DNA of 64,000 nucleotides from Candidatus Fervidifonticultor sextus (GTDB taxonomy: Bacteria; Sysuimicrobiota; Sysuimicrobiia; Sysuimicrobiales; Humicultoraceae): positions 64,001 through 128,000 of the forward strand of contig JAVKHQ010000001.1 of NCBI GenBank assembly GCA_031459875.1, read 5' to 3'. The notes under the pieces were generated by a model that was not told the DNA's origin, did no database searches, and saw only the letters and a list, made by a program, of their open reading frames with translations. A program made the translations under genes and the position numbers. Positions 1 to 64,000 of this stretch are shown here, piece by piece. Numbering within the stretch: the first letter of the stretch is position 1; each line of letters opens with the position of its first letter.

Positions 1-6
1 GCCTCC

Positions 7-300
7 TTACGTCCTTCCCTGCGCCTGCCCTGCCCGGCTCGCCACGGCCGCCCGCAGGTCGGCGGCCGTCGGCTCCGGGATGGGGACCTCGAGCGCGTGC
101 TGGAGGCGTCCCTCGCGCACCGCGATCTCGGCACAGTCGCCGGACGGGCAGACGTAGGCACCGCGGCCGGAGACCTTCCCGGTCGGATCGACGCGCACCT
201 CCCCCCCCGGCGTGCGGACCACGCGGATCAACTCGCGCTTGGGTCGCATCTGGCGGCACGCCACGCACTGGCGCTGCGGAATGTGACGGACCTTCGGCAT
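7..300 (-). CDS. ylxR: YlxR/RnpM (DUF448) RNA-binding protein
   Basis: PQRQCVACR and GRGAYVC motifs; directly downstream of nusA. Confidence 0.92.
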   Translation of the reverse strand: MPKVRHIPQRQCVACRQMRPKRELIRVVRTPGGEVRVDPTGKVSGRGAYVCPSGDCAEIAVREGRLQHALEVPIPEPTAADLRAAVASRAGQAQGRT

Positions 301-316
301 GGTCCTCCGATGGTGG

Positions 317-1498
317 CTAGGCCGGCTGCTCCTCCGCGGCAGGCCTCGACACCGCGGGCTCGGCCTGCGCGGCCTCGGGCTTCGCGATCCTGGGGCTCGC
401 CGCGTCGGCCGGCGCCGCTTCCTCTTCAGGGAGGTCGATGAAGATCTTCTGGGCCTCGATCTCCCTGATCTGCGTCTCGCTCTTGATGTCGATACGCCAG
501 CCGGTCAACTTGGCGGCCAGGCGGGCGTTCTGTCCCTCGCGCCCGATCGCCAGGGAGAGCTGGTGGTCCGGCACCACGACCAGCGCGGTCTTGGTCGCCT
601 CGTCGATCTCCACCCGGACGACCTTCGCCGGCGAGAGCGCGGCCGCGGCAAACTGGGCGACGTCCGGACTCCAGGCCACGATATCGATCTTCTCGCCGCG
701 CAGTTCGTCCACGATCGCCTGCACCCGCGCCCCCTTGGGGCCCACGCAGGCGCCCACGGCGTCCACGTTGCGGTCGCGCGAGGCCACCGCGATCTTGCTC
801 CGGGTGCCCGCCTCGCGGGCGATGGCCTTGATCTCCACGATCCCCTCGTAGACCTCGGGGACCTCGATCTCGAACAGGCGCTTGAGCAGCCCGGGGTGCG
901 TCCGCGAGACGACGATCTGCGGGCCGCGGGTGCCCTGCCGGACCTCGACGACGTAGGCTTTGACCCGCTCCCCCTGCCGGTACGATTCCCTGGGGATCTG
1001 CTCGGGAGGCGGCAGGACGGCCTCGATGCGGCCCAGGTCGAGGTAGACGTTCTTCCGCTCGATGCGCTGCACGACGCCGGTCACGATGTCGCCCTCGCGG
1101 TCGCGGAACTCCTTGTAGACCAGTTCCCGCTCGGCCTCGCGCAGCCGCTGGACGACCACCTGCTTGGCCGTCTGAGCCGCGATCCGGCCGAAGTCCTTGG
1201 GCGTGACCTCGACCTCCACCATCTCGCCCACCTGCGCGGTGGGGTCCCACTCGCGGACCTGGGCCAGCGCGATCTGCAATGTGGGGTCCTCCACCTCCTC
1301 GACGACCGTGCGGACCTGGTAGGCCCGCATCTCGCCCGTGGTGCGGTCCATCTCGATCCGCATGTTCTGAGCGGTGGCGCCGAAGTTCTTCTTGTAGGCC
1401 GACAGCAGGGCCGCCTCGATGGCCTCGATGATGACGTCCTTGCTGATGCCCTTCTCCTCTTCGATCTGCTCCAGCGCCCGCAGCAGCTCCAGATTCAC
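317..1498 (-). CDS. nusA: Transcription termination/antitermination factor NusA
   Basis: FGRIAAQTAKQ, S1 and KH motifs (AREAG.RSKIAV, GACVG, LSLAIGREGQNARLA). Confidence 0.98.
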   Translation of the reverse strand: MNLELLRALEQIEEEKGISKDVIIEAIEAALLSAYKKNFGATAQNMRIEMDRTTGEMRAYQVRTVVEEVEDPTLQIALAQVREWDPTAQVGEMVEVEVTPKDFGRIAAQTAKQVVVQRLREAERELVYKEFRDREGDIVTGVVQRIERKNVYLDLGRIEAVLPPPEQIPRESYRQGERVKAYVVEVRQGTRGPQIVVSRTHPGLLKRLFEIEVPEVYEGIVEIKAIAREAGTRSKIAVASRDRNVDAVGACVGPKGARVQAIVDELRGEKIDIVAWSPDVAQFAAAALSPAKVVRVEIDEATKTALVVVPDHQLSLAIGREGQNARLAAKLTGWRIDIKSETQIREIEAQKIFIDLPEEEAAPADAASPRIAKPEAAQAEPAVSRPAAEEQPA

Positions 1499-1502
1499 GG
1501 GT

Positions 1503-2012
1503 TCACGCGCCCCCCTTGAGGAAGTCCTCCCGCAGGTCGTCCATGTCTACCGCCAGGTGCGCCCGGGCGACGTCGGCCAGCGGCAGGTGGACGGCCTGCC
1601 CCTCGACCTCCAGCACGACCCGATCCTGCTCCAGTCCCAGCAGCCGGCCCTTCCACCGCCGGCGGCCGCGGACGGGCCGGTGCGTGGTCACCTCCACCTT
1701 GCGGCCGGCGAACCGGCGGTAGTCGGCCTCGCTGCGCAGCGGCCGATCCAGGCCCGGCGAGGCCACCTCCAGCGTGTAGGCATGCGGGATGGGGTCGTGG
1801 AGGTCCAGCGCCCGGCCGAGTTCCTCCGCGACCAGCGCGCAGTCATCCACGCTGACCCCGACCTCGCGATCCGGGTACTCCACGCTGACCCTCACGATCG
1901 TCCGTCGTCCCTCGCCGAGCACGTCCAGTCCGGCCAGGGCCAGCCCGTGCCGTTGCGCCACGGCATCGGCCAGGTGCTCGACCTGGCCGGCCCACACGGG
2001 TCGCCTGGTCAC
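1503..2012 (-). CDS. rimP: Ribosome maturation factor RimP
   Basis: VSVDDC and YTLEVASPGLDRPL motifs; upstream of nusA. Confidence 0.96.
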   Translation of the reverse strand: MTRRPVWAGQVEHLADAVAQRHGLALAGLDVLGEGRRTIVRVSVEYPDREVGVSVDDCALVAEELGRALDLHDPIPHAYTLEVASPGLDRPLRSEADYRRFAGRKVEVTTHRPVRGRRRWKGRLLGLEQDRVVLEVEGQAVHLPLADVARAHLAVDMDDLREDFLKGGA

Positions 2013-2035
2013 GGCCTGCCACCTCCCGCCGCCAT

Positions 2036-2065
2036 AAAAAACGAGCGGGCCAACACACCCACTCG
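2036..2065 (-). terminator. rimP-leader-type terminator/attenuator hairpin
   Basis: Minus strand CGAGTGGG-tgtgttgg-CCCGCTCG followed by T6, between the predicted promoter and the rimP start. Confidence 0.8.
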
Positions 2066-2122
2066 CGTCACCGCATCGGCCGACGGAACGCCGGCCGCGT
2101 TCTGCAGCGGTCTACCGGTGTG

Positions 2123-2152
2123 ATGCTACCACATGGCGCCTCAGGCAGGCAA
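2123..2152 (-). promoter_or_regulatory. Putative sigma70 promoter of the rimP-nusA operon
   Basis: TTGCCT-18 nt-TAGCAT with TG extended -10. Confidence 0.55.
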
Positions 2153-2158
2153 GTCTTT

Positions 2159-3475
2159 CTATGGATACAGCCGGTTCAGCAGCCGCGGGAACGGGATCGT
2201 CTCGCGCACGTGCTCCAGGCCGCAGATCCACGCCACCGTCCGCTCGATGCCAACCCCGAATCCGGAGTGCGGCACCGAGCCGTAGCGGCGCAGGTCCACA
2301 TACCACCGGTACGCCTCGGGCGGCAGGCGGTGCTCGGCGATCCGCTGTTCCAGCAGCGCCCGGTCGTGGATGCGCTGGCCGCCGCCGATGATCTCGCCGT
2401 AGCCTTCAGAAGCCAGCAGGTCGGCGCCCAGGACGACCTCGGGCCGCCGGGGATCCGGCTGCATGTAGAAGGCCTTGCACTGCGCCGGATAGCGGTGGAT
2501 GAAGACCGGCCGGTCGAAGTGCGTGCTCAGCGCGGTCTCCTCGTCCCCGCCCAGGTCCTCCCCCCAGGCCACGGACATCCCCTTGTCGGCCAGGAGGTGC
2601 AGCGCCTCGTCGTAGGAGATCCGGGGGAAGGGCGGGACAGCCCGCTCCAGCGGTCCGATGTCCCGCTCCAGGGTCTCTAACTCGTTGCGGCAGCGGTCCA
2701 GCACCCGGGCCACGACCGCGGCCACGAAGTCCTCAGCCAGCGCCATGCACTCGTCCAGCTCCATGAACGCGGCCTCGGGCTCCAGCATCCAGAATTCGAT
2801 GAGGTGGCGACGGGTCTTGCTCTTCTCGGCGCGGAAGGTGGGACCGAAGCAGTAGACCCGGCCAAACGCCATGGCTGCCGCCTCGTTGTAGAGCTGGCCC
2901 GACTGCGTCAGGTAGGCGGTCCCCAGGTCGAAGTACTGGGTGGCAAACAGGGTGGTCGTCCCCTCGGCCGCCGCCGGGGTCAGGATCGGCGCGTCCACGC
3001 GCAGGTAGCCGTGACCGTCCAGGTAGTCGGTCATGGCGCGGATGATCTCGGCGCGCACCCGCATGATGGCGTGCTGCCGACTGCTGCGCAGCCAGAGGTG
3101 CCGGTGGTCCATGAGGAACTCGACCCCGTGCTTTTTGGGCGTGATGGGATAAGGCTCGGCCTGGTGGAGCACGCGCATCGAGGTCACCGCCACCTCGACC
3201 CCGCCCGGCGCGCGGGGATCCGCCCGCACCGTCCCGGTGAGGACCAGGCTGCTCTCCTGGGGCAGGTGGTCGGCCTGCACGAACGTCTCCTCGGACACGT
3301 CCTGCCGGGACATGACGGCCTGGACCACGCCCGTGCCGTCGCGCACCAGCAGGAAGTGGATCTTGCCGCTGCTGCGGCGGTTGGACAGCCAGCCCCGGAG
3401 TTCCACCGTCTTCCCGAGGTGTCCGGACAGCGCCTCGATCTCAACCCGCAGCGCGGCCTGCTGCCTCTGGCTCAC
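2159..3475 (-). CDS. asnS: Asparagine--tRNA ligase
   Basis: OB-fold [48 protein letters not shown]. Confidence 0.96.
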
Positions 3476-3543
3476 GCCCTCACCTTCCTCGCACGACAGG
3501 AAGCGCGGTCGGCCCGTGGAATCTCCACAGAGGACCTGTACCG

Positions 3544-4188
3544 ATGCGCGAACCCCCCATCCTGCTGATCTTCGACTTCGACAACACCCTGATCGATTCC
3601 CGGATCGACTTCGCGCACCTCCGCGGCGCCCTCATCGACCTGCTGGAGGCCGCGGGTCCCCTGCCAGGCCCGCGGGAAGCGCTGATGCGCCTGCCGATCC
3701 GCGACCTGCTGGAGCAGGCCGCGGGTTCCCCGGACCTCACCCGGGCCATGTGGGCGACCATCGAGGCCTTCGAGGCCGTCGGGCTGCAGGACGCCCAGGC
3801 CATGCCACACGCCAGGGCGGTGCTGGCGGCCCTCGCCGCCCGCGGCCTGCGACTGGCGCTCCTCACCAACAACGCCGGACCTGCCACCGCGGCGCTGCTG
3901 GACCGCCTGGGACTGGCGTCGGCGTTCGACCTCACGGTCAGCCGCGACGACGTCCCGGCGTTGAAGCCGGATCCATCGGGCATCCGCCTGATCCTCGAGC
4001 GCCTGGGCCCGGCGCGCGCAGTCTACCTGATCGGCGACTCGTGGATCGACGGCCTGGCCGCGCAGGCGGCCGGGGTCCGTTTCGTGGGCTTCGGCGGCCG
4101 CCGCGCCGAGGTGGAAGCCAGGGGCATCCGACCCTGGGCGTGGGTCACCGACCTGCGCGAACTGCTCGACCTCGACTGGGCCGTTTGA
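3544..4188 (+). CDS. HAD-family hydrolase/phosphatase
   Basis: FDFDNTL motif I, LTN, KPDP, IGDSWID. Confidence 0.9.
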
Positions 4189-4224
4189 GCCGCCCGATCC
4201 CGGGCCGGCCGGCGACCGGCCACC

Positions 4225-4722
4225 CTACCAGAGGTGCGAGAACTTCGCCGCGAACCGGCGCTCCAGTTCCTCCCGGTGGAGGTGGTAGACCGGACACTCG
4301 CGCAACATGCAGACGTGCAGCGCCTGGTTGCAGAAGGCGTCGGGAACCTCCCAGCACGCAGGGTTGACGTAGTACGCGGCGCACACCCCCCTGCGCGGGT
4401 GGACGCCGGAGACATCCAGGGGCACGCCTGGCAGCGCGGGGGCCGCCGGCTTCGGGGCAGGAGCCGCCGGCGCAGGAGGCGGGAGGGGTGCCGCGATCGG
4501 GCCGGCGGCGGGGTGGGCCGGCGGCACCACGGCCGCCGGCTGCGGGACCGCCGCCCGGTTTGCCGGATCGCGGATCAGCCGCAGGATGGGCCGGTCCGCG
4601 CGCTCGTCAGCCTCGGCCCCGGAGGGCTCGGCGCCCTGGCCGGCGAGCGCTTCCATCTCCTGCGAGGCCGTCTCGATCAGATGCCTAACGCCGCGCCGCA
4701 GCTCCTCGCGCGCCTTTGGCAT
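4225..4722 (-). CDS. Hypothetical ParA partner: basic N-peptide, Pro-rich linker, Cys-rich C-terminal domain
   Basis: Start overlaps the parA 3' end; C-terminus CAAYYVNPACWEVPDAFCNQALHVCMLRECPVY. Confidence 0.7.
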   Translation of the reverse strand: MPKAREELRRGVRHLIETASQEMEALAGQGAEPSGAEADERADRPILRLIRDPANRAAVPQPAAVVPPAHPAAGPIAAPLPPPAPAAPAPKPAAPALPGVPLDVSGVHPRRGVCAAYYVNPACWEVPDAFCNQALHVCMLRECPVYHLHREELERRFAAKFSHLW

Positions 4723-5500
4723 GGGCGATCACCTCTTGGGCCAGGCTGGCGTACTCTTTGGCGCCCCGCGAGTCGGGATTGGTGACGAACAGCGGCACGC
4801 CCTTCATCGACGACTCCACCAGCTTGATGTTGAAGTGGATCGTCGTCTGGAAGACCTTTTGGGGGAAGAAGTCGTGGATGCCTCCCACGATCTCCTTGCT
4901 GATCGTGGTCCGCGAGTCGTACATCGTCGGCAGGACCCCCAGGATCTCGACCTCGTGACCGACCTCCTCCCGCACCATCTTCAGGGTCTTGAGCAGCTGG
5001 CGCATCCCGAGCAGCGCGTAGTAGTGGGTCTGGATCGGAATGATGATGGCCTCGCACGCCACCAGCGCGTTGAGGGTCAGCAGGCCCAGCGACGGGGGGG
5101 TGTCGATGAGGATGAACTCGTAGCGTTCCCGGACGCCGCCCAGGCGCCGTCGCAGCGAGTTCTCGCGGCCGATGCGCGCGGCCAGTTCCAGTTCCGCCGC
5201 GGCCAGGTCGATGGAGGACGGAGCCACGTCCAGCCGCTTGACCGTCGTCGGGCGGATGATCGCCTCCAGGGGCAGGCCTTCCTCGTGATCGGAGCCGACG
5301 AGGACGTGGTAGATTGTACGCTCCAGCGTCGCCGGGTCGATCCCGACGCTGACCGTGGCGTTCGCCTGCGGGTCCAGGTCGATCAGCAGGGTGGCGTGCC
5401 CCGCCGCAGCGAGGGAGGCGCTGAGGTTGACGGCCGTCGTGGTCTTGCCGCAGCCGCCTTTCTGGTTGACGAGTCCGATGACCAGCGCCTGACCGCTCAC
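4685..5500 (-). CDS. ParA/Soj-family ATPase (orphan, no parB)
   Basis: Deviant Walker A NQKGGCGKTTT, DLDPQANAT, IDTPPSLG; GTG start at 5500 with GGGGAG RBS (track ORF starts 5638). Confidence 0.93.
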   Translation of the reverse strand: MSGQALVIGLVNQKGGCGKTTTAVNLSASLAAAGHATLLIDLDPQANATVSVGIDPATLERTIYHVLVGSDHEEGLPLEAIIRPTTVKRLDVAPSSIDLAAAELELAARIGRENSLRRRLGGVRERYEFILIDTPPSLGLLTLNALVACEAIIIPIQTHYYALLGMRQLLKTLKMVREEVGHEVEILGVLPTMYDSRTTISKEIVGGIHDFFPQKVFQTTIHFNIKLVESSMKGVPLFVTNPDSRGAKEYASLAQEVIAHAKGARGAAARR

Positions 5501-5589
5501 AGCACTCCCCCAGACACACGCCTGGAGGGGCGGGTGTCCCGCGTTCCCCTCGCAGTTCGACCCCGTCGGAACAATATCCTGTTGGGGGT

Positions 5590-5619
5590 TTGCACCCCCC
5601 TGCGCGCGTGGACCATAAT
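5590..5619 (+). promoter_or_regulatory. Putative sigma70 promoter of the FBP aldolase/phosphatase gene
   Basis: TTGCAC-18 nt-CATAAT. Confidence 0.5.
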
Positions 5620-5664
5620 GAGGAGGAGGGTACGACACCGCGGGTCTACTCGGGGGTGAAGGGG

Positions 5665-6786
5665 ATGCGGGTCACCGTGAGTGTCATCAAGGCCGACATC
5701 GGCAGCGTCGGCGGTCACACCCTGCCAAGTCCTGAAGTGCTCGGTCTGGTCCGGGAGCGCGTCGCCGAAGCCTGCGGGCGCCTCCTCCTCGACGGCCACG
5801 TCTGCCACACCGGCGACGACATCTGCCTCATCATGACCCACACCCACGGCGTGGGGCACGGCCCGGTGCACCAGCTGGCCTGGGAGGCGTTCCGGGCCGG
5901 GACCGAGGTCGCCACACGCCAGGGGCTCTACGGCGCCGGACAGGACCTGCTCAAGGACGCGTTCTCCGGCAACGTGCGGGGCCTGGGTCCGGCCTCGGCG
6001 GAGATGGAGTTCGAGGAGCGGCCCAATGAGGCGCTGATCATCCTGGCGGCCGACAAGACCGAACCCGGCGCGTTCAACCTCCCCCTCTACCTGGTCTTCG
6101 CCGATCCCATGTACTCGCCCGGCCTGTTGCTCTCCGAACCCCTGCACAGCGGGTTCCGGTTTCGAATCATGGACGTGGACCACACCGCGGGAGACCGGAC
6201 CATCACCCTGGATGCCCCCGAGCGCCTCTACGACATCGCCGCGCTGCTCCGGGACACCCACCGGTTCGTGGTGGAGTCCATCTGGTCGCGGCGCTATCCC
6301 GACGAGCAGGCCGCCGCGGTGTCCACGAGCCGGCTGCGCAACATCGCGGGCAAGTACGTGGGCAAGGACGATCCGGTGGCCGTCGTGCGGGTCCAGAAGA
6401 TCTTCCCGGCCACCGAGGAGTTCGGGCCGGCATTCGCCCTGGGCCAGTTCGTCGCCGGGGATACCCGCGGCAGCCACCACCTGCCGCTGATGCCGGTGCC
6501 GATCAACACGCCGGCGTCCACCTACTTCTGCTGCCCCATGGTCTCGGCGCTGGGGATCTCGATGCACGACGGCCGGCTAGCGGCGTTCACCGACCTGTTC
6601 GGGGATCCCTTCTGGCACCGCGTGCGGGACCGGGTCGCCGACAAGGCGATGGAGATGCGCAAGCAGGGGTTCTTCGGCCCCGCGATGCTGCCCATGTCGG
6701 AACTGGAGTACGGCGGCATCGTCGCGCGGCTGGAGAAGCTGGAACGCGAGTTCACCGTGGCCAAGGTGCCGGTCGAGACCGGCTAG
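5665..6786 (+). CDS. fbp: Bifunctional fructose-1,6-bisphosphate aldolase/phosphatase (class V FBPase)
   Basis: SVIKADIGSVGGH, GLYGAGQDLL.DAFSGN, DKTEPGAFN, GKYVGKDDP, ELEY; ATG at 5665. Confidence 0.95.
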   Translation: MRVTVSVIKADIGSVGGHTLPSPEVLGLVRERVAEACGRLLLDGHVCHTGDDICLIMTHTHGVGHGPVHQLAWEAFRAGTEVATRQGLYGAGQDLLKDAFSGNVRGLGPASAEMEFEERPNEALIILAADKTEPGAFNLPLYLVFADPMYSPGLLLSEPLHSGFRFRIMDVDHTAGDRTITLDAPERLYDIAALLRDTHRFVVESIWSRRYPDEQAAAVSTSRLRNIAGKYVGKDDPVAVVRVQKIFPATEEFGPAFALGQFVAGDTRGSHHLPLMPVPINTPASTYFCCPMVSALGISMHDGRLAAFTDLFGDPFWHRVRDRVADKAMEMRKQGFFGPAMLPMSELEYGGIVARLEKLEREFTVAKVPVETG

Positions 6787-6813
6787 ACGGCGTGCGGTCC
6801 GCTCCGCGGCCCC

Positions 6814-6960
6814 TCAGTGGCCGCCGGAGTCGGGCTCCTTGAGGATGGCGCGATCGACGAACCGAATCAGCCCGGGCAGGAGCGCCGGCAGCAGGGCTCC
6901 GATGATGATCATGGTCCCCAGCGCCCAGAGGACCAGCAGAACCGCCTGCCGTTCCGACAT
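6814..6960 (-). CDS. Small single-TM membrane protein (48 aa)
   Basis: ATG 6960 preceded by GAGGAGG 5 nt upstream, just after the cca stop; MSERQAVLLVLWALGTMIIIGALLPALLPGLIRFVDRAILKEPDSGGH. Confidence 0.7.
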   Translation of the reverse strand: MSERQAVLLVLWALGTMIIIGALLPALLPGLIRFVDRAILKEPDSGGH

Positions 6961-6970
6961 CCCGACCTCC

Positions 6971-8203
6971 TCACCCCGGATCTGACCGGAGTCGGTCTGA
7001 CCCTTCTGCGGGGGGCGGAGGCGCTCCTGCCGGCCATCGGGCCAGCACCCACGCCCGGGCCTCATCGCGGGTGACGATCTCTCCCCGGGCCCGTGCCTCC
7101 TCCACGGCCTCCAGGATCGCCGAGAACCCGGGACCGGGTCGGTACCCCAGCGCCACGAGGTCGTCCCCTGACAGCAGCCCGAGCGCCGGGCGGCGGGCGT
7201 CGGGCCGCGCGGCCAGGGCTTCGGCCGCGCGCCGGTAGGCCGCCAGGTCACCGCCTCGGACTGTCGTCTCGACGCGGTAGAGTTCCACGAGATCGGCGGG
7301 GTCGACGCGGTCCAGCAGGCTCTTGAGCGCGCCGGCGCGCATCGTGGGGATCTCGGGCACGCGACCGTAGCCCGCGACCAGTCCGGCCACAGCCCGGACT
7401 TCCACGTTGGAGAACCGTAGACGGCGGCAGATCGCCGCGGCGCGCTCCGCTGAGCCGACTGGCAGGAGCAGGGCTGCCACCGCGAGCGCCGGCGACGGCC
7501 GTGTGAGGCGGTGGAGCGTCCGGCACGCCCGCGCCACCACCTCCGGGTCGGCCACTTCCGGCAGCACCGCGGCCAGCAGCCCGGTTTGCTGCAGCACACG
7601 CACCCCCTCGGCGCGGCCGGGAGCCACCAGCAGGCGGACCAGTTCGTCGCGGATGCGCTCCCGGCTCACCGAGGTCACGGTCTGGGCCAGCGCGCCCAGC
7701 GCCTGCAGCGTGCCCTCCTCGATCGAAAAGCCCAGTTCGGCCGCCAGGCGGACCGCCCGCAGCAGGCGCAGGCGGTCCTCGGTGAACCGGACCGTCGGAT
7801 CGCCGACGGTTCGGATGACCCCGCGCTGCAGGTCAGGGAGGCCGCCCACGTGGTCGATCACCTCGTCGGCGGCAGGATCGTAGAGCAGCGCGTTGATCGT
7901 GAAGTCCCGGCGCCAGACATCGGAGGCGGCATCGGCGGACGCCACAGACGCGGGCCGGCGGCCGTCGAGGTAGGGGCCTTCGGTGCGGAATGTGGCCACC
8001 TGATAGGGATGGCCGTCGGCGACCACCGCGACCACCCCGAACGCCGCCCCGACCGGCACGGTCCGATCGAAGCACGAGGCCACCACCTCGGGAGGCGCTG
8101 CCGTCACGATGTCGAGGTCGGCAGGAATCCGGCCGAGGAGCAGGTCGCGGACCACCCCGCCGACCAGGTAGGTCTCCCAGCCGGCCTCACGCAGGCGGGC
8201 CAC
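6971..8203 (-). CDS. cca: Class II tRNA nucleotidyltransferase (CCA-adding family); true start probably upstream
   Basis: LVGGVVRD..LG, DLDI, RRDFTINAL, FTEDRLRLLRA, SRERIRDEL. Confidence 0.9.
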   Translation of the reverse strand: MARLREAGWETYLVGGVVRDLLLGRIPADLDIVTAAPPEVVASCFDRTVPVGAAFGVVAVVADGHPYQVATFRTEGPYLDGRRPASVASADAASDVWRRDFTINALLYDPAADEVIDHVGGLPDLQRGVIRTVGDPTVRFTEDRLRLLRAVRLAAELGFSIEEGTLQALGALAQTVTSVSRERIRDELVRLLVAPGRAEGVRVLQQTGLLAAVLPEVADPEVVARACRTLHRLTRPSPALAVAALLLPVGSAERAAAICRRLRFSNVEVRAVAGLVAGYGRVPEIPTMRAGALKSLLDRVDPADLVELYRVETTVRGGDLAAYRRAAEALAARPDARRPALGLLSGDDLVALGYRPGPGFSAILEAVEEARARGEIVTRDEARAWVLARWPAGAPPPPAEGSDRLRSDPG

Positions 8204-8298
8204 GATCGCCAGACCGGGCCGCAGCCGCGCCGGCAGGCGTCGCGCCAGCGCGTCTTGGGAGCCCGCAGGCCCCTTGCCGGCAGGAACCGGGGGTGAGT

Positions 8299-8628
8299 CT
8301 ATGCTTCCGGACGCTCCTCGGCCTGGCGGCGCAGTTCCCGGGCTTTCTCCTCCAGGGCCTCGCGGCCGCGCTCCACCATCTCGCGCAGGCGCGCGGCGCT
8401 CTCGTCCAGCCTGGACCGGCCGCGCTGGGTCAGCTCCTCAGCAGTGTCGCGCACCCTGCGGACGACCTCATCGGCGCGCTGGCGCGCCCGGTCGCGGAGT
8501 TCCTCGGCTTCGCGGGCCAGGCGGTCGCGGGTCTCCTCGCCGGAGTGCGGCGCGAATAGCAGCGCGATCGCCGTGCCCAGCAGGCCGCCGATGATGAACC
8601 CGGCGATGAAGTCAGTGCGGTTGCTCAT
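8299..8628 (-). CDS. YtxH-domain protein
   Basis: FIAGFIIGGLLG.AIALLFAP.SGEETR followed by a coiled coil. Confidence 0.9.
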   Translation of the reverse strand: MSNRTDFIAGFIIGGLLGTAIALLFAPHSGEETRDRLAREAEELRDRARQRADEVVRRVRDTAEELTQRGRSRLDESAARLREMVERGREALEEKARELRRQAEERPEA

Positions 8629-9724
8629 GGCCCCTCATCTCCTCTCCAGGATGCTGCCGTTCGATGATCCCGCCGCCGAGGACGACGTCGCCGGCGTAGA
8701 ACGTGACGGCCTGCCCCGGCGCCACCGCGCGCTGCGGCGCCTCGAACTCGACCAGGACGCGGCCGTCATCGCGCAGGTGCAGGACCGCCGGCACATCGGC
8801 CGCCGCATGCCGGACCCGGACGGTGACCCGCGGCGGCGGTGGGGGCGGCAGGATCCAGTTCACGCGGCCCAGCAGGACGGACGGGCAGTGCAGATCGCCC
8901 GGCCCGCCGACCACCACCGCGTTCCGCTCCGGGTCGATGGCGACCACATAGCGGGGCCCGCCGCCCCCGACCCCCAGTCCGCGGCGCTGGCCGACGGTGT
9001 AGCGCCCGATGCCGGCATGGGTGCCCACTACCGTCCCGGTCCGGTCCAGGATGGGCCCCGGCCGCGCGGCCTCAGGCCGGCGCGCAGCCACCAGGTCGCC
9101 GTAGTGCCCGGCCGGCACGAAGCAGATCTCCTGGCTGTCGGGTTTGTCGCTGACCGGCAGCCCCAGGCGTCGCGCCAGGTCCCTGACCTCGTCCTTGGCA
9201 TAGCCGCCGACCGGGAACCGCAGTCGCGCCAGTTGGGCCTGCGTGAGCGCAAACAGGACGTACGACTGGTCCTTCCGGGGGTCGGCCGCCCGCAGCAGCA
9301 GGTGGCGGCCGGCGGCCTCGTCGCAGACAATGCGGGCGTAGTGGCCGGTGGCGAGCGCCTGGCACCCCAGCCCCTCTACCTTCTCCAGCAGGACCCGGAA
9401 CTTGACCGCCTGGTTGCAGGCGATGCAGGGGTTGGGGGTGCAGCCCCTGGCGTACTCGTCAACGAAGTAGTCGATCACCGCGCGCTCAAAGGCCTCACGG
9501 AGGTTGAGGACGTAGTGCCGGATCCCGAGCCGCCGTGCCGTGGCCCGGGCGTCTTCGATGGCGGTGATCCCGCAGCAGGCGCGGCTGCCTGACTCCGGAG
9601 CCGGGAGCCACGACGGCCACAGGTTCATGGTGACCCCGATGACCTCCCAGCCCTCCTCCACCAGGAGGGCGGCGGCGACCGCGCTGTCCACCCCGCCGCT
9701 CATCGCCACGGCAATCCGTGACAT
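8612..9724 (-). CDS. mnmA: tRNA 2-thiouridylase MnmA
   Basis: AMSGGVDS, TPNPCIACN, ATGHYA, KDQSY, DSQEICF, TVGQRRGL, APGQ. Confidence 0.97.
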   Translation of the reverse strand: MSRIAVAMSGGVDSAVAAALLVEEGWEVIGVTMNLWPSWLPAPESGSRACCGITAIEDARATARRLGIRHYVLNLREAFERAVIDYFVDEYARGCTPNPCIACNQAVKFRVLLEKVEGLGCQALATGHYARIVCDEAAGRHLLLRAADPRKDQSYVLFALTQAQLARLRFPVGGYAKDEVRDLARRLGLPVSDKPDSQEICFVPAGHYGDLVAARRPEAARPGPILDRTGTVVGTHAGIGRYTVGQRRGLGVGGGGPRYVVAIDPERNAVVVGGPGDLHCPSVLLGRVNWILPPPPPPRVTVRVRHAAADVPAVLHLRDDGRVLVEFEAPQRAVAPGQAVTFYAGDVVLGGGIIERQHPGEEMRGHEQPH

Positions 9725-9752
9725 CCTCTGTGCACCCTGCCCTCCGAATTGC

Positions 9753-9782
9753 ATGCTAGCAGGCGCTCTCGCGGCGTGTCAA
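9753..9782 (-). promoter_or_regulatory. Putative sigma70 promoter of mnmA-ytxH-cca
   Basis: TTGACA-18 nt-TAGCAT with TG extension. Confidence 0.6.
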
Positions 9783-9810
9783 AACGCGCCCCCGCGTGTG
9801 GAGGTTCACC

Positions 9811-11154
9811 TCACCGAGGGGATTCCCCGCGGTCGTCGTCCGCAGTCACCCCCGTCCCCCACCACTCCTCCAGGCGTCGCCTGATGGCGCCCTCGGCACC
9901 GTGCGGGGTCGGCCGATAGTACCGGCGGGGCGCAAATCCCTCAGGCCAGTACGACTGGCGCACGAACCCGCCAGGGAACGCGTGGGGGTACTGATACCCC
10001 ACGCCGTGTCCCGCCTGCGCCACCGCCCGAGGATGGCTGGCATCCCGGAGATGCCGTGGGGGCGGGTCCGCGCGCTGCTCCTCGACGTCGCGGGCCGCCT
10101 CGCCGATCGCGGTGACCACGGCGTTGCTCTTAGGGGCCGTCGCAATGTAGATGGCGGCCTCGGCCATGGGGATGCGCGCCTCTGGCAGGCCCACGTACTC
10201 CACCGCGTGCGCCGCCGCTGTTGCCACCACCAGGGCCATGGGGTCGGCCAGACCCACGTCCTCGGCGGCGTGGACGACCATCCGCCGGGCGATGAAGCGC
10301 GGGTCCTCTCCGGCGGCCAGCATCCGCGCCAGCCAGTAGACCGCGGCGTCGGGATCCGACCCGCGCAGGCTCTTGATGAAGGCCGAGATCACATCGTAGT
10401 GCTGATCCCCCTCGCGGTCGTACCGCACGGCGCGGCGCTGACCGGCGTCGGCGACCACCTCGACGGTGATGCGACGGCGGCCACCGGCCTCGGGGGCGAC
10501 CGCGGCCGCAGCCTCCAGCGCGTTGAGGGCCACCCGCGCGTCGCCGTTGCTGAGGCGGGCCAGGTGCGCCAGGGCCTCGCCGTCGACGTCGAAGGGCTCC
10601 CCGCCCAGGCCGCGCGGATCCACCAGTGCCCGCTCCAGGATGGTCCGGATCTCCGCTTCGCTGAGCGGCTCGAGTTGGGCGACCTGCGACCGCGAGACGA
10701 GGGTGGCGTTGACCTCGTAGAACGGGTTCTCGGTCGTGGCCCCGATAAGGATCAGCGTGCCGTCCTCCACATAGGGCAGCAACACATCCTGCTGCGCCTT
10801 GTTGAACCGGTGGATCTCGTCGATGATGAGCAGGGTGCGCTGCTGGTGGAAGGCGCGGCGGTCCCGCGCCTCGGCGATGATCTTCTTGAGATCCGCCACA
10901 CCCGCGGTCACCGCATTCACCTGCTCCACGTGGCTGCGCGTCCGCGCGGCGATGATGAGCGCCAGCGTGGTCTTGCCCACGCCGGGCGGGCCCCAGAGGA
11001 TCAGGCTGTGCACCTGGTCCTCCTCGATCGCCGCCCTGAGCGCCCGGCCGGTTCCGATGAGATGCTCCTGCCCGACAAACTCGTCCAGCGTCCTGGGCCG
11101 GACCCGGGCCGCAAGCGGCGCAGTCGTGATCCTGGCGTCGTCGAAGAGGGCCAC
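9811..11154 (-). CDS. rarA: Replication-associated recombination protein A (RarA/MgsA)
   Basis: PLAARVRP, WGPPGVGKTT, DEIHRFNKAQQD, ATTENP, SAFIKSLRGSDPDA; GTG 11154 with GGGAGG RBS. Confidence 0.96.
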   Translation of the reverse strand: MALFDDARITTAPLAARVRPRTLDEFVGQEHLIGTGRALRAAIEEDQVHSLILWGPPGVGKTTLALIIAARTRSHVEQVNAVTAGVADLKKIIAEARDRRAFHQQRTLLIIDEIHRFNKAQQDVLLPYVEDGTLILIGATTENPFYEVNATLVSRSQVAQLEPLSEAEIRTILERALVDPRGLGGEPFDVDGEALAHLARLSNGDARVALNALEAAAAVAPEAGGRRRITVEVVADAGQRRAVRYDREGDQHYDVISAFIKSLRGSDPDAAVYWLARMLAAGEDPRFIARRMVVHAAEDVGLADPMALVVATAAAHAVEYVGLPEARIPMAEAAIYIATAPKSNAVVTAIGEAARDVEEQRADPPPRHLRDASHPRAVAQAGHGVGYQYPHAFPGGFVRQSYWPEGFAPRRYYRPTPHGAEGAIRRRLEEWWGTGVTADDDRGESPR

Positions 11155-11227
11155 GGCACCTCCCGGGTCCATCCTAGCACGGAAGCCGCGCGGGAGGACG
11201 CCGACGCACCGGCGCGAAGACCACGTC

Positions 11228-12445
11228 GTGGGCCCAGGGCGCCCCGTTCGCATCGCCTGCAAGCCCGAGGCCGTCGTCGTCACCTGTGGCGACGGCGACG
11301 AGGCCATCTACGCCTTCGACCACGCGGGCCGCCTCTTCACGGCCTGGCTGAGGGGCCGGCTCTTCCGGCGCGCGCTCGACGGCCGGATCATGGAGAAGCG
11401 CACGGATCGCTCGGACCGGCGTCCGGTGCGCCACCGGCGGTTCCTGACCCCCGACGAGGGCGCCGGGCTGCTGGATGCCTCTGCGGCGGCCGCCGGCGAG
11501 GCCATGGCCGCGCTGCACAGCGGGAGGGCCGAACTGCTGTGGTCGATCCCCGGGCCCGAGGATCGGGCATGGGCTGCAGCCCTCCTGGAGGCGGCGGCCC
11601 GGTTCGATGCCAGGGCGGCCGAGGTGGACAGCGCGCGCTTCGCAGAGGCCTACACGCCGGTGGCGATCCTCCCTCCCGACCGCTACCGCTCGCTGGTCAT
11701 CCAGGTCACCGAAGGCTGTCACTGGAACCGGTGCACGTTCTGCACCTTCTACCGCGACCGGCGCTTCCGCATCAAGACCGATGCGGAGTTCGCCGCCCAT
11801 GTGGACGCGGTCGCCCGGTTCTTCGGGCCGGGGCTGAGCCTGCGCCGCGGCATCTTCCTGGGGGACGCTAACGCGCTGTTCCTCCCGGTGGAGATCCTGC
11901 TCCCCAGGCTCGACCTCCTGGCGCGGCGCCTGGCCCGGCACGCGACCGACCTCGCGGCCTTCATTGACGTGTTCACCGGACACCGCCGCGCGGCCAGCGA
12001 CTTCGCGGCCCTGGGCGCGCGGGGGCTGCGGCGGATCTATGTGGGCCTGGAGAGCGGCGACGACGAGACGCTGGTCTTCCTCAACAAGCCGCAGACCGCG
12101 GCCCAGGCGACGGACCTCGTCCTGACGGCCAAGCAGGCGGGCCTGGGCGTGGGGATCATCGTGATGGCGGGGGTGGGCGGCCGCCAGCGGTGGCGGCGGC
12201 ACGTCGAGGCCACCGTGGCCACGCTGGGGGCCATGCGGCTGGGCGCCGGGGACCTGGTGTACGTCTCCGCGTTCACGGCGCCCCACGACGGCCCCTACGC
12301 CCAGCGGGCGCGCGCCGATGGGACCGAGCCGCTCACTCCCGACGAGGTCGAAGACCAGGTGGACGAACTGCTGAAGGGGGCTGCCCGCGTGACGGCCCCG
12401 GGCATTCGGGCCGCGCGGTACGACATCGAGGAGTTCCTGTACTGA
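11228..12445 (+). CDS. Radical SAM protein with N-terminal extension (start approximate)
   Basis: CxxxCxxC (GCHWNRCTFCTFY), FLGDANAL, YVGLESGDD. Confidence 0.88.
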   Translation: MGPGRPVRIACKPEAVVVTCGDGDEAIYAFDHAGRLFTAWLRGRLFRRALDGRIMEKRTDRSDRRPVRHRRFLTPDEGAGLLDASAAAAGEAMAALHSGRAELLWSIPGPEDRAWAAALLEAAARFDARAAEVDSARFAEAYTPVAILPPDRYRSLVIQVTEGCHWNRCTFCTFYRDRRFRIKTDAEFAAHVDAVARFFGPGLSLRRGIFLGDANALFLPVEILLPRLDLLARRLARHATDLAAFIDVFTGHRRAASDFAALGARGLRRIYVGLESGDDETLVFLNKPQTAAQATDLVLTAKQAGLGVGIIVMAGVGGRQRWRRHVEATVATLGAMRLGAGDLVYVSAFTAPHDGPYAQRARADGTEPLTPDEVEDQVDELLKGAARVTAPGIRAARYDIEEFLY

Positions 12446-12449
12446 CTTG

Positions 12450-12652
12450 CCGGCGCGGATTCTCCGCCGTGCCGTGCGGGACGAAGTCCCCGAACCCTAC
12501 TCTCGTAGGTGGGTGCCCTCCCGGAGGCTTCGGACCTGCCCGCACCGCCTGCCCGCGGGACCATCGTCCGCCTCCGGAGGTGGGCTCCCCGGGTCGATGT
12601 GTTGGATCGGGACTTTGCGCCCCGCCTCGCACACGGCAGAGAACCCGCTGCC
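12450..12652 (-). ncRNA. ssrS: 6S RNA
   Basis: About 200 nt rod: 5' GGCAGCGGGTTCTCTGCCGTG pairs with 3' CACGGCGGAGAATCCGCGCC; internal GGGAGC and GAGGGCACCCACC..AGGGTTC motifs; position right after aspS; own promoter. Confidence 0.85.
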
Positions 12653-12658
12653 AGACTT

Positions 12659-12687
12659 ATCGTAGCACCCGTCCCACCGCCCGGCAA
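12659..12687 (-). promoter_or_regulatory. sigma70 promoter of 6S RNA
   Basis: TTGCCG-17 nt-TACGAT with TG extension, immediately after the aspS stop. Confidence 0.65.
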
Positions 12688-14460
12688 TCACACGATCTCG
12701 ATGTGGACCTCGCGGAGCACGGCAGGGTCTACCGGGCTGGGCGCGCCGGTCAGGAGGTCGGCCGCACTGGCCGTCTTGGGGAAGGCGATGACCTCCCGGA
12801 TCGTGGCCTCGCCGGCCAGCAGCATGACGAACCGGTCCATGCCCAGGGCGATCCCGCCGTGGGGCGGCGCGCCGTACTGCAGGGCGTCCAGCAGGAACCC
12901 GAAACGCGCCTGCGCCTGCTCCGGGCCGATGCCCAGCAGGGCGAACACCTGTTCCTGAAGCGCGCGCTCATGGATGCGGATGCTGCCCCCGCCCAGCTCG
13001 ACGCCGTTGAGGATGAGGTCGTGGGCTTTGGCCCGCACTCGTTCCGGCGCAGTGGACAGCAGCGGACGATCCTCATCCATCGGCGCCGTGAACGGGTGGT
13101 GGACGGCCACATACCGTCCTTCCTCCGCGCTGTACTCCAGCAGCGGAAACCCGGTGACCCAGAGGAAGCGGAACTCACGATCCCGCGCGCGCAGCCCGGC
13201 CCGGTCGGCCGCTTCCAGGCGCACCCGTCCCAGGGCAGAGGCCACGGTGGCCTCGGGACCGGCCGCGAGCAGGATGAGGTCGCCTTCCCGTGCCCCGGTC
13301 CGTGCCGAGACCTCCGCGACTTCGCCTTCGGCCAGATGCCGCGCAAGCGATCCCCGGGGGCCGCCGGGCCCCAGGGCCAGTGAGGCCAGCCCCGCCGCTC
13401 CGGCGGCGACCGCGGTCTGGGCCAGGGCATCCAGATCCCGGCGGCTCATCCCGGCCGCACCCGGAACGCGCAGGGCCCGGAGCACGCCGCCTGTGGCGGC
13501 GGCCTCCCGGAACCGCTCCACGCCGCTGGCCCCGGCCAGATCGGTCAGGTCCGTGATCTCCAGGTCCACGCGCAGGTCGGGCTTGTCGGAGCCGTACCGG
13601 AGCAGGGCCTCGGGGTAGGCGAGCCTGGGGAAGGGCCGCGCGACGCGGCCGCCCAGCACCCGCTCGATGACGTGGGCCACCATCGCTTCGGTGACCGCCA
13701 GCACGTCGTCCTGCTCGACGAAACTCATCTCGATGTCGATCTGGGTGAACTCGGGCTGCCGGTCGGCCCGCAGGTCCTCGTCGCGGAAGCACCGCGCGAT
13801 CTGGAAATACCGGTCCGCCCCGCCGACCATCAGGAGCTGCTTGAACAGTTGCGGCGACTGGGGGAGGGCGTAGAACTTGCCGGGCTGGAGCCGGCTCGGC
13901 ACCAGGAAGTCCCGGGCGCCCTCCGGCGTGCTGCGGATCAGCATCGGCGTCTCGACCTCGATGAAGCCCATCCGGTCCAGAGCCTCGCGCACCGCCATGC
14001 ACGTCCGGTGGCGCAGGGTCAGGTTGCGGATCATGCGCGGCCGGCGCAGGTCCAGGAACCGGTAGCGCAGCCGCAGGGCCTCGTCCACCTCGGCCTCGTC
14101 GGCCGGCAGGAATGGCGGGGTCAGGGACGCGGACAGGACCTCCAGACGCCGGGCCCGGACCTCGATCTCGCCGGTCGCCAGACGCGGGTTGCTCGTGCCC
14201 TCGGGGCGGCGCGCCACGGCCCCGTCCACGCGCACGACGTACTCGGCACGCACGCCTTCGGCTACCTGGGCGGCGGCGGCCCCGTCGGGGTCGGAGGGGT
14301 TGACCACGATCTGCACGATGCCGTCCCGGTCGCGCAGGTCCAGGAAGATCAGGCCGCCGAGATCGCGGCGGCGCTGGACCCATCCGGCGAGCCGGACCGG
14401 CGTCCCGATGTGGTCGGGCCGCAACTCGCCGCAGGTGTGCGTGCGCATCGCGGTCTTCAT
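12688..14460 (-). CDS. aspS: Aspartate--tRNA ligase
   Basis: MRTHTCGEL, STPEGARDFLVPSR, ALPQSPQLFKQ, CFRDEDLRADRQPEFTQ, PPHGGIA.G.DR. Confidence 0.98.
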   Translation of the reverse strand: MKTAMRTHTCGELRPDHIGTPVRLAGWVQRRRDLGGLIFLDLRDRDGIVQIVVNPSDPDGAAAAQVAEGVRAEYVVRVDGAVARRPEGTSNPRLATGEIEVRARRLEVLSASLTPPFLPADEAEVDEALRLRYRFLDLRRPRMIRNLTLRHRTCMAVREALDRMGFIEVETPMLIRSTPEGARDFLVPSRLQPGKFYALPQSPQLFKQLLMVGGADRYFQIARCFRDEDLRADRQPEFTQIDIEMSFVEQDDVLAVTEAMVAHVIERVLGGRVARPFPRLAYPEALLRYGSDKPDLRVDLEITDLTDLAGASGVERFREAAATGGVLRALRVPGAAGMSRRDLDALAQTAVAAGAAGLASLALGPGGPRGSLARHLAEGEVAEVSARTGAREGDLILLAAGPEATVASALGRVRLEAADRAGLRARDREFRFLWVTGFPLLEYSAEEGRYVAVHHPFTAPMDEDRPLLSTAPERVRAKAHDLILNGVELGGGSIRIHERALQEQVFALLGIGPEQAQARFGFLLDALQYGAPPHGGIALGMDRFVMLLAGEATIREVIAFPKTASAADLLTGAPSPVDPAVLREVHIEIV

Positions 14461-15761
14461 GCTCCCCCCTCCCCGCCCGTTGGCGCTGGCGCGGGGACGC
14501 CCAGGCGCGAGGTCAGCGCAGGAATGAGGTCGGCGCGGGGGATGCGGCTCTGGGCGCCGCTGGCCATCTCGCGGAGCGTGACGCTGCCGGCGGCCAGTTC
14601 CTCCTCGCCCAGGACCAGGGCGAACCTGGCGCCGAGGCGGTCGGCATGCCTGAGCTGGCCGCGGAGGTCGCGTCCCAGCAGATCGCCCTCAGCCCGCAGC
14701 CCCGCGGCGCGCAACGCATCGAGCAGGCCGATCCCCTCGCGCCGCGCGGCCCCGCCGGTGGTGACCACCATGACCTGCACCTGCCGATCCGCCGGCCGGA
14801 TCAGGCCGTCGTCCCCGGCGACCAGCAGCAGCCGGTCCAGGCCGAAGCCGAAGCCCACGCCCGGGGTCGGCGGGCCGCCCAGTTGCTCGGCCAGCCCGTC
14901 ATAGCGGCCGCCGCCGAACATGGCGTTCTGCGCGCCCAGGCGACCCGAGAAGACCTCCACCGCCGTCCGCGTGTAGTAGTCGAGGCCTCGCACGATGAAG
15001 GGATCCATCACGTACCGGACGCCCAACAGGTCGAAGTGCTCCCTGACGCCGTCGAGATGGGCGGCACAGGCCTCGCAGAGGTAGTCGATGCTCTTCGGCG
15101 CGCCGCGGGCCACCCGGTGGCAGCCCTCGCGCTTGCAGTCCAGGACCCGCAGCGGGTTGTGCGCCAGGCGACGCCGGCAGTCCGCGCACAGCTGGTCGGC
15201 GCGCGGCTGGAAGTAGTCGCGCAGGGCGTCCAGGTACCGGGGCCGGCACACGGCGTCCCCGACGCTGTTCAGGTGGACCTCGACCTGGGTCAGGCCCACC
15301 GCCTGCAGCAGCCGGACCGGCAGGGTCAGCACCTCGGCGTCGGCCGCTGGAGCGGCGCTGCCGATGATCTCGGCCCCAAATTGCACGTGCTGCCGGTAGC
15401 GGCCCTTCTGCGGCCGGTCGTAGCGGAACATCGGCGCGACGTAGTAGAGCTTGCACGGCTGCGGGGACTGGCGCAGGCCGTGCTCCAGGTAGGCCCGCAT
15501 CACCGCCGCCGTGCCCTCGGGCCGGAGGCTGAGGGAGCGCCCGCCTCGATCGGCAAACGTGTACATTTCCTTCTCGACCATATCGGTGGTCTCCCCGACG
15601 GTCCGCTGGAACACCTCGGTGTGCTCGACCACCGGCGTGCGGATCTCGCGGAAGCCCCATCGGGCCGCCAGGTCGTGGATCGTCGCCTCCAGGGCCTGCC
15701 AACGCTCCACTTCACCCGGCAGGATGTCGCGCATCCCGCGGGGCGCCTGAATCGCCGCCAT
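14457..15761 (-). CDS. hisS: Histidine--tRNA ligase
   Basis: PRGMRD, KEMYTF, LRPEGTA, RYDRPQKGRYRQH.Q, VRGLDYY, GGGRYDGL; ATG 15761 with AGGAGG. Confidence 0.97.
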   Translation of the reverse strand: MAAIQAPRGMRDILPGEVERWQALEATIHDLAARWGFREIRTPVVEHTEVFQRTVGETTDMVEKEMYTFADRGGRSLSLRPEGTAAVMRAYLEHGLRQSPQPCKLYYVAPMFRYDRPQKGRYRQHVQFGAEIIGSAAPAADAEVLTLPVRLLQAVGLTQVEVHLNSVGDAVCRPRYLDALRDYFQPRADQLCADCRRRLAHNPLRVLDCKREGCHRVARGAPKSIDYLCEACAAHLDGVREHFDLLGVRYVMDPFIVRGLDYYTRTAVEVFSGRLGAQNAMFGGGRYDGLAEQLGGPPTPGVGFGFGLDRLLLVAGDDGLIRPADRQVQVMVVTTGGAARREGIGLLDALRAAGLRAEGDLLGRDLRGQLRHADRLGARFALVLGEEELAAGSVTLREMASGAQSRIPRADLIPALTSRLGVPAPAPTGGEGGA

Positions 15762-15792
15762 CTGTCGCCTCCTCCTACCCTGTCGCGCACCC

Positions 15793-15829
15793 AAAACAAA
15801 GCGCTCCCGTCCCGGCAGGGACGAGAGCG
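15793..15829 (-). terminator. T-box intrinsic terminator
   Basis: CGCTCTCGTCCC-tgcc-GGGACGGGAGCG followed by CTTTGTTTT. Confidence 0.85.
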
Positions 15830-16043
15830 AGACTCCCGCGGTGCCACCCTGGTTCCCGGCCTTCGACACCTCGGCCGGGCCCTCATCGCGATCACGGGCG
15901 AAACCCGGGCGGTCGCCGCGCCGACGCGACGCCGCCGGCTCGGGGGCGTCATTCGGACCCGGGGTGCCTGAGGGCGTTTCCAGCTGTCGCGGCGTGCGCG
16001 CCCTCTCTCTGATAGGACCGGACCCTACTCTTCCCGTCCTCGC
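15793..16043 (-). promoter_or_regulatory. T-box riboswitch (Asp specifier) upstream of hisS-aspS
   Basis: AGTA, AGAGA and GCTGGAA stem I motifs; specifier GAAT-GAC-G at 15950-15948; T-box AACCAGGGTGGCACCGCG; terminator. Confidence 0.92.
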
Positions 16044-16067
16044 CGGCCGTGCTGCGAAACTAGCGAT

Positions 16068-16096
16068 AGATTACCCCCGGGCCATCCGCGGGTCAA
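16068..16096 (-). promoter_or_regulatory. Putative promoter of the T-box leader
   Basis: TTGACC-17 nt-TAATCT overlapping the upstream permease stop codon. Confidence 0.55.
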
Positions 16097-16946
16097 GCAG
16101 GTCTCTGATGCCATCCCCCAACAGGTTGAACCCCATCACCGTCATGAAGATGGCCAGGCCTGGGTACAGCGACAGCCACGGTGCCTGTCCCAGATAGTCC
16201 CGTCCGGCAGCCAGCATCGAACCCCAGGACGGCGTCGGCGGCTGGGCCCCCAGGCCCAGAAACGAGAGGCTCGCTTCGGCGAGGATGGCGCTCCCAAGCC
16301 CCAGCGTGACCAGCACGACGACGGGCGCCACGGTGTGGGGCAGGACGTGCCGGACCATGATCCGCGCGTTCGACGCGCCCAGGCTGCGGGCGGCCTCGAC
16401 GAAGTCCTGCCCCTTGATCGCCAGGACCTGGCCCCGCACGACCCGCGCCAGCCCCGTCCAGCTCACCAGACCCAGGGCCACGAACACGTTGGAGAGGCTG
16501 GGTCCGAGGACCGCCATCACCGCGATGGCGAACAGCAGACCGGGAAACGCGAAGATCACCTCGGCGGCGCGCATGATGACCTGGTCGGTGACCCCGCCGT
16601 AGAACCCCGCCACCATCCCCAGGGTCACCCCGATCGCCAGCGCGGACGCCTGCACGGCGACGCCCACCCCGAGGGAGACGCGGGCACCGTAGACGATGCG
16701 GCTGAAGACGTCCCGGCCGAAGGGATCGGCCCCCAGCAGGAACGGCCCGCCGGGCGGGCGGAGGTGGTTGTTCAGGTCGGCGTCACGCACCGGGTCGAAC
16801 GGCGCCATCCACGGCGCCGCCAGCGCCGTCGCCACCAGCAGGCCCACCAGGACGCCGCCGACGGTCAGGTTGCGCAGGCGCCAGGCCCGCCGCCACGGCG
16901 CCCGGGGGCGCGGCGGCGTTGGGATCGTCGGAGTCGGCGCGCTCAT
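16071..16946 (-). CDS. Peptide/nickel ABC permease (DppC/OppC-like)
   Basis: LGADPFGRDVFSRI.YGAR.SL, EAARSLGAS, EASLSFLGLG; ATGA overlap with the upstream permease. Confidence 0.93.
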   Translation of the reverse strand: MSAPTPTIPTPPRPRAPWRRAWRLRNLTVGGVLVGLLVATALAAPWMAPFDPVRDADLNNHLRPPGGPFLLGADPFGRDVFSRIVYGARVSLGVGVAVQASALAIGVTLGMVAGFYGGVTDQVIMRAAEVIFAFPGLLFAIAVMAVLGPSLSNVFVALGLVSWTGLARVVRGQVLAIKGQDFVEAARSLGASNARIMVRHVLPHTVAPVVVLVTLGLGSAILAEASLSFLGLGAQPPTPSWGSMLAAGRDYLGQAPWLSLYPGLAIFMTVMGFNLLGDGIRDLLDPRMARG

Positions 16947-17887
16947 TCGTACCGGATCCGGGGATCCAGCCACGCGTAGGACAGGTCTACCACCAAGTTC
17001 AGCACGATGAACGCCGTGGCGATGAACAGCACGCAGCCCTGCGCCATGGGCAGGTCGCGCACCCCGATGGAGTCCACCAGCAGCCGGCCGATTCCCGGCC
17101 AGGAAAATACCCGCTCGGTGATCACCGCGCCGGAGAGCAGCCCGCCCATCTGCACGCCGACCACCGTGACGATGGGGATCGCCGCATTCCGCAGCGCGTG
17201 CACCACGATCACCCGCGCGCCGGCCAGCCCCTTGGCCCGGGCGGTCCGGATGTAGTCCTGCCGGATGACCTCCAGCATCGAGGAGCGGGTGAGGCGGGCG
17301 ATGACCGCGGCCACCCCAGTGCCCAGGGTGAGAGCGGGCATGATCAGGTAGGGGATCGCCGGCCCGTAGCCCGAGGGCGGCAGCCAGCGCCATTGCACCG
17401 CCAGCAGGTAGATCAGCAGAATCCCCAGCCAGAAGTTCGGCACCGAGACGCCCACAGTAGCCAGCATGATGCTGGCCGAATCCACCAGGGAATTCTGGCG
17501 GAGCGCGGCGGCAATGCCTAGCGGGACCCCGATGAGCACCGCGATGGCCAGGGCCGCGCCGGCCAGCGTCGCCGTCGCCGGGAATCGTTCCAGGACTGAG
17601 CCCAGGACGCTCCGGTCGGTGCGGTAGGAGACCCCCAGGTCCCCCCGCAGGGCGTTGCCGAGGAACTTCAGGTACTGGACAGGCGCCGGGTCGTCCAGCC
17701 CCCACTTGGCGCGGATCCGGCGCGCCGCCTCCGGATCCACCGTCGCGACCTTCTCTTCCATCAGGAGCAGGACGGGATCGCCCGGCACGATCTGCATGAG
17801 CACAAAGGTGACAAGCGTCACCCCGATGAAAACCGGGACGGCGAGCAGGAGCCGCCGGAGGACGAATGCGCCGAGCCCGCCTGTCAC
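16943..17887 (-). CDS. Peptide/nickel ABC permease (DppB/OppB-like)
   Basis: PGDP, GLDDP, GDLGVS, DYIRTARAKGL, FSWPGIG, LDPRIR. Confidence 0.94.
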   Translation of the reverse strand: MTGGLGAFVLRRLLLAVPVFIGVTLVTFVLMQIVPGDPVLLLMEEKVATVDPEAARRIRAKWGLDDPAPVQYLKFLGNALRGDLGVSYRTDRSVLGSVLERFPATATLAGAALAIAVLIGVPLGIAAALRQNSLVDSASIMLATVGVSVPNFWLGILLIYLLAVQWRWLPPSGYGPAIPYLIMPALTLGTGVAAVIARLTRSSMLEVIRQDYIRTARAKGLAGARVIVVHALRNAAIPIVTVVGVQMGGLLSGAVITERVFSWPGIGRLLVDSIGVRDLPMAQGCVLFIATAFIVLNLVVDLSYAWLDPRIRYE

Positions 17888-17903
17888 CGGGAGGGCGACC
17901 GCG

Positions 17904-19499
17904 CTAGCGCCCTGGCGCGATCCAGACCCGGTGCATCGGCTGGTAGTCCATCTCCACCGGGTTGCCGATCAACCCCCGGATGTGGGGCTGGTGCACCAGG
18001 GCTGCCTTGTTGTAGTTGAAGAAGAACCAGGGGGCGTCGGCCACGATGAGCCGCTCGGCCTCCTGGCAGAGCCGGACCTGCTGCCGCGGGTTGAAGGTGC
18101 GCTCGGCCTCGTCCAGCAGCGCGTCCACCCGGTCGTTCTTGTAACGCATGCGGTTCCCGGCCGGTCCGAAGTTGCGCGACCGGAAGGGGCCGAGGTAGCT
18201 CACACAGTTGGGACCGCCGCCGTGGGAGAGCACCCAGGTGGGGATTTCGTTCCTGCCCGCGCGGTCCAGCATGACCCCGAAATCCTGCTGGACGATCCGG
18301 CCGCGGATGCCCACGTCCGCGAGATACCGCTGGAATCCCTCCAGCCACCGGCCGATGACCGGACTCGTGGAGCCATGGAGCTCGAGGTCGAACCCGGCCG
18401 CCAATCCGGCCTGCGTCAGCAGTTCCCTGGCGCGGCCCGGGTTGTAGTCATACCCCTTCAGGTCCTTGTTGTAGGCGGCGTGGCTGGGCGGGAACACCCC
18501 GGTGGCCACCAGGGCTTTGCCCTGGAGGACCGTGCGAACCATGGTGGTCTTGTCGATGGCGTGGTTGATCGCCTGGCGGATCCGGACGTCGCCCAGCGGT
18601 GGTTTCGTCACATTGAGCCCGATGTGCCGGGTGAAGAGCTCGGGGACCTCGATCACGTAGGGCTTCCAGGCCGGGTCGTCGGCGTACCGGCGGTAGGTCA
18701 CGTCGCTGAGCAGCATGTAGTCCAGCCGCCCCGTGTCGAACTCCGCCTGGGCGGTGGCCGGATCCGGGATAATGCGGAACTCCAGCGCGCTGATGTACGG
18801 CCGTCCCTCCCAGTAGTCGGGGTTCTCCCTGAGGAGGATGGTGTCGTCCGGATGCCAGGAGACGAAGACGAACGGCCCGGACCCCACGGGCCGTCGGCCG
18901 AACTCCCGACCCAGCCGCTCGACCTCGTCCCGCGGCACGATGAAGAACGCCAGGTTGGTGAAGTTGAGCGGGAACGTGGCGTCTGCCACGGAGTTGGTGA
19001 TGGAGATGGTGTAGCGGTCCGTCACCCTGATCCCGCTGACATCCCGGGCCTGCCGGGCCGCGTACTCCTGGGCGCCGACGATGCGGTCGAACGAGCGGAA
19101 GAACGGGGAGGCGGTCTCCGGGGCCAGGATCCGCTCAATGGTATACCGGACGTCCTCGGCGGTCATCTCCCGGCCGTGGTGGAATCGGATGTTGCGGCGC
19201 AACCGGAAGGTGATGGTCCGTCCGTCGCTGCCAAGCGACCAGGTCTCGGCCGCGCCGGGCTGCATCTCGAACGTCCTGGGGTCGAGCCGGAGCAGCGAGT
19301 CGAACAGGTTCATCTTCACCGAGATGGCGCGGACGGTGTTGGTCTGCGCCGGGTCGAGGTTGGCCGGGTCGCTGGGTAACTGCCTGCGGAAATGCCCGCC
19401 ATAGACCGGAGCCTGTGCACCGAGGGGCTGCGTGACCGCGGTGCCCAGCCCCACCGCCGTGACGAGCAGGACGAGGATCCCGATCAGGTGCCCCTTCAT
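17904..19499 (-). CDS. Family 5 ABC substrate-binding protein (peptide/nickel)
   Basis: Signal peptide, LDPA, FHHG..MTAEDV.YT, PVGSGPF, RIRQAINHAIDK. Confidence 0.92.
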   Translation of the reverse strand: MKGHLIGILVLLVTAVGLGTAVTQPLGAQAPVYGGHFRRQLPSDPANLDPAQTNTVRAISVKMNLFDSLLRLDPRTFEMQPGAAETWSLGSDGRTITFRLRRNIRFHHGREMTAEDVRYTIERILAPETASPFFRSFDRIVGAQEYAARQARDVSGIRVTDRYTISITNSVADATFPLNFTNLAFFIVPRDEVERLGREFGRRPVGSGPFVFVSWHPDDTILLRENPDYWEGRPYISALEFRIIPDPATAQAEFDTGRLDYMLLSDVTYRRYADDPAWKPYVIEVPELFTRHIGLNVTKPPLGDVRIRQAINHAIDKTTMVRTVLQGKALVATGVFPPSHAAYNKDLKGYDYNPGRARELLTQAGLAAGFDLELHGSTSPVIGRWLEGFQRYLADVGIRGRIVQQDFGVMLDRAGRNEIPTWVLSHGGGPNCVSYLGPFRSRNFGPAGNRMRYKNDRVDALLDEAERTFNPRQQVRLCQEAERLIVADAPWFFFNYNKAALVHQPHIRGLIGNPVEMDYQPMHRVWIAPGR

Positions 19500-19680
19500 G
19501 ATGCCACCCCGTGTGAGAGCCGGCTGATGGGACCCCATGCCGGCGCCACGTCATGGGGTTCTGGCCCCGCGCAACCCGTCCCTGCCCGGGGCTGTGATCG
19601 CGGTCCGTCGCCAGGAAACCCGACGGCACGACGCGAACTGGCCCATGGATCCATCTCTGGTCCGGAGGGAGTCGGTCGCG

Positions 19681-20388
19681 GTGAAAGCCATCATCCTGGC
19701 CGGCGGCAGGGGCGAGCGGCTCCGCCCATTCACGGAGGATCGCCCCAAACCCATGGTCCAGGTCCTGGGCGTCCCGATCCTGGCCTACCAGCTGCACTGG
19801 CTCCAGACGCAGGGCACCACCGAGGTGGTGATGGCCTGCGGATACCGCCGCGAGGTGATCCAGGACTACTTCGGTAACGGCGAGAAGTGGGGGATGCGCA
19901 TCCACTACGCCGTGGAGGAGGAGCCCCTGGGCCGCGGTGGCGCCATCCGTCATGCCTTCGGCTACCTGAACCCCGCCCCCGACCTCGTCATCGCCACCAA
20001 CGGCGACGTCATCACCAACCTCCGGCTGGCTCCGGTCATCGCCCAGCACCGGGACCAGGGCGTCCTGGCCACCGTGGTCCTGACCCCCTATGTGAGTACC
20101 TACGGGCTGGTGGAGGTTAACGCCGAGGACCGCGTGATCGCCTTTCACGAGAAGCCCACGCTGCCGTACTGGATCAACGCCGGCATCTACGTCCTCTCCC
20201 GCGAGGTCATCGCCGCCTTCCCCGAGGTGGGCGACCACGAGACGACCATCTTCCCGCGCCTGGCCGAGCAGCGGAAGCTGGGGGCTTACCGGTCGCGCGA
20301 CTACTGGCGCGCCGTGGATACGGTGAAGGACCTCACCGAGGTGAGCCGGGAACTGGAGCGCCGGCTGCTGACGTCGTTCCTCGCCTGA
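19681..20388 (+). CDS. Sugar-phosphate nucleotidyltransferase family protein
   Basis: AIILAGGRGERLRP.T..RPKPM, EEEPLG.GGA, NGD, FHEKP, INAGIY; GTG 19681 with GGAGG. Confidence 0.9.
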   Translation: MKAIILAGGRGERLRPFTEDRPKPMVQVLGVPILAYQLHWLQTQGTTEVVMACGYRREVIQDYFGNGEKWGMRIHYAVEEEPLGRGGAIRHAFGYLNPAPDLVIATNGDVITNLRLAPVIAQHRDQGVLATVVLTPYVSTYGLVEVNAEDRVIAFHEKPTLPYWINAGIYVLSREVIAAFPEVGDHETTIFPRLAEQRKLGAYRSRDYWRAVDTVKDLTEVSRELERRLLTSFLA

Positions 20389-20424
20389 GCGGACGCTCCC
20401 GGGGGTCGAGGCTCGAGCCCGCCT

Positions 20425-21222
20425 TCACACCAGGCGACGCCGCAGCGCGGCGCTGACGGTGTCGATGACCGTGACCGCCGCGACGATGACCAGCAGGGCC
20501 ATCCCGACGACCTCCCAACGGCGGAATTGCAGCGCCTGCACCATGATCGTCCCGATGCCCCCGGCACCGACCAGCCCCAGGACGGTGGCGGCGCGGGCAT
20601 TGATCTCGAACCGGTAGAGCGACAGCGCCAGAAACTCCGGGAGCACCTGCGGCAGCACCGCGAACCAGAAGACCTTGACGCGGCTGGCCCCGGCCGCGCG
20701 CAGCGCCTCCAGGGGGCCGGGATCGATGGTCTCGACCACGTCGGCGTAGAGCTTCCCCAGGCTGCCGGTGGAGTGCAGGCCGATGGCCATCATCCCGGCC
20801 AGCGCGCCCGGTCCGTACGCCGCGACGAAGAAGATCGCGAGGATGATCTCGGGAAACGTCCGGATCAGGTTGAGGATCTGTTTGCCCATGTAGGTGGACG
20901 CCGCGTGGGGGCTGATGTTTCGCGAGGCCACGAACGCCAGGGGAAAGGCCAGCACCATCCCCAGGGTCGTCCCCAGCAGTGCCACCTGCACCGAGACGAC
21001 CATTCCTCCCAGCGACCGGCCCGCCCAGGTCCAGTCCGGCAAGAGCATCAGCCATACGATCCGCGCCAGCAGCGGCAGGCCCTCCAGGAAGCGGACCAGA
21101 CTGGCCTCCACGCCGCGGGCCGCCCAGGCGAACACCAGCGCGAAGAGGGCTGCGCCCAGCCATCGCTTCCACCGGCCGGGTTCGGTCAGGGGGATCGAGG
21201 GCGTGGAGGCCTGCGATGTCAC
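20425..21222 (-). CDS. phnE: Phosphonate ABC permease
   Basis: RTFPE, GKLYADVVE.ID.GP.EAL, FEIN.R.ATVLGLVGAGGIG; start approximate. Confidence 0.92.
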   Translation of the reverse strand: MTSQASTPSIPLTEPGRWKRWLGAALFALVFAWAARGVEASLVRFLEGLPLLARIVWLMLLPDWTWAGRSLGGMVVSVQVALLGTTLGMVLAFPLAFVASRNISPHAASTYMGKQILNLIRTFPEIILAIFFVAAYGPGALAGMMAIGLHSTGSLGKLYADVVETIDPGPLEALRAAGASRVKVFWFAVLPQVLPEFLALSLYRFEINARAATVLGLVGAGGIGTIMVQALQFRRWEVVGMALLVIVAAVTVIDTVSAALRRRLV

Positions 21223-21244
21223 GCCGACACCGAGTCCACGGACG

Positions 21245-21997
21245 TCAGACCAACCGCTGGCGGACCCGGACGCTGAGGGTGTCAATGAGGACCACGGCCC
21301 CCAGGGTCACCACGATGATGGCCAGGGCGCTCTGATACCGGAAGAGGTTGAGCGCGGTGAGGAGCAACTGGCCGATGCCGCCCGCCCCGACCAGGCCCAG
21401 GATGAACGAGACGCGGACGTTGATCTCGAACACGAAGAGCGTGTAGCTGAGATAGGCCGGCAGCACCTGAGGGACGACCGCATACCGCACGGTCTTGAGC
21501 CGATTGGCGCCAGCCGCCTCCAACGCCTCCAGGGGCCCGGGGTCGATGGCCTCCAGGCTCTCGCTGGTCAGCTTGGCGATGACCGCCGTGGAGAACACTG
21601 TCAGGGCCAGGATCCCCGCGAAGGGGCCGATGCCCACCACCGCCACGAGGATGGCCGCATAGAGGAGCTCCGGGATCGTCCGCAGGAGGTTGAGGAGGCC
21701 GCGCGCCCCGTAGTAGAGCCAGGCCTGCCGCGTGACGTTCCGGGACGCCAGCAGGATGAGGGGGACGGCCAGCAGCGCGCCCTGCGTCGTCCCCACCAGC
21801 GCCATCTGGAGCGTCTGGACGATTGGCTCGACCAGGACCGGCAGCACGGCCCAGTTGGGCGGGAACATGTCGCCCAACAACGCGAAGAAGTTCGGGAGGC
21901 CCTGCCACAGCACGCGGGGGGAGACGCCGATGGCCGCCGCACTCCAGGCGTAGAGGCCCGCCGCCGCCACCCCGGCCAGGAGGGCCCTGGTCTTCAC
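21245..21997 (-). CDS. phnE: Phosphonate ABC permease
   Basis: RTIPEL, AKL.SE..EAIDPGP.EAL, FEINVR...LGLVGAGGIG. Confidence 0.92.
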   Translation of the reverse strand: MKTRALLAGVAAAGLYAWSAAAIGVSPRVLWQGLPNFFALLGDMFPPNWAVLPVLVEPIVQTLQMALVGTTQGALLAVPLILLASRNVTRQAWLYYGARGLLNLLRTIPELLYAAILVAVVGIGPFAGILALTVFSTAVIAKLTSESLEAIDPGPLEALEAAGANRLKTVRYAVVPQVLPAYLSYTLFVFEINVRVSFILGLVGAGGIGQLLLTALNLFRYQSALAIIVVTLGAVVLIDTLSVRVRQRLV

Positions 21998-22773
21998 CCG
22001 GCGCCTCCCCGGAAGTCGTCGGCCCTCAGCGCCCGCCCGTAGATCTGCTCAAACGTCGCGTCGTCCACGGCCCCGGCCGGTCCATCGTAGACCACCTCGC
22101 CCTGCCGTAACCCCACGATCCGCTGGGCGTACTCGCGGGCCAGGTCGATAAAGTGGAGGTTGACAAGTACGGTGATCCCTTCCTGGTTGATCCGACAAAG
22201 GTCGCGCATCACCAGGTGGGACGTCGGCGGGTCCAGGGAGGCCACCGGCTCATCAGCCAGGATCACCTTGGGCTCCTGGGCCAGCGCGCGCGCGATGCCG
22301 ACGCGCTGCTGCTGGCCGCCGCTGAGGGCGTCGGCACGGACAAAGGCCTTGTCGTGGATCTCGAGTTTGCGCAGCGCGTCGAAGACGAGCTCCAGGTCGG
22401 TCCGGGAGAACAGCCCCAGCAGCGCCCGCCACGTCGGGACCCGGCCCACGCGTCCTGCCAGGACGTTGCGGAACACCGAGGACCGCTTGACGAGGTTGAA
22501 CGTCTGGAAGATCATCCCGATCTGCTGGCGGACTTCCATCAGGCGCGTCGGGGAGGCCGCGGTCAGGTTTTCGCCCTCGAACCAGACGGTGCCCGCCGTA
22601 GGCTCCACCAGACGGTTGACGGTGCGCAGCAGCGTGGACTTCCCGGCACCGCTGAGGCCCACGATGGCGACGAACTCGCCGCGGTCAACGGCCAGGTCAA
22701 CCCCGCGCAGGGCCCAGACGTCGCCAGGGTACCGGACCTGGACGCCTCGGAGCTCGATCTGCGGGGGGCTCAA
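21994..22773 (-). CDS. phnC: Phosphonate ABC ATP-binding protein
   Basis: GLSGAGKST, FQ.FNLV.R.SV..NVL.GR, LSGGQQQRV, ADEPVASLDP. Confidence 0.94.
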   Translation of the reverse strand: MSPPQIELRGVQVRYPGDVWALRGVDLAVDRGEFVAIVGLSGAGKSTLLRTVNRLVEPTAGTVWFEGENLTAASPTRLMEVRQQIGMIFQTFNLVKRSSVFRNVLAGRVGRVPTWRALLGLFSRTDLELVFDALRKLEIHDKAFVRADALSGGQQQRVGIARALAQEPKVILADEPVASLDPPTSHLVMRDLCRINQEGITVLVNLHFIDLAREYAQRIVGLRQGEVVYDGPAGAVDDATFEQIYGRALRADDFRGGAG

Positions 22774-23657
22774 ATCCTGATCTTGTCCCTCATGACGCTG
22801 TAGGTCTTCCGGATGATCTCAAATTCGGTGCCGTCCGACTTAGCGTAGCCGACCACGTTGTAGAGGGCTTCCAGGACCTGCACGCCGCCGGGGTGCTTGC
22901 CAAGGTCGACGAACGCCGCCTGGATCTTCGCGACCAGATCCTCGGGCAGCCCGCGGCGCACGGCGACGCCGTCGTTGGGGATGGGGCTGCTGCGGACCAG
23001 GATCTTCACCACCTGTTCGGCGTCGGGCAGCTCCCGCCTGATGTCGGGAATGGCGTTGTCGTGCGTGGCGCTGGCGTCCACGTCCCGCTTGTAAACGGCC
23101 ACGACCGCGGCGTCGTGCGACCCGGCGAAGATGGTGCGCAGGTCGCGCTCCGGGTTGATCCCTGCCTCCAGCAGCATCATGTAAGGGAACAGGTAGCCGG
23201 ACGTGGATGCCGGATCCACGAAGGCGAACCGGCGTCCCTTCAGATCCGCGATCGTCTTAAACGGGGAGTCGGCCCGCACGTTGATCGCCGCATGGTAGCT
23301 CGTCACGAAGTGACCCCGGGTCCGCCGGATGGACTTGGCGATGATCACCACCTTGTGGCGCTCCTCTGCCAGGACGAGGGCGAACGGCCCGAAGATGCCG
23401 ATATCGGCGCGGCCGGTCCCCATGGCTTCCACCAACCCCGTGAAGTTGGTGGCCACGAAGGGCTCGACCGGGATGCCGATGCGGTCGGAGAGCATCTTGG
23501 AGAGCGGGCCGAGGTTCTCCATCATGCGGCCGATCTCACGGGACGGGACCATGCCCAGAATCAGCTTCTGGGGCGCCGGCCCTGCCTGGATGCCCGGGCC
23601 TGCCACCCCCGCCAACAGCGCTGCCGCAAGGAACGCGCCAAGCCACCTGTACGTCAT
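22770..23657 (-). CDS. phnD: Phosphonate/phosphite ABC substrate-binding protein
   Basis: Signal peptide, FAFVDPASTSGYLFP, GSHDA, IPND; ATG 23657 with GGAGG. Confidence 0.9.
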   Translation of the reverse strand: MTYRWLGAFLAAALLAGVAGPGIQAGPAPQKLILGMVPSREIGRMMENLGPLSKMLSDRIGIPVEPFVATNFTGLVEAMGTGRADIGIFGPFALVLAEERHKVVIIAKSIRRTRGHFVTSYHAAINVRADSPFKTIADLKGRRFAFVDPASTSGYLFPYMMLLEAGINPERDLRTIFAGSHDAAVVAVYKRDVDASATHDNAIPDIRRELPDAEQVVKILVRSSPIPNDGVAVRRGLPEDLVAKIQAAFVDLGKHPGGVQVLEALYNVVGYAKSDGTEFEIIRKTYSVMRDKIRI

Positions 23658-23733
23658 CGTGGTCCCTCCTCCAAAGGCTCGCCAACCACATTGTAGCCGC
23701 TTCACACATCACCCCGGAAGGAGCTATTTCGAC

Positions 23734-24375
23734 TCAGGGAGCGGCCCCCTGCCTCAGGGCGGTCTCGCCCGACAGGGAGTTCAGCGTGACGAGGACGGGC
23801 CGCCTGTCCGTCACCTCGAAGATCGTCAGCGACCCGGGGGAGAGGTCCATGCGCCGCATCGCGTCCAGCGGCAGGTCCAGCAGCCGGCAGATCAACGCCA
23901 GGAGCGGGTCCTGGTGGGAGACCAGCAGCGTGGTCCCGCCGGCGGATGCGTACTCGCAGGCCGCCAGCCACATGCGGTCCCCGATGGCCGCGACCGACTC
24001 CATCCCGGGCAGGGTCATCCGCGTGGGCGCCGTCCGCCAGGTCCGCCAGGCCTTGGGGAAGCGCGCTATGATCTCGCCGACCGCCAGCCCCTCCCACGGG
24101 CCCATGGCGGTCTCGATGATCCGCTCGTCCGTGATCACCGGCCGGTCCACGCGCCGTCCGATGATGGTCGCGGTCTCCACCGTGCGCTCCAGCGGGCTGG
24201 CGACGATGCGGTCCGGCGGCGCCGTCGCCAGCCGTTCGGCCAGCGCCGCGGCCTCGGCGCGGCCGCGGGCGTTGAGGGAGATCCCGGGCAACCGCCCGGC
24301 CAGGCGGTTGGCGGGCGGGACCAGCCAGTCCGTGTGCCCGTGGCGGACCAGCAGCAGCCGGACTCCCTCACGCAT
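23734..24375 (-). CDS. Histidine phosphatase family protein
   Basis: LVRHG.T, SPLER..ETA, LVSH. Confidence 0.92.
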   Translation of the reverse strand: MREGVRLLLVRHGHTDWLVPPANRLAGRLPGISLNARGRAEAAALAERLATAPPDRIVASPLERTVETATIIGRRVDRPVITDERIIETAMGPWEGLAVGEIIARFPKAWRTWRTAPTRMTLPGMESVAAIGDRMWLAACEYASAGGTTLLVSHQDPLLALICRLLDLPLDAMRRMDLSPGSLTIFEVTDRRPVLVTLNSLSGETALRQGAAP

Positions 24376-24811
24376 CCGTGTCCAGGACGATGGTGACCGG
24401 GCCGTCGTTGTGGATCTCGACCAGCATCGACGTGCGGAAACGGCCGGTGGCCACGGTCAGCCCCAGGTCGCGGAGGCGCGCCGCCACGCGATCCACCAGC
24501 GGCTCCGCCTGCTCCGGCGGGGCGGCCCGCAGGAAGGACGGCCGGCGGCCCCGGCTGACGTCGCCGTAGAGGGTGAACTGCGAGACCACCAGCACCCCGC
24601 CGCCGGCGTCGAGCACCGAGCGGTTCAGCCGGCCGGCGGCATCGTCGAAGATGCGCAGGTGCGCGATCTTTCCCGCCAGAGCGTCGGCCTGTGCCGGGCC
24701 GTCTGCGACCGAGACCCCCACCAGGACCGCCAGCCCCTGCTCGATGGCCCCTACAGTCTCTTCCCCGACCCGCACGGCCGCGCGCCGGACGCGCTGGACC
24801 ACCGCCCTCAT
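24368..24811 (-). CDS. dtd: D-aminoacyl-tRNA deacylase
   Basis: MRAVVQRV, VSQFTL, GRRPSF, NDGPVT. Confidence 0.97.
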   Translation of the reverse strand: MRAVVQRVRRAAVRVGEETVGAIEQGLAVLVGVSVADGPAQADALAGKIAHLRIFDDAAGRLNRSVLDAGGGVLVVSQFTLYGDVSRGRRPSFLRAAPPEQAEPLVDRVAARLRDLGLTVATGRFRTSMLVEIHNDGPVTIVLDTDA

Positions 24812-24831
24812 CGACGAGACCCGACCGGCGC

Positions 24832-26019
24832 CTATGTGCGGCGTACCGGTGCCAGCTGGGCCAGGCGGCGGCGGACCTCGGCCAGCGTCTGGGGCTTCTT
24901 GGGAAACGCGAAGCGGATCAGCCGGCGCCCGGCGGCCGGATCGCGGTAGAAGCTGCTGCCGGGGACCGCCCCCACGCCGATGTGCTCGATCATGCGGCGG
25001 GTGAAGACGACGTCGTCGTCATCTCCGAAGCCGTCGATGCCGGCCATGATGTAGTAGGCGCCCCTGGGAACTAGGCACCGGAAGCCCACCCCGGAGAGGA
25101 TGGCCAGCAGGTCGTCCCGCTTCGCCTGGTAGGACGTGCTCAACTCGCGATAGTACGACGGAGGGAAGGCCAAAGCGACCGCCCCGGCCTCCTGGAGGGC
25201 CGCCGCCGCCCCGACCGTCAGGAAGTCGTGGGCGCGCCGGATGCCGTCGCTGATCGCGTCGTTGGCGGTCACCGCCCATCCCACGCGCCAGCCGGTCACG
25301 CTGTAGGTCTTGGACATGCTGTTGATGGTGACCGTCCGCTCCGCCATGCCCTCCAGTGAGGCCAGGCTGACGTGCACGGCGCCGTCGAACAGGATGTGCT
25401 CGTACACCTCGTCGGTGATGGCCAGTACGTCCCGTTCCCGGCACAGCGAGGCGATCACCTCCAGTTCTTCGCGGGTGAAGACTTTCCCGGTGGGGTTGTG
25501 CGGTGTGTTGACGATGATGGCCCGGGTCCTGGGTCCGAAGGCCGCCGTTAGCTCGTCCCGGTCGAACGGCATGCCCGGGTCCGAGAGGTCCAGCCGCACG
25601 TACCGGAGCCGCGCGCCGGAGAGCAGCGCGTCCGGGCCGTAGTTCTCGTAGAAGGGTTCGAAGATCACCACCTCGTCACCGGGGTTGACCACCGCCAGCA
25701 GGGTGGCCATCATCGCCTCGGTGGCGCCGCACGTCACCGTGATGTGGCGCTCCGGATCGACCGCCATCCCGTTGGACCAAGCGACCTTCCGCGCAATGGC
25801 CTCCCGCAGCCGAGGGGACCCCCAGGTGATGGCGTACTGGTTCCAGCCGTCGCGCAGTGCCCGGACCGCCGCCTCCAGCAGTTCGGCCGGCGGGTCGAAG
25901 TCGGGGAATCCCTGCGCCAGGTTGATCGCCCCGTGCAGGGTACACAGGCGGGTCATCTCGCGGATCACCGACTCGGTGAAGAGATCCACGCGGGCGGCGG
26001 TCGGACGCGGCACGGTCAT
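24832..26019 (-). CDS. PLP-dependent class I/II aminotransferase
   Basis: NLAQGFPDF, NTPHNPTG, DEVY, S.SKTYSVTGWRVG. Confidence 0.94.
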   Translation of the reverse strand: MTVPRPTAARVDLFTESVIREMTRLCTLHGAINLAQGFPDFDPPAELLEAAVRALRDGWNQYAITWGSPRLREAIARKVAWSNGMAVDPERHITVTCGATEAMMATLLAVVNPGDEVVIFEPFYENYGPDALLSGARLRYVRLDLSDPGMPFDRDELTAAFGPRTRAIIVNTPHNPTGKVFTREELEVIASLCRERDVLAITDEVYEHILFDGAVHVSLASLEGMAERTVTINSMSKTYSVTGWRVGWAVTANDAISDGIRRAHDFLTVGAAAALQEAGAVALAFPPSYYRELSTSYQAKRDDLLAILSGVGFRCLVPRGAYYIMAGIDGFGDDDDVVFTRRMIEHIGVGAVPGSSFYRDPAAGRRLIRFAFPKKPQTLAEVRRRLAQLAPVRRT

Positions 26020-26044
26020 CCTCCTCGGGATCGGGCGGTCCCGC

Positions 26045-28249
26045 TCAGGTGGGGACGACCCGGGCGACGCTGAAGACCTCGGGCACCTTCTCGAGTTTCT
26101 GCATCACGGCGTGGAGTTGTCCCACGTTGCGGATATCCAGCACCAGGTTGGTGACGGCGACCTTGTCTTTCCTGACGCGGGAGTTCACCGACAGGGCATT
26201 GGTCTTCGTCTCGGCCACGGCGGCCATGATGTCCTTGAGGAGGCCGACGCGGTCGAAGGCCTCGACCTCGATCTCCACCTGGTAGGACCCTTCCTGGAAG
26301 GTCTCCCACTCCACCTCCAGCAGGCGCTCGGGGTGAGCCCGCAGGAACGCGATGTTCGGGCAGTCGCTGCGGTGGACCGTCACCCCGCGGCCGCGGGTGA
26401 TGTACCCGACGATCCGGTCGCCCGGCAGCGGGGTGCAGCACCGGGCGAAGTGCATGAGCACGTTGTCGGCGCCTCGGACGCGGACGCCCTGGGGGCTGGG
26501 CGGCGCCGCCGGCGCGGCCGGGATCGGGACATCGTCCGCCTGCGGCGGTGCCTCCCCCCGCAGCGCCTGGGCCACCTGGAGGATCGAGAGGTCGCTGTTG
26601 CCCACGGCGGCCAGCAGGTCTTCCTCGCTGCGCATGCCGAACTTCTCGGCCACCTGGAGCAGCCGCTCGAGCTTCATGGCGGCGGCCACGGCGCCGGTCC
26701 GGCGCAGCTCACGCTCCAGCAGCTCCCGGCCGCGAGCAACGTTTTCCTGGTGGCGCTCGTGCTTGAACCACTGCTTGATCTTCGACCGGGCGTTGGACGT
26801 GACCACGAAGGTCAGCCAGTCGCGGCTCGGGCCGGGGCTGGACTTGCTGGTCACGATCTCCACGATGTCGCCGGTGGCCAGCTTCTGTGACAGCGGCACC
26901 AGCCGGCCGTTGACCTTGGCGCCCACGCAGTGGTGGCCCACGTCGGTGTGGATGCGGTAGGCGAAGTCCACCGGCGTGGCCGCGGCCGGCAGGTCGATGA
27001 CGTCGCCCTTGGGGGTGAAGACGAAGACCTCGTTGGAGAACAGGTCGAGCCTCACCGACTGGACGAACTCCCGGGCGTCGGCCAGGTCCTTCTGCCACTC
27101 CAGCAGTTGCCGGAGCCACGCCAGCTTCTGGTCGGCCTCGGCGCTCTGCAGCCGGCCCTCCTTGTACTTCCAGTGGGCGGCGATGCCGCGTTCGGCCTCC
27201 TCGTGCATCTTGTGGGTCCGGATCTGGATCTCCAGCGGCTCCCCCTCGTAGATCACGGCGGTGTGCAGGGACTGGTAGCCGCTGGTCTTGGGGGTGGCGA
27301 TGTAGTCGTCGAACTCGCCGGGGATCGGCTTCCACAGGGAGTGGACGACGCCCAGGGCCGCGTAGCAGTCCTTGACATCGTCCAGCAGCACCCGGACGCC
27401 CAGGCGGTCGTAGATGCGGGCGACGGACTGGCCCGCGTACTTGGGCCGCTGCATCTTCTGCCAGATGCTGTAGATGTGCTTGGGCCGTCCGGTGATGTGC
27501 TTGGGGTCGACCTTGATCCCGGCCCGGGTGAGTTCGCGGTAGAGCACGGTGCACACCCGGTCGACGATGGTCTGCCGCGCGCCCTCGGCCTGGGCCAGTT
27601 GCCGCGTGATCTCCTCGAAGGTCTCGGGGTGGAGTTCGCGGAAGGCCAGGTCCTCCAGTTCCTTCTGGAGGCTGCCGATGCCCAGGCGCTCGGCCAGCGG
27701 GGTGTAGATGTCCAGCGTCTCCTGGGCGGTCCGCCGGCGCTTCCACTCCGGCAGCGCCACGATGGTCCGCATGTTGTGCAGGCGGTCGGCCAGCTTGATG
27801 AGCACGATCCGGATGTCGTTGGCCATGGCCAGGAACATCTTGCGCAGGTTCTCGGCCTGGCGTTCTTCCCGGCTCTGCCACTCGATCTTGCCCAGTTTGG
27901 TGACGCCGTCGACGAGCGTGGCGATCTCCGCACCGAAGCGCTCGCGCAACTCCGCCGGCTCGACGCCGGTGTCTTCCAGGACGTCGTGCAGGAGGGCCGC
28001 GGCCACGGTGGTGGGATCCAGATGGAGATCCGCCAGGATCTTCGCGACGGCCACCGCGTGGGTGATGTACGGCTCGCCCGAGATACGGGTCTGGCCCTCA
28101 TGCGCCCTCGCCGCGGCCAGGTACGCCTCGCGGACGAGATCCAGGTCAGCCTTGGGGAAGCGCGTGCGCAGGGTCGCAATGATGCCCTGGACCTCGGGCG
28201 GCAGGTCCTGGAAACTGCCCTGGTGTCGGCGCAGGTCCAGCCACTTCAC
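26045..28249 (-). CDS. rel: Long RSH (p)ppGpp synthetase/hydrolase with HD, SYNTH, TGS and ACT domains
   Basis: R.SGEPYI.H, LHDVLED, KLADRLHNMRT, YQSLHT, VFTPKG, CCTP.PGD. Confidence 0.97.
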   Translation of the reverse strand: MKWLDLRRHQGSFQDLPPEVQGIIATLRTRFPKADLDLVREAYLAAARAHEGQTRISGEPYITHAVAVAKILADLHLDPTTVAAALLHDVLEDTGVEPAELRERFGAEIATLVDGVTKLGKIEWQSREERQAENLRKMFLAMANDIRIVLIKLADRLHNMRTIVALPEWKRRRTAQETLDIYTPLAERLGIGSLQKELEDLAFRELHPETFEEITRQLAQAEGARQTIVDRVCTVLYRELTRAGIKVDPKHITGRPKHIYSIWQKMQRPKYAGQSVARIYDRLGVRVLLDDVKDCYAALGVVHSLWKPIPGEFDDYIATPKTSGYQSLHTAVIYEGEPLEIQIRTHKMHEEAERGIAAHWKYKEGRLQSAEADQKLAWLRQLLEWQKDLADAREFVQSVRLDLFSNEVFVFTPKGDVIDLPAAATPVDFAYRIHTDVGHHCVGAKVNGRLVPLSQKLATGDIVEIVTSKSSPGPSRDWLTFVVTSNARSKIKQWFKHERHQENVARGRELLERELRRTGAVAAAMKLERLLQVAEKFGMRSEEDLLAAVGNSDLSILQVAQALRGEAPPQADDVPIPAAPAAPPSPQGVRVRGADNVLMHFARCCTPLPGDRIVGYITRGRGVTVHRSDCPNIAFLRAHPERLLEVEWETFQEGSYQVEIEVEAFDRVGLLKDIMAAVAETKTNALSVNSRVRKDKVAVTNLVLDIRNVGQLHAVMQKLEKVPEVFSVARVVPT

Positions 28250-28325
28250 CGTCTGTCACCACACCGGTACGATGCCTGCACCATTCGGTGCGGGGGTGCA
28301 GAGCCCTGCTCTGGCCCCGACAGGA

Positions 28326-31300
28326 CTACGCCCCGACCAGATCCGCCAGGATCGCCGAGGGGCGGCCCTCAGCCCAGGCCCGCAGATCCTCCCACGCGGC
28401 CCTCGCCCGCCGGCCTTCGCGGTACCGGAGCGAGCGCTCCAAGTCTGCCCGCTTGGCCGGATCCGCCAGCGCGTAGCGCACCCCGGCGCCTTCATCGCCC
28501 TCGGAGGTGATCAGTCCGGCCTCCAGGAACACCTCCACCGCCGAAGCCAGCGTCCCGGCGTCAAGACCCGCCTCCGAGACGCAGGGAGGCGGCCCGTCGA
28601 GCCAGGTCCAGGAGCCGTCCTGGGCGATCCCTCTGAGGTGATGGTAGCACCGGACGAGGGCCTCGCGCGATGGGTGGAGCGCGTCCAGGGCGGCCTGGAC
28701 GGCATCCAGCGCTGCCGGGCCGTAGGCGAGTTCGACAACCGTCCCCTGACCGCTCGCGGTGGCCGCCCCCAGGCTGTCTGCGGCCAGGAGCCGGGAGGGC
28801 GGCAGGCCGGTGGCCACGACCCGTGAGACGTCACGAGGCAGGGCGGGGTGCACGAAGAGCGACCCGGCCACGATCGCCACCAGCGCTCCAGCCGCGTAGA
28901 GATCCTCCAGCACCCGACGCAGGACTGCTGGCAGGCCGTCGTGGTAGTAGGCGATGCGGTCGGCCGCATCTGGGGACAGGGCGCGCAGCCTGCCGGCTTC
29001 CTCCACCGCCGCACCGGCGCCGGACGTCACCATCAGAACCGTCTCACCGCGTCCGCCGGCCCGCGCCAGGTGAACGGGCTCCCCCCGGCCGCGGCGATCG
29101 ACGATCCGCAGGTCCGTGCGCAGCGGAGGGCTGCCGATCACGCCATCCATGCCCAGCAGCGACGCGGCGCCGCGGAGACGGGGTTCCGAGACGGGTCCGG
29201 CCAGGAACCTGACCCGGTCCCCGAACGCTTGGCGCAACCGATCCAGGTCTTCCTCGCCGGTGAGCCAGTCCATCACGGCGACGAGACTTTCGGGAAAGAG
29301 GCCGCCGGCGCACAGCCGCTCGACCGACGCGAAGATCACGTCGATCTCCCGACGCTGCGTGCGGTTGAGGATCCGCGCGGCCGCTGGCACCGGGAGGGCG
29401 CCGTGGAGCAGTGCTGGCCGCAGGCCGAGCCCGCAAAGCCAGGGACTTGCGAGGCCGTACCACGCTTCCACCTCGGCCGCCCGGGGGAGCACGACCGCCA
29501 CCGGCCCCTCCCCCCGCGCGCTCAGCCCGACGGCGGCCGCCGCACAGGCGACCACCAGCCCTCGACCGGGCCCCAGCCTCACCGCGGCCCGGCCGCCGGC
29601 GAGGAGGACGTCCAGGGCCTCCCGCTGGGCAGGGGAGAACGGGCGGCCCCGGAGCCACCGTGCGGTGAGCACCGAGGCGACGTCGGGCGGCGCCGGCCGG
29701 ATGCGCCAGCCGGCCCCTCCTTCTCCCTCGCTTTGCGGCTCCTCGCGCTCGATGAGGATGTTCAGCCCCCATGCGTGGTCGCCGCCGCCGGTGAGTCCCA
29801 CCGCGGTGGCGACGTACCGGCCGCCCGCGTCCATCGCCGGAGCCAGCCGCGCCGCCAGCGGGGCGCGGAGGAATCCCAGCTGCCCACCGTCGCGGCGACA
29901 GACCCTGACGGCGTGGGGATCATGCGGGTTGGTCGGATCACGGACCAGGCGGAGACGTTCGCCCGGCTGCACCCGGGGGAGGATCGCCTGGCGCCCCTCG
30001 AAGGTCACGCCCACCACCTTCGTGTGGAACGCCGGTGACCACTCGACCTCAAGGCGGGACCGATCCAGGTAGTCCCCCGCGCGGGCAAACAGCCGGTCCA
30101 GAACGGTCCTGGTGTCGGCGGCGACGGCCTGGAGATCCACCTCAGGGGTCCAGAGGTGCTCGATGACCAGCCGGACGCCCTCCCCATCGCGCCACCGGTC
30201 CCTCTCCACGGTGTAGGCGATATCTACCCGTGCCTGGGTGAACGCCAGCAACTCGGCGCGATCGCCCTGCCGGAAGGCAATCGCCTCCGCCGTCCGCGCG
30301 CCGTCGCTTAGGACGAGCCGGAGGTGTTCGCCGCCTCCGACCAGGCGCGTCTCCACTGCGCGCAGGCCCCTGGTCAGGAACATCGGCGGCGGGTTCCCCG
30401 CGCCGAAGGGCGCCAGGCGCTCGATCTGCGCGGCCAGGTCCACCGAGAGAGCCTCCAGGCCGAGCTCGGCGTCGAGATCGGCCGTCGGGATGAAATCGTC
30501 GGGGCCCAGCCGGCTGGCCACGGCCTCCTGGAACGCCGCGGCGAACTGCCCCACGGCGTCCCGGTGGACGGTCAGGCCAGCGGCTGCGGCGTGGCCACCG
30601 AATCCAACCAGGTGCGAGGCGGCCGCGGCCAGGGCCTCCACCAGGTGCAGCGGCGGGATGCTGCGCGCAGACCCCTTGCCTGTCTTCCCGCGCAGGGCGA
30701 TGACGACGGAGGGGCGCGTGTAGCGCTCGACGAGGTGCGACGCCACGATGCCGACGACCCCGGGATGCCAGCCCTCGCTGGCCAGCACGATCGCCGGTTG
30801 ATCGGCCAGCCGGTCGCGCTCGATGCGATCCACGGCCTCCGCCAGCACCTGATCGCACAGCCGCCGCCGCTCCTGGTTGAGGCGGTCCAGCAGGACCGCA
30901 AGCTCGCGGCACTCCTCGGGATCGTCGCTGGTCAGCAGGCGGACCGCGGAGGAGGCGTGGGCCAGCCGGCCGGCGGCATTGAGGCGCGGAGCCAGCACGT
31001 GGGAGAGATCGCGCACGCCCAGCGGCGGTTGGACTCCGGCCACCTCGAGGAGGGCCCTCAGCCCGGGAGTGGCGGGAGCGGCCAGGCGGCGCAGGCCCTC
31101 GGCGACGATCCGGCGGTTGTCTTCCAGCAGCGGGACGGCGTCAGCCACGGTGCCCAACGCCGCCAGCGCGATCAGGTCCAGCCCGGCGTCATCGAGCGCG
31201 AGCCGGGCGAGCAGACCCCGGCATGCCTGGTAGGCCAGCCCGGCGGCGCAGTAGTCGGTGGCGGTGCCGTCGACCCTGGGATTGACCAGGACGGCCGCGG

Positions 31301-31826
31301 CCGGGAGCGGTCCTGTCGGCAGATGGTGGTCGAGGATGACGAGGTCGAGGCCCGCCTGGGCCGCTGCTTCAGCCGCCGCGGCGGCGCCGGTCCCGCAATC
31401 CACCGCCACGATCAGGCCGGCGCCTCCGGCGGCCAGGCGCTCCACCACCGACGCATGCAACCCGTAGCCCTCGGTCTGGCGGTCCGGGACGTAGAAGTCG
31501 ACCCGGGCCCGGGCGCGCCGGAGGACGCGGACCAGCAACGCGGTGGCGGTCACCCCGTCGGCGTCGTAGTCCCCGTAGATGACAATGGGCGCCTCAGCGC
31601 GGACGGCATCGAACAGGCAGCGCACCGCCCGCTCCATCCGGGCCACCGCGAAGGGGGAGTCCAGGTCCTCCGGCCGCGGATCGAGGAATGCGCGCGCCCG
31701 CGCCGGGTCGCGGACCCCGCGGCGGATGAGCACCCCGGCGATCAGCGGGGAGCACCCCAGCGCCGCGGCCAGGCGGCCGCTCTCTTCAAAATGTTCGGGG
31801 TGCAGGCGCCAGCGCGGAGCGGTCAC
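28326..31826 (-). CDS. recJ: RecJ ssDNA exonuclease fused to HIRAN and a degenerate SF2 helicase-like region
   Basis: YGDYDADG, VDCG, DHH, PRLNAAGRL, GGH; then TKVVGVTF..RDPTNPHDPHAV (HIRAN). Confidence 0.92.
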   Translation of the reverse strand: MTAPRWRLHPEHFEESGRLAAALGCSPLIAGVLIRRGVRDPARARAFLDPRPEDLDSPFAVARMERAVRCLFDAVRAEAPIVIYGDYDADGVTATALLVRVLRRARARVDFYVPDRQTEGYGLHASVVERLAAGGAGLIVAVDCGTGAAAAAEAAAQAGLDLVILDHHLPTGPLPAAAVLVNPRVDGTATDYCAAGLAYQACRGLLARLALDDAGLDLIALAALGTVADAVPLLEDNRRIVAEGLRRLAAPATPGLRALLEVAGVQPPLGVRDLSHVLAPRLNAAGRLAHASSAVRLLTSDDPEECRELAVLLDRLNQERRRLCDQVLAEAVDRIERDRLADQPAIVLASEGWHPGVVGIVASHLVERYTRPSVVIALRGKTGKGSARSIPPLHLVEALAAAASHLVGFGGHAAAAGLTVHRDAVGQFAAAFQEAVASRLGPDDFIPTADLDAELGLEALSVDLAAQIERLAPFGAGNPPPMFLTRGLRAVETRLVGGGEHLRLVLSDGARTAEAIAFRQGDRAELLAFTQARVDIAYTVERDRWRDGEGVRLVIEHLWTPEVDLQAVAADTRTVLDRLFARAGDYLDRSRLEVEWSPAFHTKVVGVTFEGRQAILPRVQPGERLRLVRDPTNPHDPHAVRVCRRDGGQLGFLRAPLAARLAPAMDAGGRYVATAVGLTGGGDHAWGLNILIEREEPQSEGEGGAGWRIRPAPPDVASVLTARWLRGRPFSPAQREALDVLLAGGRAAVRLGPGRGLVVACAAAAVGLSARGEGPVAVVLPRAAEVEAWYGLASPWLCGLGLRPALLHGALPVPAAARILNRTQRREIDVIFASVERLCAGGLFPESLVAVMDWLTGEEDLDRLRQAFGDRVRFLAGPVSEPRLRGAASLLGMDGVIGSPPLRTDLRIVDRRGRGEPVHLARAGGRGETVLMVTSGAGAAVEEAGRLRALSPDAADRIAYYHDGLPAVLRRVLEDLYAAGALVAIVAGSLFVHPALPRDVSRVVATGLPPSRLLAADSLGAATASGQGTVVELAYGPAALDAVQAALDALHPSREALVRCYHHLRGIAQDGSWTWLDGPPPCVSEAGLDAGTLASAVEVFLEAGLITSEGDEGAGVRYALADPAKRADLERSLRYREGRRARAAWEDLRAWAEGRPSAILADLVGA

Positions 31827-31835
31827 CGCCGAGCG

Positions 31836-32120
31836 CTACGGCGTCCGGTCAGGCCCCGGGGGGAGATCCTGGGCCCGCGCCTCCAGTGCCCGCAGCCGGG
31901 CCTGGGTCTCCCGCAGCCGCGCGCGCAGGTGCCGCTGGCCGAGCGCGCTGCTGACGAACACCAACAGGCCCCCGATCACTGCCGCGCCCAACACGGCCAG
32001 CGCCACGGTCGTCTCGAACTGCCAGACGAGGAAGCGGAGGGTCACCGCCCCTGGGTTGCCCAGCGCGAACGCGGTGGCGGCCGCCAGCAGGAGCAGGACG
32101 AACAGGGCAAACGGCGTCAT
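31836..32120 (-). CDS. LapA-family membrane protein
   Basis: FALGN..V.LRFL.W, two TM helices and a coiled coil; secF-lapA-recJ order. Confidence 0.82.
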   Translation of the reverse strand: MTPFALFVLLLLAAATAFALGNPGAVTLRFLVWQFETTVALAVLGAAVIGGLLVFVSSALGQRHLRARLRETQARLRALEARAQDLPPGPDRTP

Positions 32121-32125
32121 GGGTG

Positions 32126-33127
32126 CTAGCGCCGGCGGGACCGTCGCCGCCTGGCCCCGGTCGCCGGCGAGGCGAGCGCCGGGTCCCCGGCGGGCGCGAC
32201 GGTGGGGACCCGCTCCTCGAGCTGCGGGGCGCGGGTCCGCCCGGCCCGCCGCTGGGCCCACAGGTGCCAGTCCACGAGGAGCGCGCTGGCGTTGAAGACC
32301 GAGGAGTACGCGCCGACGGCGATCCCCACGATCAGTCCGAAGGCGAAGTCGCGGATCGTGGACCCGCCAAAGAAGTACACGGCAGCGAGGGCCAGCACCG
32401 TGGTGAGCACGGTATTGATGGACCGCACCAACGCCTCCAGGAGGCTGCGGTTGACCAGCCGGTCGAAGGCTTCCCGGGTCCGCAACGCCAGGTTCTCGCG
32501 GATGCGATCGAAGACCACGATGGTGTCGTTGATCGAATAGCCGACCACGGTGAGCAGCACGGCGACGAACGAACTGTTGACCTCCTTGCGGGTCAGCGCG
32601 AAGATGCCCACCACGATCAGCAGGTCGTGGAGCAGGGCGGCGTCCGCGGTCAGGGCATAGCGGACGGACTTGAACCGAAACGAGATGTACAGCACCTGAA
32701 GGGCCAGGCCCACCACGACCCCGAGGATGGCCACGTTGCGGAGTTCGCGGCCGATCTTGGGGCCCACCTCGTCCTCGCGGAGGACCGTGACCTGACCGAA
32801 TTGCTGCCGCAGCGCCGCCAGCAGCCCGGCCTTGGCCTGGGCGCCCAGCGGGCGGGTCCGGATGAACACCTCCTGCTCCGCCTTCTGGATGATGCTCTGC
32901 CCTGTCGCGAAGCGGTCCACCACCGCCCGCACCTGTCCGATGGTAAACGGCCGTTCAAGCCTCAGCTGGAAGTAGTTTCCGCCCGTGAAGTCCACGCCCC
33001 AGTTCAGCGCGCCCTGGCCGGAGGCGATGTTGGCGATCAGGGCGACCAGGCCGGGGATGATCAGAAGCAGCGAGAAGGCGTAGCCCCACCGGCGCTTGCC
33101 GATGATGTCCCACATGGCGGGGGTCAT
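32126..33127 (-). CDS. secF: Protein translocase subunit SecF
   Basis: GVDFTGG, VGP.IG.EL, LLHD, GYSINDTIVVFDRIREN, RSINT; ATGA overlap with secD. Confidence 0.96.
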   Translation of the reverse strand: MTPAMWDIIGKRRWGYAFSLLLIIPGLVALIANIASGQGALNWGVDFTGGNYFQLRLERPFTIGQVRAVVDRFATGQSIIQKAEQEVFIRTRPLGAQAKAGLLAALRQQFGQVTVLREDEVGPKIGRELRNVAILGVVVGLALQVLYISFRFKSVRYALTADAALLHDLLIVVGIFALTRKEVNSSFVAVLLTVVGYSINDTIVVFDRIRENLALRTREAFDRLVNRSLLEALVRSINTVLTTVLALAAVYFFGGSTIRDFAFGLIVGIAVGAYSSVFNASALLVDWHLWAQRRAGRTRAPQLEERVPTVAPAGDPALASPATGARRRRSRRR

Positions 33128-34509
33128 CGGGCTGGCCTCCCGGCGACCCGCGCCAGCAGCGGTCCCAGCCCGGCGGCGGCCGCCGCGTCCACGAAGGCCC
33201 GCGTGACCACAATGGCCGTGAACATGCTGACCAGCACCCCCAGGCTGAGGGTCACCGCAAAGCCCCGGACCGGCCCGGTGCCCAGCAGGAAGAGCACGAC
33301 AGCGGCGATCAGCGTGGTCGCGTTCGAGTCCAGGATCGTGGTCATCGCGCGGTTCCACCCCGCGCCGACGGCCGTGCGCAGCGCCTTGCCCGCGCGCAGT
33401 TCTTCCTTGACCTTCTCGAAGATGATGACGTTGGCGTCGACCGCCATGCCGATGGAGAGCACGATACCGGCCAGGCCCGGCAGGGTCAGCGTCGCCCGGA
33501 GGCCGACCAGCAGCGCGGCCAGGATGGCCAGGTAGAAAATCAGGGCCAGGTCCGCCAGCACCCCCGGCATCCCGTAGTACAGCACCATGAAGAGGACGAC
33601 AGCCGCAATCGCGACCCAGGACGCCCGCACGCTGGCGTCGATGGAGTCGCGCCCCAGTTGCGGGCCGACGGTCCGGTTCTCCACCACCTCAACCGGGACC
33701 GGCAGCGCGCCGCCACGCAGCAGAACGGCCAGGTCGCGCGCCTCCTCGATGGTCTCGAACCCGCCGGAGATCACGCCGGTCCCGCCCGGGATCCGCGTGC
33801 GGATCACCGGCGAGGTGATCACCTGGCCGTCGAGGGTAATGGTCAGGTACTTGCCGACGTTGGCGGCGGTGTAGTCTTCGAACTTCTTGGCGGCCTGGCT
33901 GCGGAACCTGAAGCTCACCACCGGCGCCCCCGGTTCCGCAGGGTCCTGGCTGTACTCGGCCTGGGCGTGTTCCAGATCGGCGCCGGTCAGGATGACCTTC
34001 TTCTCCAGCGCCAGCGTGCGCGGCTGGTCGGGCTGGCCCGGGGCGGGGGGAGTTGCCGCGGGGAGGATCACCGTCTTGCCGTCCTCGCTCCATCGCGCGC
34101 CCCTGGGCAGCGACTGCGTACCCGTGTCGATGAACTCCAGCAGGGCGGTCTTGCCGATCAATTCAACGGCGCGCTGGGGGTCCTGGATGCCGGGCAACTC
34201 GACCACGATGCGGGTCTGCCCCTGCCGCTGGATCGTCGGCTCCACCACCCCCAGCTGATCGATGCGCCGCTCGATGACGCGCATGGCGGCGTCCACGGCT
34301 TCGGGGGTCGCCTTGACCGTGGGGGAGTCACGGGCCTCCAGCACCAGGAGGCTGCCGCCCTGGAGGTCCAGCCCCAGGACCCAGCCCGCCTTGGGCGCCT
34401 GAAAGGTCGGGATGGGTCCCACGAGCGCGACCGGACGGAATGCGACCTGAACCGCCGCAAGGAAGGTGATGAAGATGCCGACCAACCGGACTCCGAGCCG
34501 TGAACCCAC
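33124..34509 (-). CDS. secD: Protein translocase subunit SecD
   Basis: LGLDLQGG, RID.LGV.EP, LRGGALP, LTLPGLAG..L.IGMAVDANV.IFE. Confidence 0.96.
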   Translation of the reverse strand: MGSRLGVRLVGIFITFLAAVQVAFRPVALVGPIPTFQAPKAGWVLGLDLQGGSLLVLEARDSPTVKATPEAVDAAMRVIERRIDQLGVVEPTIQRQGQTRIVVELPGIQDPQRAVELIGKTALLEFIDTGTQSLPRGARWSEDGKTVILPAATPPAPGQPDQPRTLALEKKVILTGADLEHAQAEYSQDPAEPGAPVVSFRFRSQAAKKFEDYTAANVGKYLTITLDGQVITSPVIRTRIPGGTGVISGGFETIEEARDLAVLLRGGALPVPVEVVENRTVGPQLGRDSIDASVRASWVAIAAVVLFMVLYYGMPGVLADLALIFYLAILAALLVGLRATLTLPGLAGIVLSIGMAVDANVIIFEKVKEELRAGKALRTAVGAGWNRAMTTILDSNATTLIAAVVLFLLGTGPVRGFAVTLSLGVLVSMFTAIVVTRAFVDAAAAAGLGPLLARVAGRPAR

Positions 34510-34568
34510 TCGTCTTCCCCTTCCCTGTAGCCGCTGCGGACGCAAAAAAAGAGGGCCGAGCCCGGTTC

Positions 34569-34598
34569 ATTATAGGCTGTGCCACTGACCCATGGCAA
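34569..34598 (-). promoter_or_regulatory. sigma70 promoter of secDF-lapA-recJ
   Basis: TTGCCA-18 nt-TATAAT. Confidence 0.65.
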
Positions 34599-34663
34599 GG
34601 CAGGGAGCCAGCGGCCGCGCGCGAACCCGTGTCCCTGTGAGTCTGTTCGAGAGGGACGCCAGC

Positions 34664-35590
34664 GTGGTGTCGGCGGTGCCGCTGCGCGTGGACGGGTGTG
34701 AGGTCCTGGTCGGCACCTGCTCGTGGGCCGACCGCGGGGTCATCGCCAGCGACTTCTATCCCCGCGGGGCCAAGACGGACCCGAAGGCGCGGCTCCAGTT
34801 CTACGCCGGTGTCTTCCCCACGGTCGAAGTGGACGCCAGCTTCCACGCCCTGCAGCCTGCAGACCGCGCCCGGCAGTGGCTGGAGTGGACGACGCCGACC
34901 TTCCGGTTCAGCGTGAAAGCCTTCGCCTGGCTGACCGGGCACGAGAGCGATCCCAGGCGCCTGCCGCCCCAGATCGCCGCGCTGCTGCCGGCCGCCCTGC
35001 GGGATGCCGGGCCGGTCCGCGCGGCCCGCGTGCCGGAGGAGGCCGTGGCGGCGGCCTGGGACCACTTCGCGGCCTTCGTGGAGGTCTTCGCGCGCGCCGG
35101 CCGGCTGGGCTACGTCCTCTTCCAGTTCCCCAAGGGTCAGGGATTCTCGCACGAGCTGTTCGCGTACCTGGATGCGTGGATGCCGTACCTGCGGGCCTGG
35201 CCGGTGGCCGTCGAGATCAGGCACAGGACGTGGCTGTCCCGCCGGCACCGGGAGACGTTCCTGGGCTACCTGCGCGCCCACGGCCTCGCCTACGTCGTGC
35301 CCGACATGGCCCAGGTGCAGTACCTGCCGCCACCCGAGGTGGCCGTCACGACCCGTTGGTCGGTCATCCGGTTCCACGGCCGCAACCCTGCGCTGGCCCA
35401 GCGGCGCGTCTCCACCGACGTGGCGTACGACTACCTGTACTCTCGGGATGAACTGCAGACATGGGCCAGGACGGCCCGCAGGCTCGCCCGCGAAGTGGAC
35501 GCGCTGTACCTGATGTTCAACAACCACGCGCGCGGCCAGGCGGCGCGCAACGCCCAGGAGATGGTGGGGCTGCTGGCGCAGCCGGACTGA
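34664..35590 (+). CDS. DUF72 (YecE-like) protein
   Basis: VGTCSW, FYP, F.TVEVDASF, FSVKA, LFQFP, VEIRH.TW, RFHGRN, YDYLYS..EL, FNN; GTG 34664 with GAGGGA. Confidence 0.92.
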   Translation: MVSAVPLRVDGCEVLVGTCSWADRGVIASDFYPRGAKTDPKARLQFYAGVFPTVEVDASFHALQPADRARQWLEWTTPTFRFSVKAFAWLTGHESDPRRLPPQIAALLPAALRDAGPVRAARVPEEAVAAAWDHFAAFVEVFARAGRLGYVLFQFPKGQGFSHELFAYLDAWMPYLRAWPVAVEIRHRTWLSRRHRETFLGYLRAHGLAYVVPDMAQVQYLPPPEVAVTTRWSVIRFHGRNPALAQRRVSTDVAYDYLYSRDELQTWARTARRLAREVDALYLMFNNHARGQAARNAQEMVGLLAQPD

Positions 35591-37805
35591 GCCTGGCCGC
35601 CACCTCCTCGGCCAGGCGCGGCGCAGGATACCCCAGCGGCCCCAGCAGTGTCTCGGTGGCCCGGATCAACAGGTCCGTGTAATACCCGACGTCGTAGGAC
35701 CAGTCGGGGCCCAGCAAGCCCAGGGGCCGGACGCGGTCCTCGGGCAGACGCGCCCCGGCATCGGTGATGAGGTACTGGATCCGCTCCCCGGGATGCAGGC
35801 GCACGCCGGCGCGGGCCATCTGGCGCGCCGCAACGGCTGCCGCGGCGTGGTGCCGGTAGGCCTCGGGCGTGCGCGAGATCGTCGTGGCCATCGCCAGATC
35901 CGTCGCCCTGACCTCGCCGCCTCTCAACCGGACCACGGCCCCGGTCAGGAGGTCGAGCACCCGGGGGATCGCCGCGCGCACCTCGGCCAGGGTGCTGGCT
36001 TCAAAGAGGACCTCCAGCATCCGGGCCTGGGTGTGGGCGACGAGCGGCGGCAGGTCGGCGCGCCGGACTTCGATGCCGCGGACCTTCGTCCTCCCGTCGT
36101 CGAAACGGCCCAGATACCGGTTGGGCACGCCCAGGCCGGGGTGCGTGCGCGACGGCAGGAAGGCGATCCAGTCGTAGACACCCTCGACGAAGATCGGGAG
36201 GCCGGTGGCGCGCTCGATGGCCCCGGCCAGGGCATCGTAGTCGGCCTTCGTGGCGCCGGGCCGGTGCAGCCACATGGAGTCCACCAGCGCGTGGAGCATC
36301 CGGTAGCCCTGCGCCTCAGCCAGGTCCTTGGCGCGCAAGAGCATCTCGCGGGAGAAGGCGGTGGTCGCCTCGTGGGCCTCGATGCGACCGAAGCGGGCAT
36401 TCCGATAGCCAAGGTATCCAAATGCACACACCAGGCACCACTTCAACGCCGTCTGCCGCTGCTGGTAGAGCGCCCGGATCTCCCCCGCCGTCTCCTGCTG
36501 CCGCCGCTTGTAGTACGCCCGCCGCTCCAGCAACGGCTCCAGCACCTCCGGCACCAGCCCCTTGCGCCGCTGGCAGAGCCGCGCGCCGGTCTCGGGCACG
36601 CGCGGCGCGTCGGGACAGCAGGCACAGTTGATGGTCTCGGGCGAGACGTTGAACCGCGCCATGATGGTGGGATACATCGAGGAGAAGTCGAGTTCGCCGA
36701 CGCCCTCGAAGACCCCCACGACCGGCTGGTAGACGAGCCCGCCCTTGTCGGTGATCAGCAGCGCTTCGGCCGACTTGAACGCCTCGGGTTCGCTCTTGTG
36801 GTGCGGGATCAGGATGCCGCGCCGGATCGCCCGGTGCAATTGCATGGCGCTGATGGCGGTGCCGATGGAGGTCCGAGCCAGGTACTGGACCGGCAACCGG
36901 CCCAGCCGCGCAATCTCCACGAGCCCCGTCAGTTCGGTTTCGGCGTAGATGAACGAGTTGCGCAGGTCCAGGTGCCAGCGGCCGTGCAGCATCTGGGCAC
37001 CGGCCGAATAGACCGTCTGGCCGTAGGTCAGATACGAGCGCGCGCGCCGGGTGCGAATGCCCTGATGCGATTCGCGGTTCCACTTTAGCGGTATCCCGAC
37101 CTGCCGGGCGAGCCGCCGCAGCCGCGGCACCAGGAAACTGTCGCCCCACTCGGTGAGGATGACGTCGGGGTCGTAGCGGGCGATCAGGCGGTTGAGGCTT
37201 GCGACCAGGTCTTCGGGGCGCTCGCTGCAGAGCACCACCGTCTCGCCGTCCACCGAGGCCTCGAGTTCCGTGCGCCGGGTGTGGGCGGGGTCGATCGGGT
37301 CGCCGTCCAGGCGCAGGCGGAGCGTGGTCAGCGGCGGGAGCGCGTACTCGACGTCCTCAGGGGCGTCCAGCGGCTGGAAGGCCTCCGGGGCGACGACGCG
37401 GCGTTCGTCCTCCACCCGGTAGCGCCCCAGCGGGAAGAGGCCCGTCTGCACGAAGAACACCTGGGGGACGCTGAGATCGCAGGTGAAGAGCGCGATGCGG
37501 GGCAGACGCGCCGCGGCCCGCACCGCCGCCGGGTGGGCGCACGGCCGGCGGATTGCGACCTGCAGCACCGGCACGTCCGCCCCCGAGAGCAGGTCGGTCC
37601 GGACCGCCATCGCGGTCGTTGCCTCGATGCCCGAGGCCGCCAGCAGTGCCGGCAGGCGCTCCAGCGCGGCTGGCGGTCCGGCGGCATAGAAGACCGGGGC
37701 AAACGCCACCGTCAGGCGGTACGGCCGACCGTCTGATCCGACCAGCCAGACCACCATCCCGTCTTCGGCGGGGTAGGCGTCGAACAGCCAGCCGGTAAGG
37801 GCCAT
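35517..37805 (-). CDS. Family B DNA polymerase, archaeal PolB2/Dpo2-like
   Basis: Motif A LDFSSMYP, motif B RQTALKWCLVCAFGY, variant motif C HALVDS, K.RGIE.RR; degenerate exonuclease motifs; NCACC insertion. Confidence 0.9.
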   Translation of the reverse strand: MALTGWLFDAYPAEDGMVVWLVGSDGRPYRLTVAFAPVFYAAGPPAALERLPALLAASGIEATTAMAVRTDLLSGADVPVLQVAIRRPCAHPAAVRAAARLPRIALFTCDLSVPQVFFVQTGLFPLGRYRVEDERRVVAPEAFQPLDAPEDVEYALPPLTTLRLRLDGDPIDPAHTRRTELEASVDGETVVLCSERPEDLVASLNRLIARYDPDVILTEWGDSFLVPRLRRLARQVGIPLKWNRESHQGIRTRRARSYLTYGQTVYSAGAQMLHGRWHLDLRNSFIYAETELTGLVEIARLGRLPVQYLARTSIGTAISAMQLHRAIRRGILIPHHKSEPEAFKSAEALLITDKGGLVYQPVVGVFEGVGELDFSSMYPTIMARFNVSPETINCACCPDAPRVPETGARLCQRRKGLVPEVLEPLLERRAYYKRRQQETAGEIRALYQQRQTALKWCLVCAFGYLGYRNARFGRIEAHEATTAFSREMLLRAKDLAEAQGYRMLHALVDSMWLHRPGATKADYDALAGAIERATGLPIFVEGVYDWIAFLPSRTHPGLGVPNRYLGRFDDGRTKVRGIEVRRADLPPLVAHTQARMLEVLFEASTLAEVRAAIPRVLDLLTGAVVRLRGGEVRATDLAMATTISRTPEAYRHHAAAAVAARQMARAGVRLHPGERIQYLITDAGARLPEDRVRPLGLLGPDWSYDVGYYTDLLIRATETLLGPLGYPAPRLAEEVAARLSPAAPAAPPSPGRCAPPGRARGC

Positions 37806-37806
37806 C

Positions 37807-38106
37807 TCATTCCGCCGTCCCGTCGGCGCGACCCGGCACACCGGGCGCGCGGCTGCCCTCGAGTACCTCCACCCGTGCACGCAGCGCGTCCACCTGTTTG
37901 GCCATCTCCAGCAGCATCGCGACCAGGATCACCTCGAACGGCACCGGCCGGGACAGGTAGGCCGCGGGGGCAGTGTGGTGCCGCGCGGCGGCAAAGAGCC
38001 GGTCGAAGATCGTCCGGTCTTCCTTGCGCAGCGCGCGGCGGAAGGGTGCGAAGTTCGCCTCTTCCTGGGCGACGATCTGTGTCATCGTGGGGACCGTGCG
38101 GCCCAT
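37807..38106 (-). CDS. Small helical PolB2-associated protein
   Basis: MGRTVPT...FRRALRKEDR.IFDRLF; TGATG overlap with the upstream gene and 1 nt gap before polB. Confidence 0.82.
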   Translation of the reverse strand: MGRTVPTMTQIVAQEEANFAPFRRALRKEDRTIFDRLFAAARHHTAPAAYLSRPVPFEVILVAMLLEMAKQVDALRARVEVLEGSRAPGVPGRADGTAE

Positions 38107-38753
38107 CAAGAGAACCGCCGCGCCGCCAGCAGCGCGATTGCCGGCTCCCACCGCCACCGACCGCCGGCGGGCTTCTCCCCGACGATCTCGATCCCGCCGT
38201 CGCGGGAGGCCACCGCGAACGCCCAGGCCGCCGCGGCGTGCAGTTGCGGCAGGAACCCCTTGCGCCCGGGCACCGGCGGCCGAACCGGGCTCGCCACCAC
38301 CAGGGGTAGCGGCCCGGAGGCCAGATGCGTGACGGTGTCCAGCACCCGCCGGAAGATCCGCCGGGCCTCGGCGGGGGAGACATCCTCGTCGTCGAGGAGA
38401 TCCAGCACTCCGGCCAGCAGAACCCCACCCGGCCGGCGCGCCGCAATGGCGCCAGCCAGGCGGTCTGAGACCGCGGCTTCGAGTTGGTAGGCGGTGAAGA
38501 CGCGGGACAGGTAGACGCTGGCCAGCAGGACCCCGGGCGCCTGCCCCAGACGCCGGGCCAGGTCCGAGAGGAGGTAGGGATTGAACGAGTTGGCTCCGTC
38601 CACCACCAGGAGGGGCCGGATCGGGGTCGCGGTCCGCAGGCCGACCAGGAGGCCCACCGTCAGACAGGCTTCATCCCCGCTGAGCAGGATCAGACCGACC
38701 CTCGGCTGGGGGAGCGATGGGAGAACCGCGTGGACAGACATCAGGCCATCCAA
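38106..38753 (-). CDS. Inactive RadA/RecA-like protein (start 38753 TTG or 38741 ATG)
   Basis: LLVVDGANSFNPY, SRVFTAYQL; no Walker A GKT. Confidence 0.78.
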   Translation of the reverse strand: MDGLMSVHAVLPSLPQPRVGLILLSGDEACLTVGLLVGLRTATPIRPLLVVDGANSFNPYLLSDLARRLGQAPGVLLASVYLSRVFTAYQLEAAVSDRLAGAIAARRPGGVLLAGVLDLLDDEDVSPAEARRIFRRVLDTVTHLASGPLPLVVASPVRPPVPGRKGFLPQLHAAAAWAFAVASRDGGIEIVGEKPAGGRWRWEPAIALLAARRFS

Positions 38754-38783
38754 AGCCCACCATGCTGGAGGGGCGCAACCCCC

Positions 38784-38811
38784 ATTATACGAACATGTGT
38801 TCGTATGTCAA
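38784..38811 (-). promoter_or_regulatory. Consensus sigma70 promoter of the iRadA-small-polB2 operon
   Basis: TTGACA (38811-38806), 16 nt, TATAAT (38789-38784). Confidence 0.85.
38790..38803. promoter_or_regulatory. LexA (SOS) operator, GAAC-N4-GTTC type
   Basis: CGAAC-ATGT-GTTCG; arms extend to ATACGAAC/GTTCGTAT; fills the promoter spacer. Confidence 0.9.
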
Positions 38812-38851
38812 TACCGAACGAGGGGGGCCTCTGGGAGGAAAGACAGCACCC

Positions 38852-39568
38852 TCACAGATCGGGGATCTGCCAGTCGATCTCCGGGAGCCCCAGGGCCCGC
38901 AGTGCGGCGTTGATCCTTGAGAACGGCCGGCTGCCGAAAAATCCCCGGCGGGCCGAGTTCGGCGACGGATGCGCAGCCTCCACGATGCGGTGCCGGGAGG
39001 CGTCGATGAGTTCCGCCTTCCGCCGGGCGTCCCGGCCCCACAGCGCAAACACCACCGGAGCCTGACGGGCGTCGACCGCTCGAATGATGGCATCGGTGAA
39101 ATGCTCCCACCCCCGGCCGCGGTGTGAGCCCGGCTGGTAGGCGCGCACGGTCAGGACGGTGTTGAGCATCAGGACTCCCTGGCGCGCCCACGGCACCAGG
39201 CAGCCGTTGTTGGAGATCCGGCAGCCCAGGTCGTCGGCGAGTTCCCTGAAGATGTTCACCAGCGACGCGGGCAGCGGGACGCCGGGCTTCACCGAGAAGC
39301 ACAGCCCGTGTGCGTAGCCGGGGGTCGGGTAGGGATCCTGTCCCAGGAGCACCACGCGCACGCGGCTGTAGGGGGTGAGCCGCAAGGCGGTGAAGACCTC
39401 CCGCTCGTCCGGGAGGATCGTGTAGCGGCGGCGCTCGGAGGCCAGGAACGCCTGGAGATCCCGGTAGTAGGGTTCGACGACCTCGCGGGCCAGCACCCGC
39501 CGCCAGCCGGGCGGAATGCGCCGAAGCCACGCCGCCGCAGGCGGCGTGGTGGGAGACCGTCCGTTCAC
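38852..39568 (-). CDS. ung: Uracil-DNA glycosylase (family 1)
   Basis: VLLGQDPY, AHGLCFSV, LPASL.NI, WARQGVL.LN..LTV, HPSP; GTGA overlap. Confidence 0.95.
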   Translation of the reverse strand: MNGRSPTTPPAAAWLRRIPPGWRRVLAREVVEPYYRDLQAFLASERRRYTILPDEREVFTALRLTPYSRVRVVLLGQDPYPTPGYAHGLCFSVKPGVPLPASLVNIFRELADDLGCRISNNGCLVPWARQGVLMLNTVLTVRAYQPGSHRGRGWEHFTDAIIRAVDARQAPVVFALWGRDARRKAELIDASRHRIVEAAHPSPNSARRGFFGSRPFSRINAALRALGLPEIDWQIPDL

Positions 39569-40380
39569 GGCCCGTCCGCGAACGACACGGCGAAGCGCAG
39601 GTACCACTCCCGCAGTGCCGGCGTGCGGTAGTGGAACTCGCTGATCACCGACAGCCCCACCCGGGCGCCGCCCAGAACGCCGGCCAGCACCCGCGGCGGG
39701 TCCGGCACCCCGGCGAGCGTGGGGGCCACGGTGAGGAACAGTTCGTCCAGCGCCCGCGATGCGGCGAGCCGTCGGTTCGTCTGTGGGCCGCCCTCGGCCA
39801 GCACCCGCTGCATGCCGCGCGCCTGCAGCAGGCCCAGCGCGGCCGCCAGGTCCACCTCGCCCTCGGGCGTCGCCGGCACCACGAGGACCTCGGCGCCGGC
39901 GGCTTCCAGGCGCCGGCGGTCGACGTCGCGCGCAAGCTCGGTGGTCAGGACGATGGACGCGAAGTCGCGCCGGTCGAAGAAGCGCCGCGCCAGGACCTCG
40001 TCGGGGAACTCGGCCCGCCGCGTGACGACCACCGCGGCGGGGTGCCCGGGACGGCCGGATGCGATCCGCTCGGCCTGCAACTCCGGATGTGTCGTGGGCA
40101 CGAGATCATGGCGCCATAGCGTGCCGGCGCCGCACAGTACGGCGTCAGCCCAGCCCCGGAGGGTTCGGAACAGGAAGTGATCGACCTCAGACCCAATCGT
40201 CCATGCCTTCCCCTCGACGGCGACGGCGCCGTCGAGGGTCTGCACCATGTTGAGGATCACCGCCGGCCGACCGGGCGCCGCCCTGACCTGGAGATCCCGG
40301 TACACGTCCTCCAGCAGCACCTCCGCAGGGTACGGCTCGCGGGTGTGGTAGGCCAGCGTGAGCGTGCGCGGGAGGGCCAC
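39565..40380 (-). CDS. RibD C-terminal/DHFR-like reductase
   Basis: NMVQTLDGA, LR..ADAVL.GAGT, AEGGP.TN, DELFLTVAP. Confidence 0.85.
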   Translation of the reverse strand: MALPRTLTLAYHTREPYPAEVLLEDVYRDLQVRAAPGRPAVILNMVQTLDGAVAVEGKAWTIGSEVDHFLFRTLRGWADAVLCGAGTLWRHDLVPTTHPELQAERIASGRPGHPAAVVVTRRAEFPDEVLARRFFDRRDFASIVLTTELARDVDRRRLEAAGAEVLVVPATPEGEVDLAAALGLLQARGMQRVLAEGGPQTNRRLAASRALDELFLTVAPTLAGVPDPPRVLAGVLGGARVGLSVISEFHYRTPALREWYLRFAVSFADGP

Positions 40381-40389
40381 CGGCGGGCG

Positions 40390-41790
40390 CTAGAACTCGA
40401 TGATGGCCCCGTCGCGCACCAGCCGACGCTGGACTTCCCGCACCAGGTCGCGGCGCTCCGCCAGGACATGGGGCGTGACCCGGGAAAGCACCACGACCGC
40501 GGCGGCGGTTCCCGCCGCCTGGCCCATGGCAATCGTAGTCGGGACGACACGGGCCGATCCGGCGGCCTGGTAGGTCGCCGAGAACGCGCGGCTGGACACG
40601 AAGAGGCCGTCGATGTGGGCGGTGATCAGCGACCGCAGGGGGATGGTGTAGGGGTACCGCACCGGGCGGTAGGGATAGCGCTCGCCTTGTTTGTAGGCGT
40701 GGAGGTCCACCGGATACGAGGCCACGGCCACGCGGTCCCAGAAGAGGGTCCGCTCGACGATGTCCCGCGCCGTCAGGACGTAGAGACCCCGGATGTGCCG
40801 CGTCTCGCGGATGTAGAGTTCCGGCGCCACCTCCACCAACCGGGCGCGCGCGAATCCAGGGCAGTGCTTCCGCATGTACTCCACCAGCCTGGGGATCTCA
40901 CGCCTGGCGCGTTCGTACCCTTCGATGCGGGAGGCGCGGCTGGTCCCATCCACGTCGTGCACCTGGAGCGCATTGACCAGCACCGTACCGTCGGGCAGGC
41001 GGCCGATGTTGAGGTCCTGGGCCGACAGGCGCGGGTCGTCCGGCCGGTACTCCCGCATGGCCTGCCGGTATCCCCAGGCATAGCCGTCGAAGACCCCGCT
41101 GGGCTGGCGGCCCCGACGGTGCGCGTAGGCATAGCGGACGATCTCAGGCCAGTCCACGTCGGCCAGGCGGAACATGAGCGTGGCGGGCATGGCCCGGCGG
41201 TCGAGCCCCGAGGTTTCCCGACCGTAGGTGTACGGCACGCCGGCGGCCGCGGCCAGATCAGCGTCGTCGGTGGCGTCGATGGTCACGGTTGCGGTAATCC
41301 TGGCCTCAGCGCCGTCAGGCAGCCGGACCACGGCGCCGCGCACCCGGCCGGACGCCACTACCGGCCGCACCAATTCCGTGCGGGTCAGCAGCGTGATCCC
41401 CGGCTCGGCTTCGACCTTGTCCCGAAGAATCGCGCGCATCCGCCGGGGATCGAAGGTGATCCCGCCGATCTGCCGGTAGAGCTCCAGGAAGATCCCGCGG
41501 ATGAGGTGTTCCTGGCGGCCCGGGACCCGGCTGAGGTCCACCACGTTCAGCATGGCGCCGGTCCAGACCGTGCCCAGGAACGGCCGGGGTTCGGTCAGCA
41601 CGACGACCGTCCCCTGGCGGGCCGCCGCCAGGGCCGCAGCCACACCCGCCGGACTCCCGCCGACCACCAGCACATCGGCCTTGAACCCGGGCGGCCGGAC
41701 ATCCGACCGCAGCAGGCGGGGCCGCATCGCCACGATGGCGGCCACCACCACCAGCCCCAGCAGGGCAGCCGCGAGTGTCCGCGGGCGCAT
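40390..41790 (-). CDS. FAD-dependent oxidoreductase with N-terminal membrane anchor
   Basis: DVLVVGG.PAGVAAALAAAR, IDATDDADLA, ELYIRETR, YTIPLRSL, GQAAG. Confidence 0.85.
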   Translation of the reverse strand: MRPRTLAAALLGLVVVAAIVAMRPRLLRSDVRPPGFKADVLVVGGSPAGVAAALAAARQGTVVVLTEPRPFLGTVWTGAMLNVVDLSRVPGRQEHLIRGIFLELYRQIGGITFDPRRMRAILRDKVEAEPGITLLTRTELVRPVVASGRVRGAVVRLPDGAEARITATVTIDATDDADLAAAAGVPYTYGRETSGLDRRAMPATLMFRLADVDWPEIVRYAYAHRRGRQPSGVFDGYAWGYRQAMREYRPDDPRLSAQDLNIGRLPDGTVLVNALQVHDVDGTSRASRIEGYERARREIPRLVEYMRKHCPGFARARLVEVAPELYIRETRHIRGLYVLTARDIVERTLFWDRVAVASYPVDLHAYKQGERYPYRPVRYPYTIPLRSLITAHIDGLFVSSRAFSATYQAAGSARVVPTTIAMGQAAGTAAAVVVLSRVTPHVLAERRDLVREVQRRLVRDGAIIEF

Positions 41791-41801
41791 GCGGCAGCGA
41801 G

Positions 41802-42308
41802 TCACGGGCCGCTCGCAGGCTGGGGGCCCAGCGCCGCCAGCGCCGCGGCCAGGTGCCCGTAGGTGTCTTCCAGGCTTTGCGGGAGGACCTTGACGTCGCC
41901 GAGGACCGGCATATAGTTCGTGTCCCCGGTCCATCGGGGGACCACGTGGATGTGCAGGTGGTCATCGATCCCCGCGCCGGCGGCCCGGCCCAGGTTCATC
42001 CCCACGTTGAAACCGTCGGGCGCCATGGCCTGCTCCAGGACGCGCACCGCCACCCCGACCAGCCGCATCAGGGCCCCTCCCTCCTCCGGGGACAACGCCT
42101 CCGGCCGGGCCACGTGTCGGAACGGGACGGCCATCAGGTGCCCGCTGTTGTAGGGATAGCGGTTGAGGATCAGGTAACCCAGCGCGTCGCGGTAGAGGAT
42201 CAGGGCAGCGCGGTCGTCGCCCTGGGCAGGCGCCTGACAGAAGATGCAGCCGGGCTCCTTCGGACCCGTGACGTAGCCCACCCGCCAGGGCGCCCAGAGC
42301 CGCCTCAC
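41802..42308 (-). CDS. HIT family hydrolase
   Basis: [26 protein letters not shown]. Confidence 0.93.
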
Positions 42309-43075
42309 CGGCCCGATCCGTCGAGCCGGGTGAGGGCGTCGGCGGCAGCGGCCTGCTCGGCTTCCTTTTTGCTCTTCCCGCGGCCCTGGCCCAGCGGCCG
42401 GCCGTTCGCCTCCACCACGGCGACGAAGGTCCTCGCGTGGTCCGGTCCCTCTTCCTGCGTGATCCGGTAGCGCGGCATCTGACGCCGGCGCTGCAGCCGC
42501 TCCTGGAGCTGGCTCTTGAAGTCCTCGCCGGCACGCTCGATGATCTCGCCGAGCTCCCCCAGCCACGTGGAGACCAGGTGGTGGGCGACGCCGTATCCGG
42601 AGTCGATGTAGACGGCGCCGACCACCGCCTCCACGGCGTCGGCCAGCAGCGACGGCCGCTGCCGGCCGCCGCCCTTCTCCTCCCCCCTGCCCAGCAGCAG
42701 ATACTGCCCGAGGCCCAGCCGCCGCGCGACGGAGGCCAGAGCCGCCTCGTTGACCATCCGCGCCCGTTGCTTGGCCAGACCCCCCTCGTCCATCTCCGGG
42801 TGCCGGCGATACAGGACATCGCTGACCACCAGGTTGAGGACCGCGTCGCCCAGGTGCTCCAGGCGTTCGTAGCTCTTGCCGGGGTCGTGGCCGCGCTCGT
42901 GGCTGAACGATCCGTGCCGCAGCGCCAGGTCCAGCAGGGAGCGGTCGCGGAACCGGACCCCCAGGCGCTTCTCCAGCGTCTCCAGCTGGGCCAGCCGCTC
43001 CTGGGTCAACACCTCGCCGATCGCGCCGGTCTCGTCCGACGCCACAGGCGGAAGGGGACGGGGTCGTCTACGCAT
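42305..43075 (-). CDS. rnc: Ribonuclease III (true start may be ~43012)
   Basis: [22 protein letters not shown], dsRBD GPDH..F and [10 protein letters not shown]. Confidence 0.96.
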
Positions 43076-44306
43076 AGGCGCGCAGGATCAGGATAGCATT
43101 GTGCCCGCCAAACCCAAAGGCATTGGACATCACGGTCCGGAGCCGCGCCGGCCGGGCGGTGTTGGGGACGTAGTCCAGGTCGCAGTCCGGGTCGGGTACC
43201 CGGTAGTTGATGGTCGGCGGGAGCATCTGGTGCCGCAGCGCCAGCACGCAGGCGATGCACTCGATCCCCCCGGCGGCACCCAGCAGGTGTCCAGTCATCG
43301 ACTTGGTGGAACTCACCGGGATGCGGCGGGCGTGCTCGCCGAAGAGGCGCTTGATCGCCAGGGTCTCGAGCCGGTCGTTGTAGGGCGTGCTGGTGCCGTG
43401 CGCGTTGATGTAGTCGATCTCTTCAGGGCCGATCCCGGCGTCGGCCAGGGCGGCCACCATGCTCCGGTAGGCGCCATCTCCCTCGGGGTCGGGCTGGGTG
43501 ATGTGGTACGCGTCGGTGGTGATCCCGTAGCCGATCACCTCGGCCAGGATCTCGGCCCCGCGCGCCTCGGCATGCTCCAGGGCCTCCAGGACCACGACGC
43601 CTGCGCCTTCGCCCATGACGAACCCATCCCGGGTCGCATCGAAGGGCCTCGAGGCGCCCTGCGGGTCGTCGTTGCGCGTGGAGGTGGCCTTCATGGCACA
43701 GAAGCCTGCGACGGACAGCGGCGTGATGGCGGCCTCGGTGCCCCCCGCCAGCATCACGTCCGCGTCCCCCCGCTGGATGAGGCGCGCGGCGTCACCGATG
43801 GCGTTGCCCCCGGTCGCGCACGCGGTCACTACACAGGAGCTCGGACCCTTGGCGCCGGTCAGGATGGCCGTCACGCCGCTGGCCATGTTCACGATCATCA
43901 TGGGCACGAAGAAGGGGGAGACGCGGTCGGGGCCGCGTTCCAGCATCGTGCGGTACTGCTGCTCCCAGGTGGCGATCCCACCGATGCCCGATCCGATCAG
44001 GACTCCGGTCCGGCACGCGTTGGCCGGCGTGATGGAGAACCCGGCATGCTCCATGGCCATGCGGGCCGCCGCGTAGGCGAACTGGACGAAGCGGTCGTTG
44101 CGCCTCGCCTCCTTGCGATCCATGTAAGCCGTCGGGTCGAAGTCCACGACCTCGGCCGCGATCTGGGTGGGAAAGGGCGACGGATCGAACGCCCTGATCC
44201 GGTCCACGCCGGAGCGGCCCGCGACCAGCGCCGACCAGAAGGCGCCCGGCCCGGTCCCGATGGGGCTGATGACCCCCAGGCCGGTGACCGCCACGCGCCG
44301 GCGCAT
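43068..44306 (-). CDS. fabF: 3-oxoacyl-ACP synthase II
   Basis: [42 protein letters not shown]. Confidence 0.97.
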
Positions 44307-44338
44307 CCTGGGCCCCCGCGGTGTCGCCGCGAGAGCGG

Positions 44339-44587
44339 CTACTGCGTGGTCTCCTTGGCGTGGGCCTCGATGAAGGCGACGGCGTCCCCCACCGTGACGA
44401 TCTTCTCGGCCTGGTCGTCGGGGATCTCGATCTTGAACTCGTCCTCGAGCGCCATGACGAGTTCCACGACGTCGAGGGAGTCAGCGCCGAGGTCTTCCAC
44501 GAACGACGACTCCGGCCCGATCGAATCCTCCTCGATGCCCAGCTGGTGTGCCACCCGCGCCTTCACCCGATCAAACACCGATACCAT
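44339..44587 (-). CDS. acpP: Acyl carrier protein
   Basis: [14 protein letters not shown]. Confidence 0.97.
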
Positions 44588-44616
44588 CGTCCCATCCACC
44601 TCCGTTCGGGCGACAC

Positions 44617-45363
44617 CTAGTGCATGACCATGCCGCCGTCGACGTGCAGGACCTGTCCGGTGATGTACCCGGCTTCGTCCGAGGCCAGAAACACGACGGC
44701 TGCGGCCACGTCGTCGGGGGTACCCGCCCGCCCCAACGGGATCTGGGCCAGGTACCGCGCAGACGACCCCTCAGGCCGCGGTCCGATCATCCCGGCGATG
44801 TAGCCGGGGGCGACCGCGTTCACGGTGACCCCGCGCGATCCGACCTCGCGGGCCACCGCCCTGGTCAGCCCGATCACCCCGGCCCTGGCGGCCACATAGT
44901 TCGCCCGGCCGGCACCCCCATCCTGTTCGACTGCCGAGGTGACGTTGATGATGCGCCCCCGGCGCTGGCGGACGAACTCCCGCAGCGCCGCCCGGATGCA
45001 GTAGAACGTCCCGCTCAGGGTCGTCCTCAACACCGTCTGCCACTCTTCGTCTCCCAGCCGGAGGACAATGCCATCCTCTCCGGTCCCCGCGTTGTTCACC
45101 AGCGTATCGAGGCGGCCGAAGACCTCGATGGCCGTCGCCACCACGGCGGCCGCCTCGGCAGGCTGCGACAGGTCACCGCCGACGGCGTGCGCGCGACCGC
45201 CGGCCGCTTCGATCTCGCGCACCACCCGTTCGGCGAGCTCGCGGTGGCGCCAGTAGTGCACGACCACCCCTGCGCCCTCTCGGGCCAGCGCCACCGCGAT
45301 GCGGCCCCCGAGCCCCCCGGATCCCCCGGTCACGACTGCGCCCTGATCCTCTAACCGCCCCAC
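44617..45363 (-). CDS. fabG: 3-oxoacyl-ACP reductase-like SDR with variant catalytic residues
   Basis: [28 protein letters not shown]; position in the fab cluster. Confidence 0.85.
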
Positions 45364-45369
45364 CGCCTC

Positions 45370-46332
45370 CTACTCCCGCCTGCCCGAGTGATCCTGTCCC
45401 TCACCCGCGGTCACCCGCAGCGCGGCCAGCGCCCCATCCAGCGTGGCCTGGTCTCCGACCGACACTACCGGCATGCCGGGAAGGGTCTTCTTGACCAGCC
45501 CGGCCAGGGTCGTGCCGGGTCCCACCTCCAGGAAGAGACGGGCTCCAAGTTCGCGCAGCGTGTACAGCGACTCCTCCCAGCGGACCGGTGAGGCCACCTG
45601 CTCGATGAGGGCCGCCCGGATCTCCTCCGGCTCCCGCACCGGCTTCGCGCTCACGTTGGCCACCACCGGAATTCGGGCCGGCCTGATGGACACTTCGGCC
45701 AGGACCGCAGCCAGACGGTCGGCGGCTGGCGCCATCAGCGCCGTGTGGAACGGCGCGCTCACCGCCAGCGGCACGACCCGGCGCGCCCCCGCGGCCCGCA
45801 GCCGCTGCGACGCCTGCGCCACGGCGTCCTGCTCACCGCCAATGACGACCTGCCCGGGGGCATTGAAGTTGGCCGCCTCCACGCATCCCGGCACCTCGCG
45901 GCAGATCTCCACGACGCGCGCCGCCTCCATCCCCAGCACCGCCGCCATCCCCGTCTGCCGGCCGGACGCGGCCTCCTGCATGAACTGGCCGCGCAAGCGG
46001 ACCACCCTGACGGCGTCGGCGAAGCCCATGGCCCCGGCCGCCACGAGGGCGGCGTACTCGCCCAGGCTCAACCCGGCGGCCGCATCGGGCCTCACCCCGG
46101 TCTCCGCCAGCACGACGGCGACCGCCCAGCTGCTGGTGAGGATCGCCGGTTGCGTGTTCTCTGTCTCGCGCAGGCGATCCTCCGGTCCCTCGCGGCACAG
46201 CGCCAGCAGGTCCATGCCGACCGCCTCACTGGCCTCCTCGAAGACCCGGCGGGCGGCCGCATGTCGCGCGGCCAGGTCGACCCCCATGCCGACGTGCTGG
46301 GCGCCCTGGCCGGGGAAGACGAACGCGATCAT
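45370..46332 (-). CDS. fabD: Malonyl-CoA:ACP transacylase
   Basis: FPGQGAQ, TQPAI, GLSLGEY, VSAPFH; ATGA overlap with fabH. Confidence 0.96.
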   Translation of the reverse strand: MIAFVFPGQGAQHVGMGVDLAARHAAARRVFEEASEAVGMDLLALCREGPEDRLRETENTQPAILTSSWAVAVVLAETGVRPDAAAGLSLGEYAALVAAGAMGFADAVRVVRLRGQFMQEAASGRQTGMAAVLGMEAARVVEICREVPGCVEAANFNAPGQVVIGGEQDAVAQASQRLRAAGARRVVPLAVSAPFHTALMAPAADRLAAVLAEVSIRPARIPVVANVSAKPVREPEEIRAALIEQVASPVRWEESLYTLRELGARLFLEVGPGTTLAGLVKKTLPGMPVVSVGDQATLDGALAALRVTAGEGQDHSGRRE

Positions 46333-47405
46333 CGCGCCGCCCCGGCCCGTTGCGCGAGCGCTGATCCCTCGGTCCACCGGATCGCGGCGGCGCCCCACGT
46401 CAGGCCGCCTCCGAAGGCCACGAACACGACCGTGTCCCCGGGACGAATGCGGCCCTGCTCCACGGCTTCGTACAGGGCCACCGGGACGGAGGCCGACGAC
46501 GTGTTCCCGTACCGGTCCACGTTGACGAAGAACTTGTCCATCGGCTGACCGAGGCGCTCGGCCGCCGCTTCGATGATCCGGATGTTGGCCTGATGGGGGA
46601 TGAAGCAGTCCACATCGTGCAGGGAGAGCCCGGCCTCGGCCACCACGCGTTCGATGGCCCGCGGGATGGCGCGGACGGCGAACTTGAAGACTTCGCGGCC
46701 GTTCATCTTGATGTAGTGGTCGCGCGCCGCCACCGTCGCCTCGCTGGCCGGCCGCCGCGATCCGCCGGCTGGCAGGCAGATCAGCGGGCCGCCAGCGCCG
46801 TTGGAGCCCAGGTGGAAGGCCAGGAAGCCCTGCTCGGGCGGGCAGGGGCGCAGCACGACGGCGGCAGCGGCATCGCCGAAGAGGACGCAGGTGGCCCGGT
46901 CGGTCCAGTCGGTGATGCGGGACAGCACCTCGGCGCCGATGACGAGGACCGTGTTCGCCTGGCCCGAAGCCACCGCCGCATGCCCCATGGCCACGCCGTA
47001 GGCCCAACTGCTGCAGGCCGCCGAGAGGTCGAAGGCCCCGGCGCGGCTGGCGCCCAGCCGATCCTGCACGAGGCATGCGGTTGCGGGGAACAGCATATCG
47101 GGGGAGGCCGTCCCCACGATGATCAGGTCCAGGTCCATCGCCCGCACGCCGGCATCGGCCAGCGCCTCCCGGGCCGCCTCCACGGCCAGGTCGGAGGTGG
47201 CCACCTCAGGGGGGGCCACGCGGCGCTCGCGGATCCCGGTGCGCGCCTGGATCCACGCGTCGTCCGTGTCCACCAGCTTCTCCAGGTCGTGATTGGTGAC
47301 GATGCGGGGAGGCACGCTGTGACCAATGCCGGCGATGGTCGCCCCCCGGCGCGTCGTCGCCCCAACCCTGGGGGCGATCCGTTCGATGTCCTGGAGACGG
47401 GCCAC
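46329..47405 (-). CDS. fabH: 3-oxoacyl-ACP synthase III
   Basis: AACS, LFGD, PHQANIRI, YGNTSSAS, FGGGLTW; GTG 47405 with GGAGG. Confidence 0.96.
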   Translation of the reverse strand: MARLQDIERIAPRVGATTRRGATIAGIGHSVPPRIVTNHDLEKLVDTDDAWIQARTGIRERRVAPPEVATSDLAVEAAREALADAGVRAMDLDLIIVGTASPDMLFPATACLVQDRLGASRAGAFDLSAACSSWAYGVAMGHAAVASGQANTVLVIGAEVLSRITDWTDRATCVLFGDAAAAVVLRPCPPEQGFLAFHLGSNGAGGPLICLPAGGSRRPASEATVAARDHYIKMNGREVFKFAVRAIPRAIERVVAEAGLSLHDVDCFIPHQANIRIIEAAAERLGQPMDKFFVNVDRYGNTSSASVPVALYEAVEQGRIRPGDTVVFVAFGGGLTWGAAAIRWTEGSALAQRAGAAR

Positions 47406-47454
47406 CGTCGGACCTCCTGTGTCCTTCATCCCGTGCCGGCTGCGGCGAACGCGC

Positions 47455-47655
47455 CTACGATGCCTTCTTCTTCGGTCTGGCAGACTCGACGGGGATGACC
47501 TCGCGCCCGGCGTAGGACCCGCACGACGGGCAGACGCGGTGTGGTCGAATCCGGGCCTTGCACTGGGGGCAGGTGATCAGCGGAATCGGTGCCGCCCTCC
47601 ACCGGCTGCGCCGGGAGCCTGTGCGGGACTTTGGGTGCCGCCGTTTCTGTGCCAC
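47455..47655 (-). CDS. rpmF: 50S ribosomal protein L32
   Basis: K.R..KSR...RR, CPQC...PHRVCPSCG.Y. Confidence 0.93.
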   Translation of the reverse strand: MAQKRRHPKSRTGSRRSRWRAAPIPLITCPQCKARIRPHRVCPSCGSYAGREVIPVESARPKKKAS

Positions 47656-47694
47656 GGATCTGCCTCCTCGCCGGGCCTGGGAGTGCCGGGGCGG

Positions 47695-48258
47695 CTACGC
47701 CGGCCCCGATCGCGTCCGACGGTCGCGCCAACCCGCCAGCGGGTGCAGGCGCGGGTCGAGCCCCGGCCCGTCGTCTGCGTGCTCGGTCCCGGTTCCCCGC
47801 CTGTGCTCGCAGGGGCCCAGGCGCAGGTCGGCCCCACACTGGTCGCAGAGTCCCGGGCAGTCGGCTCGGCAGCGGGCCACCATGGGCAGCGCCAGGACCA
47901 GCGCATCGCGCGCCAGGGCTCCGACATCCAGCAGGAGCCCGTCGCCCGCCCAGATCAGGTACTCCTCGGCCAGGGCCGCCTCCCCCGCGGAGACTCCGAG
48001 GGACCAGTTGACCTCCTCCAGCACGTCCGCCTCCAGGTGGTGCCGGTACGCCGCCGCACATCGATCGCAGGTCAGGGTGACCTCTGTCGCCAGCCGTCCT
48101 TCCACGCGCAGCACCGACCCCAGGTTGGTCAGCGTGAGGGTCCCTTCGACGGGTCTATCGAACGGGATCTCGGCGATCCCGCTGGCGATCACGTCGCCGC
48201 AGCTGACGTCCAGCGTGGCGCCGCGCTCGGCGCGGAGGGGTCGAAGATCCACCTTCAT
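47695..48258 (-). CDS. YceD/DUF177 protein
   Basis: CDRC, LPM..C..DCPGLC..CGA, DPR; upstream of rpmF. Confidence 0.92.
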   Translation of the reverse strand: MKVDLRPLRAERGATLDVSCGDVIASGIAEIPFDRPVEGTLTLTNLGSVLRVEGRLATEVTLTCDRCAAAYRHHLEADVLEEVNWSLGVSAGEAALAEEYLIWAGDGLLLDVGALARDALVLALPMVARCRADCPGLCDQCGADLRLGPCEHRRGTGTEHADDGPGLDPRLHPLAGWRDRRTRSGPA

Positions 48259-48289
48259 GGTGTCTACGCCCCGTCTGGCATGCTACGCC

Positions 48290-48319
48290 ATTATAGGAAT
48301 GTGCCATTTGGGGTGTCAA
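48290..48319 (-). promoter_or_regulatory. Consensus sigma70 promoter of yceD-rpmF-fab
   Basis: TTGACA (48319-48314), 18 nt, TATAAT (48295-48290). Confidence 0.75.
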
Positions 48320-48328
48320 TGAACGCAC
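48315..48328 (+). repeat. Left copy of the 14-bp target-site duplication
   Basis: GTCAATGAACGCAC, identical to 48676-48689. Confidence 0.9.
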
Positions 48329-48675
48329 GGGGTACTATGGAACTCGTCGGGCCAAAGCTCCCCACCCCCGGCCTATCTTCTGGGTGAGCAGGATGGAGGC
48401 GTTCCTCCGCCAACATCGCATCAATCTCCGGCTCTTCATCGAGGTGTGAGATGCCCCCGGAGACCTCCCGGGCACGCCTCGCCGACTCCCGCCATCCCCA
48501 AGGCGTTCGCCAGCGCCTCGTCCAGTACTCCCTCGAGCACCGCAACGTCTCCCTCACCGCCCGCGCCTTCGGCTGCGATCGCGGTGACACCTACTGCAAC
48601 AAAGCTGACTGACGCGTGATTAGTGATCCAAGGAACACGGGGGGTGCTGTCTTGAGGGGCCCTGTATAGTACCCC
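48329..48675. mobile_element. Non-autonomous IS derivative/MITE (347 bp)
   Basis: Terminal inverted repeats GGGGTACTAT (48329-48338) and ATAGTACCCC (48666-48675), flanked by exact 14-bp direct repeats. Confidence 0.85.
48451..48612 (+). pseudogene. Truncated transposase-like N-terminal HTH fragment (53 aa)
   Basis: GAGGTG RBS; ..VRQRLVQYSLEHRNVSLTARAFGCDR.. resembles an IS481/IS3-type HTH; no DDE domain. Confidence 0.55.
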
Positions 48676-48689
48676 GTCAATGAACGCAC
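48676..48689 (+). repeat. Right copy of the 14-bp target-site duplication
   Basis: GTCAATGAACGCAC. Confidence 0.9.
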
Positions 48690-48711
48690 CCGCCTGCGCG
48701 CGCGTGCGACC

Positions 48712-49173
48712 TCACTCCCCGCGACGGGACGCCCCGGATCCGCGCAGGACGTCCCGGCCGCGGCGGATCGTCGCCAGGATCCGATCCACCTCGGCTTCCA
48801 GGCGTTCCAGCACGCCGGCCGCATAGTCGTCCGCCCCGCTGCGGATGCGCTCGGCTTCGCGACGCGCCTCTTCGATGACGGCCTGCGCCCGGGCCGAGGG
48901 GGCCGCGGCCGCCGTCTCGCCGAGGCTGCGGGCGTACCGCTGCGCGTCCAGAACGAGCCGCCGCGCCTCCTCGCGGGCGCGGGCCAGGGTCGCCTCGGCT
49001 TCCGCCAGCAGCCGGGCCGCCTGGTGCAGTTCGCGGGGCAGGGCCGCCCGCGCCATCTGCACGAGGCCGATGACCTCACGCTCCATGGCTTCGCGTTGGC
49101 CGGGAGGGACCCGGCTGAGGTGGCGCCGCAGGACGGCTTCCAGGCGGTCGAGCATCTCCAGCACTGTGTCCAC
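48712..49173 (-). CDS. Conserved coiled-coil protein (ATPase subunit H/DivIVA-like) downstream of coaD
   Basis: LDRLE, ALP.EL.QA, GADDYA..L, I..GR. Confidence 0.75.
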   Translation of the reverse strand: MDTVLEMLDRLEAVLRRHLSRVPPGQREAMEREVIGLVQMARAALPRELHQAARLLAEAEATLARAREEARRLVLDAQRYARSLGETAAAAPSARAQAVIEEARREAERIRSGADDYAAGVLERLEAEVDRILATIRRGRDVLRGSGASRRGE

Positions 49174-49175
49174 GG

Positions 49176-49664
49176 CTAGCTCTTCTCCGGCCACTGCGCA
49201 CGCAGCCGCCGCACGACCGGCGGCGGGCAGATACGCTCCACCGACCCGCCCAGGCGCGCCACCTCCCGGATGAGGGACGAGGACACAAAGGCCCACTCCG
49301 GGGCTGCGATGAACAGCAGCGTGTCGAGATTGGGGGCCAGGATGCGGTTCATCGCCGACTGCTTCAATTCGTAGTCGAAGTCGCCGACGGCTCGCAGCCC
49401 CTTGATCAAACAGGCGGCGCCCCGGGACAGCGCGAAGTCGACCGTGAGCCCGCTGTAGGCGGCCACCTCCACCGACGGCAGGTCGGCGAGAACCTCCCTG
49501 AGCATCGCGACCCGCTCCTCCACGGGAAACGCTCCGGGAACCTTTTCCACATTCTCGGCGGCGGCCACGATGACACGATCGAACAGCCGGACGGCCCGTC
49601 GGACCAGATCGATGTGCCCGTAGTGGACCGGGTCGAAACTCCCGGGATAGACGGCGATGCGCAC
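49176..49664 (-). CDS. coaD: Phosphopantetheine adenylyltransferase
   Basis: AVYPGSFDP.HYGH.D, KGLR...DFDYE, VSSS. Confidence 0.96.
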   Translation of the reverse strand: MRIAVYPGSFDPVHYGHIDLVRRAVRLFDRVIVAAAENVEKVPGAFPVEERVAMLREVLADLPSVEVAAYSGLTVDFALSRGAACLIKGLRAVGDFDYELKQSAMNRILAPNLDTLLFIAAPEWAFVSSSLIREVARLGGSVERICPPPVVRRLRAQWPEKS

Positions 49665-49680
49665 GCGGGTGCCCCCCTCC

Positions 49681-50241
49681 CTACTGACCGGCCCGTGACC
49701 GGATGAACCAGAGCATTGTCTCTCCATACCGGGCCTCGCGCTCCACGACCAGACCCGCCGGCACCTCGGGCCGGTCCCGCCAGTGTCCTTCGGCCACGAT
49801 CAGGCCGCCTGGCGCCAGCACGCCGGCTTCCGCGATGGCCTCCAGCGTCCGCGGGACCCACCGCCGTCCGTATGGGGGGTCCATCATGATCAGGTGGAAG
49901 ACCCGTCCCGCCCGGCCGAACCGGGCGACCGCGGCGAGCACATCCTCGCAGCAGACCTCAGCCCGATTGTCTGGTCCCGGGCGGGGCAGGGCCAGCCGGA
50001 TCGCCCGGGCTCGCCGGGGATCGACTTCCACGAAGACCACCTGCCCCGCACCGCGGCGCAGGGCCTCCAGACCCAGCGCGCCGGTGCCGGCGAACAGGTC
50101 GAGCACCGTCGCACCGTCGATCTGCGCCCCCAGTCGATTGAAGAGCGCGTCGCGCACGCGGGCGGCCGTGGGGCGCACCCCGGCGCGCACACGACGGCCT
50201 GCCGGGGATCTCGGGTGACCGCGCGCGGCCATTCGGTTCAC
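49681..50241 (-). CDS. rsmD: 16S rRNA m2G966 methyltransferase RsmD-like
   Basis: RPT..RVR.ALFN, LDLFAGTGALGLEAL.RGA, DPPY, RYG. Confidence 0.9.
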   Translation of the reverse strand: MNRMAARGHPRSPAGRRVRAGVRPTAARVRDALFNRLGAQIDGATVLDLFAGTGALGLEALRRGAGQVVFVEVDPRRARAIRLALPRPGPDNRAEVCCEDVLAAVARFGRAGRVFHLIMMDPPYGRRWVPRTLEAIAEAGVLAPGGLIVAEGHWRDRPEVPAGLVVEREARYGETMLWFIRSRAGQ

Positions 50242-52364
50242 CCCACCGACGCGAGATGCACGCGCTCGTCGAGGTGGCGACGGACGATCTCGCCGAGCGC
50301 GCGTGCATCCGCCGACGACAGATCCGGATCCTCCTCCAGCAGCGCCTGCGCCGCCTGCCTGGCCTCCTCCAGCAGCCGCAGATCCGCGACCGGGTCGGCC
50401 ACCCGGAGACCGCCGAGTCCGTGCTGACGGACACCGAGCACCTCACCGGGGCCGCGCAGCTGCAGGTCCTCCTGGGCGATGCGGAAACCGTCGCTGGTGG
50501 TCCGCATCACCTCCAGCCGCCGGCGTGCTTCCTCGGTGGTCGGATCGGCAATGAGGACACAGTAGGACCTGGCTGCGCCTCGGCCGACGCGACCGCGCAA
50601 CTGGTGGAGCTGCGCCAGGCCGTAGCGGTCGGCGTCCTCGATGACCATGACCGAGGCGTTGGGGACATCGATGCCGACCTCGACGACCGTCGTGGCCACC
50701 AGCACGTCGATCTCTCCGGCACGGAAGGCCTCCATGCGCTCGGCCTTCTGGGCCGGCGAGAGCCGGCCGTGCATCACCTCGATGCGCAGACCTGCCAGCA
50801 GGCCCTCTGCCAGTTCGCGGGCTAGGTCTGCGGCCGACTGTGCCTGCAGCGCCTCGGACTCCTCGATGAGGGGGCAGACCACGAACGCCTGCCGGCCTGC
50901 GGCCACCTGGTCGCGCACGGAGGCGTAGACCTGCGGCCGGGCGCGCCTGGGACGGACCAGCGTGATGACCGGCTGCCGGCCGGGCGGCATCTCATCCAGC
51001 ACCGACACATCCAGGTCGCCGTAGACCGTCAGCATCAACGTCCTGGGGATCGGCGTGGCGGTCATCACCAGCACATCCGGGTTGTAGCCCTTCTGCCGCA
51101 GGCGGGACCGCTGCATGACCCCAAAGCGGTGCTGCTCGTCCACCACGGCGACGCCCAACCGGTCGAAGACGACCTGCTCCTCCAGCAGCGCATGCGTTCC
51201 CACCACGATCCCCGGTCGCCCGGTACGCAGCAGCTCCAGGGCCGGGGCCCGCTCCTGCCGGTCCATGCCGCCGACCAGCAGGTGCACGGCAACGCCCAGC
51301 GGGTGCAGCAGCCGCCGCAACGTCAGGAAGTGCTGTTCGGCCAGGATCTCGGTCGGCGCCATGAGCGCACCCTGGTAACCGCCCTCGACGCAGGCCAGCA
51401 GCGCCGCCGCGGCCACGACGGTCTTGCCAGAGCCCACGTCGCCCTGCAACAACCGGTTCATCGGGACCGGACCCCGCAGGTCGGCCAGGATCTCGTCCAG
51501 CACGCGGCGCTGGGCGCGGGTCAGCGCAAACGGCAGGGAGGCCAGGAACCGGGGCACCAGCTCCGTGAACCCGCCATACACCACGCTGCGCGGCGTGGCC
51601 TGCAGCGCCGCCCGCTGGCGCAGGATGCCCAGTTGCAGGACGAACAGTTCCTCAAACGCCAGGCGACGACGGGCCACAGCGGACGCATTCGGGTCTTCGG
51701 GGAAGTGGGCGGCCCACAGCGCCTCGTGCAGACCCATCAGCCGGTGGCGGGCGCGCAGCGCAGGCGGGAGCACGTCGGGCAGGGCTCCGGCGTGGGCCGA
51801 GAGCGCCTCGCGGATGATCCCGCGCAGCGTGCGCTGCGGGAGCCCTTCGGTGGCGGGATAGACGGGCACCAGGCGGCCAACATTCCAGGGCTCCGCATCG
51901 GGATCGAGGGGTTCCACTTCCGGCGCGACGAACTGCAGGCCCCTCCCCGCCCGCTCCACACGACCGTAGAGGCTGACCTGCTGGCCGCGGCTCAGCCGCT
52001 GGGCGAGGTAGGGTTGATTGAACCACACCGCGTGGGCGGCGCCGGTGGCATCGACGATCCCGGCCCGGACCAGGATGCCTCCCCGGCGTGTCCGCACGGT
52101 CCACACGCGCTCGATGCGAACGATGGCCGCCTGCTCGGCGCCTTCGATCAGGCGCGCGAGCGGCGTGGGGTTCCGGCGGTCTTCATGGCGACGCGGGAGG
52201 TGGAGCAGCAGATCCCGCACCGTCTGGATGCCCAGCCGGGCCAGGAGCGCGGCCCGCGCCGGCCCCACCCCGCGCAGGTACTGGACGGGCGCGTCAGGCT
52301 TCGGCCGTCGATCCGTGCCGGCAGCCGCGAAGGGATCGGCAGAGGCGACGCGGCGCCTGGTCAT
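50238..52364 (-). CDS. recG: ATP-dependent DNA helicase RecG
   Basis: RLLQGDVGSGKT, APTEILAEQH, DEQHRFGV, TATPIPRT, QLHQLRGRVGR. Confidence 0.97.
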   Translation of the reverse strand: MTRRRVASADPFAAAGTDRRPKPDAPVQYLRGVGPARAALLARLGIQTVRDLLLHLPRRHEDRRNPTPLARLIEGAEQAAIVRIERVWTVRTRRGGILVRAGIVDATGAAHAVWFNQPYLAQRLSRGQQVSLYGRVERAGRGLQFVAPEVEPLDPDAEPWNVGRLVPVYPATEGLPQRTLRGIIREALSAHAGALPDVLPPALRARHRLMGLHEALWAAHFPEDPNASAVARRRLAFEELFVLQLGILRQRAALQATPRSVVYGGFTELVPRFLASLPFALTRAQRRVLDEILADLRGPVPMNRLLQGDVGSGKTVVAAAALLACVEGGYQGALMAPTEILAEQHFLTLRRLLHPLGVAVHLLVGGMDRQERAPALELLRTGRPGIVVGTHALLEEQVVFDRLGVAVVDEQHRFGVMQRSRLRQKGYNPDVLVMTATPIPRTLMLTVYGDLDVSVLDEMPPGRQPVITLVRPRRARPQVYASVRDQVAAGRQAFVVCPLIEESEALQAQSAADLARELAEGLLAGLRIEVMHGRLSPAQKAERMEAFRAGEIDVLVATTVVEVGIDVPNASVMVIEDADRYGLAQLHQLRGRVGRGAARSYCVLIADPTTEEARRRLEVMRTTSDGFRIAQEDLQLRGPGEVLGVRQHGLGGLRVADPVADLRLLEEARQAAQALLEEDPDLSSADARALGEIVRRHLDERVHLASVG

Positions 52365-52437
52365 GGTCTGCCCTGTTGTTCGCCGAGGCCCCAGGCTCTC
52401 CTCCGATCGAGACCGCACCGACCGCACCGCCCCTGCG

Positions 52438-52466
52438 TTGCGCAGCGGGGGCCCCTGTGCTAGAAT
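52438..52466 (+). promoter_or_regulatory. sigma70 promoter of rpmB
   Basis: TTGCGC-17 nt-TAGAAT with TG extension. Confidence 0.6.
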
Positions 52467-52544
52467 CCGGCCGTTGCCGCCACGTGAGGGTCGGGCGGCG
52501 ATGCCCGAACGGGTGACCGGCGGGCGGTGCAGGCGAGGTGGATG

Positions 52545-52736
52545 ATGGCACGACGGTGCGCAATCTGCGGCAAGGGCCCGGCGGCGGGGAAGAGCCTCAG
52601 CCATTCCCACGTGCGGGCACCCCGGCGGTTCCTCCCAAACCTCCAGCGGGTGAGGATCATGCTGGACGGGACGAGGCGGCGCGTCAACATCTGCACGTCC
52701 TGCCTGACGTCCCGCAAGATCGCCCGCGCGAGCTAG
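52545..52736 (+). CDS. rpmB: 50S ribosomal protein L28
   Basis: MARRCAICGK, SHSH, R.F.PNLQ, CTSCL. Confidence 0.95.
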   Translation: MARRCAICGKGPAAGKSLSHSHVRAPRRFLPNLQRVRIMLDGTRRRVNICTSCLTSRKIARAS

Positions 52737-53611
52737 GCCTGCGGCGCGAAAACCGCCGCGACCCGGTCGGGCCCGAACACGTACCACTCCCTGCAGAACC
52801 GACACTGGACCTCAATCCGCCCCTCCTCGCGGAGCAGGCGGTCACACTCCTCGCGCCCGAGCGCCGCAATGGCCCGGGCCACGCGGGCCGGGCTGCACCG
52901 GCAGGCGAACCGGACGGGACGCCGTTCCAGCACCGACACCGGGAGACGGCCGAGCGCCTCGGCGAGGATCTCCTCTGGCGCGGCGCCTGCGCTCAGCATC
53001 TGGGTGAGCGGCGGGAGCGCGCGCGCCCGGTGCTCCAGGTAGCCGAAAATTGACGGCGGCGCTCCGGGCAGGACCTGCAGCAGCAGCCCGCCGGAGGCCA
53101 GCACGCCGGCGTCAGGACCCACGAGGACGCCCACGGCGACCACGGTGGGCACCTGCTCGCTGCGGAGCAGGTAGGCCGCCAGGTCGTCGCCGATCTCGCC
53201 GGTCACCAGCGGGACGCTGCTCTGGTAGGGGTCCCGCAGGCCCACATCCCGCGTCACGTGAAACGTCCCCCGCCTCCCCACGGCGGCACCGACGTCCAGT
53301 TTGCGCGACGGCGTGGGCGGCAGATCGGTCAGCGGGTTGGTGACGTAGCCGCGGAGGCGGCCGTCGGCCGTGCTCTCGGTGATGAGTGGGCCCAGCGGCC
53401 CATCGCCCAGCACCCGGACCATGACGGTCTGCTGGTCCTTGAGGCCGGCTCCCAGCATGGCCGCCGCGGCCAGCGTGCGCCCCAGCGCCGCAGTCGCCGT
53501 CGGCAGGGTGCCGTGCCGCACACGGGCCTCCTCGGTGGCCCCGGTTGTGATCGCCACGCAGCCCAGGACCGAGCCCTCGGCGGCGATGACGCGAACGAGC
53601 ACATCGTCCAC
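52733..53611 (-). CDS. hslO: Redox-regulated chaperone Hsp33
   Basis: AALGR, LDVG.AVG, GEI..D...Y...SEQ, CRC..CRFC zinc motif. Confidence 0.95.
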   Translation of the reverse strand: MDDVLVRVIAAEGSVLGCVAITTGATEEARVRHGTLPTATAALGRTLAAAAMLGAGLKDQQTVMVRVLGDGPLGPLITESTADGRLRGYVTNPLTDLPPTPSRKLDVGAAVGRRGTFHVTRDVGLRDPYQSSVPLVTGEIGDDLAAYLLRSEQVPTVVAVGVLVGPDAGVLASGGLLLQVLPGAPPSIFGYLEHRARALPPLTQMLSAGAAPEEILAEALGRLPVSVLERRPVRFACRCSPARVARAIAALGREECDRLLREEGRIEVQCRFCREWYVFGPDRVAAVFAPQA

Positions 53612-53638
53612 GAGCCGACCCTCACTCCCGCAATGTCC

Positions 53639-54616
53639 CTATTCTAGCACCCGCCACAGCTCGTCTCGATCGAACGGCTCCAGGGGGACCGCCGTCCCGC
53701 CGCGGCGCACGATCCGCTCGTGCTCGGTCAGGGTGCCGACGACCGCCGACGGGATGCCCGCCGCCGCCAGGGCCGCGCACACCGGCGCCGGGTCGGGTGC
53801 GGCGACGAGCATGGCCCCTGAACCGATCAGCCCCAGCGGATCGGCGTTCAGCGCCCGGCAGATCGCCCGGGTCTCCTCCAGCACTGGGACGGCATCCGCG
53901 TTCAGATCCACCCCGCACCCCGACGCCTCCGCCAGTTCCCAGACCCCGGTGAGCACCCCGCCCTCGGTGACGTCGTGCATGGCGGTGGCGCCGGCCCGTG
54001 CCGCGATGCGACCCTCCGGGACCACGCTGATTCGTTCGATGAGCCCCCGGGCGCGGGCCAGCGTCGCCTTCCCCACCGCAGGACGCAGGCGGTCGGCCAG
54101 GTCCTCGGCCAGGATCGCCGTGCCCTCGAGGCCGGCGGCCTTGGTCAGGACCAGGGTGTCACCCGGTCGGCCTCCGTCGGCCCTGATGTAGCCGCCGCGC
54201 GGGGCGCGGCCGATCGCCGCCGTCACCACGAGGGTTTTGGGGAGCCCGGGGGTCACCTCGGTGTGGCCTCCGACGATTTCCACCCCGACCCCCTGCGCGG
54301 CCGAGCCGGCCTCTGCCATGATGCGGTCGAGATCTGCCAGGCCGGCCGACTCGGCGAGCAGGACGGTCAGCAGCAGGCCGACCGGCTCCGCGCCGGAGGC
54401 TGCCAGGTCATTGCAGGCCACATGGACCGCGTACCAGCCCAGGCGCGCAGCCGAGCCGGTGATGGGGTCGGTGGTGACCACGCAGGCGGTCTCACCGAAA
54501 TCCAGGACTGCACAGTCCTGCCCGATCCCCGCGTGGACCAGCACGTCGCGCCGACGGCCCAGGTGAGGGTACACGTGGTGTCGCAGTGCCGCCGCAGAGA
54601 TCTTGCCGGGCCTCAT
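53639..54616 (-). CDS. AIR synthase-related (HypE/PurM-like) protein
   Basis: G.DCA, TDPITG, ND.A..GAEP, GGHTE, MHDVTEGG. Confidence 0.88.
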   Translation of the reverse strand: MRPGKISAAALRHHVYPHLGRRRDVLVHAGIGQDCAVLDFGETACVVTTDPITGSAARLGWYAVHVACNDLAASGAEPVGLLLTVLLAESAGLADLDRIMAEAGSAAQGVGVEIVGGHTEVTPGLPKTLVVTAAIGRAPRGGYIRADGGRPGDTLVLTKAAGLEGTAILAEDLADRLRPAVGKATLARARGLIERISVVPEGRIAARAGATAMHDVTEGGVLTGVWELAEASGCGVDLNADAVPVLEETRAICRALNADPLGLIGSGAMLVAAPDPAPVCAALAAAGIPSAVVGTLTEHERIVRRGGTAVPLEPFDRDELWRVLE

Positions 54617-54714
54617 GGTGATCCTCCAGTCCGGGCCGCCCCCGTCCCGACCGGCGCCGCAGGCCGTGAGAGGGAGAGGTCTGGGATACACCGAACAACA
54701 GGGCGGTTACACCC

Positions 54715-54945
54715 ATGGAGACCGCCTACCTGCTGGTCCGCCTGGATCGAAGCACACCGGCGGAAGTCGCCCGGGCGGTCCGGCGCGTGCCGGGCGTGAT
54801 GGAAGCCGCGGTCACCATGGGGGAGGTGGATGTCCTGGCCGTCATCCGCGGGGAGACGACCAGAGCCCTGGCGGAGATCGGGCATCAGGTCGAGGCGATC
54901 GAGGGCGTGGGGAAGGTCTCGATCTGCGTCGTGGTGCGCCCGTAG
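54715..54945 (+). CDS. Stand-alone Lrp/AsnC ligand-binding (RAM) domain protein
   Basis: AYLLV..., GV.EA.V.MGE.DVLA, IEGV. Confidence 0.8.
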   Translation: METAYLLVRLDRSTPAEVARAVRRVPGVMEAAVTMGEVDVLAVIRGETTRALAEIGHQVEAIEGVGKVSICVVVRP

Positions 54946-54946
54946 C

Positions 54947-55882
54947 CTAGGCGGGAATGCGGGGGGTGATGTCCACCATCCGGGCCAGCAGCCGGTGGCT
55001 GACCTCCAGAGCGCGGTAGCCGTCCTCGGCGGAGACCCGCGGGCGCTCCTCGCCCCGCACGCAGGCCACGAAGTGGGACAGTTCGGCGCGCAGCGGTTCC
55101 TCACCGTCGAGGGCGATGCGCTGGTAGGCGCCGTTGAAGTGCCGGATGCTGACGACCTCGTGCAGGTAGTCGAGGTGGATGGTACGGTCCGCCATGGTCA
55201 CTTCCATCTCCACGGCCTTCACCGCGGAGACCCGGCTGGCCGTCAGCGTCATCCGACACCCGCCCTCCATGACCAGGTGGGCCACCGCCAGGTCCTCGTG
55301 GCTATTGTGCACGCGCACGCCCACGCCGCCGATCTCCACCACCCGCTCCGGCACCAGCGACAGCACGATGTCCAGGTCGTGGATCATCAGATCGAGGACG
55401 ACCCCGACGTCGGTGACCCGGTTCGGTTCGAAGGGCCGCACGCGCCGCGCGTGGATGTAGAGCGGCTCAGACACCAGGTCGCGGAGGTACTGGACCGCGG
55501 GCTTGAACCGCTCCACGTGGCCCACAAGCATGACCACCCCGCGCCGGCGGCTCAGGTCCACCAACCGCTGCGCCTCCTCGACCGTAGCGGTCATCGGTTT
55601 CTCCAACAGCACGTGTACGCCGGCTCCCAGGAAGTCCCGGGCCACGGCAAAGTGGTGGATCGTCGGGACCACCACGCTGACCGCGTCCACCCTGCCGATG
55701 AGATCCCGATGGTCGACGTACCCGCGGGTGTGGTAGCGGGCGGCCGCCGGCTCCACCTCCCGGGGGTCCCGGTCGACGACCCCGACCAGGTCCACTTCGG
55801 GCATGGAGGCGAAGACCCGGGCATGGTGGCGGCCCCACTGGCCCAGCCCCACCACTCCCAGGCGCACCCGCTCGACGCTCAT
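54947..55882 (-). CDS. Gfo/Idh/MocA oxidoreductase (WbpB-like)
   Basis: GVVGLG.WG..H, LEKP, VGHVERF, DLMIHDLD. Confidence 0.92.
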   Translation of the reverse strand: MSVERVRLGVVGLGQWGRHHARVFASMPEVDLVGVVDRDPREVEPAAARYHTRGYVDHRDLIGRVDAVSVVVPTIHHFAVARDFLGAGVHVLLEKPMTATVEEAQRLVDLSRRRGVVMLVGHVERFKPAVQYLRDLVSEPLYIHARRVRPFEPNRVTDVGVVLDLMIHDLDIVLSLVPERVVEIGGVGVRVHNSHEDLAVAHLVMEGGCRMTLTASRVSAVKAVEMEVTMADRTIHLDYLHEVVSIRHFNGAYQRIALDGEEPLRAELSHFVACVRGEERPRVSAEDGYRALEVSHRLLARMVDITPRIPA

Positions 55883-56994
55883 GCCGCAGCCCCGGGAAGG
55901 GTGCGCACGGCCTCCACGATCGCCTCGAGCTCGTCCGGCCGCAGGTTGGGGTGGACCGGGACCGACAGGACCTCCCGCGTCAGCCGCTCCGCCTGCGGGT
56001 ACCTGCCCAAAAAGCCGCGGTGCCGGTACGCCGGCGTGTGCGGGACGACCGACGGGTAGTAGACCCGGCTGGCAATCCCGTGCGCCTCCAGGTGACGGAT
56101 CAGCGCCTCGCGCTGCGCGAAGACCCGGAGGGTGTACTGATGGTAGACATGACGGAACCCGGCAGGCTCGCGCGGCACCCGCAGCCAGGGCACGTCCTGC
56201 AGGCCGTCCGAGAGCCGGCGGGCGTTGGCGCGGCGGCACTCGTTGCGCTCCTCCAGGGCCGCCAGTTGTACCAGGCCGATGGCGGCCGCAATCTCCGTCA
56301 TGCGGTAGTTGAACCCGATCACCTCGTAGGCGTACTCCGTCTCGCCCCGGGGGTCCACCAGCAGGCGCGCGCGCCGGGCGACTCCGGCATCGGCGGTCAC
56401 CACCATGCCGCCTTCGCCCGTGGTCATGTTCTTCGTGGGGTAGAAGCTGAAGACGGCGGCATCGCCGAAGGTCCCCACGCGGCGACCGTCGATGGCGGCG
56501 CCGTGGGCCTGCGCGCAGTCCTCGATGAGCAGCGCGCCGTAGCGCCTGGCCAGATCGCCGAAGGCCCGCATGTCGGCCGGTAACCCGTAGAGGTGGACGA
56601 CCAGGATGGCACGGATGCCGCCGCGGCGCAGGATCGGCTCGACGGCCGCGGGATCCAGGTTGAACGTGGCGGGGTCCACATCGGCGAAGACCGGGTGCGC
56701 GCCGGCGTGAATCACGGCGTTGCTGGAGGCCGAGAAGGTGAAGGGGGTGGTGAGCACGCGGTCCCCCGGGCCGATGCCCAACGCCAGCATCGCCACCTGG
56801 AGGGCCGCACTGCCCGACGCCGTCGCGACGGCATGCGGCATACCGAGGTAGGCGGCGAAGGCCGCCTCGAACGCCGCCACCCTGGGTCCTGCGACCAGGA
56901 TGCCGGAGTCAAGGACTTCTTGGACCTGCCGTTTCTCTTCCTCGCCGATCTGCGGTCGGGCGATGGGAATCGCCGCCGCGGTCCTTGGGGTCAT
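55879..56994 (-). CDS. DegT/DnrJ/EryC1/StrS sugar aminotransferase
   Basis: VHLYG, EDCAQAHGA, FSFYPTKNMTTGEGG, GFNYRM. Confidence 0.95.
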   Translation of the reverse strand: MTPRTAAAIPIARPQIGEEEKRQVQEVLDSGILVAGPRVAAFEAAFAAYLGMPHAVATASGSAALQVAMLALGIGPGDRVLTTPFTFSASSNAVIHAGAHPVFADVDPATFNLDPAAVEPILRRGGIRAILVVHLYGLPADMRAFGDLARRYGALLIEDCAQAHGAAIDGRRVGTFGDAAVFSFYPTKNMTTGEGGMVVTADAGVARRARLLVDPRGETEYAYEVIGFNYRMTEIAAAIGLVQLAALEERNECRRANARRLSDGLQDVPWLRVPREPAGFRHVYHQYTLRVFAQREALIRHLEAHGIASRVYYPSVVPHTPAYRHRGFLGRYPQAERLTREVLSVPVHPNLRPDELEAIVEAVRTLPGAAA

Positions 56995-57083
56995 CCATCA
57001 CTCCTGGTGCCATGTCAGGGCCAGGCCCCACCATATAGTGTCCTGGCCCCTCCCGCGACTTTCTCCCGACCCTCCCGCGGGCG

Positions 57084-57524
57084 CTACGCCGGCCCTTCCG
57101 CCTGCGCCTTGAGGGCCGCCAGCATGCTCTCGCAGTTCTTCCGCATCAGGACCTTGACCAGGGCGCCCAGCAGCGGGCCGGCCAGCGGGATTTCCAGGTC
57201 GTACTCCACCACCAGGGACGTCCGCGTGCCCTCCGGCGTTGGCTCGAACCGCCACTGGCCCTCGTAGCGGGCGAAGTCTCCGCTGCGCTGGCGGAAGGTG
57301 CAGGTCCACCGGGCGTCGTCCCACTCGTCTTCCTCGACCCACCGGATCCGGCGGCCCTGGACGACGCCGACCCACTGGGTCACCGTGCGACGGTCCTGGC
57401 GTTCCAGCACGGTGACGCGCTCGAGGTCGGGCATGTACTCGGGAAACCGCTCGACATCCTTGGCAAGCGCGTACACGCGCTCCAGCGGGGCGCGGATGAC
57501 GGTGGACGCCTGGACGGATGGCAT
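57084..57524 (-). CDS. SRPBCC/cyclase-like protein
   Basis: AP.E.VY..A.D.ERFPEYMPD, W.EED.W, GDF..YEG.W.F. Confidence 0.85.
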   Translation of the reverse strand: MPSVQASTVIRAPLERVYALAKDVERFPEYMPDLERVTVLERQDRRTVTQWVGVVQGRRIRWVEEDEWDDARWTCTFRQRSGDFARYEGQWRFEPTPEGTRTSLVVEYDLEIPLAGPLLGALVKVLMRKNCESMLAALKAQAEGPA

Positions 57525-57533
57525 GGGACTCCT

Positions 57534-58334
57534 TCAGGATGCCGGCGCCCCGGCGGCCGTGCGCCGGCCGGTGATCAAGAACCCGGTGTGGGCCACCATG
57601 CGGTGGGCCGGGCGGACGCTCTGCGCGGCCACGTGCCACGGCCGCACCAGCGCCTCCACCGTCTCGATTAGGGCGAATGCCCCGCTTCCGGCGAGCGCCT
57701 CGACCGTCCGCTGGACCTGGATCGTCGTCGGGACGTAGGCCAGCAGGATCCCGCCGGGCCGCAACGCCCCGGCCGCGGCCGGCACGACGCGCCAGGGCTC
57801 CGGGAGATCCAGGACGACGCGGTCGGCGGGCGCATCGGGGATTCCGTTCAAGATGTCGTGGAGCCGCAGGACCAGCGTCGGCGTCTCGCCCAGGTACCGG
57901 GCGATGTTGCGCACTGCGGTGCGCTGGAACTCCTCGCGCACTTCGTAGGAAAACACGCGGCCCGCAGGTCCCACCGCGCGGACCAGGGCCATGGTGAGTG
58001 CTCCCGATCCGGTGCCGGCCTCGACGACCGTTGCCCCGGGGTAGATGTCCGCCAGCATCGTGATCAGGGCCAGGTCCTTGGGGTAGATGACCTGCGCACC
58101 CCGCGGCATCGCCAGCACGTAGTCGGCCAGCGTGGGCCGCAGGACCAGAACGCGCTCGCCCCGGGAGCTCTCGGCCGTGGTGCCATCCGGCTGGCCGATC
58201 AGATCGTCGTGCGCCACCCGGCCTCCCCGCAGATCGAAGGCCCCACCTGCCCGGAGCCAGACGAGGTAGGACCGCCGCTTGCGGTCGACCAGGAGGACCG
58301 GCTCGCCGGCGGCCAGGGGGCCCGTGCGGTTCAC
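57534..58334 (-). CDS. trmI: tRNA (adenine-58-N1)-methyltransferase
   Basis: RPTL.DY...MPRGAQVIYPKD, EAGTGSGALT, LDLPEPW, HTGFL. Confidence 0.95.
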   Translation of the reverse strand: MNRTGPLAAGEPVLLVDRKRRSYLVWLRAGGAFDLRGGRVAHDDLIGQPDGTTAESSRGERVLVLRPTLADYVLAMPRGAQVIYPKDLALITMLADIYPGATVVEAGTGSGALTMALVRAVGPAGRVFSYEVREEFQRTAVRNIARYLGETPTLVLRLHDILNGIPDAPADRVVLDLPEPWRVVPAAAGALRPGGILLAYVPTTIQVQRTVEALAGSGAFALIETVEALVRPWHVAAQSVRPAHRMVAHTGFLITGRRTAAGAPAS

Positions 58335-58353
58335 GGGGCCGCGGCGCCCACCG

Positions 58354-58764
58354 TCAGACCGTCACCTCGCGGGGCCGCACGTTCTCGCGGACCCACCGGA
58401 CGATCTCCTCCAGCGAGGCCCCGGGACTGAAGATCTTGCGGATACCGGCCGCCTGGAGGGCCGGGATGTCCTCTTCGGGGATGATCCCCCCGCCGAAGAC
58501 CACGACGTCGTGGAGGCCTCGCTCCCGGAGGAGCTGGACCACGCGCGGGAACAGGGTGTTGTGGGCGCCTGAGAGGATCGACAACCCGATGGCGTCCACG
58601 TCTTCCTGGACCGCCGCTCCGACGATCATCTCTGGGGTCTGGTGCAGCCCGGTGTAGATGACCTCAACGCCGGCGTCGCGCAGCGCCCGGGCCACGACCT
58701 TGATCCCCCGGTCGTGGCCGTCCAGCCCCGGTTTCGCCAGCAGGATCCGCACCGGCCGTGGCAT
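58354..58764 (-). CDS. Cobalamin-binding small subunit of acyl-CoA mutase
   Basis: [11 protein letters not shown] (DxHxxG), LS.LSGAH, GGIIP. Confidence 0.93.
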
Positions 58765-58782
58765 GGGCGACCCATCCTCCGG

Positions 58783-60387
<1,605 letters not shown>

Positions 60388-60399
60388 CAGCCGCCCTCC

Positions 60400-62382
60400 T
60401 CAGTGGGGAGCCTTGCCCACGCTGCGTTCGAGCACCTCGACCACATCCATCGGCCGGGTGGACGACTCCACCGCCGCCGCGCCGTCTTCCAGCATCAGCA
60501 GGCAGAACGGGCAGGCGGTCGCGACGACCTCGGCGCCGGTGGCGGCGGCGTGTCGCGCGCGCACGTGGTTCATCCGCTGGCCCACGCGGTCTTCCACCCA
60601 GTAGAGCCCGCCGCCGGCCCCGCAGCAGAACCCCTTCTCCCGGCACTGGGCCATCTCGACCGCCCTGGCGCCGGGGATCGCCCGCAGCACCCGGCGGGGC
60701 GCCTCATACTCGCCGTTGTGCCGCCCCAGGTAGCACGGATCGTGGAAGGTGACCGCCGCTGCCACCGGGATGGTGGGCCGCAGGCGGCCTTCGTCGATCA
60801 GGCGGGCCAGCAGCTGCGTGTGGTGCCACACCTCGTAGTGCCCTCCCAGATCGGGGTACTCGTGCCTGAAGGTATTGTAGCAGTGCGGACACAGGGTGAC
60901 GATCTTGGTGACGCCGCGGCGGTCGAGCGTCTCGATGGTCCGACGTGCCAGGTCGCAGAACAGGTACTCGTTGCCGATGCGACGCGCCGGATCCCCGTTA
61001 CAGCCTTCCTCAGCACCCAGGATCCCCACGTCCAGCCCCGCGGCCTGCAGGACCCGCACCAGGGCCCGCAGCGGCGCATGGTTGCGCTCGTTGAGGGCTG
61101 CTGCGCAGCCCACCCACAGCAGCCATTCGGATCGGTCGCCCTTGGAGAGGTCCTTGACCTCGACCCCGGCGGTCCAGGCCGTGCGCGCCAGCCCGGCGCC
61201 CCGGAACGGGTGGCCCCGGGCCTCCAGGCTGCGCAGCGCCTCGCCCATGGTCTCGGGCAGACTGGCTTCCTCCATCACCAGGTGCCGGCGCATCTCCACG
61301 ATCTTGGGCACGTGCTCGATGAAGACCGGGCACGCCTCCATGCAGGCCATGCAGGTCACACAGGCCCACAGGGCCTCTGGCGAGATCACCTGCCCGCCCA
61401 GGGCGCGGGAGGAGGCGCCGTCGGTCCGGTGCATCTCGTCGCGCAGGTCCAGGACCACGTGCATCGGCGAGAGCACCTTGCCCGTCAGGGCGGCCGGACA
61501 GACCGCGGTGCACCGGCCGCACTCCGTACACACATCCAAATCCAACAGGTCCTTCCACGTCAGGTCGGAGAAGGCCGAGGCCCCGAAGCGCTCGGTTCTC
61601 TCGAAGTCGATCAGACCCACCCCCGCCGGGTTCTGGAGGGGCTGGAGATAGGTGTTCAGGGGGGCCAGCACCAGGTGGAAGAGCTTCGAGTAGGGGATGT
61701 AGGCGACGAACGCCATGGAGAGCAGGAAGTGGCCCCACCAGACCCCGGCGTGGGCCAGCCGGATCGCGCCCTCGGAGGGTGCCGCCGCCCTGACCAGGCC
61801 CGCGACGGCGTATCCGACCGGCGACCAGGCCGCCCAGGGGTCGCGGGTCCCGGCGATGCGCAGGCCCTCGACGACGAACCCCGTGACCAGGATAAGTTCG
61901 AACAGCCAGAGGATCACCGCATCGGAGAGGACCCCGCGGCGCAGCCGCGGCGACCGGACCAGGTAGCGCATCGCCAGGGCGCAGGCGACCCCGGCGGTTG
62001 CGACCAGCCCCATCACGTCGAGGGCCGCCGACTGGAAATAGAGGTAGAAAGCCCCCTGCATGATCCGGATTTTCAGGTCCTGGTGGACGAACACGACCGT
62101 GGTGCCGGCGAAGAGGAACAGGAAGCCCCAGAAGAACGCCAGATGATACGCTCCGGCGACCCGATCCGCGAGCAGCCGGCCGTGGGCGAAGACGTGCCGC
62201 AGCACCGCGCGCACCCGCGGTCCCACCGGGCGCAGCCGCGAGACGGGCCGGCCGCGGCGCCACAGGCGCGCGTGGCGCCAGATCCCGTAGCTCATGATGC
62301 CCACGGCCACCAGGGCCACCAGGTACATGAGCACCACACCGAGGGCGGGGATGTTCCAGTAGATCTCTCGGGTGGGCACCAT
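60400..62382 (-). CDS. Membrane Fe-S oxidoreductase (FadF/HdrDE-like; ETF:quinone oxidoreductase candidate)
   Basis: NarI-like TM region, CTECGRCTAVCP, CVTCMACMEACP, CCG domains. Confidence 0.9.
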   Translation of the reverse strand: MVPTREIYWNIPALGVVLMYLVALVAVGIMSYGIWRHARLWRRGRPVSRLRPVGPRVRAVLRHVFAHGRLLADRVAGAYHLAFFWGFLFLFAGTTVVFVHQDLKIRIMQGAFYLYFQSAALDVMGLVATAGVACALAMRYLVRSPRLRRGVLSDAVILWLFELILVTGFVVEGLRIAGTRDPWAAWSPVGYAVAGLVRAAAPSEGAIRLAHAGVWWGHFLLSMAFVAYIPYSKLFHLVLAPLNTYLQPLQNPAGVGLIDFERTERFGASAFSDLTWKDLLDLDVCTECGRCTAVCPAALTGKVLSPMHVVLDLRDEMHRTDGASSRALGGQVISPEALWACVTCMACMEACPVFIEHVPKIVEMRRHLVMEEASLPETMGEALRSLEARGHPFRGAGLARTAWTAGVEVKDLSKGDRSEWLLWVGCAAALNERNHAPLRALVRVLQAAGLDVGILGAEEGCNGDPARRIGNEYLFCDLARRTIETLDRRGVTKIVTLCPHCYNTFRHEYPDLGGHYEVWHHTQLLARLIDEGRLRPTIPVAAAVTFHDPCYLGRHNGEYEAPRRVLRAIPGARAVEMAQCREKGFCCGAGGGLYWVEDRVGQRMNHVRARHAAATGAEVVATACPFCLLMLEDGAAAVESSTRPMDVVEVLERSVGKAPH

Positions 62383-62418
62383 CGGGACGATCGCCTCCGG
62401 GGCGGCCGTGGCTCCGGG

Positions 62419-63402
62419 CTACCGGCCCCGGAGTTCTTTCACCTTGGCGATCAGCGCGGGGACGACCTCTCGGTAGTCGCCCACGATGCCCAGGTGCGCC
62501 ACCGAGAAGATAGGCGCGTCGGGGTCGCGGTTGATGGCGACGATGGTGCGGGCGCCAGCCACGCCGGCGACGTGCTGGGTGGCTCCCGAGATGCCCACCG
62601 CAATGTACAGCGCCGGTCGGATCGTCTTCCCGGTCTGGCCGATCTGCCAGGAGACAGGGACCCACCCGGCGTCCGCTGGAGGGCGGGACGAGCCCACGGC
62701 GCCGCCCAGCACCTCCGCCAGCTGTTGGAGGACCTTGAAGCCTTCCGGACCGCCCAGGCCCCGTCCGCCGCCGACGACGATCTGCGCATCCTCCAGCCCC
62801 ACTTCCGCCTGTTCGCGCCGGACCTCCCGCACCCTGGCCCCGAGCGTGGCGCCGTCGATCGCAACCGGCACCTCCTCCACCGTCGCCGTCGAGGGCCTCG
62901 GCTCCGGCACGTCCAGCGCCCGGGGCTTGACCGTCAGCACCGCGGGCCGCTTCGCCACCGCCAGGGTCGCCATCGCCCGACCGCCGTAGACCTGGCGCCG
63001 GACCAGGAGCGCGCCGCCCTCGACGGCCACATCCACCGCCTCGGTGACCAGCGCGGCGCCCATCCGCGCGGCGAGCCGCGGGCCGAGTTCCCGGCCCACC
63101 GTGTCGGCGCTGACGAGCACGATGCCTGGCTGGGCGCGGCGCACGATCTGCTCGGTGGCGATCAGCGCGGCGTCGGTCTGCCCGGACGTCAGCAGGGGAT
63201 GATCACAGCGGTAGATCGCCGCCACCCCGTGCTGCTGCAGCGTGCCGGCCGCCTCGGCCAGGTGCGGCCCGGACCCGAGCAGCGCCGCGGCGATCCCTCC
63301 TTCCCCCGACCCCTCCAGCGCCCGCGCCGCCGTCACCAGCTCGAGGCTGCCGCGGGAGAGGGCCCCGTCCAGCGCACTGGCCACCACGCAGATGCCGGCC
63401 AT
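62419..63402 (-). CDS. etfA: Electron transfer flavoprotein alpha subunit
   Basis: VGGGRGL, QIGQTGK, YIAVGISGA.QH, AINRD.DAPIF. Confidence 0.95.
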   Translation of the reverse strand: MAGICVVASALDGALSRGSLELVTAARALEGSGEGGIAAALLGSGPHLAEAAGTLQQHGVAAIYRCDHPLLTSGQTDAALIATEQIVRRAQPGIVLVSADTVGRELGPRLAARMGAALVTEAVDVAVEGGALLVRRQVYGGRAMATLAVAKRPAVLTVKPRALDVPEPRPSTATVEEVPVAIDGATLGARVREVRREQAEVGLEDAQIVVGGGRGLGGPEGFKVLQQLAEVLGGAVGSSRPPADAGWVPVSWQIGQTGKTIRPALYIAVGISGATQHVAGVAGARTIVAINRDPDAPIFSVAHLGIVGDYREVVPALIAKVKELRGR

Positions 63403-63415
63403 CCCACCGTCTCCC

Positions 63416-64000
63416 CTACACCAGTTTCAGATCGTGCAACCGGCGCGCCAGCGAGGCGGCCTGTTCGACCGGGTCGCCGTCGAGGAACTCGCACGTCGCG
63501 GTCCGCTGGGGGACCACCACCTCACGGACCTCGACGCCGGATCCGTCGGCGCCGCCGGAAGGCAGCACCAGGTCCCCCGCGGCCCAGGTCTGGACCGGCT
63601 TGCGCTTGGCCGCCACGATGTCCTTGACCTTGGGCAGCCTCGGACGGTTGGCCTCGTCGCTGGCGATGGACACCACCGCCGGCATCCGCACGTCCACCTC
63701 GTGGAACCCGTCGTCGGCCATCCGCCGGACGAACAGGCCGCCGTCGGCGGGCTGAACGCGGGAGGCAAACGTCACGCAGGAGGCCCCCAGCGTCTCGGCC
63801 AGCAGCGGCGGCACCACGCGCTCCACCCAGTCGGCCGACTCGCACCCGCACAGGATCAGGTCGTAGGCGCCGATACGCCGGACCGCTGCGGCCAGCAGAC
63901 GGGCCTTCTCGACGCCCAGCAGGTCGGGCGCCTGCGGGTGATCCACCACCACCGCCTGGTCGGCCCCCATGGCCAGCGCCAGGCGGATGGCATCCCCCAG
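63416..64000 (-). CDS. etfB: Electron transfer flavoprotein beta subunit (5' end outside window)
   Basis: ALAMGAD, DLILCG..S.D, N.PR.P; adjacent to etfA. Confidence 0.9.
   Translation of the reverse strand: MGDAIRLALAMGADQAVVVDHPQAPDLLGVEKARLLAAAVRRIGAYDLILCGCESADWVERVVPPLLAETLGASCVTFASRVQPADGGLFVRRMADDGFHEVDVRMPAVVSIASDEANRPRLPKVKDIVAAKRKPVQTWAAGDLVLPSGGADGSGVEVREVVVPQRTATCEFLDGDPVEQAASLARRLHDLKLV

Follow-up and report, generated by a model that had tools for sequence, protein, structure and literature searches.

Has an archaeal-type family-B polymerase been wired, together with its partner genes, into the SOS regulon of a bacterium? The question is raised by a three-gene operon (iRadA, PPB2 and PolB2) in a 64-kb stretch of bacterial DNA, here called the window, for which such wiring was put forward in the original prediction. 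The proposal is supported by the polymerase tree, by the boxes at the genome's own lexA and recA genes, by a conserved operator and by a search in which imuABC and umuD were not found, and we consider it probable that the operon is LexA-repressed and damage-inducible and encodes a bacterial form of the archaeal-derived PolB2 mutasome. It is not a new system. PMC4104785 (2014) and PMC11791011 (2025) already report operons of the iRadA-PPB2-PolB2 type in bacteria, trace them to archaea and note that they go together with lexA. The assignment of this locus to the bacterial 'PolB2 mutasome' of these papers (Makarova, Krupovic and Koonin 2014; Timinskas, Timinskas and Venclovas 2025) is well supported. 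What is added to the published operon is the operator itself, in two promoter layouts.

The three genes lie on the minus strand, adjacent and co-oriented, in the order iRadA (38106–38741; a RadA/Rad51-core protein of 211 aa without the N-terminal domain and Walker A), PPB2 (37807–38106; a 99-aa helical protein of the arCOG07300 type with an MGRT N-terminal arm) and PolB2 (35517–37805; a family-B polymerase of 762 aa). Their predicted coupling is present at these coordinates, with a TGATG overlap at the iRadA/PPB2 junction and TGA-G-ATG between PPB2 and PolB2, and among 34 related loci that were examined, 22 contain the complete set of three genes. Outside the operon, a convergent DUF72 gene on the plus strand (34592–35590; PF01904, E 8.4e-52) overlaps the 3' end of polB2 by 74 nt; convergent DUF72 also occurs in eight related loci, and its enrichment near polB2 is reported in PMC11791011. 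DNA of the window appears in hot-spring metagenome runs, and the organisms are uncultured; the nearest relative with a name is a Candidatus Sysuimicrobiota MAG.

The largest protein matches Pfam DNA_pol_B (E 3.7e-33), and motif readings, tree, and HMM and PDB rankings agree that it is a family-B polymerase with PolB2-type motifs, as had been proposed. Motif A is intact, motif C reads HALVDS against the expected YGDTDS, with the first Asp of DxD replaced, and the exonuclease has been lost: the D and E of Exo I are replaced, Exo II has FL in place of FD, and a deletion has removed the region of Exo III. Across 22 aligned PolB2 sequences, the motif A Asp, the second motif C Asp, Lys455 of motif B and the KxRG motif are invariant, which argues for selection on catalysis. 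The loop at residues 343–354 (FKSA...DKGG) contains a Rad51-type oligomerisation-like motif, FKSA at 343–346, followed by DK at 353–354, and D353 and the GG at 355–356 are invariant. The best NCBIfam matches are NF004416 and NF004418 (E 1e-124), as they are for archaeal homologues, compared with E 1e-18 at most for the Pol II models, although the score lies under the curated cut-off of every NCBIfam polymerase model; a phmmer search of the PDB likewise gave archaeal PolB at 2e-47 and Pol II at 1.4e-9. In a tree of 32 rows, which included neither Sulfolobus Dpo2 nor a labelled PolB1 sequence, the polymerase falls in a bacterial clade (SH-aLRT 98) nested in a clade with four archaeal PolB2-like genes (support 100), and apart from both E. 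coli Pol II and six archaeal paralogues. The phylogeny groups it with archaeal PolB2; the archaeal PolB2-like genes of this clade have a PPB2 gene upstream. Its identity to archaeal PolB2-like genes is no more than 32–39%. An identity as E. coli-type Pol II was rejected, the DEDD exonuclease and YGDTDS being absent and the protein lying outside the Pol II clade.

A Pfam search with iRadA returned no match. Its predicted structure (pLDDT 88.6) matches the cores of RAD51, RadA and Dmc1 in Foldseek (E about 1e-10, TM 0.65–0.70), and the site where Walker A, GxxxxGK[ST], is expected reads SGDEACLT; fold match and motif reading together confirm the suggested RecA/RadA-fold protein without Walker A, which has the RadA/Rad51 core and lacks the N-terminal domain and the ATPase motifs. 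Its tail is conserved (...ARRWW in relatives, ARRFS here), with residues 203–211 modelled at pLDDT under 50. No QLxLF-like clamp motif is visible by eye at the C terminus of iRadA or PolB2; a beta-clamp-binding motif at one of these termini is frequent, not universal, in the bacterial PolB2 mutasome. PPB2 is predicted to be all-helical and starts with MGRT, and 25 sequences, two of them archaeal, all share G2, R3 and T4. It thus has the form expected of PPB2, helical and some 90 aa long with a conserved N-terminal MGRT arm, a motif named in PMC11791011; the likeness to a sigma-factor N-terminal domain claimed there was not clearly reproduced.

The operon is preceded, on the minus strand, by the consensus promoter with a perfect operator in its spacer that had been described, every element of which is in place. 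The −35 hexamer TTGACA (38806–38811) and the −10 hexamer TATAAT (38784–38789), separated by a 16-nt spacer, form a promoter (38811–38784) that scores 12/12 against the consensus and is one of two promoter-like sites in 5.3 kb, where shuffles expect 0.3. The LexA-type operator CGAAC-N4-GTTCG, a perfect palindrome CGAACATGTGTTCG (38790–38803, no strand assigned), occupies 14 of the 16 spacer bases and overlaps the promoter of the iRadA operon, as expected of a LexA regulon with boxes of the GAAC-N4-GTTC class. It is the one perfect match in the window (shuffle expectation 0.09) and one of ten in the whole 3.05-Mb genome. Since at least one match arises in 8 of 100 shuffles of the window, a lone match is just mildly unusual, and the weight of the evidence lies in the position and conservation of the box rather than in the single match. 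Immediately upstream of the −35 hexamer, a GTTCGG half-site (38814–38819, minus strand) is kept in relatives' promoters of the same layout and in imuA promoters. At one related locus, L011, it belongs to a one-mismatch box, GGAACCCCTGTTCG, and here it is possibly the remnant of a second box, with a putative function.

Conservation of the box in orthologous operons is complete at the level of one mismatch or fewer: among 31 distinct operons it is perfect in 29 and carries one mismatch in two, while the flanking promoter sequence diverges. Perfect boxes 0–59 nt upstream of iRadA were found at 12 of the 22 loci with an iRadA match. These loci are the whole close clade (12/12; PolB identity 55–96%), and their boxes are the sole perfect ones across 89,244 nt. 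Across the phylum, 27 loci could be counted, with 25 perfect and two one-mismatch boxes. In other phyla, no perfect CGAAC-N4-GTTCG lies upstream of iRadA (0/10 loci), nor was another operator recognised there; lexA itself is directly upstream of iRadA in six of these ten and downstream in two. The expectation that the genome's own lexA and recA would share the motif also held: lexA1, lexA2 and recA are all preceded, at a distance of 11–50 nt, by boxes of the same type with at most one mismatch, two of them at lexA2, and such boxes also stand before an MrfA-type helicase gene and dnaB. A GTAC half-site occurs in the boxes of lexA2 and dnaB, and the two LexA paralogues of the genome possibly differ in half-site preference. 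Because the same box type stands at both lexA genes and recA and is conserved in orthologous operons, LexA control of the operon is, on sequence grounds, well supported.

A check of the genome, which is 96% complete, found neither imuABC nor umuD. It has no DnaE2 above the cut-off (NF004225), its one DnaE-type gene scoring below it, and no UmuD-like S24 protein above the cut-off; one Pol IV-like fragment is present. An ImuA-ImuB-DnaE2 identity for the cassette was rejected, given that sub-threshold DnaE-type gene and the dissimilarity of iRadA to the ImuA-like protein of relatives (BLASTP E 0.26). Within the phylum, the cassette seems to take the place that imuA-imuB-dnaE2 otherwise holds. Among 94 genomes surveyed, PolB2 is present in 47 and DnaE2 above the model cut-off in 32, never together by the cut-off criterion and with one probable exception; at least six switches between them map onto the DnaE1 tree, and PolB2 presence differs even between sister species. 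The relatives' imuA-imuB-dnaE2 cassettes that were examined have the same promoter-operator design, TTGAC-2 nt-CGAAC-N4-GTTCG-TATAAT. The two systems may be interchangeable SOS mutagenesis modules: in one phylum, one would have taken over from the other on at least six occasions, with hardly any co-occurrence and with a shared promoter-operator design, a proposal that we judge to be evenly poised between right and wrong. If it is true, comparative genomics would speak for bacterial PolB2 taking on the work of DnaE2 and for the cell tolerating only one such mutasome. The near-perfect complementarity yields a falsifiable prediction, namely that in SOS mutagenesis PolB2 stands in for DnaE2. The literature searches turned up no earlier mention of the exclusivity or of the shared operator: 'mutually exclusive' is absent from PMC12926913, as are 'DnaE2', 'ImuA' and 'co-occur' from PMC11791011 and 'operator' and 'promoter' from its main text.

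How might the operon work? The sequences show directly which genes these are, what motifs they have, where the operator lies, how well it is conserved and that it matches the lexA and recA boxes, and from this we infer that LexA binds at the operator. In the undamaged cell, a LexA dimer on CGAAC-N4-GTTCG, between −35 and −10, would block RNA polymerase; upon DNA damage, RecA-stimulated self-cleavage of LexA would free a very strong promoter, and the three translationally coupled genes would be produced together. PolB2, without proofreading but with the motif A Asp and the second motif C Asp, would carry out translesion synthesis or extend mismatches; iRadA would attach by way of the Rad51-type FxxA loop of PolB2, and PPB2 by way of its own MGRT arm. 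Induction, complex formation, polymerase activity and mutagenesis are suggested by work on Sulfolobus Dpo2 and by published models, those of the PolB2-iRadA-PPB2(x3) complex being AlphaFold models (PMC11791011). The original prediction knew of no experimental characterisation in bacteria. We likewise found in the literature no experimental demonstration of induction or mutagenicity for a bacterial PolB2 mutasome, but the operon type itself had already been published (PMC4104785, PMC11791011). Bacterial PolB2 mutasomes are known from computation alone, and this locus and its 31 orthologues define an operator and a promoter precisely enough for tests with LexA.

The degenerate motifs allow a different reading of the polymerase, in which PolB2 has little or no catalytic activity and the complex, instead of acting as a polymerase in vivo, is induced by damage to regulate or mediate events in recombination or at stalled forks. 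The missing first Asp of motif C, the loss of all three Exo motifs and the RadA fold of the partner iRadA would fit, and inactivation with a regulatory role was proposed for PolB2 in PMC4104785. Against this stand the invariant catalytic residues and the KxRG motif, and for Sulfolobus Dpo2, in which the same Asp is substituted, active TLS extension is reported (PMC8764526 and PMC7390963; cited in PMC11791011); a non-polymerase role is, in our judgement, improbable.

Doubt could also fall on the regulation or on the status of the cassette. The palindrome might be bound by a non-SOS regulator, or be incidental to a constitutive operon, leaving the operon outside the damage response, and both the frequency of a box per 64 kb among shuffles and the two LexA paralogues leave some room for this. 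It is nevertheless very unlikely, given that the motif precedes both lexA genes and recA, that the box persists in all 31 orthologous promoters despite diverging flanks, that lexA is physically fused into the operon in other phyla and that the relatives' imuA-imuB-dnaE2, a classic SOS target, has the same box at the same promoter position. Least credible of all is that the cassette is cargo of a mobile element and its distribution a sign of recent mobility rather than of host SOS function. The patchiness (47/94 phylum genomes, varying between sister species) and the published archaeal origin by horizontal transfer (PMC11791011) favour mobility, but the cassette is surrounded by housekeeping genes (secD, DUF72, ung and a RibD-type reductase), the interval 33000–42000 showed no ORF for an integrase or transposase, the close-clade PolB2 tree is broadly congruent with taxonomy, and the operator matches the host's own regulon.

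The preferred reading, a LexA-controlled PolB2 mutasome, gains definition from comparison with known systems. With the published bacterial PolB2 mutasome the locus shares gene order and coupling, PolB2 motifs, the MGRT arm, the SOS link, an iRadA without N-terminal domain or Walker A, an FxxA-like loop followed by DK, and a DUF72 neighbour; it differs in that lexA is not a neighbour here, the SOS link being a cis operator in the promoter. Sulfolobus/Saccharolobus Dpo2 is alike in polymerase group, loss of the exonuclease, replacement of the first DxD Asp and co-encoded iRadA and PPB2. It is damage-inducible, as the bacterial operon may be, although archaeal induction is attributed to Orc1/Cdc6- or TFB3-type factors, not LexA (PMC11791011). 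ImuA-ImuB-DnaE2 resembles the operon in that it is a cassette of three genes under LexA control and pairs an error-prone polymerase with a RecA-fold subunit whose ATPase is dead, but the parts are non-homologous, its polymerase is C-family as opposed to B-family, and ImuB, a Y-family relic, has no counterpart in the PolB2 operon; it is an analogue, not a member of the same family. E. coli Pol II is likewise a family-B polymerase under LexA control, but it has an active exonuclease and YGDTDS, works as a single subunit and forms a branch of its own in the tree. It also has a QLGLF clamp motif. Pol V (UmuD'2C-RecA) is another SOS mutasome of several subunits, likewise with a partner from the RecA family and a small subunit whose N-terminal arm is inserted, a parallel drawn in PMC11791011, whereas its polymerase is of the Y family and uses real RecA and UmuD.

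The minus-strand operon encodes iRadA (211 aa; 38741-38106), PPB2 (99 aa; 38106-37807), whose ATG overlaps the preceding stop as TGATG, and PolB2 (762 aa; 37805-35517), which follows at the junction TGA-G-ATG. The original prediction described three coupled genes encoding a RecA/RadA-fold protein without Walker A, a small protein and a family-B polymerase with PolB2-type motifs, and these features were all borne out. The predicted iRadA model (pLDDT 88.6) matches the ATPase cores of RAD51, Dmc1 and RadA (Foldseek E ~1e-10, TM 0.65-0.70) and is without their N-terminal domain; SGDEACLT occupies the position of the Walker A loop, and the protein has no match in Pfam or NCBIfam. PPB2 starts with MGRT, with G2, R3 and T4 invariant in 25 aligned homologues (two archaeal), and this invariant arm, described as the key contact of PPB2 (PMC11791011), also confirms the overlapping start codon. 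A Foldseek search of its fold against the PDB gave no match at E 0.001 or better, and in VIA-align, where the best Z was 5.5, a chain of the sigma factor RpoE ranked only 23rd (Z 4.6 over 75 aligned residues), so the published sigma-domain likeness is not clearly reproduced.

PolB2 matches Pfam DNA_pol_B (E 3.7e-33). In the alignment, Exo I has other residues in place of its Asp and Glu, Exo II has FL for FD and Exo III is missing; motif A (DFSSMYP) is intact and motif C reads HALVDS, against YGDTDS in canonical enzymes. In a loop conserved across the family, residues 343-346 read FKSA and residues 353-354 read DK, in agreement with two motifs given in PMC11791011, one for Rad51-like oligomerisation and the other D(K/R). 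The predicted complex of PolB2 with iRadA scored 0.64, against 0.51 for a control in which chain 1 was an unrelated protein, a difference that speaks neither for nor against binding. The gene converges on a DUF72 gene, with which it shares a 74-nt overlap of 3′ ends (35517-35590); the low-complexity last ~25 residues of PolB2 are found in the closest relative (L011) only and resemble a read-through product of the DUF72 gene region. Separately, in seven relatives (G019, G030, G053, G059, G080, G081 and G082) the PolB2 match is split at residues 461-463 (~36417-36425), inside motif B (...CAF/GY...), with pieces 500-1900 nt apart in one open frame of 975-1303 aa, which suggests an intein that the window's PolB2 does not have.

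Profile ranking, PDB comparison and a tree agree on an archaeal type of polymerase. The best NCBIfam models were NF004416 (E 1e-124) and NF004418 (4e-112), both below their cut-offs, with Pol II models reaching only 1e-18; four archaeal homologues, two of which have a PPB2 gene upstream (found with the window's PPB2), rank the models alike. Among PDB sequences, archaeal PolBs matched best (2e-47) and E. coli Pol II gave 1.4e-9. A maximum-likelihood tree was also inferred from 32 rows: the window's enzyme, E. coli Pol II, 20 homologues from bacteria, the four archaeal PolB2-like genes and six further PolB paralogues of the archaea that carry them. The tree comes from a fast LG+G4 search, has several long branches and includes neither Sulfolobus Dpo2 nor a labelled PolB1. 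In it, the window's enzyme falls in a bacterial clade (SH-aLRT 98) inside a larger clade that includes the four archaeal PolB2-like genes (support 100) and stands apart from the archaeal PolB paralogues and E. coli Pol II.

Upstream of iRadA lies the promoter that had been predicted, TTGACA (38811-38806, minus strand) and TATAAT (38789-38784, minus strand) separated by 16 nt, a 12/12 consensus match, noteworthy given the genome's G+C content of 70%. The LexA-type box CGAACATGTGTTCG (38790-38803), a perfect palindrome, occupies 14 of the 16 spacer bases. Two promoter-like sites occur in 34400-39700, this one included, against 0.3 in dinucleotide shuffles; the other, TTGCCA-18-TATAAT (11/12; 34569-34598, minus strand), lies between secD and the DUF72 gene, which are divergent and 46 nt apart. 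CGAAC-N4-GTTCG matches once in the 64-kb window, at the polB2 promoter, where shuffles give 0.09 and reach at least one perfect box in 8 of 100 cases, and ten times in the whole 3.05-Mb genome. By itself, the match is only mildly unusual; its weight comes from position and conservation. On the same strand, ung, encoding a family-1 uracil-DNA glycosylase (NF003592, 294 bits; 38852-39607), ends 40 nt ahead of the -35 element, an adjacency otherwise seen in L011 alone. The window's DNA occurs in four DNA sequencing runs of one hot-spring study, one of them possibly its source, with no RNA run listed.

Conservation was assessed in two sets of orthologous operons. The first held 34 related loci from species-representative genomes, 22 with an iRadA match. 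A perfect box lies 0-59 nt upstream of iRadA in all 12 loci with PolB identities of 55-96%, these being the sole perfect boxes in 89,244 nt of the loci, and in none of ten loci of other phyla. The second comprised 30 upstream stretches from the window's phylum, Sysuimicrobiota, of which 27 were countable, the iRadA start being off the contig in three; 25 have a perfect box and two the one-mismatch box CAAACATATGTTCG. Because eight of the 27 come from contigs of the first set, 31 distinct loci remain, with iRadA identities of 37-91%: 29 carry a perfect box and two a box with one mismatch. Two promoter layouts recur, that of the window, with the box inside the -35/-10 spacer, and another in which an imperfect CGAACAGTGGTAC overlaps the spacer and a perfect box follows ~24-26 nt downstream. 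In the ten loci of other phyla, lexA itself lies directly upstream of iRadA in six and downstream in two, the arrangement of Leptospirillum in Makarova et al. (PMC4104785); a palindrome scan upstream of lexA in the six lexA-iRadA-PPB2-PolB2 loci gave no consistent motif.

The host genome carries the same class of box ahead of its own lexA and recA genes. It encodes one RecA and two LexA paralogues (LexA1, contig C1, 7136-7780; LexA2, contig C6, 13986-14633), and, allowing up to one mismatch to CGAAC-N4-GTTCG, boxes precede lexA1 by 25 nt, lexA2 by 14 and 50 nt and recA by 44 nt. A DEAD/MZB (MrfA-type) helicase (C34, 121012-123314), with the perfect box CGAACCTGTGTTCG 25 nt upstream, is likely a further member of the LexA regulon. 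An intein-containing dnaB (Pfam Intein_splicing; C56, 41694-44090), preceded at 11 nt by CGTACATTTGTTCG and with a perfect box across its start, is a candidate for an unusual SOS target. A GTAC half-site (GAAC-N4-GTAC in place of GTTC) is found in boxes at lexA2 and dnaB and in the first box of two-box polB2 promoters (relatives L013, L015, L017-L019, L026, L033 and L034); the two LexA paralogues may differ in half-site preference.

In keeping with the predicted role as a functional analogue of imuA-imuB-dnaE2 or umuDC, neither DnaE2 nor a UmuD-like S24 protein scores above cut-off in this genome (96% complete), whose single DnaE-type gene falls below the DnaE2 cut-off and whose single Pol IV-like gene is truncated where its contig ends. 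We asked how the two polymerases are distributed over 94 genomes of the phylum, counting PolB2 at E 1e-30 or better and DnaE2 above the NF004225 cut-off. PolB2 occurs in 47 (26 of the 54 high-quality ones), DnaE2 in 32, both in none and neither in 15; without two unpublished genomes, G020 (PolB2) and G028 (DnaE2), the first three counts are 46, 31 and 0 of 92. Among the 15, six are less than 87% complete; DnaE2-like fragments occur in a seventh, G088 (72% complete), as well as in the more complete G025 and G026. Three genomes of one genus (G085, G086 and G087; 94-99% complete) have neither polymerase above cut-off and may use another SOS mutasome or none at all. On a DnaE1 tree of 80 genomes, leaving out G020, G028 and 12 without a usable full-length DnaE1 (G021, G025, G038, G039, G049, G055, G060, G068, G069, G074, G078 and G088), the PolB2/DnaE2 state requires at least six changes, and the sister species G009 (DnaE2) and G011 (PolB2), both in the window's genus, differ (SH-aLRT 99). 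A conservative independent-pairs test with nine pairs was not significant (median p 0.0625), DnaE2 running opposite to PolB2 in 4.4 pairs on average and in the same direction never. In other phyla, none of ten PolB2-bearing genomes, of unknown completeness and with no matched control, has DnaE2 above cut-off.

PolB2 is not strictly exclusive of every second DnaE. In PolB2-positive G017, a gene truncated by a contig end matches the DnaE2 model best (679 bits; positions 6-659). A perfect box lies 26 nt ahead of it and an IS110 transposase 1.2 kb ahead, with neither imuA nor imuB directly upstream; this is probably a true co-occurrence, or else a binning artefact. PolB2-positive G045 has co-oriented genes for a Pol IV-like protein (425 aa), a DnaE-like protein (995 aa) with the Pol III alpha model as its best match, and UdgX (211 aa) at L174:2813-7706, and no LexA box at this module. 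Second DnaE-like matches also occur in G047, which has no PolB2, and in PolB2-positive G049, where the truncated gene, scanned alone, resembles that of G045. In view of these exceptions, the complementarity is limited to the ImuA-ImuB-DnaE2 type, for which it is strong but not absolute, related genomes being non-independent observations.

The operon type is already published, and the window holds a further example. PMC4104785 (2014) described PolB2 with arCOG07300 and an inactivated RadA in archaea and several bacteria, in some of these with lexA in the same operon, and inferred a damage response. PMC11791011 (2025) named iRadA and PPB2, inferred a single transfer from archaea to bacteria, gave iRadA-PPB2-PolB2 as the only bacterial gene order, found lexA, SRAP and DUF72 enriched nearby and modelled a heteropentamer; PMC12926913 (2026) lists the group as G2/PolB2. 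In the available portions of these three papers, no LexA operator is named at PolB2 operon promoters, and the words 'operator' and 'promoter' are absent from the main text of PMC11791011.

The interpretation given in the original prediction is right, and we consider it probable that the operon is a LexA-repressed source of a damage-released, proofreading-less polymerase. What the analysis itself establishes is which genes these are, their motifs, the operator and how well it is conserved, its agreement with the host regulon, and that this genome has no other mutasome by the cut-offs used. In the undamaged cell, LexA would bind the spacer box and repress the promoter; damage would release it, and PolB2 would be made with iRadA and PPB2. 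We infer that these proteins form a complex, and that the polymerase, without proofreading and with its partners, would catalyse translesion synthesis or mismatch extension and so be mutagenic.

A parallel lies in the imuA-imuB-dnaE2 cassettes of relatives. Five DnaE2 loci were examined: in four, the ImuA-like gene follows a perfect box flanked by TTGAC and a TATAAT-like hexamer, the promoter design of the window's operon, and the fifth has a one-mismatch box. In the three scanned against NCBIfam, DnaE2 (1358-1368 bits) comes after two other proteins, one of ~496 aa that is weakly similar to Pol IV and one of ~200-215 aa that is RecA/ImuA-like. In eight relatives (G012, G027, G029, G061, G063, G070, G073 and G074), DnaE2 matches break at model position 738-739 within open frames of 1309-1661 aa, which suggests an intein-like insertion. 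The two kinds of cassette differ in having no common flanking genes within ~4 kb and no detectable similarity between iRadA and the ImuA-like protein. What is added here to the published work, namely the layouts of the operator and the complementarity of PolB2 and DnaE2, is modest and makes the idea of a functional analogue of imuABC testable.
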